Shown one piece after another: positions 1-64,000 of a stretch of 64,000 bases of DNA (its first letter is position 1; each line of letters starts with the position of its first letter). This DNA comes from an uncultured delta proteobacterium (GTDB lineage Bacteria > Desulfobacterota > Syntrophia > Syntrophales > Smithellaceae). The notes under the pieces are model-generated. The model did no database searches. It was not told the DNA's origin and saw only the letters and a list, made by a program, of their open reading frames with translations. The stretch is taken from positions 449,824-513,823 of the forward strand of contig CAWKNI010000008.1 in the NCBI GenBank assembly GCA_963851005.1. The letters are read 5' to 3'. The position numbers were made by a program, and so were the translations under genes.

Positions 1-2
1 TG

Positions 3-869
3 CTTACGGAGGCGGTACAACTTACAGGTCTTTTTCTTGGTAAGGGTGGAATCGTGGCGACCAAGGACAACAGCGGGCAGGTAACGATTCTCGCCAATGG
101 TTCGGCCGCAGCGGGGACGGAAGACGATAAGCGCAAGGTGATTACGTTCCCAGCGGAAGAACCCCGCGCGGTATACACGGGCCCCCTTGTCGTGCTGACG
201 AGCCGCCTGAGCGCATCGGCCAGTGAAATCGTTGCTGGCGCTCTCAAAGACTACCATCGTGCGGTGATCGTCGGATCGGATCATACCTTTGGCAAGGGGT
301 CCGTGCAGGCGCTGACACCATTGCCCAGGGATCTGGGCGGCATGAAAGTTACAACAGCGCTGTACTTCCTGCCCGGTGGTAAATCTACGCAGAAGGTGGG
401 CGTAGAGGCTGATGTACGGCTGCCATTCTTTTTCATTCTCGAAGATGTAGGTGAAACAACGTTGCAATACCCGCTTCCATCCCAGGCAATCGATCCCTTC
501 CTCGGCGCGTCCGGAAACACCGCTCCGCTTTGGAAGCCTGTAGAGCAGCCCCTACTCGTGAAACTGGCAGCAAGGTCCAATGCCCGAGTCGCGAAAGACG
601 CGAAGTTTGCTGAGATCATCAAAAATAACAAGGAAGCCGCCGACAAAAAGGGCGTCATCAAGCTTGCCGACTTGCGTAAGGAGATGGAAAAGGAAGGTGG
701 CAGTAAGAAGAAAGAGACGCCGACCGAGCTAAAGCAGAAAGTCCGGAATCAGTATGCCCCGTTTGTGAATGAAAGCGTCAACATTCTCCTTGATATGGTG
801 ATGCTGGGGTCAGCCCAGTCCATGCCACAGAATTTGCATGCCGGTGCTGGTGGTATGCCGGGACGTTGA
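3..869 (+). CDS. prc: Carboxy-terminal processing protease (S41, Prc/Tsp-type), 3' part; gene starts before the window
   Basis: SASASEIVAGALKD catalytic Ser motif, TFGKGSVQ, G.STQ..GV..D; frame open from position 3. Confidence 0.85.
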   Translation, partial: LTEAVQLTGLFLGKGGIVATKDNSGQVTILANGSAAAGTEDDKRKVITFPAEEPRAVYTGPLVVLTSRLSASASEIVAGALKDYHRAVIVGSDHTFGKGSVQALTPLPRDLGGMKVTTALYFLPGGKSTQKVGVEADVRLPFFFILEDVGETTLQYPLPSQAIDPFLGASGNTAPLWKPVEQPLLVKLAARSNARVAKDAKFAEIIKNNKEAADKKGVIKLADLRKEMEKEGGSKKKETPTELKQKVRNQYAPFVNESVNILLDMVMLGSAQSMPQNLHAGAGGMPGR

Positions 870-917
870 ACAAAGCGGCGTACCATAGGACACCGTTCGT
901 TTTTAAAAAGTTTGTGA

Positions 918-1478
918 TCAAGAGTCTTTTAGAGCATACTGAAAATAAATATCACCATCTCCCGATGAAATACTCCTGACCTGTTTCGCAACAGTTTTTT
1001 TCCCGAAAATTTTGATTGCCTTTTGAAAGTAACCCATAAGGAGTTGCTCGAAGTAATAATGTTTGATTTTAAGCCCGGTGATTTTGAAATGAACGATGTT
1101 GTTTTCGAACAGTGCGGTAGCCTTACCTTCGTCAAAATACGTCGACCAGAGCTTAGGCAGGACAAACTCGACGAACTGCTTTGTATCCTTTGTGAGCAGA
1201 TAAGATTTGTACGGGCCTTCCGACGACAAGGCAAATTGAGCGGCTAACTTCCCAAACGTCACGTACTGCATCATATCGTTGTCGAAAAATTCCTTAACCA
1301 GCTCGTCAAGATAAATGATGAATTTATCCATCGGAACGGGAGTAATGGCCCAGATTGTATTGCTGAAAAATTTCTCCTTTGTCGCCAGTTTGGGTACAAA
1401 GGAATTCCAGCGTTCCTCGCCGAAAACTTTAATGATAGCAGTCTTTCCTGTAAGATAAATGATGCCTTTTACGTTCAT
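918..1478 (-). CDS. Hypothetical protein, DUF2378/TIGR02265-like (H-NOX/V4R-like ligand-binding fold)
   Basis: 186-aa ORF with GGAGG RBS; VKG...GEERW...LPKLWSTYFDEG pattern recalled for this family. Confidence 0.55.
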   Translation of the reverse strand: MNVKGIIYLTGKTAIIKVFGEERWNSFVPKLATKEKFFSNTIWAITPVPMDKFIIYLDELVKEFFDNDMMQYVTFGKLAAQFALSSEGPYKSYLLTKDTKQFVEFVLPKLWSTYFDEGKATALFENNIVHFKITGLKIKHYYFEQLLMGYFQKAIKIFGKKTVAKQVRSISSGDGDIYFQYALKDS

Positions 1479-1825
1479 ATCTAAACCTCCCCAGAATGCC
1501 TATGTTGATTAAATCCTTGATAATATATAATTCGAGGTGCATTAATATGCAAGTATAATATTCATTTTATTAGAATGGAGAAAAGCTACCAGCTTCCATG
1601 AGATAGAAAAAAACAATCCCCAATAAAAACATGTTTGCAACCGTTAATCTTTAATTCTTACACCTGTTCACTACTAAAACTTTGTGAAAAATTGAGTCAG
1701 CCTTTAGCTATAATTTTTAAATTGGGAAGTTTTTAGAAACCAGATTAACGTTGTTTTTCGGACAAGTGTTCACAATTTGGTCACAAATAAAAAAAGGAGT
1801 TAACCGTAAATGGCTAACCCCTTAA

Positions 1826-1876
1826 TTAATTGGTGCGCCCAGCAGGATTCGAACCTGCGACATCCGGATTCGTAGT
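1826..1876. repeat. att site: 51-bp direct repeat of the tRNA-Arg 3' half (partner at 39474-39524)
   Basis: ttaattggtgcgcccagcaggattcgaacctgcgacatccggattcgtagt identical at both places; this copy diverges after the anticodon loop, so it is not a full tRNA. Confidence 0.95.
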
Positions 1877-2471
1877 TCTCAACAAGCACAAAATAACGTT
1901 TTTTAACCCCTTGATCTCAGGTCTGATTTCCCGTAAATACTTAGAAACAAACAAAAAAGTAATTCTATCTATTTCTGTCTATTCTATCTTTTCCCCTTCT
2001 TTTCCCCTTCTTTTCCCATGATTTTATCACAATTTTATCACACCGGACATCTTGACTCCACCAACATTAATTCGTTGAGGATGCCGCGATAAACTGGAGC
2101 CACTCCCCTTCATTTCAGTATTGAAGTCGTAAATTGCGGTTGAAGCGTTAGTGTAGCCACTTTCATCCCGTTACTTACTAGACCCTGAAACCATAATTAA
2201 GGACATTCAGGTAAGTGCAAGTATAATGAGAACAATATGATATTTCAAGGAAAATGACAAAATTCTTGATTAAGGATACGGGGCCGAAATAGGGGGAAAC
2301 AGGGGGGTATATTTGGGAAAGTGTTGACCAAAAAATGAGTAGAGGGGAGGGGGTAAACCGGAACCACTCCCCTTTATTTCAGTAAGCCGGAATCTCTTCC
2401 CGGTCAATACTGGCAGCTTTAATTTTACAAAGGCAGAAGAAGAAAAGAATGCCGAGAATTTATAATTTCCC

Positions 2472-2499
2472 TTGACATTATAAAACAAGGTGTTAAACT
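2472..2499 (+). promoter_or_regulatory. Sigma70 promoter upstream of NYN leader RNA
   Basis: TTGACA (2472) - 16 nt - TAAACT (2494) with extended -10 TG. Confidence 0.6.
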
Positions 2500-2512
2500 A
2501 ACACCATCTACT

Positions 2513-2574
2513 CCCCGTTCGATTTCCGCTCCGCAGTAATGCGGGGGTCAAGGCTTGAGCGGGGTTATTTTTTT
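2513..2574 (+). ncRNA. Structured leader / putative small RNA upstream of NYN gene
   Basis: Outer stem 2513-2522/2555-2564, inner GC hairpin 2529-2546 with GUAA tetraloop, U-tract 2565-2574. Confidence 0.5.
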
Positions 2575-3213
2575 ATGAACTTAAAACATCCTCAAAAAGA
2601 AAATATTCGAGCAATGGCCTTCTTTGACGGCCAAAATTTATTTCACACTGCTAAAAGTACATTTAATCATGAGCACCCCAACTATGATCCCGTGAAATTA
2701 GCAGAATTGGTTTGCCAAGCCCAAAGCTGGCGGTTGCAAGAAACCCGGTTTTATACCGGCGTACCTGATTCAAAAGATAATGCCTTTTGGAATCATTTTT
2801 GGACGATTAAATTAGGTGTTTTAAAGAGGCAAAAAAATGTCTTTGTTTTTTCCCGTCCGCTACGCTATCGTCCGCGGACCATTCCCTTGCCAACCGGCAA
2901 AACTGAAACTCTGTTGATCGGTGAAGAAAAAGGGATTGATGTCCGGATTGCCATTGATGTTATCCGCCTGGCTCATAAACAAGTTTATGACGTGGCTTTA
3001 ATTTTTAGCCAAGACCAAGACCTGTCTGAAGCGGCTGAAGAAGTAAGGGCGATAGCCAAAGAACAAAACCGTTGGATTAAGGTTGCTTGCGCTTTTCCCT
3101 TTGGCCAAGGCAATAAAAATGATAGAGGAATTGATAAAACCGACTGGATTAAGATTGATCGGGAACTATATGACCGTTGTCTTGATCTGAGAGATTATAG
3201 GCCGAAGAAATAA
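2575..3213 (+). CDS. NYN domain (LabA/DUF88, PIN-like) ribonuclease
   Basis: FFDGQNL, EKGIDV.IA.D, IFSQDQDL acidic motifs; ATG 2575 preferred over 2539, which lies inside the hairpin. Confidence 0.85.
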   Translation: MNLKHPQKENIRAMAFFDGQNLFHTAKSTFNHEHPNYDPVKLAELVCQAQSWRLQETRFYTGVPDSKDNAFWNHFWTIKLGVLKRQKNVFVFSRPLRYRPRTIPLPTGKTETLLIGEEKGIDVRIAIDVIRLAHKQVYDVALIFSQDQDLSEAAEEVRAIAKEQNRWIKVACAFPFGQGNKNDRGIDKTDWIKIDRELYDRCLDLRDYRPKK

Positions 3214-3314
3214 TACTGAACCGCATATTAAGCCCAACGACAAACATCAATACCAAATCTCACGTTTTGTGGTCAGTCGGATACAGAGAAAGATTATTGG
3301 GAGAAGCAAAATAA

Positions 3315-3878
3315 ATGGATTGGAAAACGTTCATCGTTGAAGTCGCAAAGGCCTTTGCGTGGCCAGGCACTGTGCTCGTACTCCTATTTGCCTTACGCAA
3401 GACTATTACCCAAAAATTGGGAGATCTAATCGAGATCATTCGCGAGGGTAAGTCTGTCACGGCTCGCTTTGCACAGCCCCAGCAATCTGGCGCAGCGCTA
3501 CCCTCCCCAGGGCAGACCATTCTTTCACAGGAAGAAGTGCGCGAAGCGCTGAAAAAGGTACAGTACCTTAATGCAGATGAAGTAGATCGCGAATATATCA
3601 GTGCTCACGTTGAATTTATTCGAAGAGGAATCGTCACAAAGCAACAGTTAGATCAACTGATTAGCTCTGAGATCATACTGAGCACTTTGAAACAAATTTA
3701 TATTGAAGAACTCGGTCGTTCTTTAAAACACCCTCTTGATCCTATGGCGGTCGCTGTCTACGGTCCAATTCTTTACGGTCGGGCATTGGATCAGTCTACA
3801 GTCGATTTTATTCGACATGATGTAAGAAACTCACCGGAATACAAAAAACGCCGAACTACTGGCTGTAGCAAGGTGTAA
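3315..3878 (+). CDS. Hypothetical protein with N-terminal membrane helix (AWP motif)
   Basis: 187-aa ORF, GGGAG RBS, hydrophobic residues ~6-28. Confidence 0.7.
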   Translation: MDWKTFIVEVAKAFAWPGTVLVLLFALRKTITQKLGDLIEIIREGKSVTARFAQPQQSGAALPSPGQTILSQEEVREALKKVQYLNADEVDREYISAHVEFIRRGIVTKQQLDQLISSEIILSTLKQIYIEELGRSLKHPLDPMAVAVYGPILYGRALDQSTVDFIRHDVRNSPEYKKRRTTGCSKV

Positions 3879-3940
3879 ATCCCCACATGATCTTTGCCAG
3901 GGCAGCAAATACCGCATTTTCATGATAAGCGCGATAAGCA

Positions 3941-3973
3941 AAAAATAAGGCCGGTTTTAACCGGCTTTTTCTT
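3941..3973. terminator. Probable intrinsic terminator
   Basis: aggccggtt-ttaa-ccggctt hairpin flanked by A and T tracts. Confidence 0.5.
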
Positions 3974-4177
3974 GTCGTGTATTGGGCGTTATGTTCACTT
4001 CACAAACAAATAACATCAACCCTGCTGAAAATCGATGAATACCACTTATATGGAGCGGTGAAGAGAAGTTTATTTATAAAATACTCTTCGTCACCACCTT
4101 CCAACTTTTTTATAAATGTCACAATTAAAACATTTTAGAATTTATATGAAATCTTTTGCTTAAAATAAGAAATATAC

Positions 4178-4205
4178 TTGACAATACAAGAAACGTTGCT
4201 ATAAT
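4178..4205 (+). promoter_or_regulatory. Consensus sigma70 promoter
   Basis: TTGACA-16 nt-TATAAT with TG extension; TAAGGAGG RBS at 4221. Confidence 0.8.
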
Positions 4206-4231
4206 AATGGAAAATATCTCTAAGGAGGGCC

Positions 4232-6376
4232 ATGATGGACATAAACAGCAAAGCAAGCCAACTCGAACTTGGGCGTTATCTAACTATTATTAGGGAGCGA
4301 GCAGGTATTAAGCAAGTCGATCTTGCTAAAAAAATCACATTGAGCCCGGCAGTCCTATCAAGGATAGAGACGGGAGAGAGGGGACTGGCTTCCGAGGAAT
4401 TGGAAAACATCCTTAAAGCAATTGGAACCCCTGAAGCTACGCACCTATTAGAAGCGTTAGAGAGAGAATGGTCAATTCTACCCCGCCCGTTACTTGATCA
4501 TCCTGACCAGGATCTGCTTTGGGAGGCTGAAAAAGTTGCCAAAAAGCTGGCAGAATTAAGAGTTCGGCCTGATGTACGTCATGCTTTCGAACGTCGGCTT
4601 ACAGAATATATAGGTGAACTTGAGCAATTAGCAGAGAACATTCTTAAACGGGATCATCAAATTGCATTTATTGGTAGCATTGGTATTGGCAAATCAACTG
4701 CCATATGTCGGCTTACCGGACTAGAAGTCTTGGGAACAGATGGTGTAACGCTCTCTCCAGTCTTAGAGGCAGGTGCTGGCGGAGTAACTATCTGTGAAGT
4801 ACACCTAAGCACCGGCCCTGGCTATGGACTTATGATTGAACCACGGAGTGACGACGAGATTCGCGCTGATGTAATGGACTTTGCAGAGCACATCAGTAAA
4901 GTCGACGCTGAAGACGCTAAGGGTTTGGATAATGACTCCCAAGGTATTTCCAAGGAGTTTGAACGGGCTATTCGCAACATGGCCAAACTTAAAATCCGCA
5001 GGGAGAAGGGAAGTGATGGCAAGATAATTCGTCACGACGAAGCCAAAGAATTTGCTCAAAAATTTACTTCTCTTCGTGAGCTGGTTGTCGAAGTACTTGC
5101 CCGTATGGAACTACACCGTCGCGACCGTCGTGACGTTTGGTTCGACAGCAATACAGGGAAGGCACCGCTTGTCTGGTTAAAAGACATTTTTGAGTTGGTG
5201 AATAACGGTCGGCACCCGGATTTTACTCTTCCTAAACGTATTGAAGTAGTGGTACCTCAAGCGTTACTTGGGGGATTGGATCTTTCGATCCGTATCATTG
5301 ATACCAAGGGTATTGATAGGACAGCTGCGCGTGCAGACCTTGAGTTGCACCTAGATGATTCGCATACCCTTGCCATCCTATGCTCAAGCTTCAACAATGC
5401 TCCATCAGCAGAATCACGTCTTCTTCTGGAGCGTGCAAAGGAAGCTGGAGTGAGCACGCTACATCTGAATGCGGCAATACTGGCACTGCCACGACCTAAT
5501 GAAGCACTTGCAGTAAAAGATGAATCTGGAATTCGAGTAGAGACGATAGCAGAAGGCTATGAACTTAAAGGAGAGCAAGTGTCGATGGCACTTGAGCCTC
5601 TTGGACTCCAGCAATTACCCGTAGGATTTTACAATGCTTACCAAGATGACCAAGAACGCCTGAAGTCATTTTTAGCTAAATGTATTGAACAAATTCGGGA
5701 AGCATTCCGTGCTCGCATTCGTGAAACTACTATCAACGCGAATTCCTTGCTTATCAATCAAGAAAAAGAGCAGGTTCAAGAAGTGCTACGAGCAGCAGCA
5801 AAAATGCTGAAGAGTTGGGTAGAACAGAACTTATCGATCACTTTAAGTACTGCCAATATACAAGACAGTCTTATAGATCAGATGGCGCAGGTTTATGCAA
5901 GCACCATAAGGGCAACGGTACGTCGTGAGGGCGAATGGCCAAACCTTAATTATTTGCACCATCTTGGATATGGAGCAAGACGTCTTGCTGCACTTTCTCT
6001 GGACAACACAGTAAAGGGTTTCTCTGAAACTTGCAAGGTCATGCTTGGAAATTCTGATTACGCTGAAGCTACCGATCTTATTCGGCAAGCTGAACGACTT
6101 CTGAACACTTCCTATGAAAAACTTTTGCGTGAGGTACAACTAATGGGGCAGACTTCTTTCAGTAAGGACTTGAAAACCGATACAGAGTTTTGGCAAAAGT
6201 GCGATAGCGAATGGGGCCGAGGATCTGGTTACCGTGATCGTATAACCAACATAAATGAAATATGGTTTAATAATGAAAAACGACAGGAATTGGAGAAAGA
6301 GCTTAGAAGGCTTATAGAGCGGAAATGGTCTCAGGTCTTACAGCGTGTTGCGACGTTGTTCGAAAACGAAGAATAA
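4232..6376 (+). CDS. XRE-family HTH fused to dynamin-like P-loop GTPase and helical C-terminus
   Basis: N-term IRERAGIKQVDLAKKITLSPAVLSRIETGER (HTH_3); GSIGIGKST (G1), GGVT (G2), IIDTKG (G3); helical tail. Confidence 0.75.
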   Translation: MMDINSKASQLELGRYLTIIRERAGIKQVDLAKKITLSPAVLSRIETGERGLASEELENILKAIGTPEATHLLEALEREWSILPRPLLDHPDQDLLWEAEKVAKKLAELRVRPDVRHAFERRLTEYIGELEQLAENILKRDHQIAFIGSIGIGKSTAICRLTGLEVLGTDGVTLSPVLEAGAGGVTICEVHLSTGPGYGLMIEPRSDDEIRADVMDFAEHISKVDAEDAKGLDNDSQGISKEFERAIRNMAKLKIRREKGSDGKIIRHDEAKEFAQKFTSLRELVVEVLARMELHRRDRRDVWFDSNTGKAPLVWLKDIFELVNNGRHPDFTLPKRIEVVVPQALLGGLDLSIRIIDTKGIDRTAARADLELHLDDSHTLAILCSSFNNAPSAESRLLLERAKEAGVSTLHLNAAILALPRPNEALAVKDESGIRVETIAEGYELKGEQVSMALEPLGLQQLPVGFYNAYQDDQERLKSFLAKCIEQIREAFRARIRETTINANSLLINQEKEQVQEVLRAAAKMLKSWVEQNLSITLSTANIQDSLIDQMAQVYASTIRATVRREGEWPNLNYLHHLGYGARRLAALSLDNTVKGFSETCKVMLGNSDYAEATDLIRQAERLLNTSYEKLLREVQLMGQTSFSKDLKTDTEFWQKCDSEWGRGSGYRDRITNINEIWFNNEKRQELEKELRRLIERKWSQVLQRVATLFENEE

Positions 6377-6698
6377 GCCCAAATTGATCAGCAACTGGAT
6401 GAACCATAATTTTGAGAAAGTTGAAATCTTACATTTTCATCGGGATAACAGTCAAAAGGTGAGGGAGGATTACTGAGGAAAATACTATAGTATTTTCCTC
6501 ACCATTTTTGTATACTGCAAACACTGATTCAGCAAGGGTTTTAGAAACCGATTTTTAAGGGGGTTTTTTCCTCACCCTAATTATTGTGAATCGGCATGCA
6601 ATAATGACCCACCAATAGGCAAAATCGGCATTCAAAGTTGACCCAGGCCTGCAAGCCTTCTATTCTGCCATAAATATGGGAGAAGGAGGCAGAAAGGG

Positions 6699-8213
6699 AT
6701 GCTCACGGTGGAAACTATTCGGAAGATACGGTTATCAGTACATAGAGATGGCAAATCGATTCGTCAAACGTCAAAAGATCTTCATCTATCACGGAACACA
6801 GTCAGAAGAGCAATCAGGAGTGGAGAGACCCTTTTCCAGTACGAGCGCCAGAAACAGCCAATTCCTAAGCTGGGACCGTTTATAGAAATGCTTGACGGTA
6901 AACTGGATGAGGACGAGAAACTGCCGAAGAAACTAAGGAGAACGGCACAGATTCTTTTTGAGGATATTCAACTGAACGGTTATGAGGGCGGCTATGACAG
7001 TGTAAGGCGGTATATTCAGCGATGGCGCAATGAGCGGAAGATCTCAACGGGAGGTGTATATATACCGCTGAGATTTGAACCAGGGGAAGCATTTCAGTTT
7101 GACTGGAGCCATGAATGGGTAGAGATAGGCGGGGCGAGTTTAAAGGTAAAGGTTGCCCATCTGCGGTTATGCTACAGTCGCTATTTTCTTTGCATAGCCT
7201 ACCCCAGAGAAACCCAGGAGATGGTTTTTGATGCCCATATAAAGGCTTTTGAGTTCTTCGGAGGCGTGTGCAGGAGAGGCATCTATGACAACCTCAAGAC
7301 GGTTGTTAACAAGATCATCGGAGGAAAAGAAAGGAACTTCAACAGCCGTTTCGTCCAATTCAGCTCCCATTATCTTTTTGATCCTGTAAGCTGCACACCG
7401 GGTGCGGGCTGGGAAAAGGGTCAGGTTGAAAACCAGGTAGGCTTAGCCAGAAGGAGATTTTTCATTCCCAAGATCAAGGCCAGGGACTTCAAGGAGCTCA
7501 ACGATACATTAAAAGGACAATGTATCAACTGGGCAAAGAGCCATAAGCATCCGACATTTTCCGACAAGACGGTTTGGGAGGTGTACGAAGAAGAGAAGCC
7601 TTGCATGATCAGTCTGCCTCCCCCTTTCGATGGGTATGGGGAACGTCCTGCCAGGGTTACATCCAGTTCGCTTGTGACCTATGATCGTAACAGATACAGT
7701 GTTGATTGCAGTCAGACAGGCAGAATCGTACAAATAAGAGTATATGCCGATCGAATAATGATCGTCAGTGATGGCCGCGTCGTAGGAGAACACGAGAGGC
7801 ACTTTGGAGAAAATAAGACGGTTTTTAATCCATGGCATTATGTTTCTGCCCTTGAACGGAAACCAGGCGCTTTACGCAACGGAGCTCCTTTCAAAGACTG
7901 GGATCTTCCCACGGGCATGGGAAACGTCCTCAACGGATTGCAAAACCGTTTTACCGACTGGGATCGTCAATTTGTGGCAATTCTTAATGCCGTACCTCTT
8001 TACGGTCTTGATGCCGTTGACAAGGCATGCGAAGACGCCTTGAAGATGAGAGCTGTGAGTAAGGAGGTTGTTATCAATCTTCTCAACAGGAATCAGGAAA
8101 AGGACTTTGCCGCGGATGTAGGCATTCCTCCCCACCTGATTCTGAAACAGGAACCAATAGCAGATTGCCGACGATATGAATCTTTAATGAGGGGGGACTG
8201 CAATGTTGCGTAA
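6699..8213 (+). CDS. istA: IS21 DDE transposase IstA
   Basis: N-term HTH, FQFDW, YDNLKT, EKGQVE motifs. Confidence 0.95.
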
Positions 8214-8934
8214 TGAGATCATGGAGCTTATGGGAAAGCTGAAATTACAGGGCATGCAGTCCGTTTATGATGAAGCGTTGTCAAATGGACGAAAGAGCCG
8301 GTCAACTCCTGAGAAGATGATCTTAGAAATGCTTAAAGCCGAGGCCACTGAAAGGCATATAAGAAGCATCCGCTATCGAATGGGGCAGGCCAGGTTTCCT
8401 GCGCCCAAAGATATCGACAGTTTTGATTTCAAAGGGAGTTCGGTTGATAAAAACCAGATTCAATCATTGTATCAGGGGGATTTTATTGAACAGCATATCA
8501 ATCTGATTTTCGTAGGCGGCACCGGTACCGGCAAGACACATTTGGCAACTGCAATAGCGGCGCAGGCCGTCAGGGATGGGAAAAAGTGCAAATTTTATAA
8601 CCTGGTGGATTTGGCAAATGAGTTGGAACAGGAGAAAATGGCCGGATTTGCAGGAAAAATATCTGCACGACTGATTCGGTTTGATATGGTGCTGCTTGAT
8701 GAACTGGGCTATCTGCCCTTCTCAAAAAACGGAAGCCAACTGCTCTTCCATCTCATATCCAAGCTCTACGAACAAACATCTATCGTCATGACAACAAACT
8801 TAACCTTTGGTGAATGGCCTCAAGTGTTTGGTGATGCCAAAATGACTACCGCAATGCTGGATCGCCTTACTCATCATTGTGAAATCATAGAAACCGGGAA
8901 TGAAAGCTGGAGGATGAAACACAGGTCTTCATAA
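8203..8934 (+). CDS. istB: IS21 helper AAA+ ATPase IstB
   Basis: GGTGTGKT Walker A, LLDELGY Walker B, DRLTHH; overlaps istA. Confidence 0.95.
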
Positions 8935-9405
8935 ACATATATTTTTTACTCAGGGGTGGGTCAGTTTTGGACGCCGATGCTGGGTCTATTTTCAATGCCT
9001 ATTGACATTGACGGTCATGACAGAGTTACTAAGTTCGGCAGTAAGGGCACTGGAACATAAAAAAAGTGCTTTGGAATATCTAAATCAAAAACCTGAATTT
9101 TATTAATATGGGTATGGTCAGCTTCTTCTGCTGGTTATATCTTCACAGCACCAGCTAAAACCTTCCTGGGTCTTCCTAAACAAGAGATCTTTATTGATGA
9201 ATATATGGGGGTGGATGAAAAAAGAAATACTTTTAAACCGATTTATGAAAATGGTTAAAGTTCTTGGATTTAAAAAACGCAGCATCCTGCGTTTTTCTAT
9301 CAATTAATGACCAATGATAAATAAAAATATTACTAATGGCAATGGCCTGCCTCTTCTGCTGGTTATATAGGGTTAATAGCCTCTAAAACTTTCATAAGCC
9401 GTCTG

Positions 9406-9538
9406 GGGAAAGAGTTCTGCTCTGCGTTATATAAGGAGATGGAAGCATGAATGACCTTGCCAATTCAACGATAACCGATTGAAACATGCAGGTTTTTGAA
9501 TGATATTTTTCAGCAGAAGTGTTTATTTGTTGCTTCCT
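9406..9538 (+). repeat. 133-bp direct repeat, copy 1 (copy 2 at 19900-20032)
   Basis: gggaaagagttctgc...ttgttgcttcct read as identical in both places. Confidence 0.9.
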
Positions 9539-9552
9539 CTTCTAAGGAAGAT

Positions 9553-9791
9553 GTCAAGTATTTTCTTTGTACACGTCTTTAAAGTTGAAAATGGTTGTGG
9601 TGGTACTTCGACCTTTTTTCCTTTTCACCTAACCTCTTTTATTCTGCGGGCCTTCAATGCCCAACTTACCTTATACAGGACGAAAAGGGTGGTGGAAGTT
9701 GACCAAGCTGAATCGCGCAAGCCTTCTAGCCTACGAAGTAACACGGTCCTTCCTTCCGCCACAACCATACTCTGATTATATGTGTTTATGC
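9553..9791 (-). ncRNA. Putative bridge/seek RNA region of the IS110 element
   Basis: ~240-nt non-coding end 3' of the transposase; 13-bp long-range stem 9591-9603/9756-9768. Confidence 0.55.
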
Positions 9792-11072
9792 TCATGCCGC
9801 AGCAGCAGGCGCCAAATCTACAAACTCCCGCTTATCCCGCAGCAAGGCAAATATCACTTTGATCAGTTTAATAGCCACTGCACAGAGCATTTCTTTGCGT
9901 CTGGGCTGTTGACCAACCCTGTTTTTTGTTTCCAATTTCCGAAGGTAATATTCCTGAAAATAGTTACTCAGTACCACTACCCTCATACTCATAAAGAAAA
10001 GATATTTCCGTAAGAGCCATCGCCCTTTCTTGGATATGAACTTCCGGCCAATACGTGACCCTGAATCACTTTCCTGAGGATCATATCCGGCGTACTTCAC
10101 AATCTGACGGGCATTATGAAAATGGGTAGGATCGCCCAGTTCTCCCAAAAACACGGCGGCAGAAAGATGGCCGATGCCCGGTATGCTCATCAGATAGGAC
10201 GCTGCGGATGTCTCCTTCAATAGGCACTTCAACTGTTTGTCTATATTCTTGAGCGATAGAACTGTCCGCTTCACTTCTTCAAGGCACATTTGAACCCGGT
10301 ATCGGTCAGCGTTGCCAATCTGTTTTACGCCAATACTTTTTTCAGCCGCCTCAACAAGTTTTTCTGCCTTATGCACAGAGCCGGCTTTTTTTCTTGAACT
10401 TCGTGCAATCAATTCTGTAAGAGTCGACACATCCATCAACATGGCATCCTGAGGGAAAGGACACTGCTCAAGAATAGTCCACAAACTCCGTGATCCCATT
10501 GACCAGAATATCTCATGCAGTTCGGGAAAATAGTCGTCCAGGGCGGCATGTAATGAGTTTTTGGCACTCACGCTGTATCGGAGAAGTCTTTCCCGCGCCT
10601 TCGATAATGTCCTCAGCTGTCTCAGTACTCCATCCTCGATGATGGTGTCAATATATTTGCCTTCCCGGGTTATGTTCGCTATAGTTAACGCATCTCTTTG
10701 GTCACTCTTGGCAGAGGAACTCTCATCCAGTGCCCGGTGATGTTTCAGTGCCGTAGTCCGCACAAAACGAACTTCATAGCCATGCTCTTTTGCAAAATAG
10801 GCCAACTTCCTCCAGTAATGGCCCGTTGGTTCCATTCCGATGAGAACATCTCTAAGTTTATGCTTCGCTTTTAGCACTTCTATCATATTCACAAACTGCT
10901 CAAATCCTTCCCGACTGTTATAAAGCTTTGCACAGCTTCCTAAAACGTTGCCTTCCTTGTTCATAAATCCCACTGCATTGAAGGCATTGCCAATGTCAAT
11001 TCCAACAATGAGGGTTGTTTTTCTAATCCTTTGACGACGTAACACTTGCTTGTTATAATCACTCTTGGACAT
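9792..11072 (-). CDS. IS110 DEDD recombinase/transposase
   Basis: VGIDIG, MEPTGHYW, KSDQRDA, SIPGIG, P...DSG motifs. Confidence 0.93.
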   Translation of the reverse strand: MSKSDYNKQVLRRQRIRKTTLIVGIDIGNAFNAVGFMNKEGNVLGSCAKLYNSREGFEQFVNMIEVLKAKHKLRDVLIGMEPTGHYWRKLAYFAKEHGYEVRFVRTTALKHHRALDESSSAKSDQRDALTIANITREGKYIDTIIEDGVLRQLRTLSKARERLLRYSVSAKNSLHAALDDYFPELHEIFWSMGSRSLWTILEQCPFPQDAMLMDVSTLTELIARSSRKKAGSVHKAEKLVEAAEKSIGVKQIGNADRYRVQMCLEEVKRTVLSLKNIDKQLKCLLKETSAASYLMSIPGIGHLSAAVFLGELGDPTHFHNARQIVKYAGYDPQESDSGSRIGRKFISKKGRWLLRKYLFFMSMRVVVLSNYFQEYYLRKLETKNRVGQQPRRKEMLCAVAIKLIKVIFALLRDKREFVDLAPAAAA

Positions 11073-11676
11073 GGTCTTTTCTCCTTTCTGCTTTCGTTGT
11101 TTTGGCTATTCAACTTTAACAGATCGAAAATACCATGTCCTCTCTTATCTTCCTTATAGTAAGCTGAAAGTCTTAATTTCCAAAATTGCAATTTCATGCT
11201 AAGTTTCAACCTGAAATCTTCAGTTTTTCATTCCCGAAAATTATTTTTTCAATAGAAAATTATCAATAATATCAGACTTGTCAAAAATGACATAACTTAT
11301 CGATATTTTTTATTAAAATTTCGTTTTTTATATGGCATTTTATGCCTACAGGTATTATAATATTTATAGAAAAAACACGGAACCAGCAAGGGGTTTAAAC
11401 CTTGCGTTAAGAAAAGTTTAAAGCGCATTCTCAGCGCTTTTCCTTTAGGCAAAGGGGGTGATGACTAAATCTTCAAATTGGCTCAAGTTTTGTAATTATC
11501 AAAGGGTGGCCATTTTCACGTCAATGTTTTACCAGTTGTATTCTTCTGCAGTTTAAGTAACTGCACTCCTTCTTTAGCCCTCCATCTTTAGTGATGGTAT
11601 GCTTCGCGATAATGACCGATAGACGGGAAATATAAATAGTACCAAATGTAATGTTTTTCGTTAAAAGGAGGAAATT

Positions 11677-12156
11677 ATGTCGAAGATGTTGATGATTTAT
11701 CCCGATCGCTGCACGGGATGTCAGAACTGCACTCTGGCATGTTCTGCATTTCATGACGGCGAATTTCGTCCACACACATCCCGGATTCAAGTGACTACAT
11801 GGGAGATGGAGGGGTTTTCCATGCCGACCACATGTCAGCAATGCGAGGATGCCCCTTGTGTCGCGGTCTGCCCTACCGGAGCCATGCATGATGATCCGAT
11901 GATCAATCGTGTAGCTTGGGATGAAGTTAAGTGTATCGGCTGTCGTATGTGCACTTTAGCCTGTCCCTTCGGCGCAGTGGTCTTTGAAACTGCCCGCCAT
12001 CGGATCATCAAGTGCGATCTCTGCGACGGGAAACCTGAATGCGTAACCTTCTGTCCAACAAAAGCATTGGATTATGTCGAAGAAACCGACGCCGCCCGGG
12101 ACCGTAAAAAGGTCGTCGCCGTGGAATTCAAGAAAACGTTTGAGGAGGTGAACTGA
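11677..12156 (+). CDS. 4x[4Fe-4S] electron-transfer subunit (AorA/HydN/DmsB-like)
   Basis: CTGCQNC, CQQC..APC..VCP, CIGCRMC..ACP, KCDLC...C...CP. Confidence 0.9.
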   Translation: MSKMLMIYPDRCTGCQNCTLACSAFHDGEFRPHTSRIQVTTWEMEGFSMPTTCQQCEDAPCVAVCPTGAMHDDPMINRVAWDEVKCIGCRMCTLACPFGAVVFETARHRIIKCDLCDGKPECVTFCPTKALDYVEETDAARDRKKVVAVEFKKTFEEVN

Positions 12157-12157
12157 T

Positions 12158-13960
12158 ATGTACGGATGGATTGGTCGTTATTTAAGGATTGATCTGAACA
12201 GCGGGACTGTGCGTAAGGAAATCCTCAGCGCCGAACTCGCCAAAAAATATCTGGGCGGCCGCGGTCTCGGAACTCATTTCATGATGACTGAGGTGGATCC
12301 GAAAGTAGATCCGCTGAGTCCCCAAAACAAACTCATTTTTGCTGCTGGACCTCTTTCCGGCACCAATGCTCCTTCCGCCAGCCACTTTGACGTGGTCAGC
12401 AAAGGTCCGCTCAACGGAACAATCGCCGCTTCCAGTTCCGGAGGTCTGTTCGGTCCCATGCTGAAATACGCCGGATATGACATGATCATACTGGAAGGCA
12501 AAGCAAAAAATCCGGTATATATTTGGATTTGTGACGACGTCGTGGAGATCCGTGACGCCGCAGACCTATGGGGAAAAACTGTTCCGGAAACTACGGAGGC
12601 TATCCGGGCAGCTACTGACGAGGATGCCAGTGTGGCCTGCATCGGCCCCGCCGGAGAGAGACAGGTTCTGTTTGCCAACATCATGAATGAATGCGGCCGG
12701 GCGGCAGGCAGAAGCGGTGTCGGCGCCGTGATGGGTTCTAAAAATCTCAAGGCCGTTGCAGTTCGGGGAACGGGCGCCGTTCGGGTTCCCGATACCAAAG
12801 CATTCCGTGATGCCGTTGTTAGAGCGTCGGATAAGATTAAAGCCAACAGTGTCGGCGGTGCGGGATTGCGGAACTACGGAACGGATGTCCTGGTCAATAT
12901 CCTCAATACGGTAGGCGGTCTGCCGACCAGGAACTACACCGACGGTTATTTTCCCACGGCGGACAAGGTAGGAGGCGAATCTCTGGCCAAACAGGTCCTC
13001 ATCAGGCCCCGCGGCTGTTTCGCCTGTATCATCAGTTGCGGCCGGGCAAGCAAAGTGACGAATCCTAAATTTGAAGGCCATGGAGAAGGCCCCGAATACG
13101 AAACTGCCTGGGCTTTCGGCCCGGATTGCGGCATTGACAATCTTGATGCCGTCACCAAGGCCAATTATATTTGCAACGACTACGGAATGGATACGATCAC
13201 GATGGGATCCTCCGTGGCCTGTGCGATGAATCTATTTACCAACGGGATTATCACCACCAAGGATACGGACGGAATCGCCCTGAACTTCGGTGATGAGGAT
13301 GCGATGCTGGAGATGGTTCGCAAAACCGCTGAAGGTGAAGGGTTCGGAAGGAAACTGGCTCTGGGGAGTTACCGCATGGCCGAAAGTTACGGTCATTCCG
13401 AATATTCCATGACCTGTAAGAAGCAGGAAATGCCTGCCTATGATCCACGGGCCATTCAGGGCATCGGACTTAACTTTGCCACTGGAAACCGCGGAGGCTG
13501 CCATGTTCGCGGTTACACGATCTCGCCAGAAGTTTTAGGTCAACCGGTAAAGTTGGATCCGAGAGTCACAGAGGGAAAACCGGCGCTCGACATAACGTTT
13601 CAGGATCTTACGGCGGCACTGGATTCTTCCGGGATGTGCCTGTTTACCACCTTCGGTATTGGTGCGGAAGATATAGCCGAGCTTCTCAGCGCCGCGACGG
13701 GCGTTACCTTTACAACAGAAGAATTCATGAAGATAGGAGCACGTATCTGGAATCTGGAACGCCTCTTCAACCTCAAAGCGGGATTTACAACAGCGGATGA
13801 CAAGCTGCCGGAGCGCCTCATGACGGACCCAATCCTCACGGGACCATCTAAGGGATTAGTGAGCCATCTTGGTGAGATGCTTCCGGAGTATTACAAATTG
13901 AGGGGATGGGATGCCGCCGGTGTGCCGACAAAGAATACTCTGGCTGACCTTGGATTGTAG
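12158..13960 (+). CDS. aor: Tungsten-containing aldehyde:ferredoxin oxidoreductase
   Basis: GGRGLG, AAGRSGVGAVMGSKNLKA, CFACIISC, GPEYET, DPR..G.GL...RGGCH. Confidence 0.93.
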   Translation: MYGWIGRYLRIDLNSGTVRKEILSAELAKKYLGGRGLGTHFMMTEVDPKVDPLSPQNKLIFAAGPLSGTNAPSASHFDVVSKGPLNGTIAASSSGGLFGPMLKYAGYDMIILEGKAKNPVYIWICDDVVEIRDAADLWGKTVPETTEAIRAATDEDASVACIGPAGERQVLFANIMNECGRAAGRSGVGAVMGSKNLKAVAVRGTGAVRVPDTKAFRDAVVRASDKIKANSVGGAGLRNYGTDVLVNILNTVGGLPTRNYTDGYFPTADKVGGESLAKQVLIRPRGCFACIISCGRASKVTNPKFEGHGEGPEYETAWAFGPDCGIDNLDAVTKANYICNDYGMDTITMGSSVACAMNLFTNGIITTKDTDGIALNFGDEDAMLEMVRKTAEGEGFGRKLALGSYRMAESYGHSEYSMTCKKQEMPAYDPRAIQGIGLNFATGNRGGCHVRGYTISPEVLGQPVKLDPRVTEGKPALDITFQDLTAALDSSGMCLFTTFGIGAEDIAELLSAATGVTFTTEEFMKIGARIWNLERLFNLKAGFTTADDKLPERLMTDPILTGPSKGLVSHLGEMLPEYYKLRGWDAAGVPTKNTLADLGL

Positions 13961-13971
13961 GAGGACAACAG

Positions 13972-15186
13972 ATGAAATATGTAATCATCGGAGCAGGTCC
14001 TGCAGGGCTCAATGCCGCAGCCACTCTGCGTCAGGTTGATCCGGGGGGCGTCGTCACCATACTTTCCGGCGAAGGGACGCCCCCTTACGCCAAAATGGTT
14101 CTCCCATATCTGCTGGCCGGGGTAATGGAAGAAAAAAATTTGTACCTGCCTGTGCCGGACGGCGTGAATTTTTGTGTGGGCCGGAAAGTTATCCGGATCA
14201 ATACAAAGCGGCGGACGATTGAGACCGACAATAGGGAGACTGTGGAGTACGACAAGCTCCTCGTTGCCACAGGCGGGGTCCCGGAGCGTCCTGCCATCAA
14301 AGGAAGCGATTATCCCTTCGTGTCGACCATCCGGGATCTTCCCGATGTTCAGCGGATTCAAAAACTGATGAAGGGGAAGAAGAAAAAGGGCCATGCTGTG
14401 ATCGCCGGCGCTGGTCCTGTCAGCATGGAAACGGGTGACGCCCTGCACAAGCTGGGGATGAAGGTTACTCTCGTTGTGACCTCTAACCGTGTTTTTTCGA
14501 CCATGCTGGATGTTCAGGCTGCGGCTGTCGTGGAAGATCATCTCCAGCGGCAGGGAGTGGATATTCTCAAGGGTGAGGATATTGTCCGGATCGGCGCCAA
14601 AGGAAAGATAACTCTCAGTTCCGGAAAGACTTTGGATAGCAATCTCGTCATCTTTGGTAAAGGGGTCAGTCCCTGTGTTGCTTTCCTTGCCGACAGTGGG
14701 ATCGCAGTGCGGCGCGGTATTACCGTTAATGAACACATGGAGACAAACATCACCGGCATCTTTGCCGCCGGTGATGCAGTGGAAACCAAGGATTTGGTTG
14801 TTGGTGATCAAAGAGTCAATGCCCTCTGGCCCGCTGCTGTCGAACAGGGACGGATTACTGCGTTGAACATGGCGGGAATTCCGGCAATCTATGATGGAAG
14901 TCTCTCCCGAAACATCCTGCGCGTTTTCGGCCTGTCTATCTTTGTTGCCGGACAGGGACGGGCGGACGGACCGGAAATCAAGGTTTTCTCCGGCTCTGGT
15001 TTCTATCATAAAATAGTCATGAACAAAGGAGTCCTGAAGGGCTTTATTTTTATCGGAGATATTCGTCACGAAGGTCTTTATCGGGACATACTTCAGAGAC
15101 GAACCGATGCAGGGCCTTTTGCCAACGCCCTTCTCAAAGGAACCTTCGCTTATCCCCGCTTTCAGCGCCGGGCTATGCGCATATGA
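13972..15186 (+). CDS. FAD-dependent NAD(P)H oxidoreductase subunit (AorC-like)
   Basis: IIGAGPAG, LVATGG.P, IFAAGD motifs; operonic with aor. Confidence 0.85.
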   Translation: MKYVIIGAGPAGLNAAATLRQVDPGGVVTILSGEGTPPYAKMVLPYLLAGVMEEKNLYLPVPDGVNFCVGRKVIRINTKRRTIETDNRETVEYDKLLVATGGVPERPAIKGSDYPFVSTIRDLPDVQRIQKLMKGKKKKGHAVIAGAGPVSMETGDALHKLGMKVTLVVTSNRVFSTMLDVQAAAVVEDHLQRQGVDILKGEDIVRIGAKGKITLSSGKTLDSNLVIFGKGVSPCVAFLADSGIAVRRGITVNEHMETNITGIFAAGDAVETKDLVVGDQRVNALWPAAVEQGRITALNMAGIPAIYDGSLSRNILRVFGLSIFVAGQGRADGPEIKVFSGSGFYHKIVMNKGVLKGFIFIGDIRHEGLYRDILQRRTDAGPFANALLKGTFAYPRFQRRAMRI

Positions 15187-15204
15187 CCGGAAGGTAAAAA
15201 AAGA

Positions 15205-15927
15205 ATGAGTGAGTACGACGCTGAGCGTTATCAAAGACAGATAACCCTTTGGGGCATGGAAGGGCAGGAAAGTCTGCGACGTGCCCGAGTACTTATTGCC
15301 GGCGTCGGAGGATTGGGAACGATCATTGCCGCCTATCTTGCTGCCGCCGGCGTGGGCTTTCTCCGTCTGGTGGACGATGATCAAGTTGAACTATCCAACC
15401 TCAATCGCCAGTTGCTCTTCCAGACGACCGATATTGGTCGGGAGAAAACTGTTGCCGCGAAGGAAAAACTCCAGCTCCTAAATCCTGATATCCGGATAGA
15501 GGGCATCAATCGAACGCTTGATGATAAGACGGCGGGGGATCTGATACAGGATATAGATTTGATTGTGGACGCCCTGGATAACTTTACAACCAGATTTCTT
15601 CTGAACGGAGCCGCCTTTATCCACCACCTTCCCCTGATACACGGCGCGGTGCGTGGTTTTTTCGGGCAGGCGACCACATTGATTCCCGGACGAACGGCTT
15701 GTCTTAAGTGCCTTTTTGCCCAAAGTCCGCCCAGGAAAATCTTTCCAATACTTGGCGGAACCTGCGGTGTCATTGGAGCCATCCAGGCTACGGAAACCAT
15801 CAAGGTTCTGACCGGTCAGGGCGAACCGCTGGCCAATAGATTGTTTTTCTGGGATGGCCAGGCCGGGGAAGGAACGATCATTAATACAAAACGCAATCCC
15901 CATTGCATCATCTGTGGAAGGGATTGA
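15205..15927 (+). CDS. moeB: MoeB/ThiF family adenylyltransferase
   Basis: RYQRQ, GVGGLG, SNLNRQ, CLKC...CIIC zinc motifs. Confidence 0.85.
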   Translation: MSEYDAERYQRQITLWGMEGQESLRRARVLIAGVGGLGTIIAAYLAAAGVGFLRLVDDDQVELSNLNRQLLFQTTDIGREKTVAAKEKLQLLNPDIRIEGINRTLDDKTAGDLIQDIDLIVDALDNFTTRFLLNGAAFIHHLPLIHGAVRGFFGQATTLIPGRTACLKCLFAQSPPRKIFPILGGTCGVIGAIQATETIKVLTGQGEPLANRLFFWDGQAGEGTIINTKRNPHCIICGRD

Positions 15928-15983
15928 TTCTTTAGAGAAGAGGAAACTGTCAGCAAATCCATTAGACAGAGGTACATATTCAG

Positions 15984-16262
15984 ATGAAAATTACCATACG
16001 GGCTTTTGCCGATTACAGAAGGGTCGTCGGCAAGGAAATGGAACTTGTTTTGCCGGAAGAAAAAACGATCGGGGAACTGCTTGCCGAACTTGGTGATCGC
16101 TATCCGAATCTGCGTAGGGAAATGTTTGCCCAGACCGGAGAGCTCAAGGAATTCATAAACATTTTTATTAACGGCCGCAATATCGCTTTCCTCGAAGACA
16201 TGGCTACACCGCTAGCTGATGGTGACATTATTGCTCTCTTTCCCCCCGTGGCTGGAGGATAA
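15984..16262 (+). CDS. moaD: MoaD/ThiS ubiquitin-like sulfur carrier
   Basis: 92 aa ending FPPVAGG. Confidence 0.9.
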   Translation: MKITIRAFADYRRVVGKEMELVLPEEKTIGELLAELGDRYPNLRREMFAQTGELKEFINIFINGRNIAFLEDMATPLADGDIIALFPPVAGG

Positions 16263-16443
16263 AGGCAAAAACACATATTCCCCCCATTGCGGTAATCTTT
16301 TGACTGACCGCTATGATTTTTCCTTTCTCGTATTTGGTATTTACTTGATTCTAAAAAATATATCCTATATTTTACAGGGTAAAGATATAGGGTGATAATG
16401 AAAACTGAAAAACCAGAATTCTAGATAAGGAGGTAACTGATCT

Positions 16444-17142
16444 TTGGAGACTTATTCAAGCAAGACAATAGGTAAACTGGTCGAGGAACAAATTACAAGA
16501 TGGCAATCCAACCGTAAAAGAAAATATAAAAAACCAATACGACCAGTCATTACTATTTCAAGACTTCCCGGATGCAATGCCTGGAACATTGCCAAACAAA
16601 TTTCAGAAGCTTTGGAAATCGATTTTTTCGATCAGGAGATTGTCGATGAAATAGCCAGGAATGCAGATGTTAACCGTCGTGTAGTGGAAACCGTCGACGA
16701 GCAGGACAATTCAATTGTTCTTGACTGGTTGTCTATGCTTACTGTGGAGCGCCATCTCTGGCCTAATGAATACCTCGATCAACTAACAAAAGTAATAGGG
16801 ACCATTGGCGCCCATGGACATGCCGTCATTTTGGGCAGAGGCGCCAGTTATATTCTACCGAAAGAGATCTGTCTTCGTGTTTTGGTGGTTGCACCTCTGG
16901 AATTAAGGATTAAAAATGTAAGAGAGGCTTATGGGGTATCTGAAAAAATAGCCAGGCAGAATGTTATGGGCAAAGAGTCTGAGCGCATTGCCTTTATCAG
17001 GGGGTATTTTCATGAGGACATGCTAAATTCGGTCAATTATGACCTGGTGTTCAATACGGAAATGAATGAACTGGATACAGTTGTGGAGATGGTAAAAATT
17101 GCCTATAATACTCGCAAGTGGTACAAATACTCTATAGATTGA
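16444..17142 (+). CDS. Cytidylate kinase-like family protein
   Basis: VITISRLPG, VILGRGA, APLE.R, YDLV.NT; AGGAGG RBS with TTG start. Confidence 0.8.
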   Translation: METYSSKTIGKLVEEQITRWQSNRKRKYKKPIRPVITISRLPGCNAWNIAKQISEALEIDFFDQEIVDEIARNADVNRRVVETVDEQDNSIVLDWLSMLTVERHLWPNEYLDQLTKVIGTIGAHGHAVILGRGASYILPKEICLRVLVVAPLELRIKNVREAYGVSEKIARQNVMGKESERIAFIRGYFHEDMLNSVNYDLVFNTEMNELDTVVEMVKIAYNTRKWYKYSID

Positions 17143-17262
17143 ACACTACAAAGTGAGAATTTGGCAATTTGGGTATACAAGCTTTCTTTTGATGCGGCAA
17201 AGACTACTGAGCAGGTCACACCCGGACCTTTAAATTGATATTATAACTATTTTACAAGTCAC

Positions 17263-18315
17263 GTGGAGTTAATACATATGTATGCTGACATTCCGATTAT
17301 CGAGAAGATGCTGCTGCCTGCAATAATCATTGTTGTCGGATTTATCGTAGGTGTCATCTTTGAAAAAATAATTCTTAGGAAAATAAAAAAGATATCTTCA
17401 AAAACAAAATGGGAAAGTGACGAAATATTTATTAATGCACTTCATGGAACGACTACGGTTTTATTCCTCGTTGCCAGTATTTCCTTGGCCCTGGAAAGCA
17501 CAGAATTAAGTCCTCATATCTTAAATATTATTCACAAGGTTTTGCTGGTACTTTTTATCTTATTTGTGACAGTGGTTTTATCAAAAATCTCAGTCGGTTT
17601 TGTAAATGTGTACAGCAAAAGAGTCGATGGGGCTTTCACGTCGACATCAATATTCACAAATGTAACGAGAATCCTGGTTTTTATAATTGGTATTCTCATA
17701 ATATTTCAGTATCTTGGAATATCTACTGTACATATACTTACCGTACTGGGGGTAGGCGGACTTGCCGTTGCCCTTGCCCTTCAGGATACCCTTAGCAATT
17801 TATTTGCCGGCATACAGGTGATTGCATCAGGTCATTTAAAACCTGGCCATTATCTAAGGTTGAGCAGCGGCGAAGAAGGCCATGTTGCAGATATAACATG
17901 GCGATACACTACTATTATATCGTTGCAAAACAACACTATAATTGTTCCGAACTCTAAATTGGCGTCGGCAATTGTTATAGACTTTAATATACCGGAAGAG
18001 ATAATATCAACATCTATTGAAGTGAGCGTAAGCTATTACAGTGACCTTGAAAAGGTTGAAAAAGTGACAACTGAGGTTGCCAGAAAAGTCATTAATGACA
18101 CAGGAGTGGGCGTTCCGGAGTTTGAACCATCTGTTACTTACAAAAAGTTCGGCGATTCAAGCATTAACTTAGATGTTGATTTTCATGTAAAAAGGTTTGT
18201 TGATCAAAATATTATTAGACATGAGTTTATTAAGAGACTGCATAAACGTTATAAGGAAGAAGGGATTGAAATTCCCTTTCCTGTCAGGACAGTTTACATG
18301 AAGGAAAAGATTTAA
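17263..18315 (+). CDS. mscS: Small-conductance mechanosensitive channel (MscS family)
   Basis: GVGGLAVALALQDTLSN, VPNS, EIPFP; start may be ATG 17278. Confidence 0.9.
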   Translation: MELIHMYADIPIIEKMLLPAIIIVVGFIVGVIFEKIILRKIKKISSKTKWESDEIFINALHGTTTVLFLVASISLALESTELSPHILNIIHKVLLVLFILFVTVVLSKISVGFVNVYSKRVDGAFTSTSIFTNVTRILVFIIGILIIFQYLGISTVHILTVLGVGGLAVALALQDTLSNLFAGIQVIASGHLKPGHYLRLSSGEEGHVADITWRYTTIISLQNNTIIVPNSKLASAIVIDFNIPEEIISTSIEVSVSYYSDLEKVEKVTTEVARKVINDTGVGVPEFEPSVTYKKFGDSSINLDVDFHVKRFVDQNIIRHEFIKRLHKRYKEEGIEIPFPVRTVYMKEKI

Positions 18316-18826
18316 GTGAATCAGAGAGAGTTATTTATTAGACTATATAAAATATAGTGTAATAAAATAAAAAATAAAGAATAAAGAAAGCAAGACAACT
18401 TTACTCTCTTTCAATCGGTAATCTTCATTTTTTCGGCTTCATAAATCTGTTTGTTTGTAGGTGTAACAAATTCCCGCCACATCCGCATTTTAACAATTTT
18501 ATCTTAACACTTACCAGTTGAAAGATTGCATATCCGCAGCAGTTAGTTTCATTAGCCCCAAACCAACTACAAAGATTCTCAATCCATAAAAATCACCACT
18601 CCAACCAATTAATCTCATTCCCAGATTCATGGCCAAAATCACCGGTTCTTGGTTTTTATAACAAGTTATTCAATACTCCAAAGTTTGTTTCCGGAACGCT
18701 CACCTCAATGCGTTTTTTATAGTCATCCCTTCTCGGAAACAAACTGACCACTCATCTCAATATTTTCCAGAACAAATATATGATTAGGAAATTTATAAAA
18801 TCATTTTAGGAAGGGAGGAAAATTTT

Positions 18827-19015
18827 ATGAAGAAAAAATTTTATGTAAGGCCAGTGTCTATAGTGCTGTCAATTGCAATGTTTGATGAGCTTAAAGCAAT
18901 AACAGATCAGAGCAACATCGCTATTTCGGATTTCATCAGAAATGCAATTAAACGAAAGTTAGACGAATGTCAAAACAACAAACAAAATAAGGAGGAAAAT
19001 AAAAATGTTTATTAA
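18827..19015 (+). CDS. Small ribbon-helix-helix/CopG-like DNA-binding protein
   Basis: 62 aa, GGAGG RBS, VSIVLS..MFDELK..S.FIRNAI pattern. Confidence 0.55.
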   Translation: MKKKFYVRPVSIVLSIAMFDELKAITDQSNIAISDFIRNAIKRKLDECQNNKQNKEENKNVY

Positions 19016-19787
19016 ATCTACCAAAACAAAGAAAACAGTAAACAGGGAATGGGCGGAGAAATACGAAAACTTATTTTCAGGCTGCTCACATGATTGCAAA
19101 TATTGCTATGCAAAATCAATTGCTATACACTATAAACTAAACACGCCGAAAAATTGGAAAAATGAAGTAGTCAGAAATTCGGATTTACTCCAGAAAGGAT
19201 TCAGAAAAAGAAATGACCTAATAATGTTTCCATCATCGCATGATATAACACCGGAGCATTTGCAGGAGAATATAATTTTCATTGGCAACATTCTGGCAGC
19301 GGGAAATAAAATTCTTATAGTTTCCAAACCTCATCTGGACTGTGTTAAATTAATGTGTGATGCATTTATTCCATTCAAAGCAAATATTCTTTTCCGTTTC
19401 ACCATTGGCTCTGCTAATTCCGACACTCTCAGGTTCTGGGAAAATAATGCTCCTGATTTCAATGAAAGACTGGACTCTCTTCAATATGCTTTTAATTCTG
19501 GATTTCAGACAAGTGTTTCGTGCGAGCCGATGTTGGATGACAGAATTGATCAGGTGATAGATCAAGTGCTTCCTTATGTAACGGAAACAATTTGGATTGG
19601 AAAACCAAATCAATTGATGGGAAGACTTTCAATGAATGGTTTTAAGAATGACTTTGTGACAATGAGTCGGGGACGTGCTTTAATGAAATTATTTTCTGAT
19701 AAATTTATTTTAAATCTCTATGCGCGATATAAGAACAATTCAAAGATCATGTGGAAGCACAGCATTAAGAAGGTTGTTTTTGGTTGA
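19005..19787 (+). CDS. Radical-SAM-like protein, phage Gp37/Gp68 (DUF5131) family
   Basis: GCSHDCKYCYA (CxxxCxxC), SCEPML; AAGGAGG RBS. Confidence 0.7.
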   Translation: MFIKSTKTKKTVNREWAEKYENLFSGCSHDCKYCYAKSIAIHYKLNTPKNWKNEVVRNSDLLQKGFRKRNDLIMFPSSHDITPEHLQENIIFIGNILAAGNKILIVSKPHLDCVKLMCDAFIPFKANILFRFTIGSANSDTLRFWENNAPDFNERLDSLQYAFNSGFQTSVSCEPMLDDRIDQVIDQVLPYVTETIWIGKPNQLMGRLSMNGFKNDFVTMSRGRALMKLFSDKFILNLYARYKNNSKIMWKHSIKKVVFG

Positions 19788-19899
19788 TGAAATGAAATTA
19801 AGTCGATCAAAAATTTATTGCTGATAACTGGTATAAAAAATAGAAGAGGCTCCGGGAATATGGGAATAACACTATCTAAAACCTTCTAGGATCGCCAAT

Positions 19900-20032
19900 G
19901 GGAAAGAGTTCTGCTCTGCGTTATATAAGGAGATGGAAGCATGAATGACCTTGCCAATTCAACGATAACCGATTGAAACATGCAGGTTTTTGAATGATAT
20001 TTTTCAGCAGAAGTGTTTATTTGTTGCTTCCT
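19900..20032 (+). repeat. 133-bp direct repeat, copy 2 (IS110-free)
   Basis: Matches 9406-9538. Confidence 0.9.
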
Positions 20033-20276
20033 GTTATCCTCAAATCGTCAATCATGATAATCATTCAACCTTTCAATCGGAAACAATCAAAAAAGCTGAA
20101 ATCTAACTTAATATATAGTACAAACATTGGCGGTCGGTCACTATAGAGAAAAAGAAAAATAGATAAGCAACACAAAATAATTTATTTATGTATTTGTTAC
20201 TACGAAAAATGCTACATTACGACACAGGTTTATTGTCTTGAATAATAAAATTATGTTTTAATTGATAGACCAAATT

Positions 20277-21932
20277 ATGAATCAAAAATATAAATATTTC
20301 ATTGTCATATTTTTAATTGTTGCTTCTTTTATCGCTTATGGCCGGATTTTAGGCAATGGGTTTGTTAATTATGACGACATAGGATACATTACTGACAACA
20401 ATCATATTAAATCAGGCATTAATCCGGAAAGTATTAAATGGGCATTTACCACTACGTATTTTAGCTATTGGCATCCCCTTACCTGGCTTTCGCATATGCT
20501 GGATTGGAGTTTGTTTAAGGATCTTGCGGGCGGTCATCATTTAATTGGTTTGCTGTTACATATTAGCAGTGTTCTCTTTTTGTTCTTCTTTTTAAACAGA
20601 ACAACAAAGTCCCTCTGGCCATCGGCTTTTACTGCGGCTTTTTTTGCTCTGCATCCCTTGCGGGTAGAATCTGTAGCCTGGGCCTGCGAACGTAAAGACG
20701 TTTTAAGTATGTTTTTCGGCTTAGCAAGTATTTACGCTTATGCCTATTATGCAGAAAGTTATAAACTTTCTAAATATTTTCTTTGTTTAATATTATTTTC
20801 TTTGAGTTTGATGGCCAAACCAATTATGGTCACCTTGCCTTTTGTATTGTTGCTTCTTGATTACTGGCCATTGGAGAGATGGCAAAAGGTGTTAAGTCCA
20901 GTCAAAATGCAAGTTGTTAATACGATCTCTATGAAGAACGAAGAAAAAGAGATATTCGTATCGGTCAAAAGCCGGAGTTGTTTGATCGGTAGGCTTTTGT
21001 GGGAAAAGGGCCCTTTTATTTTCTTAACAGTCATCTTGAGCATTATGACTTTCTGGGCTCAAAATAAAAACAGTGCAGTTCCTTCATTGGAAATTCTGCC
21101 CTTTTCTACGCGTATTGCAAATGCAATCAATTCTTATGTCTCTTATTTAGGAAAAATTTTCTGGCCGGTTGATTTGGCGGTATTTTATCCCTATGAGCTT
21201 TCCTTGCCTTTATGGAAAATTATGATTTTCTGTCTCATTCTTATAGTAATTACCACTACTGTTCTTTACTACGTCAAAAAACTGCCTTTTTTATTCGTGG
21301 GCTGGTTCTGGTATTTGGGAACTTTGATTCCAGGAATTGGAGTTGTTCAGGCTGGAGAGCAGGCGATGGCCGACCGCCATACTTATTTGCCATCTATTGG
21401 CATTGCTATTATGCTGGCCTGGGGTATTCCACTTCTGTTCCAGAGATTAGCGATTCGTAAAAAGATTTTATTCTCGGTGGCAATAGCAGCTCTTTGCGTG
21501 CTTGTTGTATCGACCTGGATGCAATGCGGGTACTGGAAAAATAGCATCACTCTCTTTAGTCACGCTTTGCAGGTGACTAAGAATAATTATCTGGCACATA
21601 ACAATCTGGGAGTTGCTCTATCTGCTGAAAGCAAAATCGAGGCGGCTATTGATAATTATAACGAAACAATCAGCATAAAACCGAATTATTACAGAGCCTA
21701 CAACAACAGGGGAAATGCATACTGTAAACTCGGTCAGTATCAGTTAGCCATTGAAGACTTTAATCAAGCTATCCGCATAAAACCGGATTATGCCGAGGCA
21801 TATAACAACAAAGGAGGGGTTTATTTATTGCAGAGCAATACCAATCTTGGCTGCCGTTATGCGCAAAAGGCTTGTGAATTGGGAGTCTGCAAAGCGTTAG
21901 AAAAAGCAAAAAGCAACGGCTACTGCCGTTAA
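20277..21932 (+). CDS. Polytopic membrane TPR protein (TMTC-like GT-C glycosyltransferase family)
   Basis: YDD, WHPLTW, HPLRVESVAW..ERKD, ADRH.Y.P motifs; C-terminal TPRs. Confidence 0.8.
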   Translation: MNQKYKYFIVIFLIVASFIAYGRILGNGFVNYDDIGYITDNNHIKSGINPESIKWAFTTTYFSYWHPLTWLSHMLDWSLFKDLAGGHHLIGLLLHISSVLFLFFFLNRTTKSLWPSAFTAAFFALHPLRVESVAWACERKDVLSMFFGLASIYAYAYYAESYKLSKYFLCLILFSLSLMAKPIMVTLPFVLLLLDYWPLERWQKVLSPVKMQVVNTISMKNEEKEIFVSVKSRSCLIGRLLWEKGPFIFLTVILSIMTFWAQNKNSAVPSLEILPFSTRIANAINSYVSYLGKIFWPVDLAVFYPYELSLPLWKIMIFCLILIVITTTVLYYVKKLPFLFVGWFWYLGTLIPGIGVVQAGEQAMADRHTYLPSIGIAIMLAWGIPLLFQRLAIRKKILFSVAIAALCVLVVSTWMQCGYWKNSITLFSHALQVTKNNYLAHNNLGVALSAESKIEAAIDNYNETISIKPNYYRAYNNRGNAYCKLGQYQLAIEDFNQAIRIKPDYAEAYNNKGGVYLLQSNTNLGCRYAQKACELGVCKALEKAKSNGYCR

Positions 21933-21964
21933 TTTTATGGGGGGGGGCGCTAAAACTGATTACA

Positions 21965-23906
21965 GTAGAGTAGAGAACTGGCGTAGTGGCTTCATGCTCT
22001 ATCTCCAGTTCCCCCTCGTCAATTCCGTACGTTCGGTTTTCCCGAATACGGCTTACCGATTATCTTCATCCGGTTGCCTTCACATTCTGTACCCAAGGAG
22101 CTTCCGTAGGAACTTCATACAGACCTAAGGAATCAAAATAATACCTGTCCGGATATGCATTATACCCAGAGCTGAGGTAGTGGTGCTTCCGGCGCAAGTA
22201 GATCCGCATCCTGTACCCCAGATAATATCTCAGAGACGACATGGCTTTCGTGCAATTGCCAAATCGAAAGTAGCCTACCCATCCTCTGGCGACCTCATTT
22301 ACTCTCCGAATCACAACTTCCGTCGGTGTTGCACTGAACCGCTCAGTCGTCAATTGCTTGATTGCCGATCGTATATGCTTCAGTGCTTTCTTGGACGGCT
22401 CTGTGTGGGGATACATTTTGCCGGTTTTCTGTCCTCGTTTCATGCCTATGCTGAAACCAAGAAAGTTAAAGCTCTCATGGCGTGCATCCACAACACGAGT
22501 CTTTTCCTCATTAAGCGTGAGGCCAAGTTCTTCGAGAACCAGTCTTACCCCCTTCAGTATCCGATCGGTGTTGCCCCTGCATAAGATGACGCAGTCATCC
22601 GCGTATCTTACCAGTCGTGCTCCCAGTCTTTCCTGAACTCTCTTGACTACCCATAACGTGTCAAGTACGTTCAGGTAAATATTGGCAAGCAAGGGAGAGA
22701 TTACCCCTCCCTGCGGTGTCCCTTTGTCATTCCTTTTGTACTCTTTCTTGCCATCCTCACGTTCTTCCACAATCGAAGCCCTGAGCCACATCTTGATAAG
22801 CTTCAGTATCTGTTTATCTACGATGCGCTTGGCTACTAACTGCATCAGTTTATCATGAGGAATGGTATCGAAGTACTTGGAAATATCGGCATCGATTACA
22901 TCAGTTTTGCCTTTAAAGAGGTGACTCTTTACATCTTCCACCGCCTGATGGGCGTTCCGCTTCGGTCTGAATCCATACGAGTTGTCCTGAAAGTCGGCTT
23001 CAAAGATAGGCTCGATTACTATCTTCACGGCCATCTGCACTACCCTGTCTTTGATCACCGGTATTCCCAGCGGTCTCTTGCCGCCTGACGCCTTAGGGAT
23101 GTAAACCCTACGGACAGCCTGTGGCTTGTAGTCTTTCCGCTTTAGTTCACCGGCAATCTTTTCAAGATACTTCTCTGCTCCTCCTTCTCTCTTCTCTATG
23201 CTACCAAAAGTTTCGCCATCTATTCCAGGCGCTCCCTTGTTCGCTTTGACAAGGTTGTAGGCGTGGCTCAGGATGTCCGGCCTGTATATCTTGTCATAGA
23301 GAAGATAGAATCGGTACTCTTTCTCCTGTTTGGCCTTCCGGTATAGTTTCCTCTGAAGTTCCCGAATCGCTTCTGGGGTTTTCAGCATTACCGCAATCCC
23401 CTTTCCTTTACTTCTTCTGAAACCTGATAAAAGTATTGCCCCTTCCCTCTCCCAAGGTTATGTTGTCCTTGGAATACAAGCGGTACATATGGGCAAATCC
23501 GACTCCCTTGCCGACCCGGTGAAACTTCGTTTCCTTATATCCACCTGTTGCCCTCCTGTTGGGCATCGGCAAGGGTCTCCCGTGTTCATTCTCGTATGGC
23601 TGCCCCTGCGTGTCACCCCTGTTACCCCGGAAGTCCCTCTATCGGTTCTGGTAGTTTTCGTTAAGATAGATGCTACGGTCTTCCCCCTTCCATTACGGGG
23701 TCGACAACTCCATCGTGTGTTTCGAGGCTACATCTGGGTTCGCTTACGCTGCAACCCGCAGGTTTGCTCGACTCCCTTACGGAGCCTTTGTCAGGAAACT
23801 TAGTGCTTCAGGTTACCCTTAACACCTCCCTCAAGCTACATGGGTGAACTACCGAACTCCCATGATCGGACTTTAACCGACTAGTCATACGTTTCACACG
23901 GCATAC
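21965..23906 (-). mobile_element. Group II intron 1 (~1.94 kb), intergenic
   Basis: 5' GTATGCCGTGTG at 23906; DV aagccgtattcgggaaaaccgaacgtacgg; DVI ending ctctac at 21965. Confidence 0.88.
22066..23388 (-). CDS. ltrA: Group II intron reverse transcriptase/maturase (no endonuclease domain)
   Basis: KGAPGIDG, RPLGIP, GTPQGGVISPLLAN, RYADD, maturase GW.GYF. Confidence 0.95.
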   Translation of the reverse strand: MLKTPEAIRELQRKLYRKAKQEKEYRFYLLYDKIYRPDILSHAYNLVKANKGAPGIDGETFGSIEKREGGAEKYLEKIAGELKRKDYKPQAVRRVYIPKASGGKRPLGIPVIKDRVVQMAVKIVIEPIFEADFQDNSYGFRPKRNAHQAVEDVKSHLFKGKTDVIDADISKYFDTIPHDKLMQLVAKRIVDKQILKLIKMWLRASIVEEREDGKKEYKRNDKGTPQGGVISPLLANIYLNVLDTLWVVKRVQERLGARLVRYADDCVILCRGNTDRILKGVRLVLEELGLTLNEEKTRVVDARHESFNFLGFSIGMKRGQKTGKMYPHTEPSKKALKHIRSAIKQLTTERFSATPTEVVIRRVNEVARGWVGYFRFGNCTKAMSSLRYYLGYRMRIYLRRKHHYLSSGYNAYPDRYYFDSLGLYEVPTEAPWVQNVKATG

Positions 23907-24200
23907 AATGGTAATTCTCAATTCAGACGACTGCCAAATACTGTGGATAAGTAGGTGAAATCTGCATATTCACTGATTCAGGAATCAGATTTTTATTTCT
24001 TCCTTATCCTTATTTTAAAATTTTAATTTTTATGCTAGGTTACAAACAGTAATAGTTAAAAATCCATTTTCATTAAAAGTATCAACCGTAAATAATCACG
24101 GCAACGCTGAACGCTAACTTTATATGTGGTACAAATTTAAGGCACAGATCGGCAGCGGCATGGAAAAGTATAAGGTCAATAAAACACGTAGGGAAACATC

Positions 24201-24737
24201 ATGGGGAAAGTGCTTGCGTTGCTGCTCATAATTCTATTGGCTATAACGTTGGTTGTTGGTTACCTGTATCTCAACGAGAAGATTATTGTCGGGGAAAAAC
24301 AAATAGCCTATGGTCAAAGAGAGATTGAAAAAGGACAGCTCGCTCTCGATAAAGGTAAGGCCAAGTTGGAGATCGGGAAACGAAAGTTGTCAGAGGGCAA
24401 GAAGGAGTACGAGCAAGCTAAAAACAACCGCTTCTTGGTGTTAGCGGACAAACTGTTGATAGGCCGAAAGGGCTTCAAGAAAGCTAGAGAGCGGATAGTC
24501 GAAGGTGAAAAAAAGATTGCCGAAGGAGAGAACAAGGTTAGCGTCGGGGAAAAGCAACTTGATGCAGCAAAGCTGAAACTGTACCAAGGGCGTGAACAGT
24601 TGAGGCTAGCCAAGTTCGCACTTGTTGCCTGTGGGCTCGGGGCAGCTTTTTTTGCTTTTTTATCGGTTGTACTCGGGTTCTGTTGGCGGCGCTCACTGCC
24701 CCAGATCTTTATATACCCTAAGCAGAACTTGACTTGA
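24201..24737 (+). CDS. Hypothetical membrane protein with coiled coil between two TM helices
   Basis: Hydrophobic termini, heptad-rich middle. Confidence 0.65.
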   Translation: MGKVLALLLIILLAITLVVGYLYLNEKIIVGEKQIAYGQREIEKGQLALDKGKAKLEIGKRKLSEGKKEYEQAKNNRFLVLADKLLIGRKGFKKARERIVEGEKKIAEGENKVSVGEKQLDAAKLKLYQGREQLRLAKFALVACGLGAAFFAFLSVVLGFCWRRSLPQIFIYPKQNLT

Positions 24738-24913
24738 CAGTGTTTCAATTGGGGCTACACTTGTCAATGAAAATGACAATATTGATACTCTAATAAAAAG
24801 GGCCGATACTCTTTTATATAAAAGCAAGGAAAAGGGAAGAAACTGTTTGACAATGGGCTGATTCGGTGGAAAGATTCACACAATTACCATTAAAAATGCA
24901 GGAGGGAGCAAGT

Positions 24914-25603
24914 ATGAAAAAGTACGGTGCAGAGTTTTTCGGAACCTTCTGGCTGGTTTTGGGAGGGTGTGGCAGTGCGGTTTTGGCAGCCGCATTTCCA
25001 AACATTGGTATCGGTTTGCTCGGTGTTGCGTTAGCCTTCGGTTTGACAGTGCTGACGATGGCCTTCGCGATTGGGCATATTTCCGGTTGCCATCTTAATC
25101 CGGCGGTATCTGTCGGACTCTGGGCTGGCGGCCGTTTTCCTGCAAAAGACCTTCTCCCTTACATTATCGCCCAGGTTCTGGGAGCAATTGTTGCGGGTGG
25201 TGTCCTTTATCTCATTGCCAGCGGCAAAGCCGGTTTCACTCTGGCATCCGGTTTCGCTTCCAACGGTTACGGAGAACATTCTCCGGGAGGTTACTCTTTA
25301 CTAGCAGCCATGATCACGGAAGTTGTCATGACCATGATGTTTTTACTCGTTATCATGGGCGCGACCGATAAGCGTGCGCCTCAAGGATTCGCGCCAATTG
25401 CTATAGGTCTTTGTCTTACATTGATTCACCTGATTAGCATTCCTGTGACCAATACTTCTGTTAATCCCGCTAGAAGCACAGGCGTTGCTCTGTTTGCCGG
25501 AGGTTGGGCGCTTGCGCAGTTATGGCTTTTCTGGCTAGCGCCAATTGTCGGCGGTGTTCTTGGAGCTGTCATCTATCGTTTTATAGGTTCTGTTGAGGAA
25601 TAA
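24914..25603 (+). CDS. aqpZ: Aquaporin Z
   Basis: [20 protein letters not shown] start, HLNPAV and SVNPARS motifs. Confidence 0.95.
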
Positions 25604-25779
25604 TCTATAACAGGTGTGATAATTAGTGAAACCTGAGTAGACTGCAATTTTTATGATAATACCAATTTATCTGTTAGTTACCCTATTGCAGATGGTAATT
25701 AATGGAAAGATAATCTTAAATATAAGGTAATCTTTTCTTAAAATCTAATTTCTAGTACTTAATACGAAAGGAGAATGTC

Positions 25780-26394
25780 ATGAAAAAGATTTGTATGTTA
25801 GCGGCAGTGTTAATGATGATGACTTTTATAACAGCAGTAAATGCATATGCAAGAGCAGGCGGATTACCCGACATTACTATTGATCCAACGATTAAAGCGT
25901 GTGACTGTCGTCTTTTCCCTCAATGCTGCCCGCAACCGGTAGTTGAACCAGTACCAGCTCCAGTACCAGTTCCAGAGCCAGTTCCTGTTCCTCCGCCGCC
26001 ACCACCACCACCTCCTCCTCCGGCTCCAATGAAAGAAAAGGTCACAATATCGCTTAATGTGGAATTTGATACAAATAAGGCAATCGTTAAGGATAAATAT
26101 TATGACGAAATCAAGAGGGTGGCAGATTTTATGAAAGAGTTTCCAGATACAACCTGTGAAATTGGTGGTCATACTGACAATATTGCCAGTGCAGCCTACA
26201 ATCAGAAATTATCCGAAAAACGCGCTAACAGCGTTCGTCAATATCTTATTGACAAATTCGGAATTGACGGGTCTCGTCTCACCGCTGCTGGTTATGGACT
26301 GACTAAGCCGATTGCAAGTAATGATACCGCAGAAGGTCGCCAGAAGAACCGCAGAGTTGAAGCTGTCATGGAAGCGATTAGAATAGTTCAATAA
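25780..26394 (+). CDS. OmpA C-terminal peptidoglycan-binding protein with Cys-rich and Pro-rich N-region, no beta-barrel
   Basis: Signal peptide, CDC...CC, poly-Pro, GHTD...NQKLSEKRA...NRRVE. Confidence 0.88.
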   Translation: MKKICMLAAVLMMMTFITAVNAYARAGGLPDITIDPTIKACDCRLFPQCCPQPVVEPVPAPVPVPEPVPVPPPPPPPPPPPAPMKEKVTISLNVEFDTNKAIVKDKYYDEIKRVADFMKEFPDTTCEIGGHTDNIASAAYNQKLSEKRANSVRQYLIDKFGIDGSRLTAAGYGLTKPIASNDTAEGRQKNRRVEAVMEAIRIVQ

Positions 26395-26558
26395 TTGTTT
26401 TAACAACTTTATAATCTTAAAGATAAGGCCTTGTAACCTATGTAAGGTTATGGGGCCTTATCCTGATTGATTTATTTTTTATTAGACTATTATATATAAT
26501 TTTAAAAAAATGTTTCCAAAAAATTAATTTATTAACGGTTGCATGAAAGGAGAGTATT

Positions 26559-27083
26559 ATGAAAAAGATTATGGTGTTAATGGTTACAATAATGATGATG
26601 TTTGTTGTTACAGCAGCACAGGCTGAGGTCAGGGCCGGTGGTTTACCAGAACTTACTATTGATCCAGCGATTAAAAACTGTTCCTGTCCGCCCTGCTGTT
26701 CCGAAACAACACCGGCGCCAATGAAAGAGAAGGTTACCATAGCACTTAATGTTGAATTCGATACAGATAAGGCAATTGTTAAAGATAAATATTATAACGA
26801 TATTAAGAGAGTAGCAAATTTCATGAAAAAGTTTCCTGATACGATCGCTGAAATTGGAGGTCATACTGACAATATTGCAAGCAATGCCTATAATCAGAAA
26901 TTATCCGAGAAAAGAGCAAACAGCGTTCGTCAATACATTATTGACAAATTTGGCATTGACGGGTCTCGCCTGACTGCTAAGGGTTATGGAGAGAATAAAC
27001 CTATTGCCAGCAATGACACGGAAGAAGGCCGCCAGAAAAACCGTAGAGTCGAAGCTGTCATTGAAGCGATGAGGATAAAATAA
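26559..27083 (+). CDS. Tandem paralog OmpA-family protein (short linker)
   Basis: Closely similar to 25780-26394; CSCPPCC motif. Confidence 0.88.
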   Translation: MKKIMVLMVTIMMMFVVTAAQAEVRAGGLPELTIDPAIKNCSCPPCCSETTPAPMKEKVTIALNVEFDTDKAIVKDKYYNDIKRVANFMKKFPDTIAEIGGHTDNIASNAYNQKLSEKRANSVRQYIIDKFGIDGSRLTAKGYGENKPIASNDTEEGRQKNRRVEAVIEAMRIK

Positions 27084-27328
27084 ATATAGAGCAGTTTAAT
27101 GATTCTGAAAATAATTAAGGCTCCATGACTTTGCCACGGTTATGGGGCCTTTTAATAAGTTACCGTGACGACACGTAGGTTGATTTTTGTTGTCAGGCAT
27201 GAATTATGTTTATTTCAATCGGAAATAATCAAAAAACTGCTGAACGTTAACTTAACTTATGGTAGAAGCATATGGGTAGTTTAACAGCAATCTGAAAAAT
27301 ACAGAATATCGAAAGGAGCAGTATTTAT

Positions 27329-27586
27329 ATGTCAAAGCGTATTGTTTTGGGTATTCAAGTAACAAATCGTGTGAAAAAAATTCCCGAAGTACAGAATATT
27401 CTCACAGAGCATGGATGTAACATTAAGACGCGCCTAGGTTTACATGAAGTGTCGAAATCGGTTTGCTCGACTCTGGGTCTTTTGCTTCTTGATACTTATG
27501 GAGCTGAGGCTGAAATTCTCGAAATGGAGAAGAAGCTCAAGAGGATTAAAGGACTGGTGGTTAAGAAAATGACTTTCGAGATGTAG
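27329..27586 (+). CDS. Small ACT/NikR-C-like protein (TM1266 / iron-only hydrogenase regulator-like)
   Basis: VQ.ILT.HGC.IKTRLGLH motif; AAGGAG RBS. Confidence 0.7.
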   Translation: MSKRIVLGIQVTNRVKKIPEVQNILTEHGCNIKTRLGLHEVSKSVCSTLGLLLLDTYGAEAEILEMEKKLKRIKGLVVKKMTFEM

Positions 27587-27907
27587 CAAGAAATATTTTT
27601 TGCAATAAAAGATCATCTGCTCCAAAAAAATTATGTTAACAGCAAGTGTAAAGATGAAAGATGAATTATACTTCCTGAAGAGAGCGTCTTCTTTTTCCCC
27701 GTCTATTCAACCTTTCACCTCGTAAGTCACACTTTTTAAAATATTAATTTTATGCTAAATAAAACGAGAACCAAGCAGGAACAGAAAACTTTAAATCAGC
27801 AGGAGAATGCAGCCAGCAAACAAATCTACAATGAGAAACATGGTCAATAAATAAGTCATTGCTCACAGTATTACATAGCATAGTAGTCCAATAAGGGAGG
27901 TAACAAA

Positions 27908-28558
27908 ATGAAAAAGTTGCTTTTTGGAACAATCGTTTTAGCGTTGATAAGTATTTTCCCTATCACGACAATGGCAGGGGTAGATGTGAATGTTGGAATT
28001 TCTATACCATTGCCACCGCCTGTCACATTTGCAGCACCGCCGGATGTAGTTGCATTACCAGATACCAATGGTGTTTATGTTGCTCCTGGTGTAAACGTAG
28101 ACATGTTTTTCTGGAATGGTTTCTGGTGGCGTCCATGGGAAGGTCGCTGGTATCGTTCACCGTATTATGATCGTGGCTGGGCTTATTTCGATAGTGTTCC
28201 AAGTTTTTATTATGACGTAGATCCGTATTGGAGAGGAAATTATCAGAATCATAATTGGCACGGTCACATTTGGAATTATCAACCAATTCCTCATTCACAA
28301 CTTCAACAGAACTGGAAGAACTGGCAAAGTAATCGATCTTGGGGCAATCAAAAAACTTGGGGCGTTCAGGGTTATACACCTAAACCTCAACAGCAGAGAC
28401 AGATCCTCAGACAACAAAGACAAACGATATACCAACAAAAACCCGAAGTTCAAAAACATCAACAATTTCAAAGACAACAGAGACAACAGCAAAACAAGGG
28501 TAAATCAAATCAACAGTCTCGAGGGCATGAAGGCAGAGGTGAAGAACATGGAAGGTAG
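27908..28558 (+). CDS. Secreted Trp/Tyr-rich protein with Gln-rich tail
   Basis: Signal peptide, VNVGI..PPP, FFWNGFWWR..GRWYRS, low-complexity C-terminus. Confidence 0.7.
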   Translation: MKKLLFGTIVLALISIFPITTMAGVDVNVGISIPLPPPVTFAAPPDVVALPDTNGVYVAPGVNVDMFFWNGFWWRPWEGRWYRSPYYDRGWAYFDSVPSFYYDVDPYWRGNYQNHNWHGHIWNYQPIPHSQLQQNWKNWQSNRSWGNQKTWGVQGYTPKPQQQRQILRQQRQTIYQQKPEVQKHQQFQRQQRQQQNKGKSNQQSRGHEGRGEEHGR

Positions 28559-28601
28559 GTGGACAAGAAGTTAAACACACTATCTTTTTGATCGGTGAGT
28601 G

Positions 28602-28635
28602 AAAGGCAGGGTCAGAAATGGCTCTGCCTTTTTTT
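28602..28635 (+). terminator. Intrinsic terminator
   Basis: aaaggcagggtc-loop-ggctctgccttttttt. Confidence 0.7.
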
Positions 28636-28655
28636 ATGCACCTTTTAAATGGTAA

Positions 28656-30488
28656 GTGCGCCACGAGGCTGCACAAGAGATGAGGGTAGACCCCTCGAAG
28701 TCGGCTTGCAGGGGCAGGCTTCAAACCACCTTGAGCTGCATTGGTAAAGAGCCATTGTGGTGAGCGTCAAGGAAAAGGCAGGGCAAAGACCCTGTCAGGT
28801 GAGGTTCAGGGAGGCGAGCGCAAGCGAACTACCTCTGAGGTGTCGAAATGAAAAGGATGATGTCAAAACGGGGGGGCTTACCATCTTCCAGGACGAGTTC
28901 AAGGGGAACCTGTTTACTGCTTGAACGGCATCCGGCATAAAGGTAGCGCGAACCTGATCCGGGCTTTTGTGTGGAACGTGGGAACCTGTCGTCCTGATGT
29001 TAAGGGAAAAATTCAAGTGGAGGAAACCACAAGAATGAAAGTACCGATGCGGGGCACAGGGGCGGAGCAGTCAGTATTAGGAACGAAGGTTCTGTAATGG
29101 AACTGGACCGAAGGGACTGCGTTGTCTGGCTATATTTGCAAGTCAACCAGAAATGGGAGGAGCTTCGTGAATAGAGCAAAGCCATTTAGTATTTCAAAGT
29201 GGGAGGTATGGGAGTCATACAAAAGGGTAAAGGCTAACAAGGGGGCGGCTGGAGTAGACGGGCAATCCATTGCAGAATTTGAAGAGGATTTGAAAGATAA
29301 CCTTTTTAAGAACTGGAATCGGATGTCCTCAGGCAGCTATTTTCCACCACCTGTACGTCGGGTCGATATACCAAAGGATAATGGGAAAACCAGGCCGCTG
29401 GGAATACCAACAGTGGCAGACCGCATTGCCCAGACGGTAGTCAAGCGATACCTGGAGCCGATCTTGGAAGAACATTTCCATACGGACTCTTATGGGTATC
29501 GTCCAGGGAAGTCTGCGAGAGAGGCCGTAGGGGTTGCACGTCAGCGTTGCTGGCGATACGACTGGGTACTTGACCTTGACATCAAAGGTTTCTTTGACAA
29601 TATCGACCATGATCTTTTGATGCGGGCGGTAAGGAAACATACCGATTGCAAATGGGTACTTCTATACATCGAAAGATGGTTGAAGGCTCCGGCGCAATTG
29701 GCAGATGGCAGCCTGATTAATCGGGAGAAGGGGACTCCGCAAGGGGGAGTGGTTAGTCCATTACTTGCGAATCTCTTCTTACATTACGCGTTCGATCTAT
29801 GGATGAATAGGCAATATCCTCAGATTCCATTCGAGCGGTATGCCGATGATGGGATTTGTCATTGTCGGAGCAGAGCCGAAGCGGAAATGCTTCGTGTAGC
29901 GATGGAAAAGCGTTTTGCTGAATGCGGGTTAGAGCTAAACTTGCAGAAGACGAGGATTGTTTACTGCAAGGAAGATGGACGGCGAGGAAATTATCCTGAG
30001 CAGAAATTTGATTTCCTAGGCTTTACATTTCAGCCTAGGAGAGCGAAAAATCGCAAGGAAAAATTATTCGTCGGATTTATGCCTGCAATTAGCAACAAAG
30101 CCAAGAAATCGATATGCGAGAATATGAGGCGATGGAAAATGCACCGGCAAACGGACAAATCCCTAGACGATCTAGCCCGAGTAGTCAACCCAGTATTAAG
30201 GGGTTGGATTAACTATTACGGCAGTTACTACAAATCAGCTCTTTACCGTGTTTTTCAACCTCTGAACAATATACTTGGTCGGTGGGCATCCCGGAAATAC
30301 AAAAGATTGAGGAGAAATAACCAGAGGGCGAGGCAATGGGTGCAGAGTATATTTCACCGGCAACCGAAGCTATTTGCCCATTGGCAACTCTCGCAAGGTA
30401 AGGCTGGACAATAGGAGCTGGATGACGGGAGACTGTCACGTCCAGTTCTGGGAGAGCGCAAGAGTGAAATTCTCTTGCGCCACTCGAC
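28656..30488 (+). mobile_element. Group II intron 2 (~1.83 kb; RmInt1/class D-like), intergenic
   Basis: 5' GTGCG at 28656; DV gagctggatgacgggagactgtcacgtccagttc; DVI hairpin ending ...cactcgac. Confidence 0.88.
29167..30414 (+). CDS. ltrA: Group II intron reverse transcriptase/maturase (no endonuclease domain)
   Basis: KPF.ISK..VWE.YKRVKANKGAAGVDG, GTPQGG, RYADD; GTG start after GGGAGG. Confidence 0.93.
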   Translation: MNRAKPFSISKWEVWESYKRVKANKGAAGVDGQSIAEFEEDLKDNLFKNWNRMSSGSYFPPPVRRVDIPKDNGKTRPLGIPTVADRIAQTVVKRYLEPILEEHFHTDSYGYRPGKSAREAVGVARQRCWRYDWVLDLDIKGFFDNIDHDLLMRAVRKHTDCKWVLLYIERWLKAPAQLADGSLINREKGTPQGGVVSPLLANLFLHYAFDLWMNRQYPQIPFERYADDGICHCRSRAEAEMLRVAMEKRFAECGLELNLQKTRIVYCKEDGRRGNYPEQKFDFLGFTFQPRRAKNRKEKLFVGFMPAISNKAKKSICENMRRWKMHRQTDKSLDDLARVVNPVLRGWINYYGSYYKSALYRVFQPLNNILGRWASRKYKRLRRNNQRARQWVQSIFHRQPKLFAHWQLSQGKAGQ

Positions 30489-30852
30489 TCTTCATTCCAG
30501 TTCTAAACAGAAAATTATTGATAGTATATGCAAGAAACAATTCTGACAGTCAGGGCATGAGTTTTTTTTCTTCCTGTAACAAACAAATCGTCAACCTTGA
30601 TACATATGCAATCTTTCAATCGGTAATACACACTATTTACAACCGACGACAAACGTTAATACTTAACATTTTGTGGCCAAGATTTCCTTGACATACAAGT
30701 CCGCTCTATTATATTTTACAACACATAAGAAATTCGATGCGAACATGACATATCAGTTTTAGTGTAATTAATAATCCCGGGGAAATAGATATAACGTAAA
30801 ATTTTTCCCCAATAATTATATTTATAGAAAGATAGGACAAAAGGAGAGTATT

Positions 30853-31968
30853 ATGAAAAAAATTGTCATGTCAACAATTATTCTAATGCTAACGGCTGTC
30901 GTCACGGTGGCACAGGCTGAAGTCAAGGCCGATTCTTTTTCATTTACGCCTTTTGTGGGAGGTTATTTTTTTGAAGGCAATGAGAATCTAAAGGATACAG
31001 CCGTTTATGGTTTGCGCGCCGGTTATAATTTCACAAAAAATATCGGGATGGAAGGGTATTATAGCTTCTTACAAACTAAAATTCAATATCAGGATCAAAC
31101 GGAACCTTGGCAAAATATTTCCAGTTACGGCATTGAAGGCCTATACCATTTTATGCCGGAGAAGCGTTTTGTTCCGTTTATAGCAATAGGCCTTGGTGGA
31201 ATTTATTATAGTAAAGCCTTTCATTATGAAATCGGTCCTCCTGGTGAACACTTTGAATCAAATAAATTTTCTGTTGATTACGGCGCCGGCCTGAAGTTTT
31301 TCCTGACGGATAATATTGACCTGCGGGCTGATGTTCGCCATATCCTTCCCCTGAATGATAGATATAACGATTTACTCGTCACTCTCGGAATTAATTTCGC
31401 CTTCGGCGGCGAAAAAAAGATTGTTGAAGCCAAGGTTGAGGAACCCCTTCCTCCTCCGCCTGTTGCTCCGCCCGTTCCTAAGGTTGAAGAACCCCCTCCT
31501 CCCCCTACTCCTGTTGCTCCGCCCGCTCCTAAGATTGAGGAACCCCCTCCTCCACCGCCTGTTGCTCCGCCCGTTCCGATGGAAGAAAAAGTTGTTGCCA
31601 AGCCCGTAATTATTGAAAAAGGCAGACAGACACTTAATGTAAAATTTAATTTTGATAATTCAACAATTGAGAAAAGTTACTACAAAGACATAAATAATCT
31701 GGTTAAAGTGATGAAAGATTATCCCGATCTTAACGTCGTAATCGAAGGACATACGGATAGTGTGGGTACCGCTGCGTACAATAAAAAACTTTCACAGAAA
31801 CGCGCTTACACTGTAAAGAAATACATGGTCGCAAAGGGTATTGATGCAAATCGTATAAAGGCACGCGGGTTCGGTGAAAAAAGACCTATAGCTAGCAACA
31901 AGACTGGCAAAGGGCGTCAGAAGAACCGTCGTGTGGAAGCAGCAGTCGATTATCTGATAAAGAAGTAA
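30853..31968 (+). CDS. OmpA/OprF-type outer membrane protein (beta-barrel, Pro-rich linker, OmpA_C)
   Basis: Signal peptide, amphipathic strands, three KVEEPPPPP repeats, GHTD...NRRVE. Confidence 0.88.
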   Translation: MKKIVMSTIILMLTAVVTVAQAEVKADSFSFTPFVGGYFFEGNENLKDTAVYGLRAGYNFTKNIGMEGYYSFLQTKIQYQDQTEPWQNISSYGIEGLYHFMPEKRFVPFIAIGLGGIYYSKAFHYEIGPPGEHFESNKFSVDYGAGLKFFLTDNIDLRADVRHILPLNDRYNDLLVTLGINFAFGGEKKIVEAKVEEPLPPPPVAPPVPKVEEPPPPPTPVAPPAPKIEEPPPPPPVAPPVPMEEKVVAKPVIIEKGRQTLNVKFNFDNSTIEKSYYKDINNLVKVMKDYPDLNVVIEGHTDSVGTAAYNKKLSQKRAYTVKKYMVAKGIDANRIKARGFGEKRPIASNKTGKGRQKNRRVEAAVDYLIKK

Positions 31969-32000
31969 TTTCCCCCACTTCAAATATTTTAACAACACAA

Positions 32001-32030
32001 AAGACCCCTGCGGCGTGTCGCGGGGGTCTT
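32001..32030. terminator. Probable terminator hairpin
   Basis: aagacccctgcg-loop-cgcgggggtctt. Confidence 0.55.
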
Positions 32031-32398
32031 CATTTAAAAAAAAATATACCCTATCAACAACGCAAACATGACTTAACCGGCCGTAATCTGTTAAGTCAAG
32101 CTCAGGTCGGAATATATAAAAAATAAAGATTTGAAGTGAAATATTTTTAACCTGAGTTTCGTTTATTTTTTATCATATCTTCCACTAAACGGATCAGGAG
32201 TCTTGCATCGGGTGATCAGGATATTTATTTCACATATGAATTAAAAGACTCTTGATTATAATGTAATTAATGCAGCGATTTAAGATTATCAGTATCGTAA
32301 GTCTTGGTATTTGACTTTTGAGCGTCTCCGGCATTTTTTATTAGCGGCGAGATTAGTTTCATAAGCATTTATGGAAGGAAGAACGACTTCCTCTTTAT

Positions 32399-32959
32399 CT
32401 AATCCATATGCTTTGATTCATGCTCATCAAACCTTCCAGGCTTACCGTAAAAAGAGATGCCAAAATGAAATAATTTTTTATCTTTAGTATCTATATCATG
32501 CCATCTTTTATTTAGCTCATCATAAGAAAGAAATGTCCTATATTGACATGCCGGATCTTCAAAATGAATATATTTGCTATCGTAACCAATGGGTACTACC
32601 CAGTGCCCATCTTCCCAATCATCTTCCCATTTTACTTTTTTATTATCGCGGTAAGCCTGAATAGCCAACATACAAGGGATATTATTATCGATACAAGCCT
32701 TAATATCGTCAATAACCATATTCTTATGCATCTTGTATTTTAGCTTGTATTTTTTAGCTACCTTAACTATTCCTTTTACTAATGTTCCCTCTTTTTTAGA
32801 TGTACCTGCTATCTTCATTATTTCATTTTCTCCAACATCATAGCCGAAGAAAGTTAAAACTGTTTCTAAGCATGAAGCTCCACAACTATATGAGTATGGT
32901 TGTCTCTTAAATGGATACATCATTTCATGGCGTAGATTTTTAATATTTTTAGTTTTCAT
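32399..32959 (-). CDS. Stand-alone C39-like cysteine peptidase
   Basis: Q...YSCGASC, GHWVV..GYD, EDP catalytic pattern. Confidence 0.75.
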   Translation of the reverse strand: MKTKNIKNLRHEMMYPFKRQPYSYSCGASCLETVLTFFGYDVGENEIMKIAGTSKKEGTLVKGIVKVAKKYKLKYKMHKNMVIDDIKACIDNNIPCMLAIQAYRDNKKVKWEDDWEDGHWVVPIGYDSKYIHFEDPACQYRTFLSYDELNKRWHDIDTKDKKLFHFGISFYGKPGRFDEHESKHMD

Positions 32960-33087
32960 AATTCTTAAATATTCATCCCTGTTACTTCATGAATTAGGTC
33001 TATCGTAGCGCCGTCAGACCGATCTTCTGATCTGATGACAATACAAATATCTTCGTAACCTTGAAGAAAGAAACTGCATAGAGACAA

Positions 33088-33795
33088 CTAATGCGGTGTT
33101 AGGGTTTGACGCGCATACAAAAGCGCGGCCTCGACCCGATTCCTGATCTCAGCCTTCTGAAAGATGTTGCGGATATGGGTCTTAACGGTCTTAGGGCTTA
33201 AGAAAAGCTTATCGGCGATCTCTTCATTGGTCATGCTATGGCTGATCAGTTCCATAATCTCCATCTCCCGCGGGGAAAGCATTTTCAGTCTTTCCGAACT
33301 TAGTGTGTTGAGAGGTTTAAAAAGATCTTTTTTCTTCATGAATTCTTTGATGAATTCATCGAAAACCGGTGTGATCAGCTTAGCTTCGAGCCAGATCTCT
33401 CCCTGAGCGACCACGCGAATGCATTTAATAAGTTGATCGTCACCCAGCGCGAATCGGAAAAACCCCCGCACACCTCCCTGCATCATTGCCATAACGTTTT
33501 CCTCGTTGAAGCGAATGCCGACGATGATGATCTTCATGGTAGGCAATTTATCCCTAATATTAAGGATGCTTTCCAAATTCAGGGCCGCCGCATCTCGTAA
33601 AATGCCCTGATCAAAGAGGAAAATATCCGGCTTCTGATTGATCATTTGCTTCATGAAGGCAAGGGTCTGTTCCACCTCACTCTCAGGATTTTCGATGAGG
33701 CTGCTGAGGAGGCTGATATCTTTCTCCCTGCGCAGGCTATTTATAAGTTGCTGCAAATACTTTTCATCACGAGTAACTATGGCCAGCTTGATCAT
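33088..33795 (-). CDS. NarL/LuxR-family response regulator (orphan)
   Basis: Receiver-like N-terminus; LSPREMEI...NEEIADKLFLSPKTVKTH HTH. Confidence 0.88.
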   Translation of the reverse strand: MIKLAIVTRDEKYLQQLINSLRREKDISLLSSLIENPESEVEQTLAFMKQMINQKPDIFLFDQGILRDAAALNLESILNIRDKLPTMKIIIVGIRFNEENVMAMMQGGVRGFFRFALGDDQLIKCIRVVAQGEIWLEAKLITPVFDEFIKEFMKKKDLFKPLNTLSSERLKMLSPREMEIMELISHSMTNEEIADKLFLSPKTVKTHIRNIFQKAEIRNRVEAALLYARQTLTPH

Positions 33796-34104
33796 CTTCT
33801 ACCTCCTATGATATTCACATTAATGGTCCGCCATCGATGAAAATCAATTAACAAAAAAATCTATCGCTTAAACGAGATCGTTTTATATACGCATAAAGTA
33901 GTATTCGCAGAATGTCAATTATTAATTGCATCATTGATTGTTTGATCATAAATTATATCCTTGACAGATATCCCCTTCTACATTTCACGGTCGTTATTTG
34001 CTTTGACATACAGGACACTTATTTATATATTAAACCATAAAAAGCGTTCCAATCACTAAAATCATTTAAACCGTTGTTAAAAATAAAACACAGGAGGGTA
34101 CTGT

Positions 34105-34374
34105 ATGAACAAGGCCAATTTGATCGAAGAAGTTGCAAAGGTTACATGTTGCAAGAAAGAAGCAGTGGCGGTAGTAGACACATTACTGGCAGCAATCAAG
34201 AAAGCACTCAAGAAAGGTGATACTGTTACACTTGTTGGATTTGGCACATTTGGTGTTAAGAAGAGAAAAGCCCGCACAGGCAGGAATCCCCAAACAGGTA
34301 AAGCCATTAAAATAGCTGCAAAGAAGGTTCCCGTATTTAAAGCTGGAAAGGGTCTGAAAGACGCAGTTAAGTAA
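34105..34374 (+). CDS. hup: HU DNA-binding protein
   Basis: GFGTF...[10 protein letters not shown]...FKAGK signature. Confidence 0.95.
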
Positions 34375-34397
34375 ACCAACTATTCATTATGTTCATC

Positions 34398-34438
34398 GAG
34401 CCGTTTCATGCTTGGGTGGGACGGCTCTTTCTTTTTTT
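34398..34438 (+). terminator. Intrinsic terminator after hup
   Basis: gagccgt...acggctc followed by T tract. Confidence 0.65.
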
Positions 34439-34539
34439 CCTGTATTTATTGTTTTACATACTGTCTTTGTGTGATACATCGCAAACAGTATTCATTCGAT
34501 AAAAACCAATTAAACAGCGGAAGCATCGAGAGGCGTGTT

Positions 34540-34776
34540 ATGGGAAATAAAGAAATTATCGAAGAAATTAATAAAAAGATAGAGATGTGCAAGGAAAAAA
34601 TAAATTCAAAAAGCACAAATAAAATTATTTCAGATATAGAAAAGCTGATAGAAAAATATAAGCCAGAGAATGACATTCAAAGACGTATTATAAATAATAG
34701 AATCTCAGAAGTTAATGGTTTGAAAAATGCTGGTAAAAAAACTAAAGAGAAAAATACGGAAACTTTGAAGATGTAA
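34540..34776 (+). CDS. Small Lys/Glu-rich hypothetical protein
   Basis: GAGG RBS before ATG 34540; no motifs. Confidence 0.35.
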   Translation: MGNKEIIEEINKKIEMCKEKINSKSTNKIISDIEKLIEKYKPENDIQRRIINNRISEVNGLKNAGKKTKEKNTETLKM

Positions 34777-35004
34777 CAAACAAAAAGTTGAATATTTTTC
34801 TAAGATAACAATGCGTGTAGTACAGGAAGTAGAAAACAAAAAAAGATGGAAAATATTAATTCCGAACCGTCAGAATTGCAGATTACACCTACTTATCCAC
34901 AATGTTTGGCAATTGGAAAAATTGAGGATTACTGGTGGAAAGAGAGTAACGTATAAAAATCAACGACAATCTCCCTTACTTTTGGCAATTTGCAACGCAG
35001 TAGT

Positions 35005-35412
35005 TTAATCTGCCGCTGCTGGAGTTACATTCAGCACACCATCGTTAACAGCATATACGGCATTAGGTGTACCCAAGCCCCAGTTTGAAGCACCGGTACA
35101 TATAATAACGAAATCTACTTCATCAGACCATGAAGTAACTTCTGTGGATACACCTAAAGTTTGTGAATACCCACCAACTGCTAAAGCTGCAGTATCTACT
35201 TTTACACCGATATGATCAGCATAATATCCTAAAGCCGCAGTATAGGCATTTTTACAATCACTGTTGACGGCTGCAACATAGCTTTTTTTCCGATACTGAA
35301 CAAACTGAGGAATGGCGATTGCTACCAATAGACCGATAACCGTTATAACAATCATTATCTCAATCAATGTGAACCCTTTTTGTCCTTCTTTTTTACAGAA
35401 AATATTTAACAC
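35005..35412 (-). CDS. pilA: Type IV pilin (PilA-like)
   Basis: KG/FTLIE prepilin cleavage site, IAIPQF..YR. Confidence 0.88.
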   Translation of the reverse strand: MLNIFCKKEGQKGFTLIEIMIVITVIGLLVAIAIPQFVQYRKKSYVAAVNSDCKNAYTAALGYYADHIGVKVDTAALAVGGYSQTLGVSTEVTSWSDEVDFVIICTGASNWGLGTPNAVYAVNDGVLNVTPAAAD

Positions 35413-35548
35413 AATATAAAGCCTTTTATTAAAGTCCTTTGTTTTATTAGATTAAAGTATTATATTTTTTTGTCCGATATTTTATCCTTTTATTTCCTGA
35501 ATTTCTTTTATTTAATCTTAATTTTTTTTAAACTTATACCCTAATCCA

Positions 35549-35564
35549 AGCTATCTATATGCCA
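35549..35564 (-). promoter_or_regulatory. Sigma54 promoter of pilin gene
   Basis: Minus strand TGGCATATAGATAGCT (GG-N10-GC). Confidence 0.6.
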
Positions 35565-35851
35565 TACACGATAATTATACCCTACTAAGTATAAAAAAAT
35601 GAATTTATTTTGTTAAATCAATTATTTCTGCTTTAAGCGTTTGTTTAAAGCCAAGCACGACAAACTTTGCTTACTAAAGAATAAGTGGGCATTTTTACCA
35701 ATTTCATGTTAATCTCACATACTATTCCACAGTACGTGGGCAGTCTATAGCAGCAACAAAACCCGTGCTATCAATAATGGAATAAATTTTTTCATAATAT
35801 TCTTCTTTTTAATTTATTACTTATTTATTGCACATATATTTGTGTATTTGG

Positions 35852-36699
35852 TTACTTGACTATAACCTGGTAGTTGAGCGTGAAATTGCCTCCGTTTCCG
35901 TTCATCGTTCCGTTCAGAATAATTTGCCAGTTGGTGACCACTCCGTCATATCCGGGCGGCGCTCCACCCGCTCCCGATACCAGAGTATATGTCCAGGTGG
36001 CGCCGCCATCCTTTGAATACGTCGGTGTGCCAAGCGTGATCCCCGACGAAGGGCTGCCATCCGTGAAACTGAACGGAGAACCCGAATAGGCGGATATGGC
36101 TAACGCATTATAGTTTCCGACACTATCGGTCAGGGTAGCCGTATAAGCGGGTCCAGTACCGGTGTTTTTCAACTGAACCGTATAGGTAAGGACGTCACCG
36201 GGGTTGGCGCTCACCTTGTTGACCGACTTGAGGATAAACAGATTGGGGAAGGCGGGGAAAACGGTAAAATTACCCGGAATGCCCCAACCACTAGCAATAG
36301 GTTGATATCCTGTGATAGGATTGTATGTAGAAAAAGAATAGGCGCCATTATAGTAGAATATGTTTGTTTCTGTGTTTGTTGAAGTGTTTCCAAACAATAA
36401 CCCGCCAGAGGTGGTAAGAAGCGGACCTCCTGAACCAATAATTAGCGAGTTATCATAAACAAACTCTCCTGATGGAGAAGTTAAAGTATTGGGTGGAGTA
36501 GTGGTTCCACCCAGTATAGTACCACTAATAGCAACACCATTTTCAAAACCAGAAAAATAACCGCCAGTGACCGGCAATGTACCGTTACCAGTAGAAGCTG
36601 TGTTTATCAAGCCTGAGATGTTCACCGTTCCATCGTTACTTACATAGGTGAATGTAAAATCGGCAGAAGCCTGCCCCCAACTCATCAGAAGAAAAGCAA
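35852..36699 (-). pseudogene. Secreted Thr/Gly/Ser-rich surface protein with C-terminal DUF11 repeat; 5' end cut by IS21
   Basis: Partial signal peptide (..FLLMSWGQASA), KSVNK...PGDVLTYTV..KNTG DUF11 pattern; IS end abuts at 36700. Confidence 0.7.
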
Positions 36700-36772
36700 T
36701 GTCAATAGGCATTGAAAATAGACCCAGCATCGGCGTCCAAAACTGACCCACCCTTGAGTAAAAAATATATGT

Positions 36773-37504
36773 TTATGAAGACCTGTGTTTCATCCTCCAG
36801 CTTTCATTCCCGGTTTCTATGATTTCACAATGATGAGTAAGGCGATCCAGCATTGCGGTAGTCATTTTGGCATCACCAAACACTTGAGGCCATTCACCAA
36901 AGGTTAAGTTTGTTGTCATGACGATAGATGTTTGTTCGTAGAGCTTGGATATGAGATGGAAGAGCAGTTGGCTTCCGTTTTTTGAGAAGGGCAGATAGCC
37001 CAGTTCATCAAGCAGCACCATATCAAACCGAATCAGTCGTGCAGATATTTTTCCTGCAAATCCGGCCATTTTCTCCTGTTCCAACTCATTTGCCAAATCC
37101 ACCAGGTTATAAAATTTGCACTTTTTCCCATCCCTGACGGCCTGCGCCGCTATTGCAGTTGCCAAATGTGTCTTGCCGGTACCGGTGCCGCCTACGAAAA
37201 TCAGATTGATATGCTGTTCAATAAAATCCCCCTGATACAATGATTGAATCTGGTTTTTATCAACCGAACTCCCTTTGAAATCAAAACTGTCGATATCTTT
37301 GGGCGCAGGAAACCTGGCCTGCCCCATTCGATAGCGGATGCTTCTTATATGCCTTTCAGTGGCCTCGGCTTTAAGCATTTCTAAGATCATCTTCTCAGGA
37401 GTTGACCGGCTCTTTCGTCCATTTGACAACGCTTCATCATAAACGGACTGCATGCCCTGTAATTTCAGCTTTCCCATAAGCTCCATGATCTCATTACGCA
37501 ACAT
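36773..37504 (-). CDS. istB: IS21 IstB ATPase
   Basis: Identical protein to 8203-8934. Confidence 0.95.
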
Positions 37505-39008
37505 TGCAGTCCCCCCTCATTAAAGATTCATATCGTCGGCAATCTGCTATTGGTTCCTGTTTCAGAATCAGGTGGGGAGGAATGCCTACATCCGCGGCAA
37601 AGTCCTTTTCCTGATTCCTGTTGAGAAGATTGATAACAACCTCCTTACTCACAGCTCTCATCTTCAAGGCGTCTTCGCATGCCTTGTCAACGGCATCAAG
37701 ACCGTAAAGAGGTACGGCATTAAGAATTGCCACAAATTGACGATCCCAGTCGGTAAAACGGTTTTGCAATCCGTTGAGGACGTTTCCCATGCCCGTGGGA
37801 AGATCCCAGTCTTTGAAAGGAGCTCCGTTGCGTAAAGCGCCTGGTTTCCGTTCAAGGGCAGAAACATAATGCCATGGATTAAAAACCGTCTTATTTTCTC
37901 CAAAGTGCCTCTCGTGTTCTCCTACGACGCGGCCATCACTGACGATCATTATTCGATCGGCATATACTCTTATTTGTACGATTCTGCCTGTCTGACTGCA
38001 ATCAACACTGTATCTGTTACGATCATAGGTCACAAGCGAACTGGATGTAACCCTGGCAGGACGTTCCCCATACCCATCGAAAGGGGGAGGCAGACTGATC
38101 ATGCAAGGCTTCTCTTCTTCGTACACCTCCCAAACCGTCTTGTCGGAAAATGTCGGATGCTTATGGCTCTTTGCCCAGTTGATACATTGTCCTTTTAATG
38201 TATCGTTGAGCTCCTTGAAGTCCCTGGCCTTGATCTTGGGAATGAAAAATCTCCTTCTGGCTAAGCCTACCTGGTTTTCAACCTGACCCTTTTCCCAGCC
38301 CGCACCCGGTGTGCAGCTTACAGGATCAAAAAGATAATGGGAGCTGAATTGGACGAAACGGCTGTTGAAGTTCCTTTCTTTTCCTCCGATGATCTTGTTA
38401 ACAACCGTCTTGAGGTTGTCATAGATGCCTCTCCTGCACACGCCTCCGAAGAACTCAAAAGCCTTTATATGGGCATCAAAAACCATCTCCTGGGTTTCTC
38501 TGGGGTAGGCTATGCAAAGAAAATAGCGACTGTAGCATAACCGCAGATGGGCAACCTTTACCTTTAAACTCGCCCCGCCTATCTCTACCCATTCATGGCT
38601 CCAGTCAAACTGAAATGCTTCCCCTGGTTCAAATCTCAGCGGTATATATACACCTCCCGTTGAGATCTTCCGCTCATTGCGCCATCGCTGAATATACCGC
38701 CTTACACTGTCATAGCCGCCCTCATAACCGTTCAGTTGAATATCCTCAAAAAGAATCTGTGCCGTTCTCCTTAGTTTCTTCGGCAGTTTCTCGTCCTCAT
38801 CCAGTTTACCGTCAAGCATTTCTATAAACGGTCCCAGCTTAGGAATTGGCTGTTTCTGGCGCTCGTACTGGAAAAGGGTCTCTCCACTCCTGATTGCTCT
38901 TCTGACTGTGTTCCGTGATAGATGAAGATCTTTTGACGTTTGACGAATCGATTTGCCATCTCTATGTACTGATAACCGTATCTTCCGAATAGTTTCCACC
39001 GTGAGCAT
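37494..39008 (-). CDS. istA: IS21 IstA transposase
   Basis: Identical protein to 6699-8213. Confidence 0.95.
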
Positions 39009-39122
39009 CCCTTTCTGCCTCCTTCTCCCATATTTATGGCAGAATAGAAGGCTTGCAGGCCTGGGTCAACTTTGAATGCCGATTTTGCCTATTGGTGGGT
39101 CATTATTGCATGCCGATTCACA

Positions 39123-39381
39123 CTTGGCAAGAAGAGTATGGGTACCGGCACTGGAAGCGGCAGAACTTCAATTTAGAGAAATGAAGCAGACCCGCCACAC
39201 ATTTGCTACCATAGCCTTAAGTTTAGGAGAAAGTCCCCTATGGGTGGCCAAGGTCATGGGACACAGAGACACAAACATGATTATTAAGGTTTACGGCAAA
39301 TACGTTGAAGATGCCTCTGGTTCAAAGGACGGAACATTGATCAATGCTGCGTATCAATGTGCAATGGGTAAAAAAGAGTAA
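39123..39381 (+). pseudogene. int: Tyrosine integrase C-terminal remnant
   Basis: QTRHTFAT...MGH.....KVY catalytic box; N-terminus replaced by IS21. Confidence 0.85.
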
Positions 39382-39478
39382 GTATTGGTAACATGCTTAT
39401 TTATGGCAAAATTATGGCAAAAACCGATAAAAAAAGAGGTCACAAGCACTGTTAATACTTGTAACCCCTTGTTTTAAT

Positions 39479-39555
39479 TGGTGCGCCCAGCAGGATTCGA
39501 ACCTGCGACATCCGGATTCGTAGTCCGACGCTCTATCCAGCTGAGCCATGGGCGC
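39479..39555 (-). tRNA. tRNA-Arg (ACG)
   Basis: 77-nt cloverleaf, anticodon loop CTACGAA, CCA end. Confidence 0.97.
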
Positions 39556-39604
39556 AAAATATACTGATAACGGGTATTAAACCCTCCGCTCATTTTAAAA
39601 AAAC

Positions 39605-39699
39605 TGGCGGAGAGAGCGGGATTTGAACCCGCGGTACACCTTTAAAGGGCGTACAATCGCTTAGCAGGCGATCGCTTTCGGCCACTCAGCCATCTCTCC
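39605..39699 (-). tRNA. tRNA-Ser (GCT)
   Basis: Long variable arm, CTGCTAA loop, GCCA end. Confidence 0.95.
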
Positions 39700-39752
39700 G
39701 TTTTTTATTCAGCCGATATTAAATTTTATAATCCTTAACGGATTTCAAAATT

Positions 39753-39838
39753 TGGCGGAGGGAGCAGGATTCGAACCCGCGAACCTTTCGGTCAACGGTT
39801 TTCAAGACCGCCGCCATAGACCACTCGGCCATCCCTCC
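39753..39838 (-). tRNA. tRNA-Ser (TGA)
   Basis: CTTGAAA loop, variable arm, GCCA end. Confidence 0.95.
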
Positions 39839-39884
39839 ATAAATAACTTATTTCTTTTCGATTATCCTTCCTTATCGATCACCT

Positions 39885-41159
39885 TTAAGGAGTAATTCGT
39901 TCAAGACCTCTCATGTAGGGACGCAAGGCTTCCGGTATCAAAACACTGCCGTCAGCCTGTTGATAATTTTCCAGTATCGCAACAACCGTTCTGCCTACAG
40001 CCAGGCCGGATCCGTTTAACGTGTGAACAAAATCTACTTTACCGCTGTCAGCCCTACGAAAACGGATCGAGGCACGGCGTGCCTGAAAATCTTCAAAATT
40101 ACTGCAAGAAGAAATTTCCCGATATGTATTTTGTCCCGGCATCCAGGCTTCCACATCGTAAGTTTTGGCTGAAGAAAAACCCAAATCGGCCGTGCAAAGG
40201 CAAACAGTGCGATAAGCAATTCCCAGTTTTTCGAGAACTTCTTCCGCATTAGCGGTCAGCTTTTCCAACTCGTCATAAGAAGTTTCCGGCTGGGAAAATT
40301 TCACCATTTCCACTTTATTAAATTGATGCTGACGAATCAAACCCCTTGTATCCTTGCCGTAAGATCCGGCTTCCGACCGGAAACAGGGAGAGTAAGCAAC
40401 CAGATAAATGGGCAGTTTATCTTCTTCCAGGATTTCTTCGCGGTAAATATTGGTTACGGGAACTTCCGCTGTCGGAATCAGATAATATTCCATTCCTTCA
40501 ATTTTAAAAAGATCTTCCTTAAATTTCGGCAACTGACCTGTGCCGGTCATGCTTTCCGCATTCACCATAAAAGGTGTCAACACTTCTGTGTAACCATGCT
40601 TTTCTACATGCAAGTCAAGCATAAAATTGAATAGCGCCCGTTCCAACTGAGCGCCCGCCCCGCGATAAACCGTAAAACGCGCTCCTGTAATTTTTGCGCC
40701 ACGCGCAAAATCAAGGATGTTTAAGCTTTCACCAAGTTCAAAATGTTGTTTGGGTTCAAAGCTGAAAACAGGCTTCTCTCCCCAACTGCGTACGACCGGA
40801 TTATCTTCGGACCCATAGCCCCTCGGCACTGATTCGTGCTGAACATTAGGCACAACCATGACAAAAGCGTTAAGCTCTTCTTCAGTCACGCGCAGGCTTT
40901 CGTCATATTCTTTTATCTTTGTTGAAACGTTGCCCATCTTCTCGATAAGAGCTGAAGCGTCCGCTTTCTTTTTCTTGAGTTCGCCGATTTCTTTGGAAAC
41001 GCTGTTGCGCTCATTGCGCAATGTTTCCACTGCCTGCAAAATATCCCGCCTTTTTGCGTCTAAATCTATAAAACGGTCAAAATCAATTTTTTGACCCCGC
41101 TCGTCCATCTTCTGGCGGACAAAATCGATATTTTGCCTTAAGTATTTAATATCCAGCAT
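39885..41159 (-). CDS. serS: Serine--tRNA ligase
   Basis: [33 protein letters not shown]. Confidence 0.98.
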
Positions 41160-41336
41160 ATTTCTCTCTTGTAAAACCTACCTAAAAAAACAATTATAAG
41201 ACGGAGTTTCCTATCATCTTGAACGGGTGAAGTCAATGATTTTATCCAGTGAGCCATTATTATTAGCGGTTAAAACTTCCTAAATAAGCTATGAATTTTC
41301 GGCCTTTTCAAAAGAAATGTAGCGTGAATTGTAAAT

Positions 41337-41639
41337 CTAAATGGTTTTGCAGATATTATTTATCTTGGTTTCCAGTTCCGCCTTGCTTATATCTTTAATC
41401 ATAACTATTTTTTTACGTGATTTTGCTCCGGAGAATATTTCCATCTGGCTTTTCTTCAGTCCCAGTTCCTTGGCTAACAACTTAATACAAGCCTCATTAG
41501 CCGCTCCTTCCGCAGGTGGTGCGGTAACCTTGATTTTTAAAACACCATCCAGCACGCCCACTAATTGCATGCGGGAAGCGTGTGGAATTACCTGAATATC
41601 AAAAGTCAGGCCTTTTTTCGACTCTCTCAAAAAAACCAT
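41337..41639 (-). CDS. yggU: DUF167 (YggU) family protein
   Basis: KVTAPP.EG.AN...G.KSR.K; next to yggT. Confidence 0.85.
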   Translation of the reverse strand: MVFLRESKKGLTFDIQVIPHASRMQLVGVLDGVLKIKVTAPPAEGAANEACIKLLAKELGLKKSQMEIFSGAKSRKKIVMIKDISKAELETKINNICKTI

Positions 41640-41671
41640 ATTAGTCAAAGAAATCTTTCTTTCTCAAAAAA

Positions 41672-41968
41672 CTATAGATGACGGGCCAGTTGAATAATCG
41701 TTTCCACCAAAAAATACTGCAAAAAGATAATTACTAGTATAACTATAATCGGCGAAAAATCGATCCCTATATTGCGCATAGGCAATATCCTGCGTATAGG
41801 CCTGAGAACCGGCTCGGTAAAGCGATACAAAAAGATCACGATCTGATTATAGGGGTCGGGATTAACCCACGATATCAAAGCGCGAAAAATAATAATCCAC
41901 ATATAAATCGTTAACGCGATATCAATGACCTTCGCTAGCGCGACAATAAAATTACTTAAAACAAACAT
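41672..41968 (-). CDS. yggT: YggT family membrane protein
   Basis: SWVNPDPYN...TEPVLRPIRR...IDFSP. Confidence 0.9.
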   Translation of the reverse strand: MFVLSNFIVALAKVIDIALTIYMWIIIFRALISWVNPDPYNQIVIFLYRFTEPVLRPIRRILPMRNIGIDFSPIIVILVIIFLQYFLVETIIQLARHL

Positions 41969-41993
41969 AAAAACCTCACTAATTAATGAATGT

Positions 41994-42803
41994 TCAGCTT
42001 TCTTGAGAAACCACTGCTGAAATTGATGCGGCAAATTTTTCCAGAGACATATTAAACTCCACAGGTTTTTCCAACATAACCATGTGGCCGGCGCCTGCAA
42101 TTATTTCCAGCGTTGCTCCGCTAAGGCTTGCGGCAAGTTGACGGGAAAAATCCGGCGGCGTCATTTTATCTTCCGCTCCGCAGATAACCAGAGCAGGTAT
42201 GCTGATTTTACCCGTTTCTAGGGTCAAGTCCAAGTTATTGCAAGCCGAGAGATCACCATATAAAACTTCTACACTTGATTGGGAAAGAGTTTTTCGCAAA
42301 GGAGCGGAAAATTTGTAACGGTTATCCTTTGCCAGCGAATATTTGCAGATTAAATCTATCACCTCCGTGGGTACTACTGGCGGATTTGTTTTCAAGAATT
42401 CTAAAAAGAAAGAGTTAACCGGCATTTTTATGCCGCCGCCAACCAAAACAAATCCCGCAATTTCCTGCGGATAATTTAGAGCGAATCGAAGCGCGATAGC
42501 CGCGCCTAACGAATGGCCAACAAAAATAACTCTCTTCAAATCGAAAATATCAATTAATTTCTTTACCCAAAGACAGTAGGCTTCCACATCTGCCTCTCCG
42601 TTACCGCCGGAACGGCCATGACCCGGAAGGTCAATGGCGAATATATTATTCTGCTTATGGCGTCGGGCATATTGACACGACCAGGCGCTGTGATCACTGC
42701 CTGAACCGTGGATAAAAAGCAAGCTTGGCTTTTCCTTGTCAAAAACGCTGCCATAAATCCAGCAGGCAATTTTTATTGATTCGATATGAAAATATTTAAG
42801 CAT
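41994..42803 (-). CDS. Alpha/beta hydrolase
   Basis: FIHGSG, DLPGHG, GHSLG nucleophile, GH near C-terminus. Confidence 0.88.
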   Translation of the reverse strand: MLKYFHIESIKIACWIYGSVFDKEKPSLLFIHGSGSDHSAWSCQYARRHKQNNIFAIDLPGHGRSGGNGEADVEAYCLWVKKLIDIFDLKRVIFVGHSLGAAIALRFALNYPQEIAGFVLVGGGIKMPVNSFFLEFLKTNPPVVPTEVIDLICKYSLAKDNRYKFSAPLRKTLSQSSVEVLYGDLSACNNLDLTLETGKISIPALVICGAEDKMTPPDFSRQLAASLSGATLEIIAGAGHMVMLEKPVEFNMSLEKFAASISAVVSQES

Positions 42804-42976
42804 ATATTTTAAATCCCGTGAAAGTTAAATATCACAAAAGCAAAAATTAATGCAATTAAAGAAAAGAATGCTGAGAATTTGTTTATAATCAGAGATAAAC
42901 ATTACTTCTGTACTGTTGTTTTTCTTATTTTCCCAATTCATATAACATTTCAAACGATAATCTGTATTTCTTTAAA

Positions 42977-43021
42977 TTTTAACTGGTCCGTCATCATTTT
43001 GTAACACACAACGTGTACGAT
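42977..43021 (+). promoter_or_regulatory. Pho box promoter of porin gene
   Basis: TTTTAAC-4-CCGTCAT-4-TTGTAAC (11-bp period), 10 nt, TACGAT. Confidence 0.7.
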
Positions 43022-43079
43022 GTCTTCACAATTGCATAAAGATAAGCAAGAAAAAATTTTTAATTTAGGAGGAAAAAAG

Positions 43080-44504
43080 ATGAAGAAAATTTGGTTAGTT
43101 TTGTTGTCGCTGGGGCTAATTATGGTCTTCGGCGCGTCGGCTTTTGCGGTCGACGTTAATGTCAGCGGATCGTACTACGTCGGCGGTTTGTATTTAAATA
43201 AAGTTGCTGTAGCGGATAATGGCTCTAGCCCCGATCCCAGTACGGCTTTCTTTTATCAGAGACTACGGGTTGAGACAGACTTTATCGTATCTCCGGGATT
43301 GAAACTAATAACCCGTTTTGACGCTTTGGAGAGAGTCTGGGGTGGAGCGAGAAGTGCTCCCACATCTGGAAGCTTAACACCCGTTTCCTCCCTGGCAGTA
43401 GATTCTGCCGGAACAGTGGCGGAGAATGAAAACATTGCCTTCGACTGGGCTTATATCGATTACACGTCGCCGATCGGAACCTTTGATGTAGGTTATCAGG
43501 AAGTTGGAAGCACAGGAACAGTATTCGGCAACAGTACTACTCCCGGAGGCAGGATAAAATATACCTCTCTGCCTCTTGGTCCCTTTATCATTAAGGCGGA
43601 TATTACAAAAGTGGCAGATAATAGCTATTACTATAATAATCCAGTTTCCTATACCAATGCCGACGATAATCAGTATGGTCTGGAAGGGATTTACCAGTGG
43701 AAAGACGGCAAGGCAGGTATGAAAATCCAGTTTAATGATTACGCAGATCCCGAACAAAATTCAACACCGTCATCAGAATATGCAAAAAAATACTTTGTTT
43801 TCACGCCTTATGTTATTGCTAAAATCGGTCCTGTAAATGTACAGGCGGAAGTCAACTATGCCACAGGTAAATATAAGCAATATGATAGCAACAGCGGTAA
43901 TACAGACGTTTCTATTTCCAACCTGACTGCTTTTCTTGATGCAACCGCTCAGTTAGCTCCATTCTATGTGGGCGGCACACTTGCTTACGTGTCCGGCAAC
44001 GACCCCAACAACACGACTCAACAAACAGGCGGTACGCTGAATGGAGGAACGGACTGGAATCCCTGTCTGATTCTTTTTAGCTATTATGATTTAACTAATT
44101 GGGTTGGCCCCGTTTACGGCTACAATTCTACAGCTCCGACCGCTCCTGGTAAAGCCGGTACCAGCATGGTTGACGGTCCCATGTCCAACGCCTGGTTCTT
44201 CCAAGGCAGAGTCGGTGTAAAACCCATTTCCGATTTGGATATCATGCTGTCAATATCTTATGCTGAAGTGGATAAGGAACCTACAGCTAACGGTAAACCA
44301 TCAAGTTCTACGAATCCACTCTTTGTCGGCGGAACCTATGGTACGGAAGTTGATCTTACCGGGAATTACAAAATCACCAATAACTTGTCTTATATGTTGG
44401 GCTTTGGTTACCTCTTCACCGGCGATTATTTCAAAGGTACAAGTGGCAGCAACCAGGTTGATAACGATTACCTGCTCATCAATAAACTTACTCTTACTTT
44501 CTGA
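43080..44504 (+). CDS. Outer-membrane beta-barrel porin (deltaproteobacterial type), probably Pi-starvation induced
   Basis: AGGAGG RBS, signal peptide, amphipathic strands, terminal F; Pho box. Confidence 0.8.
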   Translation: MKKIWLVLLSLGLIMVFGASAFAVDVNVSGSYYVGGLYLNKVAVADNGSSPDPSTAFFYQRLRVETDFIVSPGLKLITRFDALERVWGGARSAPTSGSLTPVSSLAVDSAGTVAENENIAFDWAYIDYTSPIGTFDVGYQEVGSTGTVFGNSTTPGGRIKYTSLPLGPFIIKADITKVADNSYYYNNPVSYTNADDNQYGLEGIYQWKDGKAGMKIQFNDYADPEQNSTPSSEYAKKYFVFTPYVIAKIGPVNVQAEVNYATGKYKQYDSNSGNTDVSISNLTAFLDATAQLAPFYVGGTLAYVSGNDPNNTTQQTGGTLNGGTDWNPCLILFSYYDLTNWVGPVYGYNSTAPTAPGKAGTSMVDGPMSNAWFFQGRVGVKPISDLDIMLSISYAEVDKEPTANGKPSSSTNPLFVGGTYGTEVDLTGNYKITNNLSYMLGFGYLFTGDYFKGTSGSNQVDNDYLLINKLTLTF

Positions 44505-44533
44505 GAGCAGAATTGTTGTTTAATTGTTAATTT

Positions 44534-44574
44534 AAATTCCCGGGAGGGCTGACAAAAACCTCCCGGGAATTTTT
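44534..44574 (+). terminator. Intrinsic terminator
   Basis: aaattcccgggagg...cctcccgggaattttt. Confidence 0.75.
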
Positions 44575-44788
44575 ACGAAACTCCAATTTTAAAAACGTAG
44601 TGTATTGAAATTGGCAAGCCGAATTATCCAGTGTAGGTTATGGGTAGTGAAACAAAAATTTCAGAAGCACAGTGCGTTTAAACTTGTTGAACAAACTATC
44701 CCACACGAGCAATGATCAATTTTACTAACATGATATACTGTTTCGGAATTTCTCATCTTATAATTTCAGACAGGGATGTAAAAGAAAA

Positions 44789-45256
44789 ATGAAAATTCCG
44801 ACCATGAATAAGGTGTTTAATCTGGCCATTAAAATTATTGTCATCATACTTACCGTGTTTATTATTGCCGTGCTGTTTGTTGGCCTGTTTCACACGATTT
44901 GGGGGATTAAAGAATTTTTATTTACAAAGTCTATCGGCCAATCGTTCAACGTCATCGTCGTCAATATTTTAACTTTTCTTGTCATCATCGAATTATTCAG
45001 GAGTTTTGTCGTCTATTTTGAGACACACCGGTTTCGTTTGAGCACGATGATTGATCCGGCTATTATATTTGTTATCCGTGAATTAATCGTCAAGCTTTAC
45101 GGCGAACAAAACATGTCCTGGGAAATAATTGCCGCTTTTGGATTCCTTCTTTTGTGTCTAGGGATCATCAGAAGCCTTGCCGTCAAGTACAGTCCCAGTG
45201 ATGAAACCGGGGAATGCAAAAGGCCTTCACAGTCCTCCAGTGAAATGCTTCTTTAA
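44789..45256 (+). CDS. psiE: Phosphate-starvation-inducible PsiE family membrane protein
   Basis: Four TM helices, L...IIELF...AII..IRELI pattern. Confidence 0.75.
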   Translation: MKIPTMNKVFNLAIKIIVIILTVFIIAVLFVGLFHTIWGIKEFLFTKSIGQSFNVIVVNILTFLVIIELFRSFVVYFETHRFRLSTMIDPAIIFVIRELIVKLYGEQNMSWEIIAAFGFLLLCLGIIRSLAVKYSPSDETGECKRPSQSSSEMLL

Positions 45257-46171
45257 GGCTTCTTTCATCTGATTCCACATCTGCGGTCCGACACTGTCTT
45301 TGTCAATGATCAAATGATAGGAGACGTTTTCGCCGATATGATTGTCTTTGCGTACAACATGAACTTGCCAACGTTCAAGTTTTCTCTGTGTTATAATTTC
45401 GTTCAGTTTTACGAAAGGCACAAATTCATCTTTTTCATCGATAAAAATAAGCGTTGGTCTGTTCAACTTATCATTCGCATTCTTATTAAAATGATCAATA
45501 GCTTCGAACAAAGCCTTGTAGGCCGCCATTGGTGTGCCCTCGTTTGAGCGATAGTATATCGGGGACAAGCTGTCAATAACCATATTGGGAAACGGCATCA
45601 GGGCTTTTAACAGGTAGCCTTCCACTGTGATACTCAATGCCGGCGCGAACAAAACCATACTGTCGTAAAACACATCGTGCCGTGACAGTAAGAGGTCGCA
45701 CCCCATCAGCCCACCTAAGGAATACCCGACAAAGAAGACAGGAACTCTTTTCTTGTAAGCCCTTTGTCTCACTTTTAAATAAGCTGAATACATTTCCTCC
45801 AGCCACAAACGATACGTTACTGTTTGGAATGACTCCAGTCTGGCCTCGTCGTCGGATAAATGGGGATTCCTCAGATAGTTGTTGCCATGTCCCCGAAGGG
45901 ATAGGTTCAGAACATCAATGCCTGTGTCATTGAGCTCGCTGATAATGGATTGCATTCGTTCAGGTTTCAGATTGAGACCGTGCGCAACCAGGGCAACACC
46001 CTTTACCCTTTTTGTCCTTTCAATTTTGTACCACTGCGTAGAATTATCATGATTAACGATCAGTTTTTCCAATGACGATATTGGGTTGGCAAATTTATTG
46101 CCGAACAACAAATAAAAACAAAAAGCGGACACTATTAATAAAATGAGGATAATGACAAGGCGTTTTACCAT
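45227..46171 (-). CDS. Membrane-anchored alpha/beta hydrolase (lysophospholipase/monoacylglycerol lipase-like)
   Basis: N-terminal TM, HGL, LRGHG, GYSLGG. Confidence 0.8.
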   Translation of the reverse strand: MVKRLVIILILLIVSAFCFYLLFGNKFANPISSLEKLIVNHDNSTQWYKIERTKRVKGVALVAHGLNLKPERMQSIISELNDTGIDVLNLSLRGHGNNYLRNPHLSDDEARLESFQTVTYRLWLEEMYSAYLKVRQRAYKKRVPVFFVGYSLGGLMGCDLLLSRHDVFYDSMVLFAPALSITVEGYLLKALMPFPNMVIDSLSPIYYRSNEGTPMAAYKALFEAIDHFNKNANDKLNRPTLIFIDEKDEFVPFVKLNEIITQRKLERWQVHVVRKDNHIGENVSYHLIIDKDSVGPQMWNQMKEALKKHFTGGL

Positions 46172-46224
46172 TATTAAAAACTTATAGCGGTTAATTGTTT
46201 AATATGTAATAGCTTTAATAAAGG

Positions 46225-47277
46225 TTAAATGTTTTCCCTAAGCACATGAATTTCTATGAGGGAGGTAGTGACCCTGCTTTTTCCCATGTAAAGAAATATA
46301 GCTATCCACAAAGCTAAAAAGAAAATCAATAGAGCAGGATTCCATAGGGTGGCAAGTCCCCGTGCTAAATCCGGTGTACCCGTAAACGTTTGGTTAAATA
46401 TATACGCAATGAATAAACCGTAGCAACAGGCAACTAACGCCATTATCTGGTAGCCGGATATTTTCCCCTCTCCGCGGAAATCAGCACGCAAAAATTCGGA
46501 GAACGCCCGCCATATTTGTGTCATAATCAGCGTCAAAACAAAGGCAGCAGTCGTAAAACCTTTGAGAAAAAGATAGCAGCCGACAAGACCTGTTAAACTG
46601 TAAATCACGGTTGTCAGTGCCTGGACGGGAATGACTCGCTGGCCATCAAACGCATCAGCATAAGCAATTTTTTTTGTCTTGCCTTTGAAAATAAAATTAT
46701 GTTTCTGAAATATTTTATTGATCAAAGGGGAATAATCTGCCAGAGGTTTTCCGTAGCAGCAGCCGAAGCTGATACAAGCCAGTCTGCCGATTCCTTCGCC
46801 CAGCGTGTATGCAATTGACATGGTGGCCAGAGCATTTATTGGGAGGATGTTGAAGCCAAGCCATTTACCTAATGTTATGTTGCTCAGTAAAATGATCCAC
46901 GGTGCGGCAATGATTCCAATAAATGAAGCGCCGCCGATAGTAAAAGTATTCTGCTTTTTCTCAATTAAAAAAGCAATCATTTTTGCCGCGGGCAGGCAGA
47001 TTGCGAGAAACAGAGTCAACAAAGATAGACTGGCAATAAGCGGTGTGAATAATGAGTTTATAAGAATAAGAAACATGCAGACGGCAAATACTACGGCTAC
47101 GGCATTGAAAAAACCATACCAGGTCAGATTCCATCCCTGCCAGTTGCCATCTGTCAGTTTCAGGTATGGAAGACAGCCGATGATTTGCCATCGTTCATCA
47201 GGCAGAGTCTGAAATGCCCACCGGAAAATTAACAGCAAAGCGATAAATAGAATTGCTATAAAAATTTCATTAAGCAT
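46225..47277 (-). CDS. Divergent Lgt-like (diacylglyceryl transferase family) membrane protein
   Basis: WYGFF, GIGRLAC.SFGCCYG, PVQ, RAFSEFLRAD. Confidence 0.75.
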   Translation of the reverse strand: MLNEIFIAILFIALLLIFRWAFQTLPDERWQIIGCLPYLKLTDGNWQGWNLTWYGFFNAVAVVFAVCMFLILINSLFTPLIASLSLLTLFLAICLPAAKMIAFLIEKKQNTFTIGGASFIGIIAAPWIILLSNITLGKWLGFNILPINALATMSIAYTLGEGIGRLACISFGCCYGKPLADYSPLINKIFQKHNFIFKGKTKKIAYADAFDGQRVIPVQALTTVIYSLTGLVGCYLFLKGFTTAAFVLTLIMTQIWRAFSEFLRADFRGEGKISGYQIMALVACCYGLFIAYIFNQTFTGTPDLARGLATLWNPALLIFFLALWIAIFLYMGKSRVTTSLIEIHVLRENI

Positions 47278-47671
47278 TGATGTATGAGATTCTGCCTACA
47301 TATTGGCGTCTATGTTTTTGTTTATTATGCCGGGATTCAATTTCGTCCTGACACATTACGCAAAGCTTGCTCATCGGCGCAGCCTTCAGCCTTTTTTGCG
47401 ATATTGGACGGCCGCAATGGTCGCAAATGCCAAAGAGTCCATAATCAATGCGCAGAATAGTTTCCTTTATATCGAGTAGTAAATGCCATTCTTTATCTAG
47501 GCAGTTAAGCTCAATATCTTTGCTTGCCTCAATTGCGGCCTGATCAAAAGGATCGGCAAACTTATCGTCGTTTTTTTTAAGTTTGATCATAGTATGATCG
47601 GCCGACTTGCGTAAATCTTCCATTTTTTGAACCAGAAGATTACGAATATGAGCCATTTTATCTTTTTTCAT
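47270..47671 (-). CDS. DksA/TraR C4-zinc-finger protein
   Basis: DPFDQA (DxxDxA), CDHC...CVMC; GGAGG RBS. Confidence 0.88.
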   Translation of the reverse strand: MKKDKMAHIRNLLVQKMEDLRKSADHTMIKLKKNDDKFADPFDQAAIEASKDIELNCLDKEWHLLLDIKETILRIDYGLFGICDHCGRPISQKRLKAAPMSKLCVMCQDEIESRHNKQKHRRQYVGRISYINA

Positions 47672-47699
47672 GATGACCTCCTTTTTAAAAGAAAAAATA

Positions 47700-48716
47700 T
47701 TAGTTTGACGTTTTCTGTGTATATGCGCTGCCAATGTACGACCTGACTCTTACGTCGGTTTCCACCAGTGATTTACCGAAACCCAGAGAGAAGATGCTCT
47801 GGGCATCCGGATAAGACATATTGGCGGTAATATCATCGGCAAACCTCACTCTTTCTTTTTGAAATATCAAAACTATAGTAGAGCTACCTGGACGAAACAG
47901 GCTCTTGGGCATGCCCTTTTTAACAAACATTCCCGTTCCCACGGACAGCGGATTTTCATATTCTTTTTCGCTGTAGCACTGGACGATGTCGCCAATCATT
48001 AAGGCTACTACTTCAATCATGGCGACAATGCCCACACAAGATCCTCCCTCTACATCAGTGTCAATAATGGTCACAACCCGCTTATTTTTGGAATAAGGAG
48101 TAACTACCGATACCACGGCGTTGGGATTACAGGCATGGTAAAAGCCGGGTATTTGATAGAAGTCAATAACCCTGCCGGCAACCGGTGTATGATTGTAATG
48201 ATACTTTTCCGGCGTCAAACGAAAAATGGCAAAATCACCATCCTGAAAAGCGGCAAGCCATGTTCTTTTGTTGCATCCGAGCATTTCTTCATAGTCGAAA
48301 AATTTTCCTTTAATGAATATGCTTGACGTTTCGGCAAAAGATCCGAAGAGCATCCGGGAGTCGGCAGGGGAAAGAATCGCCAAAGGGTCATTGGGCATAA
48401 GACGGCATTGCCAGTAACGGATTTTTCGCTCAAAAATTTTTCTTAATGAATCCATTTTTTCCGGTGGATCAACGCACTTTTCTTCATTGATACTCAGGAC
48501 CGATTGGAGATTCAAATGGTCTTTCATTCTATCCGCCAGAATGCCGTAATAGTTTATGTAGCTCAAAAAGCGGGATACCCTTGCGCTGGTCAGTCTGCGA
48601 AAAAGCCAGGGAGATTGTTCACGTATGTTCGAATACAAAAACTGAACTGCTTGATTTCCATATAATGTTTCTGTATTAACTTTCCTTGTATTGCGTTCAA
48701 TATATTGATGCTTCAT
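47700..48716 (-). CDS. psd: Phosphatidylserine decarboxylase-like pyruvoyl enzyme
   Basis: SPADSR, RL.P.KYH.NH.P, FRPGSST self-cleavage motif. Confidence 0.8.
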   Translation of the reverse strand: MKHQYIERNTRKVNTETLYGNQAVQFLYSNIREQSPWLFRRLTSARVSRFLSYINYYGILADRMKDHLNLQSVLSINEEKCVDPPEKMDSLRKIFERKIRYWQCRLMPNDPLAILSPADSRMLFGSFAETSSIFIKGKFFDYEEMLGCNKRTWLAAFQDGDFAIFRLTPEKYHYNHTPVAGRVIDFYQIPGFYHACNPNAVVSVVTPYSKNKRVVTIIDTDVEGGSCVGIVAMIEVVALMIGDIVQCYSEKEYENPLSVGTGMFVKKGMPKSLFRPGSSTIVLIFQKERVRFADDITANMSYPDAQSIFSLGFGKSLVETDVRVRSYIGSAYTQKTSN

Positions 48717-48749
48717 GTTCCTCTTTGATGCCAGATTACCTTTTTTAGT

Positions 48750-51203
48750 TTATTTTGCGGTCTCTTTATAATTTATTTTCCAATAATGAGATTCCTGAAA
48801 TTTAGAATAAAAATTATTTTTGTAATGTATGTATGCCAGAATAAGATAGACAAGTTTTTCCAGAGTCTGTGGTTCTGCCTTTCCCCGTATTACTTCACTT
48901 TGAGCGGTTTCCATAAATGAAGCCGGATTTTTCCCCCGCAGAATGCTATGTAGCAGGCTTCTCATCTCATGGCTGACACCGCTCACCGCTTGATCCAGTT
49001 TAATAATATCTTCACGCAGAATATTAAAAGATTCCATGATATGCTGTTTGCGTAACACCGTGCGATAGTATTTTTCTGCAGCCAGATTAAATGTGTCCGC
49101 TTGAAGATTCATTGGTGATTTTGCATTAGCCCGGTTTAGAATTCCGCGGGTTAGTTTACCCGAAGCAGCGAAATTATCCGGCTCATTAATCCTGTACTCT
49201 AGATCCCGGATGGACTCTCTCATGCCGAGCATCTCGATTATATCGGCGGCATCATCGCGAATAATACCCAGTAAGGCGCGCCGGTATTCTATGTTGTAAA
49301 TTCTGTTATATCCGGTATAGCGTCGGCTTGACCGGACCCTTTGTGTTTTCTCAATAATATGTTTCAGGAAAATATTGCCTGTATTTCGATGCACAAAAAA
49401 AGTAGGAATGCTAATCGCGCTGCCAAAAATAATTTGTCGTCTTTCACTTTCAATAAACGGATCGTCCGGTATGTTTTCATGACCGATCTGGCCTGTGGCA
49501 ATATATTTGAATGCCAGGAGGTAAATAAGATTTTGCAGGTTGACCGCTTGGCCCATATCCGGCATGAAGCTGTCAAATAAACTGTAGTGGCGGCCCTCAA
49601 AACCGGAAAAACCCATATTATTGTGTTCACGCAGTTTATCGAAAAGGTAGAGTGACATTTTGGTATCAAAGACGCCGAGGTCGGCAAGATCTTGTTTAAG
49701 CTGCTGACTATTGTGCAGCTTGCCGTTAAGTGCCGGACTTTTTTCTGTGCTCAAGAGAGCAACAAGATAATCGATTAAACGAAAATCGGGCACGAAATCT
49801 CCTGATAGATGAAAGATGGAGCTAGCCAGTTGATCAATTCTTCGTGGCCCAAACGGTGTCAGTGGGTATCCCACTATGTTGAGATCGGCTTTCTTTTGCC
49901 AGCGCCGCCAGAGCATACGCAGATGAGTGTAATCCAACTCATGTGGTAGAAAACCAAGCGCCTTCTCGGGATGAAAATCCGTAAAGCCAAGCCGGTAAGG
50001 TGCTGCCGTGTAAGTGCCGACAAAAAGAGGAAGGAAGTGTTCCACAATTTTTACAACTAAATCTCCTAAATATTTCTCATGATGCCGGGTATAGCCGGAA
50101 GATGAGTCGCTAAGCAGGGAGCTCAGCTTGAGACTTCCCATGCTGACATGAGTGCCGTTGTTGGCAAGGCTGATATTGGAAAGATTAGGCAGCGAAACCA
50201 GATTACTGGTGATGATTCCCGCTTCCCGGAGTTTTAACACGGCGTTAAACTGGCTGCGGCTCAATACACGGTGGCACAGGTGCATGTATTCATTTTTTTC
50301 TTCTCCTTTATTCCAGCCGGAAAGGCAGGGGTTCATAAAAAGTTCGCGATAAAACGAATCGGAAATACAGTGACTTAAAACTTTCTGCCTGACGGGTGGG
50401 TGCGGTGAAAAAAACATCAATGCTTCCTGACCGTTTTCCTGGAGAGCAAATTTTTTGTTGGCATACATGATCAAAATCTGCCCCAAAAGATAGCGTATCG
50501 CCATTTCCTTGGCGACATTTCTACCTATACTGTTTGCCGATTGTATGGAACTGATATAGAAAGATGATGTTTCCGGCGATGTATTATCATTGAGAAAATG
50601 GTCCATGACTTTCAGACCGGTTTTGCCAATTAATGGATTGGTAAAATCTGATGAGCCTATTATCTCGACAAGTGATATTTTTAAAAGATAGCTGATGGGT
50701 ATTCGGACATACTCCTCTCCATTTTGTTGATAAAGAAAACGGCTTATATCTATACGATTGCCGCTTAATGGATTTTCTTTATCTGCCGAAAGATCATGTA
50801 GAAATATTAGCTTTGTGTATTTTCCCATTTTTTTTGCAGAGAATCGCACCCAGCTGTTCTCCCAGACATCTTCATTGTTTGCGTTTAAATATTGTTCCAG
50901 ATCGGTCATGATTTTTGTTGATGTGTCACCGGATTTGGCTCTCTTGCGAATATTCTCTAGATAATTGGATTGTTCTATAACAAGCGGCAGATCGACATCC
51001 ATTCTTTTGCCAATCACAACCGTTTGCATTTCGGATTCGCTGCCGGCGGTGATGTCTTCAGGCGCAAAAGGTAGAGAACCAACATCTATGCCCAATCGGT
51101 CATATTGAATACCGATCAAATGCATCAGCTCTCTGGTTGACTTTGTTATGGATATATCCGTTTTGACAGGATACTGAACTACACTGCTATTCATTTTACT
51201 CAA
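48750..51203 (-). CDS. Uncharacterised 817-aa protein, probable GS/glutamate-cysteine-ligase-fold carboxylate-amine ligase
   Basis: Long ORF with RBS; AGSESE, NGTHVS and FEGR motifs in the expected order (fold is inference). Confidence 0.6.
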   Translation of the reverse strand: MSKMNSSVVQYPVKTDISITKSTRELMHLIGIQYDRLGIDVGSLPFAPEDITAGSESEMQTVVIGKRMDVDLPLVIEQSNYLENIRKRAKSGDTSTKIMTDLEQYLNANNEDVWENSWVRFSAKKMGKYTKLIFLHDLSADKENPLSGNRIDISRFLYQQNGEEYVRIPISYLLKISLVEIIGSSDFTNPLIGKTGLKVMDHFLNDNTSPETSSFYISSIQSANSIGRNVAKEMAIRYLLGQILIMYANKKFALQENGQEALMFFSPHPPVRQKVLSHCISDSFYRELFMNPCLSGWNKGEEKNEYMHLCHRVLSRSQFNAVLKLREAGIITSNLVSLPNLSNISLANNGTHVSMGSLKLSSLLSDSSSGYTRHHEKYLGDLVVKIVEHFLPLFVGTYTAAPYRLGFTDFHPEKALGFLPHELDYTHLRMLWRRWQKKADLNIVGYPLTPFGPRRIDQLASSIFHLSGDFVPDFRLIDYLVALLSTEKSPALNGKLHNSQQLKQDLADLGVFDTKMSLYLFDKLREHNNMGFSGFEGRHYSLFDSFMPDMGQAVNLQNLIYLLAFKYIATGQIGHENIPDDPFIESERRQIIFGSAISIPTFFVHRNTGNIFLKHIIEKTQRVRSSRRYTGYNRIYNIEYRRALLGIIRDDAADIIEMLGMRESIRDLEYRINEPDNFAASGKLTRGILNRANAKSPMNLQADTFNLAAEKYYRTVLRKQHIMESFNILREDIIKLDQAVSGVSHEMRSLLHSILRGKNPASFMETAQSEVIRGKAEPQTLEKLVYLILAYIHYKNNFYSKFQESHYWKINYKETAK

Positions 51204-51249
51204 GTGTTTAATAATTCCTTTTTGACCTTCTTTCCATATTTTCAGCAGT

Positions 51250-51283
51250 AAAATAGCATGTCAATATTTCAGTATGATGACAT
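51250..51283 (-). promoter_or_regulatory. Pho box promoter of the 817-aa/psd/dksA/lgt operon
   Basis: Minus strand ATGTCAT-cata-CTGAAAT, 10 nt, TATTTT. Confidence 0.65.
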
Positions 51284-51454
51284 TAAGTAAAAGATTTGGT
51301 GAATATATTGAGAGATCAAGAACAAAATAACACGGGGTTTGATTCTAATCTAATTGACAGACGAACCCAAATTTCTTATACTCGCGAATGAAAAAGAAAG
51401 TTTACGCATTAAAAATGCAACATTCAACACATTCTTCTTATGGAATAATTTTTT

Positions 51455-52153
51455 ATGTCTAAAATTCTGATTGTCGATGATGAACAGGATATTGTGGAAC
51501 TTCTCTCCTATAATCTGGAGAAAGAGGGATTCTCTGCTGTAAAAGCCTATGACGGAGAAGCTGCTCTTGGATTGGTGCGTTCAGAAAAACCGGACTTGAT
51601 GATTCTCGATCTTATGCTGCCTAAAATGAATGGTCTTGATGTTTGTAAGGCTATACGACGTAATCCCGAGACGGTAAATTTGCCAATCATTATGTTGACG
51701 GCAAAAGGTGAGGAAATTGATAAAATAATAGGACTGGAAATTGGCGCTGATGATTACATTACCAAACCCTTTAGCATTAAAGAGCTTATCGCGCGAGTGA
51801 GAGCTGTTTTGCGCCGTATGCAGGACATTGATAATAAAACCGGCAAAGAAGAGTTTAATTATAAAGAACTGGCAATAAATTACGCTTCATGTCTGGTACA
51901 GATCAACGGTAAACAGGTATCACTAAGTCCGACGGAGCTAAAACTTCTTTTCTTCTTATCGCGCAACCCTGGCAGGGTCTATTCTCGAAGCCAGATTCTT
52001 GATCACGTCTGGGGTGATGACACTTTTATCACTGATCGGACCGTTGATGTGCATATCAGGCGTTTACGCAGTCAGATTGAGAAGGATATGGAAAACCCAC
52101 AATATATTTTGACTGTCAGGGGATTTGGTTATAAGTTTGCCGATAAAAAATAG
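51455..52153 (+). CDS. phoB: Phosphate regulon response regulator PhoB/PhoP (OmpR family)
   Basis: Receiver DLMLP, GADDY.TKPF, RTVDVHIRRLR; pst/phoR context. Confidence 0.9.
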   Translation: MSKILIVDDEQDIVELLSYNLEKEGFSAVKAYDGEAALGLVRSEKPDLMILDLMLPKMNGLDVCKAIRRNPETVNLPIIMLTAKGEEIDKIIGLEIGADDYITKPFSIKELIARVRAVLRRMQDIDNKTGKEEFNYKELAINYASCLVQINGKQVSLSPTELKLLFFLSRNPGRVYSRSQILDHVWGDDTFITDRTVDVHIRRLRSQIEKDMENPQYILTVRGFGYKFADKK

Positions 52154-52202
52154 TTACAATTTTTTTCTGTAATTAAATTAACTGCTTCATATTGTTTTCG
52201 TA

Positions 52203-52247
52203 TTTTCATCAAGCTGTCATTAAACTGTAACATTTATTCCTTAAAAT
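52203..52247 (+). promoter_or_regulatory. Pho box promoter of pstS
   Basis: TTTTCAT-4-CTGTCAT-taaa-CTGTAAC, 10 nt, TAAAAT. Confidence 0.9.
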
Positions 52248-52279
52248 ATAGTCAAATTTAAAATCAGGAGGAAAAATTA

Positions 52280-53128
52280 ATGTTAAACATTTTCAAAAAA
52301 ACAGTATTTGCCATCGTCGCTTTAGTGATGATGACTGGGATGGCGTTTGCAGATTCATCAATTGTCATCAAGGGGTCAACCACGGTTTTGCCTATAGCTC
52401 AAGGTACTCTGGAAGCCTTTATGAAGAAGCATCCTGAGGTTCAGATGTCTCTTTCCGGCGGCGGCTCTGGCGAAGGCATCAAAGCTTTGATAGACAAAAC
52501 GGCTGACATTGCTGATTCGTCAAGGGAAATTAAAAAGGAAGAAGTTGAGCTGGCCAAGGCAAAAAATATTAATCCTGTTGCGAATGTGATAGCAAATGAT
52601 GCCATTGTCCCTGTTGTAAATCCCAAAAATAAAGTCAAAAATTTATCAGTTGATCAACTTAGTCAGATTTATCAGGGCAAGATTACCAACTGGAAAGAAG
52701 TTGGCGGCGATGATCTAAAAATTGTAGTTATTTCTCGTGATTCCTCGTCAGGAACTTTTGAATCATGGGATCATTTTGTCATGAAAAAAGCCAAAGTGGC
52801 GCCTCAGGCACAGATGCTTGCTTCCAATGGAGCAGTTGTTACCGCGGTAGCAAAGAACCGCTACGCGATTGGTTATCTGGGCATTGGCTATGTCAATAAA
52901 AGTGTAAAAGCGCTACAAGTGAACGGCATAACGGCTTCCGTGCAAACTGCTCTTTCCAAGGAATATCCTTTTTCCCGTGAGCTGTATATGTATACTGATG
53001 GCGACGCAACCGGTGACATGGCTAAATATATTGCTTTTGTCAAATCTCCGGAAGGCCAGAAAATTGTTGTAAAAGAAGGTTTTGTTCCTCTGACGGAAGC
53101 GAAGAAAACCGGTAAAAGCAAGAAATAA
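52280..53128 (+). CDS. pstS: Phosphate ABC transporter substrate-binding protein
   Basis: GSTTV.P, GGGSG.G, SRD.SSGT. Confidence 0.93.
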   Translation: MLNIFKKTVFAIVALVMMTGMAFADSSIVIKGSTTVLPIAQGTLEAFMKKHPEVQMSLSGGGSGEGIKALIDKTADIADSSREIKKEEVELAKAKNINPVANVIANDAIVPVVNPKNKVKNLSVDQLSQIYQGKITNWKEVGGDDLKIVVISRDSSSGTFESWDHFVMKKAKVAPQAQMLASNGAVVTAVAKNRYAIGYLGIGYVNKSVKALQVNGITASVQTALSKEYPFSRELYMYTDGDATGDMAKYIAFVKSPEGQKIVVKEGFVPLTEAKKTGKSKK

Positions 53129-53150
53129 TATGCACTTTTAAAGGATTGCA

Positions 53151-53573
53151 GTGAAAACAAGTTTATCCAAGAAGAGTGTTTTATTTGTTTGCACCCACAA
53201 TGCGGTTCGGTCGCAGATGGCCGAAGCGTTTCTAAATAAAATGTATGGTGATCGGTACTCAGCCTTTAGCGCTGGGGCCGATCCCACACAAATTGATCCT
53301 TTGGTTAGAGCGGTGATGAATGAAGTAGGAATTGACGTCAATGGTAATAAGCCAAAAGGGTTGAATGTTTTTCAAGATTATCATTTTGATTATGTGGTTA
53401 CAGTTTGCGATCAAGCCAATGAGGCTTGTCCATATTTCCCGGCAGGGAATACACGCATTCATAAAAGTTTTTCCGACCCTTCAAAATTTCAGGGTTGGCA
53501 TGATGATGTAATTAAAGAATATAGAAGAATCCGCGATGAAATAAAAAATTGGATTGAAAAAGAATTCAGCTAA
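53151..53573 (+). CDS. arsC: Arsenate reductase (LMW-PTP/thioredoxin type)
   Basis: CTHNAVRSQMAE P-loop, TVCD...ACP redox cysteines. Confidence 0.85.
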   Translation: MKTSLSKKSVLFVCTHNAVRSQMAEAFLNKMYGDRYSAFSAGADPTQIDPLVRAVMNEVGIDVNGNKPKGLNVFQDYHFDYVVTVCDQANEACPYFPAGNTRIHKSFSDPSKFQGWHDDVIKEYRRIRDEIKNWIEKEFS

Positions 53574-53633
53574 AATTTTTATTTACATGCCCTTGATTAT
53601 TTAAAGGGCATTAGTCATTTTAAGAGAATCTTT

Positions 53634-54521
53634 ATGACCAGGCAGACCAAAGAAATTATCATCAAATATATATTTTTTCTTTTTTCGCTGGTTTCCATTG
53701 TCGTTCTGGGGTTGATTGTCTTTTCTCTTTTCCGTGAAGGACTGCCGATATTTGGTAAAGTATCAGTAAAAGATTTTATTTTCGGTATGGAATGGTACCC
53801 CACTTATGAACCTCCTTCCTTTGGTATTTTTCCGCTAATCATAGGTTCTCTAATTGTCACATTTATGGCTACCATAATTGCTGTGCCCTTGGGTGTGCTG
53901 GCTGCCATCTATATTTCCGAGATAGCTCCTGCATCCATTAAAGAGATTCTCAAATCCGTTATCGAACTTTTGGCCGGTTTACCTTCTGTTGTTCTCGGAT
54001 TTTTCGGGATGGTGATTATTGCTCCCTGGCTGCAAGAAACATTTGATCTGCCCACGGGCTTAAATATTATTAACGCATCCGTGCTTCTGGCCATTATGGC
54101 CATACCTACTATTTCCAGTATTTCGGAAGATGCTCTTTATTCCGTTCCCCGTGAGTTCAAAGAGGCGTCTTATGCCTTGGGCGCCACTAAATTTGAAACC
54201 ATCACACAAGTGATTGTCCCGTCAGCGCTATCCGGCATTTCTACAGCGGTAATGCTTGGTATGGCAAGAGCCATCGGCGAAACGATGGTTGTTTTGATGG
54301 TGGCAGGTGGCGCAGCCGCCATCCCCGGGAGTATCTTTGATTCAGTTCGTCCGATGCCCGCTAGTATTGCCGCTGAAATGGGAGAAGCTCCTTTCCGAAG
54401 CGCTCATTATCAGGCTCTTTTTGCAATCGGCATAGTTCTGTTTTTCTTGACGCTGGTATTTAATTTAATTGCCGATTATGTTTCCCATAAATTCCGGCAG
54501 GTGGGATCAGGAACACTTTAG
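53634..54521 (+). CDS. pstC: Phosphate ABC transporter permease PstC
   Basis: LAGLPSVV.G, EASYALGATK.E, RAIGETM. Confidence 0.95.
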   Translation: MTRQTKEIIIKYIFFLFSLVSIVVLGLIVFSLFREGLPIFGKVSVKDFIFGMEWYPTYEPPSFGIFPLIIGSLIVTFMATIIAVPLGVLAAIYISEIAPASIKEILKSVIELLAGLPSVVLGFFGMVIIAPWLQETFDLPTGLNIINASVLLAIMAIPTISSISEDALYSVPREFKEASYALGATKFETITQVIVPSALSGISTAVMLGMARAIGETMVVLMVAGGAAAIPGSIFDSVRPMPASIAAEMGEAPFRSAHYQALFAIGIVLFFLTLVFNLIADYVSHKFRQVGSGTL

Positions 54522-54600
54522 TAAGTTAGAATTTGCTTTCTAATAGAAAGCAAATTCATTAACGCACTTATCCCGTTTATCGGGGTTAAACGGAAATAAT

Positions 54601-55479
54601 ATGAATTCGTTCAAGAATAATTCAATGAGGTGGCGCTATTTAAAACAGTCCCTTTTTTTCGGTACGGTGCGTTTATCGGCATTGATTATCGTTCTGGCCT
54701 TGGGCGGTATACTATTTTATATTATTGTGAACGGTATTGGCGCAATAAGTTGGGATTTTATAACCAAGCCTCCGACCGATTCCATGACCAAGGGCGGTAT
54801 AATGCCGGCGATTCTGGGCACTATATACCTCACAATAGGTGCAATAGCGGTTGGTCTGCCCTTAGGCATTGCGTCAGCAATTTACCTGACAGAATATGCT
54901 ATAGAAAATAGAATTATACGCATTATAAAAGTAGGTATTAATTGTCTGGCCGGTGTTCCTTCTGTTGTTTTTGGTTTATTCGGACTTGGTTTTTTTGTTA
55001 TCTTCATGAAATTCGGATCGAGTATATTGTCAGGATCACTCACTTTAGGTTTTTTGATTCTGCCGACAATTATCGGTGCCTCAGAAGAAGCATTGAAGGC
55101 TGTACCACAAACTTTTCGAGAGGCATCACTTTCGCTTGGTGTGTCCAAATGGCAAACAACGTATAGGATTGTTTTGCCTAACGCCATGCCGGGAATTTTG
55201 ACAGGCTCCATTTTAGGCATTGGACGTGCTGCCGGAGAAACAGCGCCGATTATGTTTACGGCAGCCGCATATTTTACCGCCAGACTACCTCATTCTGTTT
55301 TTGATGAAGTGATGGCTCTGCCATATCACATTTATGTGTTGGCAACAGCTGGAACGAATATTGAAGCAACAAGACCTATACAGTTCGGGACAGTGCTGGT
55401 TTTAGTGGCCGTTGTTCTAGGAATTGATCTTTTTGCGATTATTATCCGCAGCTACATGAGAAAAAATAAAAGGTGGTAA
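54601..55479 (+). CDS. pstA: Phosphate ABC transporter permease PstA
   Basis: [29 protein letters not shown]. Confidence 0.95.
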
Positions 55480-55481
55480 TA

Positions 55482-56237
55482 ATGGATTCCAATATTATTA
55501 AATTGAGCAATGTAAATTTTTATTATGGGCAAAGTCGCGCTTTGACCGATATTTCAATGAAGTTTATAAAAAATAAGGTGACCGCACTAATCGGACCTTC
55601 CGGATGTGGAAAATCCACGCTGTTGAGACTTTTGAACAGAATGAATGATTTAATTGACGGGACAAGAGTAGAAGGGAAAATTATTTTTGAGGATAAAAAT
55701 ATCTATGCCCCGGATATTGATCCGGTGGAAATACGCCGCAAGATTGGGATGGTTTTTCAGAAACCCAATCCTTTTCCCAAAACGATTTACAATAATATTT
55801 CCTATGGACCGAAGCTTACTGGCATTGGAACAGGAAATATGAATGCTTTAGTGGAACAAAGCCTGAAGCAAGCCGTATTATGGGACGAGGTTAAGGATAT
55901 TTTAAATAAATCAGCAATGAATCTTTCCGGTGGTCAGCAGCAGAGGCTTTGTATTGCCCGTGCGTTGGCTATGAAGCCGGACATTTTACTGATGGACGAA
56001 CCGACTTCTGCTCTTGATCCAATTTCCACGGCTAAAATTGAAGAGTTGATTGAAGAACTGAAAAAGAACTATACTATCATTATAGTTACTCATAATATGC
56101 AGCAGGCGGCCAGGATTTCCGATGAAACAGCTTTCTTTTATCTGGGAAATCTTGTTGAATATAATAAAACTGATAAAATATTTACTAATCCGGATATAAA
56201 ACAGACGGAAGATTATATTACGGGCAGATTCGGGTAA
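55482..56237 (+). CDS. pstB: Phosphate ABC transporter ATPase PstB
   Basis: [32 protein letters not shown]. Confidence 0.97.
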
Positions 56238-56258
56238 GAATTAACTGGAGGATCAATT

Positions 56259-56957
56259 ATGGAAGAAAAACGACACACCAGTTTGCACTATGAAAAAGAA
56301 TTGCAAGAAATAAAGGACAATCTGATTTATCTTGGTGCACTGACGGAAAATGCTATTCACCTGGCCATGCAATCGTTGACCGACAGAAACACGGAAATGG
56401 CGAATAAGGTTATAGCCAATGATTATGAAATTGATAAGATGGACAGGGAAATTGAGGAAAAATGCATCAAAATGCTGGCTTTGCGTCAGCCCACGGCAAT
56501 AGATTTAAGGTTCATTACCACGGCCATCAAAATTACTGGACATTTGGAAAGGATTGGCGATATGGCAGTTAATATAGCGGAAAAAGTCGTTCAACTCAAT
56601 GAAGAACCCAAACTGAAGCCTTATATTGATTTGCCTCACATGTCCGGCATTGTTGAAGAGATGGTTAAAAAATCTCTGGATTCTCTGATTAAAAGAGATT
56701 TGGAGATTGCCGAACAAGTAAGACAGATCGAACAGGTGGTTGATGATCTCAATGAACAAATATTCCGAGAGCTTCTTACTTTTATGATGGAGGATTCCAA
56801 ATCCATTCACAGAGCTTTGTTGATTATGCATGTATCGAAAAATCTGGAGCGCATTGCCGATCACGCCCAGGGCATTGCGGATATGGTAATTTATATGGTA
56901 ACCGGTGAAAATGTAAGACACCAACCTTCAATTATCAGTGATGAGGAACAAGCTTGA
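56259..56957 (+). CDS. phoU: Phosphate signalling protein PhoU
   Basis: QP.A.DLR, LERIGD, LERIADH. Confidence 0.95.
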   Translation: MEEKRHTSLHYEKELQEIKDNLIYLGALTENAIHLAMQSLTDRNTEMANKVIANDYEIDKMDREIEEKCIKMLALRQPTAIDLRFITTAIKITGHLERIGDMAVNIAEKVVQLNEEPKLKPYIDLPHMSGIVEEMVKKSLDSLIKRDLEIAEQVRQIEQVVDDLNEQIFRELLTFMMEDSKSIHRALLIMHVSKNLERIADHAQGIADMVIYMVTGENVRHQPSIISDEEQA

Positions 56958-58690
56958 AAAAAAATCTTTTTTACAAAATATTTTTTAGTTACCTTGTCAT
57001 CATATGTATATCTTTTTTTCTTTTAGATGTGTTCATGCGTGACGAGGTAAAAAATGTTCTTATCTCTCAAATTGAAACTGAATTACTCTCTTATACCAAG
57101 CTCATAGAAATGAATTCTTCGGGGCAGATTTCCGAAAACCTGAAGAAAATAGCAAAAATATCGAATTCGAGGGTTACTCTGATTGACGCACAGGGAAAGG
57201 TTTTAGCGGATTCGGAAAAAGAAGCCGCTCTTCTGGAAAATCATTTTAACCGTCCGGAATTGCAGGAGGCAAGACTCCGTGGAACAGGAAAGTCTGTCCG
57301 GTTTAGTGATTCTATAAGAATCGATATGCTTTATGTAGCCGTAGCCGTTAAAGATGGACAGAAAGTTACAGGTTATATCCGACTGGCACGTCCTCTACAT
57401 GATGTGCAGAATGCGATCGACAAAGTATATCAATATATCCTTCTATCACTATTCATAGTGGCAATTATTTCACTTATCATTGCGCTGTTTTTTTCTTATC
57501 GTCTGTCAAAACCTATAAAGGCTATGGAAAAATTTACCGAAAAGTTGAGGCAGGGAGAACCGGTAGGAAGGATTATTTTAGATACATCGGATGAAACTAA
57601 AACTCTGGCTGATAATATTAATTATCTCGTTGAAGAACTGAGAAGTAAAATCAGAATTGCTAATGAAGAAAAAAGTAAGCTGATGACGGCTTTTACTAAC
57701 ATGGATGAAGGTGTTTTGATTGCTAATGAACAGGATTTAATAGAATTTATCAGTCCCGTTTTAAGCAATATGCTGGCTATTCAATATGGTGATGTTAACG
57801 GGAAAACGCTTATGGAGGCTTTCCGTAGTGTCGATTTACAAAAAGCTTTTCTGGAATTCAAGAAAACACGTGTGAATGTGTCCCGAGAAATTATTCTTGG
57901 TAACATAGAACCCGTTATCTTAAATGTCAGCATCTCCGCAGTTCATGGCCATCCCGATGAAGAAAAAATTATGATTGTCTTTCACGACGTAACCAAGCTC
58001 AAAAAACTTGAACAAATCCGAGTTGATTTTGTGGCGAATGTAACGCATGAAATCAGGACGCCTCTTACGGCAATCATTGGCTATCTGGAAACAATCAAGG
58101 ATGGTGCAATAAATAATACTGACGAGACGAAAAGATTTATTGATATAATTTTAAAACAAGCCCAAAGACTTAATCGTCTCGTTGAAGATTTGCTTACTAT
58201 ATCAAATATCGAAATGAAAGAAACAAAACTTAATTTTGAGAGTGTTTCTTTAAATATGATTATAGCCAATGTTATTTCTCTTGTGGAAGCGAAAGCAAAG
58301 TTAAAAAATATAACTATTCATAACGATGTTCGCGAAAATATTGCACCAATCAAAGCTGACAAAGACAAGCTCATGCAAATATTTGTCAATGTTTTGGACA
58401 ACGCTGTAAAATTTACACAGGAGTCGGGAAATGTTGCCATTACAGTGGTGGTCGCTGATGCTTACACGGTGGTATCGATTAGTGACACGGGGATTGGCGT
58501 TCCCAAAGATGAAATTCAGCGATTGGGTGAGCGTTTTTATCGGGTGGATAGGTCTCGTTCACGTGATTTGGGCGGCACCGGACTAGGTCTATCAATTGTT
58601 AAACATCTAATGATAGCCCATGGTGGCAAGATGGAGATTGAAAGTCAGTTAGGTAGTGGCACTAAAGTATCGCTATTTTTCCCGCGGTAA
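56954..58690 (+). CDS. phoR: Phosphate sensor histidine kinase PhoR
   Basis: Two TMs, NH..RPE, HAMP/PAS, DFVANVTHEIRTPL, GGTGLGL. Confidence 0.92.
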   Translation: MKKNLFYKIFFSYLVIICISFFLLDVFMRDEVKNVLISQIETELLSYTKLIEMNSSGQISENLKKIAKISNSRVTLIDAQGKVLADSEKEAALLENHFNRPELQEARLRGTGKSVRFSDSIRIDMLYVAVAVKDGQKVTGYIRLARPLHDVQNAIDKVYQYILLSLFIVAIISLIIALFFSYRLSKPIKAMEKFTEKLRQGEPVGRIILDTSDETKTLADNINYLVEELRSKIRIANEEKSKLMTAFTNMDEGVLIANEQDLIEFISPVLSNMLAIQYGDVNGKTLMEAFRSVDLQKAFLEFKKTRVNVSREIILGNIEPVILNVSISAVHGHPDEEKIMIVFHDVTKLKKLEQIRVDFVANVTHEIRTPLTAIIGYLETIKDGAINNTDETKRFIDIILKQAQRLNRLVEDLLTISNIEMKETKLNFESVSLNMIIANVISLVEAKAKLKNITIHNDVRENIAPIKADKDKLMQIFVNVLDNAVKFTQESGNVAITVVVADAYTVVSISDTGIGVPKDEIQRLGERFYRVDRSRSRDLGGTGLGLSIVKHLMIAHGGKMEIESQLGSGTKVSLFFPR

Positions 58691-58884
58691 AAGCATAAAG
58701 ATTCAATAGCGACAATTCTTTAAAATAAACAGTTCTTAGTTGTGCCGATCTGTCGGCATAAGGGTTTCAAGCCTTAATAAATGAGGCTGCTGATTTTCCT
58801 CTTTTTTAAAAAAATGAATCGTGCTATTATGATACTCAAATAAAGTTAAGTTCATATATTAATCATTATACACAGGAGAATAAT

Positions 58885-59055
58885 ATGCTGAGAATAATGA
58901 CTGTGATACTTAATTTAGGAGTATTAATATATCTGGGATTTCAGGCAAAATCATGTCTGGGGACGGAACAACTAACAGGTTTCAATGTTGCGCAAGACCC
59001 TTTTATTCTCTCATTTGTGGGTGTTGTGGCTTTGTTTATTGCTTTGAATAATTAG
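58885..59055 (+). CDS. Putative 56-aa two-helix membrane peptide
   Basis: AGGAG RBS, ATG 58885, TAG 59053; below ORF-track cutoff. Confidence 0.4.
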   Translation: MLRIMTVILNLGVLIYLGFQAKSCLGTEQLTGFNVAQDPFILSFVGVVALFIALNN

Positions 59056-59076
59056 AAGCCGTTTTTTCTTCCTTAA

Positions 59077-59961
59077 TCATCGGGCTCCTTCTTGCAGCTT
59101 AACCACTTTGTAACCCCGTTTGCGCAGCAAATTAACCAAACCATCCGAGCCGACAAGATGCGCAGCACCCACGACCACCATAGTGTTTCCTGAACCATTG
59201 AGATAGCCTTCGATATTCCTCACCCATTTATTGTTTCGGTCAACAATCAGGGGCTGATATAATTTGGGATAAAGCTTTAGGTCTTTAATGTAAAGTTCTT
59301 CCATTTTGGCCTCATCTCCCTTTCTCCAAACGGCCAGAAGTTCATCCAGCATTACTTCAATTTGTTTGAGTTCCCCGATAGATTCAAGGATTTGTTCGCT
59401 TCCCACACTTGCATCGATTGAAGCAAGAAGACTGATTTGCTGATCCACCGTTTCTAAACTTCCCGTAGCTTTTCCATCCTGCATAGCTTTTTCCTTGAAG
59501 AAATTATCAATCCCTTTCTGGGGGTCGGCTCCGATTCTGGACATTTCCAAAACCGTAAGCGTCATCACAAACATAGTCGGCTTAAGAATTTGGTATTGCT
59601 CCATTTGATAATTCCGTTCTTTACAGAAGCTTTCCGCTTTGGCGTAAGCCGCGGATGAAATATGCTCTTTAAGAGTTGTACCATCATTGTAAATTGCCTC
59701 ACTTAGAAACTTTCCCATATGTTCCGGACTTTCCGTTTCACCGGGCGGAACTTCAAATATGATTTTGCTGGAGTCCTGATATGCTGTAAGAAATTCGGCA
59801 GGCAGAGGATAAGCAGACGTCCTCAGTATATGGAAAGAACCGGCAAGATAAACAGTAGCCTTGGAAGATCTTACCACCCACACGGAGCTTTCCGCCCCGA
59901 CACCGGAAGCTGTAAACAAAATAAATAATACCAGCGCCGTTCGCAACAAATTTAGTCTCAT
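59077..59961 (-). CDS. TraB/GumN family protein
   Basis: Signal peptide, YLAGSFH, LET..QQ, RN..W, VGAAHL.G. Confidence 0.88.
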   Translation of the reverse strand: MRLNLLRTALVLFILFTASGVGAESSVWVVRSSKATVYLAGSFHILRTSAYPLPAEFLTAYQDSSKIIFEVPPGETESPEHMGKFLSEAIYNDGTTLKEHISSAAYAKAESFCKERNYQMEQYQILKPTMFVMTLTVLEMSRIGADPQKGIDNFFKEKAMQDGKATGSLETVDQQISLLASIDASVGSEQILESIGELKQIEVMLDELLAVWRKGDEAKMEELYIKDLKLYPKLYQPLIVDRNNKWVRNIEGYLNGSGNTMVVVGAAHLVGSDGLVNLLRKRGYKVVKLQEGAR

Positions 59962-60420
59962 TGAATTCTCCTTCCCTTGGACTAATTAAATCTTATACCA
60001 CATTCCGGATACAAGCAAGAATTTCAGATTGGCGGAACTAAGTTGTTTTTTATTTAATTTTAAAATTGTCTAAATTGCAGAATCATTTATTTCCACTTTA
60101 AAATACATGGGTTAAAAAGCCGCAATCTCCAGACAGAAGCAAACTTTCCAATTGGGCTCTTGACTTTTGCCGGTCTTTCCTGTAGAGAAGTGTCGACCTT
60201 TTAAGGGAGATAGTTAATGTTTGTCCCGGTCATCACAAAACCGTATTTAAATAGAGTTACCTTCATTATTCTTCAGCAGGGTGTCCCTGCATTTTTTTTA
60301 TTAATCAAAGAAAAAATCAACAAACATATCACTTCCTGTTTACGAGATTGTTCAACTTACAAGCTTCAATGTACTTTAGTTTCTGAAACTTGGATTACTG
60401 ATCCCACTTCGCTTCGCTTC

Positions 60421-60480
60421 GGGGATAATTCGACTAACGCTTCAAACTTCACTTCGTTCGTTTTTAGCGAGTCTCATTAA
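60421..60480. repeat. REP-like repeat; inverted partner at 61854-61868 + 61948-61993
   Basis: ggggataattcgactaacgcttca.acttcacttcgttcgtttt..agcgagtctcattaa and its reverse complement. Confidence 0.8.
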
Positions 60481-60498
60481 TAAAGGAGGATTTTTATT

Positions 60499-61767
60499 AT
60501 GGCAAAAGCTCAAGTATTTGAAAACAAACAACCGGTTCTCGGCATCAACAGCCTGGGAAGAATAGGAAAATTAACACTCTGGCATCATATTAACAGGAAA
60601 TATTTCAAGGAAATTTTCGTTAATCTGGGAAGGGAGGCCGGCACCGGTCTTGATTCCATAGTTCAGGCAATTGAAAAGGATTCAACCTACGGCCTGATGC
60701 ACAAATTTCTGTATGGAATCAAAGCGGAACGACTCATTCAGGTTGTTGATGAAAAACAGGGGAAACTGCTGATTGATGGAATTCCCGTCACGATTTTGCG
60801 TGAAGTCAGAAATCCCGCCGATATTCCATGGCGCCAGTATGGCGTGGAAGTAGTCGTGGATTGCACGGGGAAATTTAAAGATCCGACAATAGCTTCAGAT
60901 AATAAAAGCGGCTCCATAAGGGGTCATCTGCATGGCGGTGCGAAAGTCGTTATCAATTCGTCTCCCTTCAAAATCAAAAACAAGGCACTTTCTTTGCCGG
61001 ATGACGCTGTAACCATGATCTATGGTATAAATCATACAGCTTTTAATCCCAAAAAACATTTGATTGTTTCTGCAGCCTCTTGCACAACCACTGGACTTGC
61101 TCACATGATTAAGCCTTTGTTGGACAATGAAGAAACAAACAACATCCTCACGGCTTCCATGTCCACTATCCATGCCGTCACCAATACACAAAGCGTTCTG
61201 GACAGCGTTCCCAAGGCTGGAGAAAAAGATTTAAGGAAAAACCGGAGCATTTTGGACAGTATAATTCTGACATCTACGAATGCCGCGAAGGCTCTGGCTG
61301 AAGTAATTCCCCAAGTGCAGAACATTGGCTTCATGGCGGATTCCATCAGGATACCGGCCAGCACCATGTCACTGATTGTTCTGAACGCAACTTTTCAGGC
61401 ACGCGGCAATAAACAGATGGCTGTCAATACGAAAATGCTTAACGAACTCTATTCAAAAGCAGCCGCAAATAATCCCGAAAAACTGATAAGATTTACGATG
61501 GAACAGAATGTGTCCGCTGATCTTTTTGGCGTGGACGCGGCCATAATCATTGAAGGTCAGTTCAATCACACACGAACGGCTTTTATTAATCTGGACTGTT
61601 TACATATTCCGAACTTGCCCACGGATGTTGCTAAAGCATTTCCCGAAAATGTTCTGAAAGTGCCTGTTGTTCATGCCAAGATATTCGGCTGGTACGATAA
61701 TGAATTCGGCAGTTACACGAATAGGATGGGAGATCTGACCGTTTACGCTCACAAAAATATTTTTTAA
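60499..61767 (+). CDS. gap: Glyceraldehyde-3-phosphate dehydrogenase family protein (divergent)
   Basis: GINSLGRIG, ASCTT catalytic Cys, STIHA.T.TQ, WYDNE. Confidence 0.85.
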   Translation: MAKAQVFENKQPVLGINSLGRIGKLTLWHHINRKYFKEIFVNLGREAGTGLDSIVQAIEKDSTYGLMHKFLYGIKAERLIQVVDEKQGKLLIDGIPVTILREVRNPADIPWRQYGVEVVVDCTGKFKDPTIASDNKSGSIRGHLHGGAKVVINSSPFKIKNKALSLPDDAVTMIYGINHTAFNPKKHLIVSAASCTTTGLAHMIKPLLDNEETNNILTASMSTIHAVTNTQSVLDSVPKAGEKDLRKNRSILDSIILTSTNAAKALAEVIPQVQNIGFMADSIRIPASTMSLIVLNATFQARGNKQMAVNTKMLNELYSKAAANNPEKLIRFTMEQNVSADLFGVDAAIIIEGQFNHTRTAFINLDCLHIPNLPTDVAKAFPENVLKVPVVHAKIFGWYDNEFGSYTNRMGDLTVYAHKNIF

Positions 61768-61853
61768 GAGAAATGTTGGTTTTTGATTGTTGAAACTCCA
61801 ATTTCGAAAGCGAATAACCTAAAGGTCACTATAGGCGTAGCGGAATTGGTAAG

Positions 61854-62052
61854 TTAATGAGACTCGCTGATAGTGAGACCCAAGCTTCAGAAACAAAGTG
61901 CCCTGAAGCTTGCTGGACGAATTATACCAGGTGCGTAGCACCGTGGTAAAACGAACGAAGTGAAGTGTGAAGCGTTAGTCGAATTATACCCCCGCAGCTT
62001 GCTTTGGGGTTCAAGCCCGTGACTCGCGGCCGCTGCTCTCGGCTGCGAGTCA
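61854..62052. repeat. Mosaic of REP-like palindromic repeats between convergent genes
   Basis: Inverted copy of 60421-60480 with inserted hairpins (caagcttcag...ctgaagcttg; gactcgcggccg...cggctgcgagtc). Confidence 0.7.
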
Positions 62053-62079
62053 AATTTTTAGCTTTATATAAAAAACTTA

Positions 62080-64000
62080 TTACGCTTCGCTTTCATGTTG
62101 TCCTGAATAGACCGTGCCGCTCCAACCGTCTATGCTGATGAAATCTCCTGCTTTGATTGAATGATTTTCTATTGTCGCGTATTCATCAACCTCGTAAACT
62201 CTGAGTTTACTGAAACCGACAACTCCGATTTTGTTGAGTTGCGGGATTGTTACCGCGGCATGCGAAGTGCTTCCGCCTTTGGCTGTCAGCAATCCTTCAA
62301 CTTGCAGCAGGACTCCGACGTCATCCGGAACAGTATCAGGTCGTATCAGAATGAGGGGCGTCTCCGGTTCCGCTTTGCGGAAACGTTTAATGTCCGCTTC
62401 TGAATAGACCGCTCTGCCGCAAAGAGCGCCGCCGCTCACCCCTATGCCTGTTCCCAGCATGGATGATTGTAATGTCTTGGTATCCTTAAAACGCCTCCAT
62501 TTTTTTGTCTTTATCGGATTCATATCCCGCGTTTGCAGTATATACAATTTATCGCTGGTTGGACCTTCAAAGGTAAATTCAATCTCTTGATGGTTGAAGC
62601 CTTTTTCATAAATTAGAACCTCGGAAATTCTTACCAATTCAGCGTAAATATCGGAAAATTTTGCTTCCAGGGATATTCCTGAATATCTGCATTCCGCTAT
62701 GCGCTGCCGCTCCGAAATAGGATAAGTTTCCACCAGACCGGAAACAATATCATCCCCCTGAACGCCAAAAATAAAATCTCCGTAAAGGGTTACATCGGAT
62801 GATGCGCTTTTTGGTTCGCGGGTAAAAATAACCCCTGACCCGGAGTGTTCATTAAGGTTTCCGAAGACCATCGCCTGTATAATTACGGCTGTTCCCCATT
62901 TATCGGAAAGATGCATCTGATGGCGATAGATTTCCGCCTGTTCCGAATACCACGAATCAAAGACCTGAAGGATGGCGTGCCGTAACTGTTCCACAGGTTT
63001 ATCTTTGAGCACAATGCCATTGTCCGTTATTCCTTTTTTATAGGTAAGCGCAATCTGTTTCATTTGTTCGGGAAGAAACTTTATTTTTCTTTCTACGTCA
63101 TGTTTTTGTTTGAATTCGTCGATTATTGCATCGAAATAATTACGATTCATCCCTTGGAACATTCCCCATGCCTGCAAAAACCGGCGATAGGAGTCCCATG
63201 CCGCCCACTGAAAATTTTCCTTTGTGCTGAGATCTTCCGCTATGGATTCGTTAATGCCCACATTTAAGAAAGATTTCATCATGCCGGGAAGAGAGACTGT
63301 AGCGCCGCTGCGAACTGATAAAAGCAATGGATTGCGGCGATCGCCGAATTTACGGTCGGTTATCTTCTCGAGCGCGGCTATCTCTCTATTTACCCGGACA
63401 GCTAAATCATTAAAGATATGCTTATAGCCATAGACCGCGTCATATCCTCTAAATACCTCGGTGGTGATGATAAATCCGGGAGGAACATTAAAACCAAAAG
63501 ATACCATCTCTTTGAGAAAATATCCCTTGTTCCCGAGGAATATTTGATTATCCAACCTTTTATTTTTTCTATAAAAGGATGCGACGGTCAACTCCGGATT
63601 GTAGGCCATGAGGACGTTGAGAATCTGTTTATTATCCTTAAATTTTTCCGATTCGGAGTTCATGGTCTTAATGACCGCATTGACAAAATTATCCAGCACC
63701 TGAAGGCCGAAGGCCGAAGATATCATCCCTCTGATAAAGTTTTCCGAATACTGTAAGACGGATTTTTCATATTTTTTCTGCTCAGATTTTTTATCAGCTT
63801 CAGCTTCTTGCTGGTAAACCTGTCCGATAATGACAGGCAGATTGAAGCTGTGAGCGTCAATATAATAATTATGAACAATATCCTGAATATCTTTGGAGAT
63901 AAAACGGAAGATGTCTATGTATTGGTCTATGGAAAACTGTTTGACCGGCAAGGCGTGTGTTACGTATTTTACTTTAGCCGATAGACCTTCAGTGGAAATG
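62080..64000 (-). CDS. Pyruvate phosphate dikinase-like protein, 3' part; gene starts beyond the window
   Basis: LG.KG, VPPGF.ITT, SVRSGA..S.PGMM, QAMVFGN, TSHAA phospho-His; frame open to window end. Confidence 0.8.
   Translation of the reverse strand, partial: ISTEGLSAKVKYVTHALPVKQFSIDQYIDIFRFISKDIQDIVHNYYIDAHSFNLPVIIGQVYQQEAEADKKSEQKKYEKSVLQYSENFIRGMISSAFGLQVLDNFVNAVIKTMNSESEKFKDNKQILNVLMAYNPELTVASFYRKNKRLDNQIFLGNKGYFLKEMVSFGFNVPPGFIITTEVFRGYDAVYGYKHIFNDLAVRVNREIAALEKITDRKFGDRRNPLLLSVRSGATVSLPGMMKSFLNVGINESIAEDLSTKENFQWAAWDSYRRFLQAWGMFQGMNRNYFDAIIDEFKQKHDVERKIKFLPEQMKQIALTYKKGITDNGIVLKDKPVEQLRHAILQVFDSWYSEQAEIYRHQMHLSDKWGTAVIIQAMVFGNLNEHSGSGVIFTREPKSASSDVTLYGDFIFGVQGDDIVSGLVETYPISERQRIAECRYSGISLEAKFSDIYAELVRISEVLIYEKGFNHQEIEFTFEGPTSDKLYILQTRDMNPIKTKKWRRFKDTKTLQSSMLGTGIGVSGGALCGRAVYSEADIKRFRKAEPETPLILIRPDTVPDDVGVLLQVEGLLTAKGGSTSHAAVTIPQLNKIGVVGFSKLRVYEVDEYATIENHSIKAGDFISIDGWSGTVYSGQHESEA

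Follow-up and report, generated by a model that had tools for sequence, protein, structure and literature searches.

The gene for an NYN-domain nuclease in the window, as we call the whole 64,000-nt stretch of an uncultured delta proteobacterial contig analysed here, is preceded by a compact RNA hairpin that recurs, with compensatory base changes, at homologous loci in many phyla. The hairpin lies between a promoter and the start codon and runs into a stretch of U. The reading that we favour, one that falls just short of probable, is a terminator-type attenuator that here also buries the ribosome-binding site (RBS) and doubles as the nuclease's RNA partner, in a layout like that of AbiF/RCd22. 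It is quite possible, though tentative, that this ∼60-nt leader acts on the NYN ribonuclease as an antitoxin or gate made of a single RNA hairpin and represents a new type III-like class spanning many phyla. The data are explained almost equally well by an autoregulatory leader that works purely in cis.

Anatomy and conservation of the leader

The features of the locus are collected in Table 1. In the window, the outer stem P1 (CCCCGUUCGA, 2513-2522, paired with UUGAGCGGGG, 2555-2564) surrounds an inner stem of 7 bp (2529-2535 with 2540-2546) that is closed by a GUAA loop (2536-2539). The promoter, stems, GUAA loop, U-run, ATG and NYN ORF all lie where a preliminary description of this DNA had placed them, but the unit that it sized at ∼65 nt has a folded part of 52 nt, or 62 nt including the U-run. 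Its statement that the only Shine-Dalgarno-like run is locked in the stem holds as well: GCGGGG, the sole purine run before the ATG, belongs to the 3′ strand of P1. The start codon at 2575 is supported by homologue alignments; gene callers choose an ATG at 2539, within the hairpin, giving the 224-aa record P0001, and the annotation of the NYN ORF should be corrected to 212 aa. The location, described as the att-proximal end of an island, is reasonable because a copy of the 3′ part of tRNA-Arg(ACG) lies nearby. This copy is identical to the corresponding part of the tRNA-Arg(ACG) gene at 39479-39555 on the minus strand, the sole intact one found by ARAGORN.

Table 1. Features of the NYN locus, in window coordinates
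Feature	Position	Strand	Basis or remarks
Promoter, sigma-70-type	2472..2499	+	TTGACA 2472-2477, 16-nt spacer with TG, TAAACT 2494-2499; 10/12 matches
Probable transcript start A2506 and single-stranded 5′ tail	2506..2512	+	A2506 invariant in 78/78 leaders
Leader hairpin, P1 around expanded P2	2513..2564	+	Fold, covariation, covariance model
U-run UUAUUUUUUU, terminator tail	2565..2574	+	Adjoins start codon
NYN (LabA-like, PF01936) nuclease, 212 aa	2575..3213	+	Pfam, alignment, AlphaFold2 model
187-aa ORF, family unknown	3315..3878	+	Downstream of NYN; outside conserved module
Att-like direct repeat, tRNA-Arg(ACG) 3′ 52-nt copy	1826..1876	-	Alignment
Segment common to sister genome, 98.3% identity	2318..3860	+	blastn

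Taken alone, the window hairpin is weak evidence: the leader folds at −27.9 kcal/mol (z = −2.29), a stability equalled by 4 of 200 shuffles. The promoter match is likewise not above regional chance, with seven promoter-like sites found in 1500-4500 and 7.3 expected in shuffles. These figures would suit a chance hairpin, or the terminator of an upstream gene, and to either we leave a negligible probability. The chance hairpin is refuted by covariation and covariance-model recurrence, as the structure, with its covariation, returns at all homologous loci irrespective of the upstream sequence; in the window, the closest preceding gene on the + strand ends at 869. Judged from these comparisons, the leader is above chance. 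Promoters with at least 9 of 12 matches stand at the equivalent place in 50 of 78 distinct leaders, and the predicted start, A2506, is the seventh base after the −10 hexamer.

The covariance model R1 finds the window leader at 2497-2576 (45 bits, E 9.5e-8). Most R1 hits score 51-80 bits; lower scores are those of the window leader and of loci L002 (45.0), L042 (44.5) and L071 (43.8). In the window leader P2 is expanded and the internal loop is not that of the consensus. A second R1 hit in the window is weak and unrelated (18.7 bits, E 0.63). A simple terminator scan of the window did not list the leader hairpin, because the loop of this hairpin is itself a hairpin.

The leader is present at all 79 homologue loci on genome contigs with upstream DNA, which come from many phyla, in addition to the window, and at 11 of 11 loci from a viral-contig collection. 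In a sample of the class (151 genomes), it accompanies the gene in all four NYN-bearing genomes; in an order-wide sample it stands at only 3 of 28 NYN loci. No NYN gene of the subfamily was found without it among loci with upstream DNA. By this sampling the leader is specific to one NYN subfamily, and the expectation of the preliminary description that a conserved, covarying structure would precede homologues was tested and borne out, for that subfamily. Gene relatives were confirmed at no fewer than 563 stretches (at least 563 of the 598 pattern matches listed, among one-genome-per-species representatives), and the leader count refers to the 79 fetched loci with upstream DNA, not to all of these. 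Each locus has one leader copy. A genome repeat or MITE was considered and rejected on this ground, since BLAST and the covariance model found a single copy in the window's own genome.

Covariation is extensive. Of the 998 cells in the alignment, 97.9% are paired, and both partners vary at 11 of the 13 pairs (49 cells). Not one of 500 shuffles does as well, and pairing in slid controls is ≤56%. RNAalifold independently recovers the same helices. Wobble pairs are frequent (UG in 42 of 78 leaders at columns 25/74, for example), with G-U or U-G in ∼9% of paired cells, and the U-G wobbles mark the leader as RNA on the gene's strand. The sequence itself is also constrained. Over 2766 pairs of loci with protein identity ≤75%, the leader core is 82.2% identical, against 74.8% for codon positions 1 and 2, 39.1% for position 3 and 27% for the nine columns immediately upstream; the proteins of these pairs are 65% identical. 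An RNA element reaching into the ORF was rejected, as third-position entropy shows no dip anywhere in the gene; from one end of the ORF to the other these positions are close to saturated (∼1.3-1.7 bits per entropy window).

Unpaired nucleotides are conserved in the internal loop (ACAC/ACAU), the 5′ tail (A..U) and the 3′ side (UUAU). In the 78 leaders, A12 and U15 of the tail and U81, U82 and U84 of the U-run are invariant, and A83 is kept in 76. Such conservation, together with the 5′ leader position and a terminator stem as the conserved part, is consistent with a terminator-embedded sensor, either a tiny riboswitch or the target of a phage or host factor, such as an antiterminator, that releases expression. 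According to parts of one report, the HMP-PP riboswitch is a terminator-embedded aptamer of similar size (PMC6478431). We nonetheless regard a sensor as very improbable. Conservation extends to only about six unpaired positions, P2 differs in length between leaders and gives way to long inserts in the clade of the window, and the window leader is without the consensus internal loop. The gene encodes a mobile nuclease, neither a metabolic nor a transport protein, and a transcript that starts a few bases before the stem has no upstream strand for an anti-terminator.

The leader is a new and well-supported RNA motif. Rfam 15 gives no match at gathering score in the whole window and nothing relevant up to E 10 in 2250-2750. 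The motif was met in none of the motif-discovery papers that a literature search brought up: in their main texts, supplements aside, the word 'NYN' does not occur, and the main text of Weinberg 2017 (again leaving supplements aside) has no match for LabA, DUF88, PIN domain or nuclease.

The nuclease and its mobile cassette

The protein matches the Pfam NYN family PF01936 at 43.1 bits (cut-off 24.2, E 7.6e-11). Its acidic motifs, reported earlier as intact, are indeed so: all 23 aligned homologues share D18, E118, D122, D147 and D149. By analogy with MARF1, a metal-binding role may be placed among these residues. An AlphaFold2 model (pLDDT 87.7) has as its first Foldseek match 2qip, the LabA-like VPA0982 (E 4.7e-7, TM 0.64 on the target), and at rank 43 the NYN domain of MARF1, 6fdl (TM 0.63). 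These are the two NYN structures among the matches, and the predicted fold is that of an NYN domain. Passages of Matelska 2017 (PMC5499597) still give the function of bacterial NYN/LabA-like nucleases as unknown.

The genes around the nuclease are unrelated from locus to locus. Clustering of 594 ORFs from 80 loci gave, with NYN and its antisense ORFs set aside, a largest cluster of neighbours found in just 6 of the 80, so that the earlier remark on the lack of an adjacent protein antitoxin stands and a conserved protein partner is rejected for these loci. Of the 77 downstream neighbours, the 53 with ≥120 aa were searched against Pfam, which recognised a DUF1156 methylase in 4 of them. The 187-aa ORF downstream of the nuclease has relatives in 2 of 80 loci, the window and a sister genome, which is the one other genome of the genus with the module; it has no Pfam, NCBIfam or PADLOC match.

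Close copies of the module stand in different flanks. By blastn, the sister genome (L002/L218/L220) matches the window at 2318-2467 and 2458-3860 and differs from it on either side, while in a partial copy (L004/L223) and in the RNA contig X1 the match ends at 3215, two bases past the NYN stop. Borders of close copies range from ∼90-165 nt before the start codon to ∼13-140 nt after the stop. Fixed cassette ends were looked for and rejected, as the borders vary between pairs and no terminal repeats were seen. From these alignments, promoter, leader and gene are judged to travel together as a cassette of ∼0.8 kb. Some copies sit beside or between tRNA genes, and the cassette at L049 is flanked by two tRNA-Arg genes.

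Carriers, according to record titles, include Acidobacteriota, Verrucomicrobiota, Planctomycetota, Nitrospirota, Alpha- and Gammaproteobacteria, Bacteroidota, Bipolaricaulota and Omnitrophota. Culturable carriers include Brevundimonas aurantiaca DSM 4731 (L073), Sphingopyxis sp. LK2115 (L060) and Kumtagia ephedrae 6GN-30 (L070). No protein match was found in 50,697 records of isolated phages. Four plasmid records match, only one of them closely (59.5% identity, on a 2.8-Mb replicon).

A discrete cassette that moves without a recombinase, copies beside or between tRNA genes and homology that stops two bases past the stop codon in two copies could all point to a site that acts as DNA, with the hairpin serving in recombination or mobility and the NYN protein as a structure-specific DNA nuclease. 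We see only a slender chance of this, smaller than that of a sensor. The ∼9% of G-U and U-G cells would be A-C mismatches on the other strand; the hairpin keeps its place and orientation between promoter and start codon, along with its U-run; and the cassette borders, which vary by pair, never coincide with the hairpin.

The leader can outlive the gene. When loci were collected by the leader first, about a third had a decayed or missing NYN gene. Among 75 assessable loci, 49 reach residue 200 (8 of them in pieces); of the others, 5 run into a contig end, 6 hold a truncated gene and 15 show no match at all. The class sample likewise holds two orphan leaders among six leader-bearing genomes. Orphan leaders persist with their promoter after gene loss, as seen by a search that is blind to leader deletions. 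The same asymmetry can result from target size, since visible damage is more likely to strike a 640-nt ORF than a 25-nt pattern.

Predicted termination and the probable reader of the hairpin

A GC-rich stem followed by a U-run forms a predicted Rho-independent terminator between the RNA and the putative toxin gene. The median hairpin energy is −24.3 kcal/mol, and 74 of 78 leaders have six or more U within 9 nt after the stem. In L042, whose U-run is the weakest (3 of 9), another strong hairpin, itself trailed by a U-rich stretch, precedes the start codon. Two RNA-library contigs from two studies span leader, U-run and ORF (2510-2769 and 2523-2666). Read-through RNA exists, so termination is not absolute. 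Such contigs carry no information on RNA ends, levels or small RNA, and the 5′ end at 2510, near the predicted start, is a weak hint only. Eight RNA runs were listed as matches, none with half of the sampled words; the four aligned to the window consist of contigs, and stretches that they leave uncovered (2074-2443, for example) are uninformative.

In the attenuator reading, the hairpin and U-run would act as an intrinsic terminator between promoter and gene. Most transcripts would then end as a short RNA of ∼60 nt, and nuclease mRNA would arise from read-through only. As the window hairpin buries the sole Shine-Dalgarno-like run, the read-through mRNA would be poorly translated. The abundant short RNA would bind the nuclease and keep it inactive, as an RNA antitoxin or gate, much as RCd22 does for AbiF, and the terminator would fix the ratio of RNA to protein. 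Termination in vivo, RNA-protein binding, inhibition, toxicity and a role in phage defence are what we infer from this architecture. If this antitoxin reading is true, one hairpin would be terminator, RBS mask and inhibitor at once, the most compact such design.

The primary sequence of the leader stays constant across phyla while the hosts change, and for this reason the reader of the hairpin is most likely the NYN protein itself, which is inherited along with it. A universal host factor (RNA polymerase/NusA, the ribosome or Hfq) could also read a conserved sequence. The leader would thus be a specific RNA that the NYN protein probably recognises, and it offers a handle on function.

Ribonucleases are known to set their own level through structured elements in their mRNA, as with the rne and rnc leaders and the self-targeted stem-loop of Regnase-1, a member of the wider NYN/PIN-like group. 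By this precedent, the leader may act in cis only: the hairpin terminates and masks the RBS, binding or cleavage of the leader by the NYN protein or by a host RNase feeds back on the nuclease mRNA, and the short RNA does not inhibit the protein. We consider this possible, if somewhat doubtful. It accounts equally for the anatomy, linkage, covariation and sequence constraint, and it agrees with read-through transcripts in RNA libraries and with a conserved element that is limited to the leader, next to third codon positions near saturation. Autoregulation of RNase Y via structures in its own mRNA is established, as far as sections of its report go (PMC10303841). Autoregulatory leaders of this sort, however, belong to housekeeping genes with vertical descent, whereas the NYN gene and its leader move between phyla and the element is a promoter-proximal terminator. 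Cis-only action also leaves unexplained why leader and promoter persist after gene loss, and why a mobile nuclease should be under a tight double lock unless it is harmful; neither point is decisive.

Relation to known RNA-gated ribonucleases

In classical type III toxin-antitoxin systems (ToxIN, CptIN and TenpIN), the gene for an endoribonuclease is preceded by an RNA element and a terminator. The NYN module shares with them an RNA and terminator before an RNase gene, the lack of a protein antitoxin, an accessory character and horizontal spread. It differs in that they have ToxI-type tandem repeats and ToxN, CptN or TenpN toxins. No tandem repeats occur in 2470-2575, and all 78 leaders are single hairpins; no ToxN/AbiQ, CptN or TenpN family was detected, NYN being the sole Pfam family and the fold matching NYN structures. 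The preliminary description had likened the layout to both type III and AbiF-like systems. The AbiF/RCd22 order is matched; membership in a classical type III family has to be given up, for want of repeats and of a ToxN-type toxin.

AbiF/RCd22, as presented in parts of a recent preprint (bioRxiv 10.1101/2025.04.15.648962), consists of a SigA-type promoter, a short structured ncRNA that bears a conserved hairpin motif, a Rho-independent terminator and a promoterless toxin RNase gene. Its short transcripts outnumber read-through. RCd22 reduces toxin expression 17-fold in cis, and in trans it binds the toxin directly and neutralises it. The likeness lies in a single transcription unit that has, after its promoter, a hairpin ncRNA, a terminator and the toxin gene; here RNA contigs bridge leader and ORF. 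The components differ. AbiF combines the RF03085 motif with an Abi_2/HEPN toxin; here the fold is NYN/PIN-like and there is no Rfam match, the abiF motif RF03085 being absent from the window by Rfam 15, as is Abi_2/HEPN by Pfam, which finds NYN only. Moreover, RCd22, as depicted in that source, has two motif hairpins and a separate terminator, whereas the NYN leader is one hairpin that is itself the terminator. If the leader RNA neutralises the nuclease, this would be a second AbiF-type architecture, built from an unrelated RNA and an unrelated toxin fold.

The only PADLOC match of the window protein is HEC-09, a partial one (45.5 bits, with residues 12-175 aligned to positions 3-156 of the 203 in the profile). 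For six homologues the scores are 36-56 bits, over ∼150 of the 203 positions. Because the match to the model is partial, we regard the NYN subfamily described here as a probable relative of HEC-09. Portions of the source (bioRxiv 10.1101/2024.01.29.577857) present HEC-09 (PADLOC PDLC04163) as a single-gene, MARF1-like NYN defence candidate embedded in Hma loci; cloning in E. coli, native promoter region included, was possible, and HEC-09 did not block the tested phages, which counts against our favoured reading. In these portions RNA goes unmentioned, with no match for 'ncRNA' or 'non-coding'. Some members of the present subfamily lie directly upstream of an HmaB methylase (266 bits for HmaB at L006), whereas the copy in the window is outside any Hma locus. 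As the HEC-09 construct is described there, with its native promoter region, a leader may bear on the inertness of HEC-09 in E. coli.

Terminator-like hairpins also precede genes of other NYN subfamilies (L234, L238, L239 and L251). They come from a crude scan of 28 NYN loci that reported hairpins at 8, misses nested hairpins, including that of the window, and does not distinguish leaders from terminators of upstream genes, so its result is a lead only. Because such hairpins recur before other subfamilies, cognate leader RNAs may be general to stand-alone NYN nucleases.

A conserved leader RNA ahead of one NYN subfamily

The preliminary description had named a promoter, a nested hairpin, a U-run, an NYN ORF and a purine run buried in the outer stem, and all of these are present in the window sequence. 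The 3′ strand of the outer stem (P1) holds the sole purine run preceding the ATG. Single-sequence evidence from this one leader is weak. Its hairpin has a predicted energy of −27.9 kcal/mol, but the fold gives z = −2.29, with 4 of 200 shuffles equally good. Promoter-like sites around it are no commoner than in shuffles (7 versus 7.3), and a simple terminator scan left the nested hairpin unlisted.

Features of the NYN locus and its surroundings, in window coordinates
Feature	Position	Strand	Detail
tRNA-Arg(ACG) 3′-end copy, 52 nt	1826-1876		intact gene at 39479-39555
Tandem repeats of 9-11 nt	1963-2042		just inside the att-like repeat
Motif of ~20 nt (CCACTCCCCTT.ATTTCAGT)	2098-2117; 2366-2385		twice upstream of the NYN promoter
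Promoter-like site, TTGACA + 16 nt with TG + TAAACT	2472-2477, 2494-2499	+	score 10/12
P1, 10 bp, around a 7-bp hairpin with GUAA loop	2513-2522 with 2555-2564; inner 2529-2546	+	predicted fold
U-run UUAUUUUUUU	2565-2574	+	abuts ATG 2575
NYN ORF, 212 aa	2575-3213	+	43.1 bits vs cut-off 24.2
Perfect-consensus promoter	4178-4205		serves the gene of the 714-aa protein
Uncharacterised protein, 714 aa	4232-6376		two genes downstream of NYN
IS21-type copies (transposase + IstB)	6699-8934; 36773-39008		inverted; IstB Pfam scores identical

Comparison across genomes provides the decisive evidence. Among one-genome-per-species representatives, NYN relatives were confirmed at at least 563 of at least 598 pattern-matched stretches. 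Eighty loci were fetched, one of which (L004) ends at a contig edge; in all 79 with upstream DNA, spread over many phyla by record titles, the same element lies within ~130 nt 5′ of the gene. Its order is a sigma-70-type promoter, a few bases, cUUGCUCCCCGCyCGACAyGCCGnAAGGCC(U)CGGGCGGGGUUAUUUUUU, 0-60 nt and the start codon. In an alignment of 78 distinct leaders (A3), P1 (10 bp) and the inner hairpin P2 (3 bp) form standard pairs in 97.9% of 998 cells, with both-sided changes in 11 of the 13 pairs (49 cells). None of 500 shuffles reached the observed value of any pairing or covariation measure, and sliding the partner by 1-3 columns lowered pairing to 32-56%. RNAalifold, unprompted, returned the same two helices, with a compensatory change in 10 of its 11 pairs. 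A chance hairpin is excluded, and the conserved, covarying structure on which the preliminary description staked itself is indeed found upstream of homologues. Because U-G and G-U pairs are frequent (42 of 78 leaders at columns 25/74, for example), the structure belongs to RNA of the gene's strand; that the element works instead as a site in the DNA is very improbable.

A covariance model built from A3 (R1) found exactly one match per locus, always just 5′ of the gene, and over 633,500 bases nothing beyond the leaders save one chance-level match (E 0.63). The window leader scores 45 bits (E 9.5e-8) and is the single copy in its genome. All 11 loci from a viral-contig collection, with protein identities as low as 48%, likewise have an R1 match 5′ of the gene (weakest match 21 bits). 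These searches confirm the leader as a widespread, covarying RNA motif that accompanies a single NYN nuclease subfamily as part of a mobile cassette. The motif is uncatalogued: Rfam gave no match, no published description was found in the main texts of non-subscription papers, 'NYN' has 0 occurrences in the motif-discovery papers surveyed, and the main text of Weinberg 2017 has 0 matches to LabA, DUF88, PIN domain or nuclease.

The leader's primary sequence is constrained in addition to its pairing. Across 2766 locus pairs with proteins at most 75% identical, mean identity was 82.2% in the leader core (41 columns), compared with 64.8% for the protein, 74.8% at codon positions 1+2, 39.1% at position 3 and 27% in the 9 columns just 5′ of the leader. 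Invariant positions are A12 and U15 in the 5′ tail, G27-A28 at the top of P1, and U81, U82 and U84; A83 is kept in 76 of 78 leaders. Third-position entropy showed no dip anywhere along the NYN ORF, and thus the RNA element does not extend past the leader. Of the 78 leaders, 50 are preceded by a promoter scoring at least 9/12, and in 65 of the 78 the −10 hexamer ends 6-10 nt 5′ of the invariant A (full range 3-12 nt); in the window this A, base 2506, is the seventh nucleotide past the hexamer.

The NYN protein and its cassette

The window NYN protein matched 5487 proteins at E ≤ 0.001, the best 120 of which are 60-99% identical to it, and the family is large and tightly conserved. In an alignment of 23 members, the acidic residues D18, E118, D122, D147 and D149 never vary, and the start falls at 2575; gene callers used ATG 2539 (224-aa record). 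The AlphaFold2 model (pLDDT 87.7) matches the LabA-like protein 2qip and the MARF1 NYN domain 6fdl. The LabA-like group is listed as of function unknown in a PIN-superfamily survey (PMC5499597). PADLOC gave only a partial match, to the defence candidate HEC-09 (45.5 bits; 36-56 bits in six homologues). The HEC-09 paper (bioRxiv 10.1101/2024.01.29.577857) describes a MARF1-like NYN protein encoded within Hma loci, reports no protection against the phages tested and does not mention RNA.

The cassette of promoter, leader and NYN gene is specific to one subfamily, patchy and autonomous. In a class sample of 151 genomes, R1 matched in six genomes and the protein in four, with the leader adjoining the gene in 4 of 4; an order sample of 121 genomes held 28 NYN-domain places in 21 genomes, with a leader at only the three of this subfamily. 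Within the genus, 2 of 17 genomes have the leader, and both also have the NYN gene. Neighbours are unrelated: among 594 ORFs at 80 loci, the largest cluster besides NYN and antisense ORFs occurs in only 6 loci, which upholds the earlier remark that no protein antitoxin is adjacent. Pfam assignments for 53 of 77 downstream genes comprise housekeeping enzymes, transposases, a phage portal protein and, in four cases, a DUF1156 methylase, the one at L006 being HmaB (266 bits). Between the window and a sister genome, the shared stretch is limited to 2318-3860 (98.3% identity); in a second copy and in an RNA contig, the match is lost two bases past the NYN stop codon. Close copies in other lineages have 0.8-0.9 kb in common, beginning ~90-165 nt 5′ of the start codon and finishing ~13-140 nt 3′ of the stop codon; the borders vary and there are no fixed ends.

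One 70%-identical cassette with a bacterial-type promoter (L003) adjoins an acyl-CoA dehydrogenase gene on a 4.5-kb contig assigned by binning to a Methanosarcinales archaeon, reflecting either transfer into an archaeon or a binning error.

Candidate roles of the leader

The leader looks like a terminator. The median hairpin energy is −24.3 kcal/mol, and in 74 of 78 leaders U fills at least 6 of the 9 positions following the stem; the one with the weakest U-run (L042, 3/9) has a second strong hairpin and U-rich tail ahead of the start codon. In about ten loci, the window included, the start codon lies 9-11 nt past the stem and the GGGG/GGAG of the P1 3′ strand is the sole candidate ribosome-binding site, so that in the window the hairpin looks like a translational lock as well. 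In other loci a separate G-rich run often comes after the U-run (a crude pattern finds it in 39 of 78). Two RNA-library contigs from two studies (2510-2769 and 2523-2666, one thus starting at 2510) span leader, U-run and ORF; read-through RNA therefore probably exists, the contigs carrying no information on small RNA, RNA ends or levels.

Given this anatomy and the conserved, even compensated, terminator features, a role in cis is likely: the terminator would throttle transcription of the NYN gene, and in the window the hairpin would also mask the ribosome-binding site. A terminator-embedded sensor we consider improbable. The sequence-level constraint, held across hosts as far apart as Acidobacteriota, Verrucomicrobiota and Alphaproteobacteria, suggests that the NYN protein itself reads the hairpin. 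Such reading could serve two ends. The short leader RNA may hold the protein inactive, a proposal to which we give slightly less than even credence, or the protein may merely cut or bind its own leader for feedback, a realistic possibility that we would not favour.

[quoted passage not shown] The NYN module has this layout in common but differs in its RNA (no Rfam match) and toxin fold, and its one hairpin is itself the terminator, whereas AbiF/RCd22 has hairpins plus a terminator. It also lacks the tandem repeats and ToxN-type toxin that define classical type III systems and is therefore not filed among them, while it may still work in the type III manner. The preliminary description's appeal to an AbiF-like layout holds for the AbiF/RCd22 order. 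Its observation of a leader stands, conserved across loci, and its RNA-antitoxin interpretation, though unproven, is plausible and well precedented. In one MAG, two cassettes on separate contigs (L005 and L008) have P1 in common and entirely different P2 inserts, a difference that could mark divergent specificity of paralogous RNA-protein pairs.

Orphan leaders and genomic surroundings

An exact 25-letter leader pattern hit at least 120 stretches of metagenome contigs, 80 of which were fetched. Downstream sequence of at least 120 nt was available for 75, and in 57 of these an NYN match follows the leader directly (E ≤ 1e-5); on closer inspection, 49 of the 75 reach residue 200 (8 in several pieces), the contig end interrupts 5, another 6 are truncated and the remainder lack a match. 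Of the 18 that miss the 1e-5 threshold, about half retain 4-27 N-terminal codons, and others enter unrelated genes or a tRNA gene. About a third of these exact leaders have lost the NYN gene. The class sample has two further orphans, one retaining eight codons (L215) and one none (L216). No NYN gene of this subfamily was seen without a leader. A toxin-antidote pair predicts this asymmetry, which could also stem from the larger mutational target of the ORF, plus a search blind to leader-removing deletions.

At L129 and L131 an intact leader is followed by nucleotidyltransferase-type ORFs, MNT-like by eye, with no NYN gene; on that reading, a different cassette would now sit behind the promoter-leader platform. 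Within the same taxonomic order, GC-rich hairpins with a GNRA loop and a U-run also lie 11-30 nt ahead of the start codon in NYN genes from other subfamilies (L234, L238, L239 and L251), and one of them is a weak R1 match (L234, 483-534, minus strand, 16 bits). These may represent a wider theme, or merely terminators of upstream genes.

Several cassettes adjoin tRNA genes (L030, L049, L053 and L075 among them), five of them beside tRNA-Arg genes. At L049, tRNA-Arg(GCG) genes (3322-3398 and 4767-4840) bracket ~1.4 kb with the NYN cassette alone, and two orphan leaders (L133 and L140) lie ~120 nt from a tRNA-Gly gene. In the window, ~37.6 kb separate the tRNA-Arg 3′ repeat from the intact gene. 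No tyrosine integrase was found there among scanned ORFs of at least 150 aa; the interval holds an IS110 transposase, two group II introns and metabolic genes such as aldehyde:ferredoxin oxidoreductase, as well as the IS21-type copies. The interval may represent an old island that insertion sequences have remodelled, with a possible inversion between the two IS21 copies. The 714-aa protein encoded near the NYN gene carries a Cro/C1-type HTH at its N-terminus and gives weak P-loop GTPase-like matches (EngB and FlhF models, sub-cut-off).
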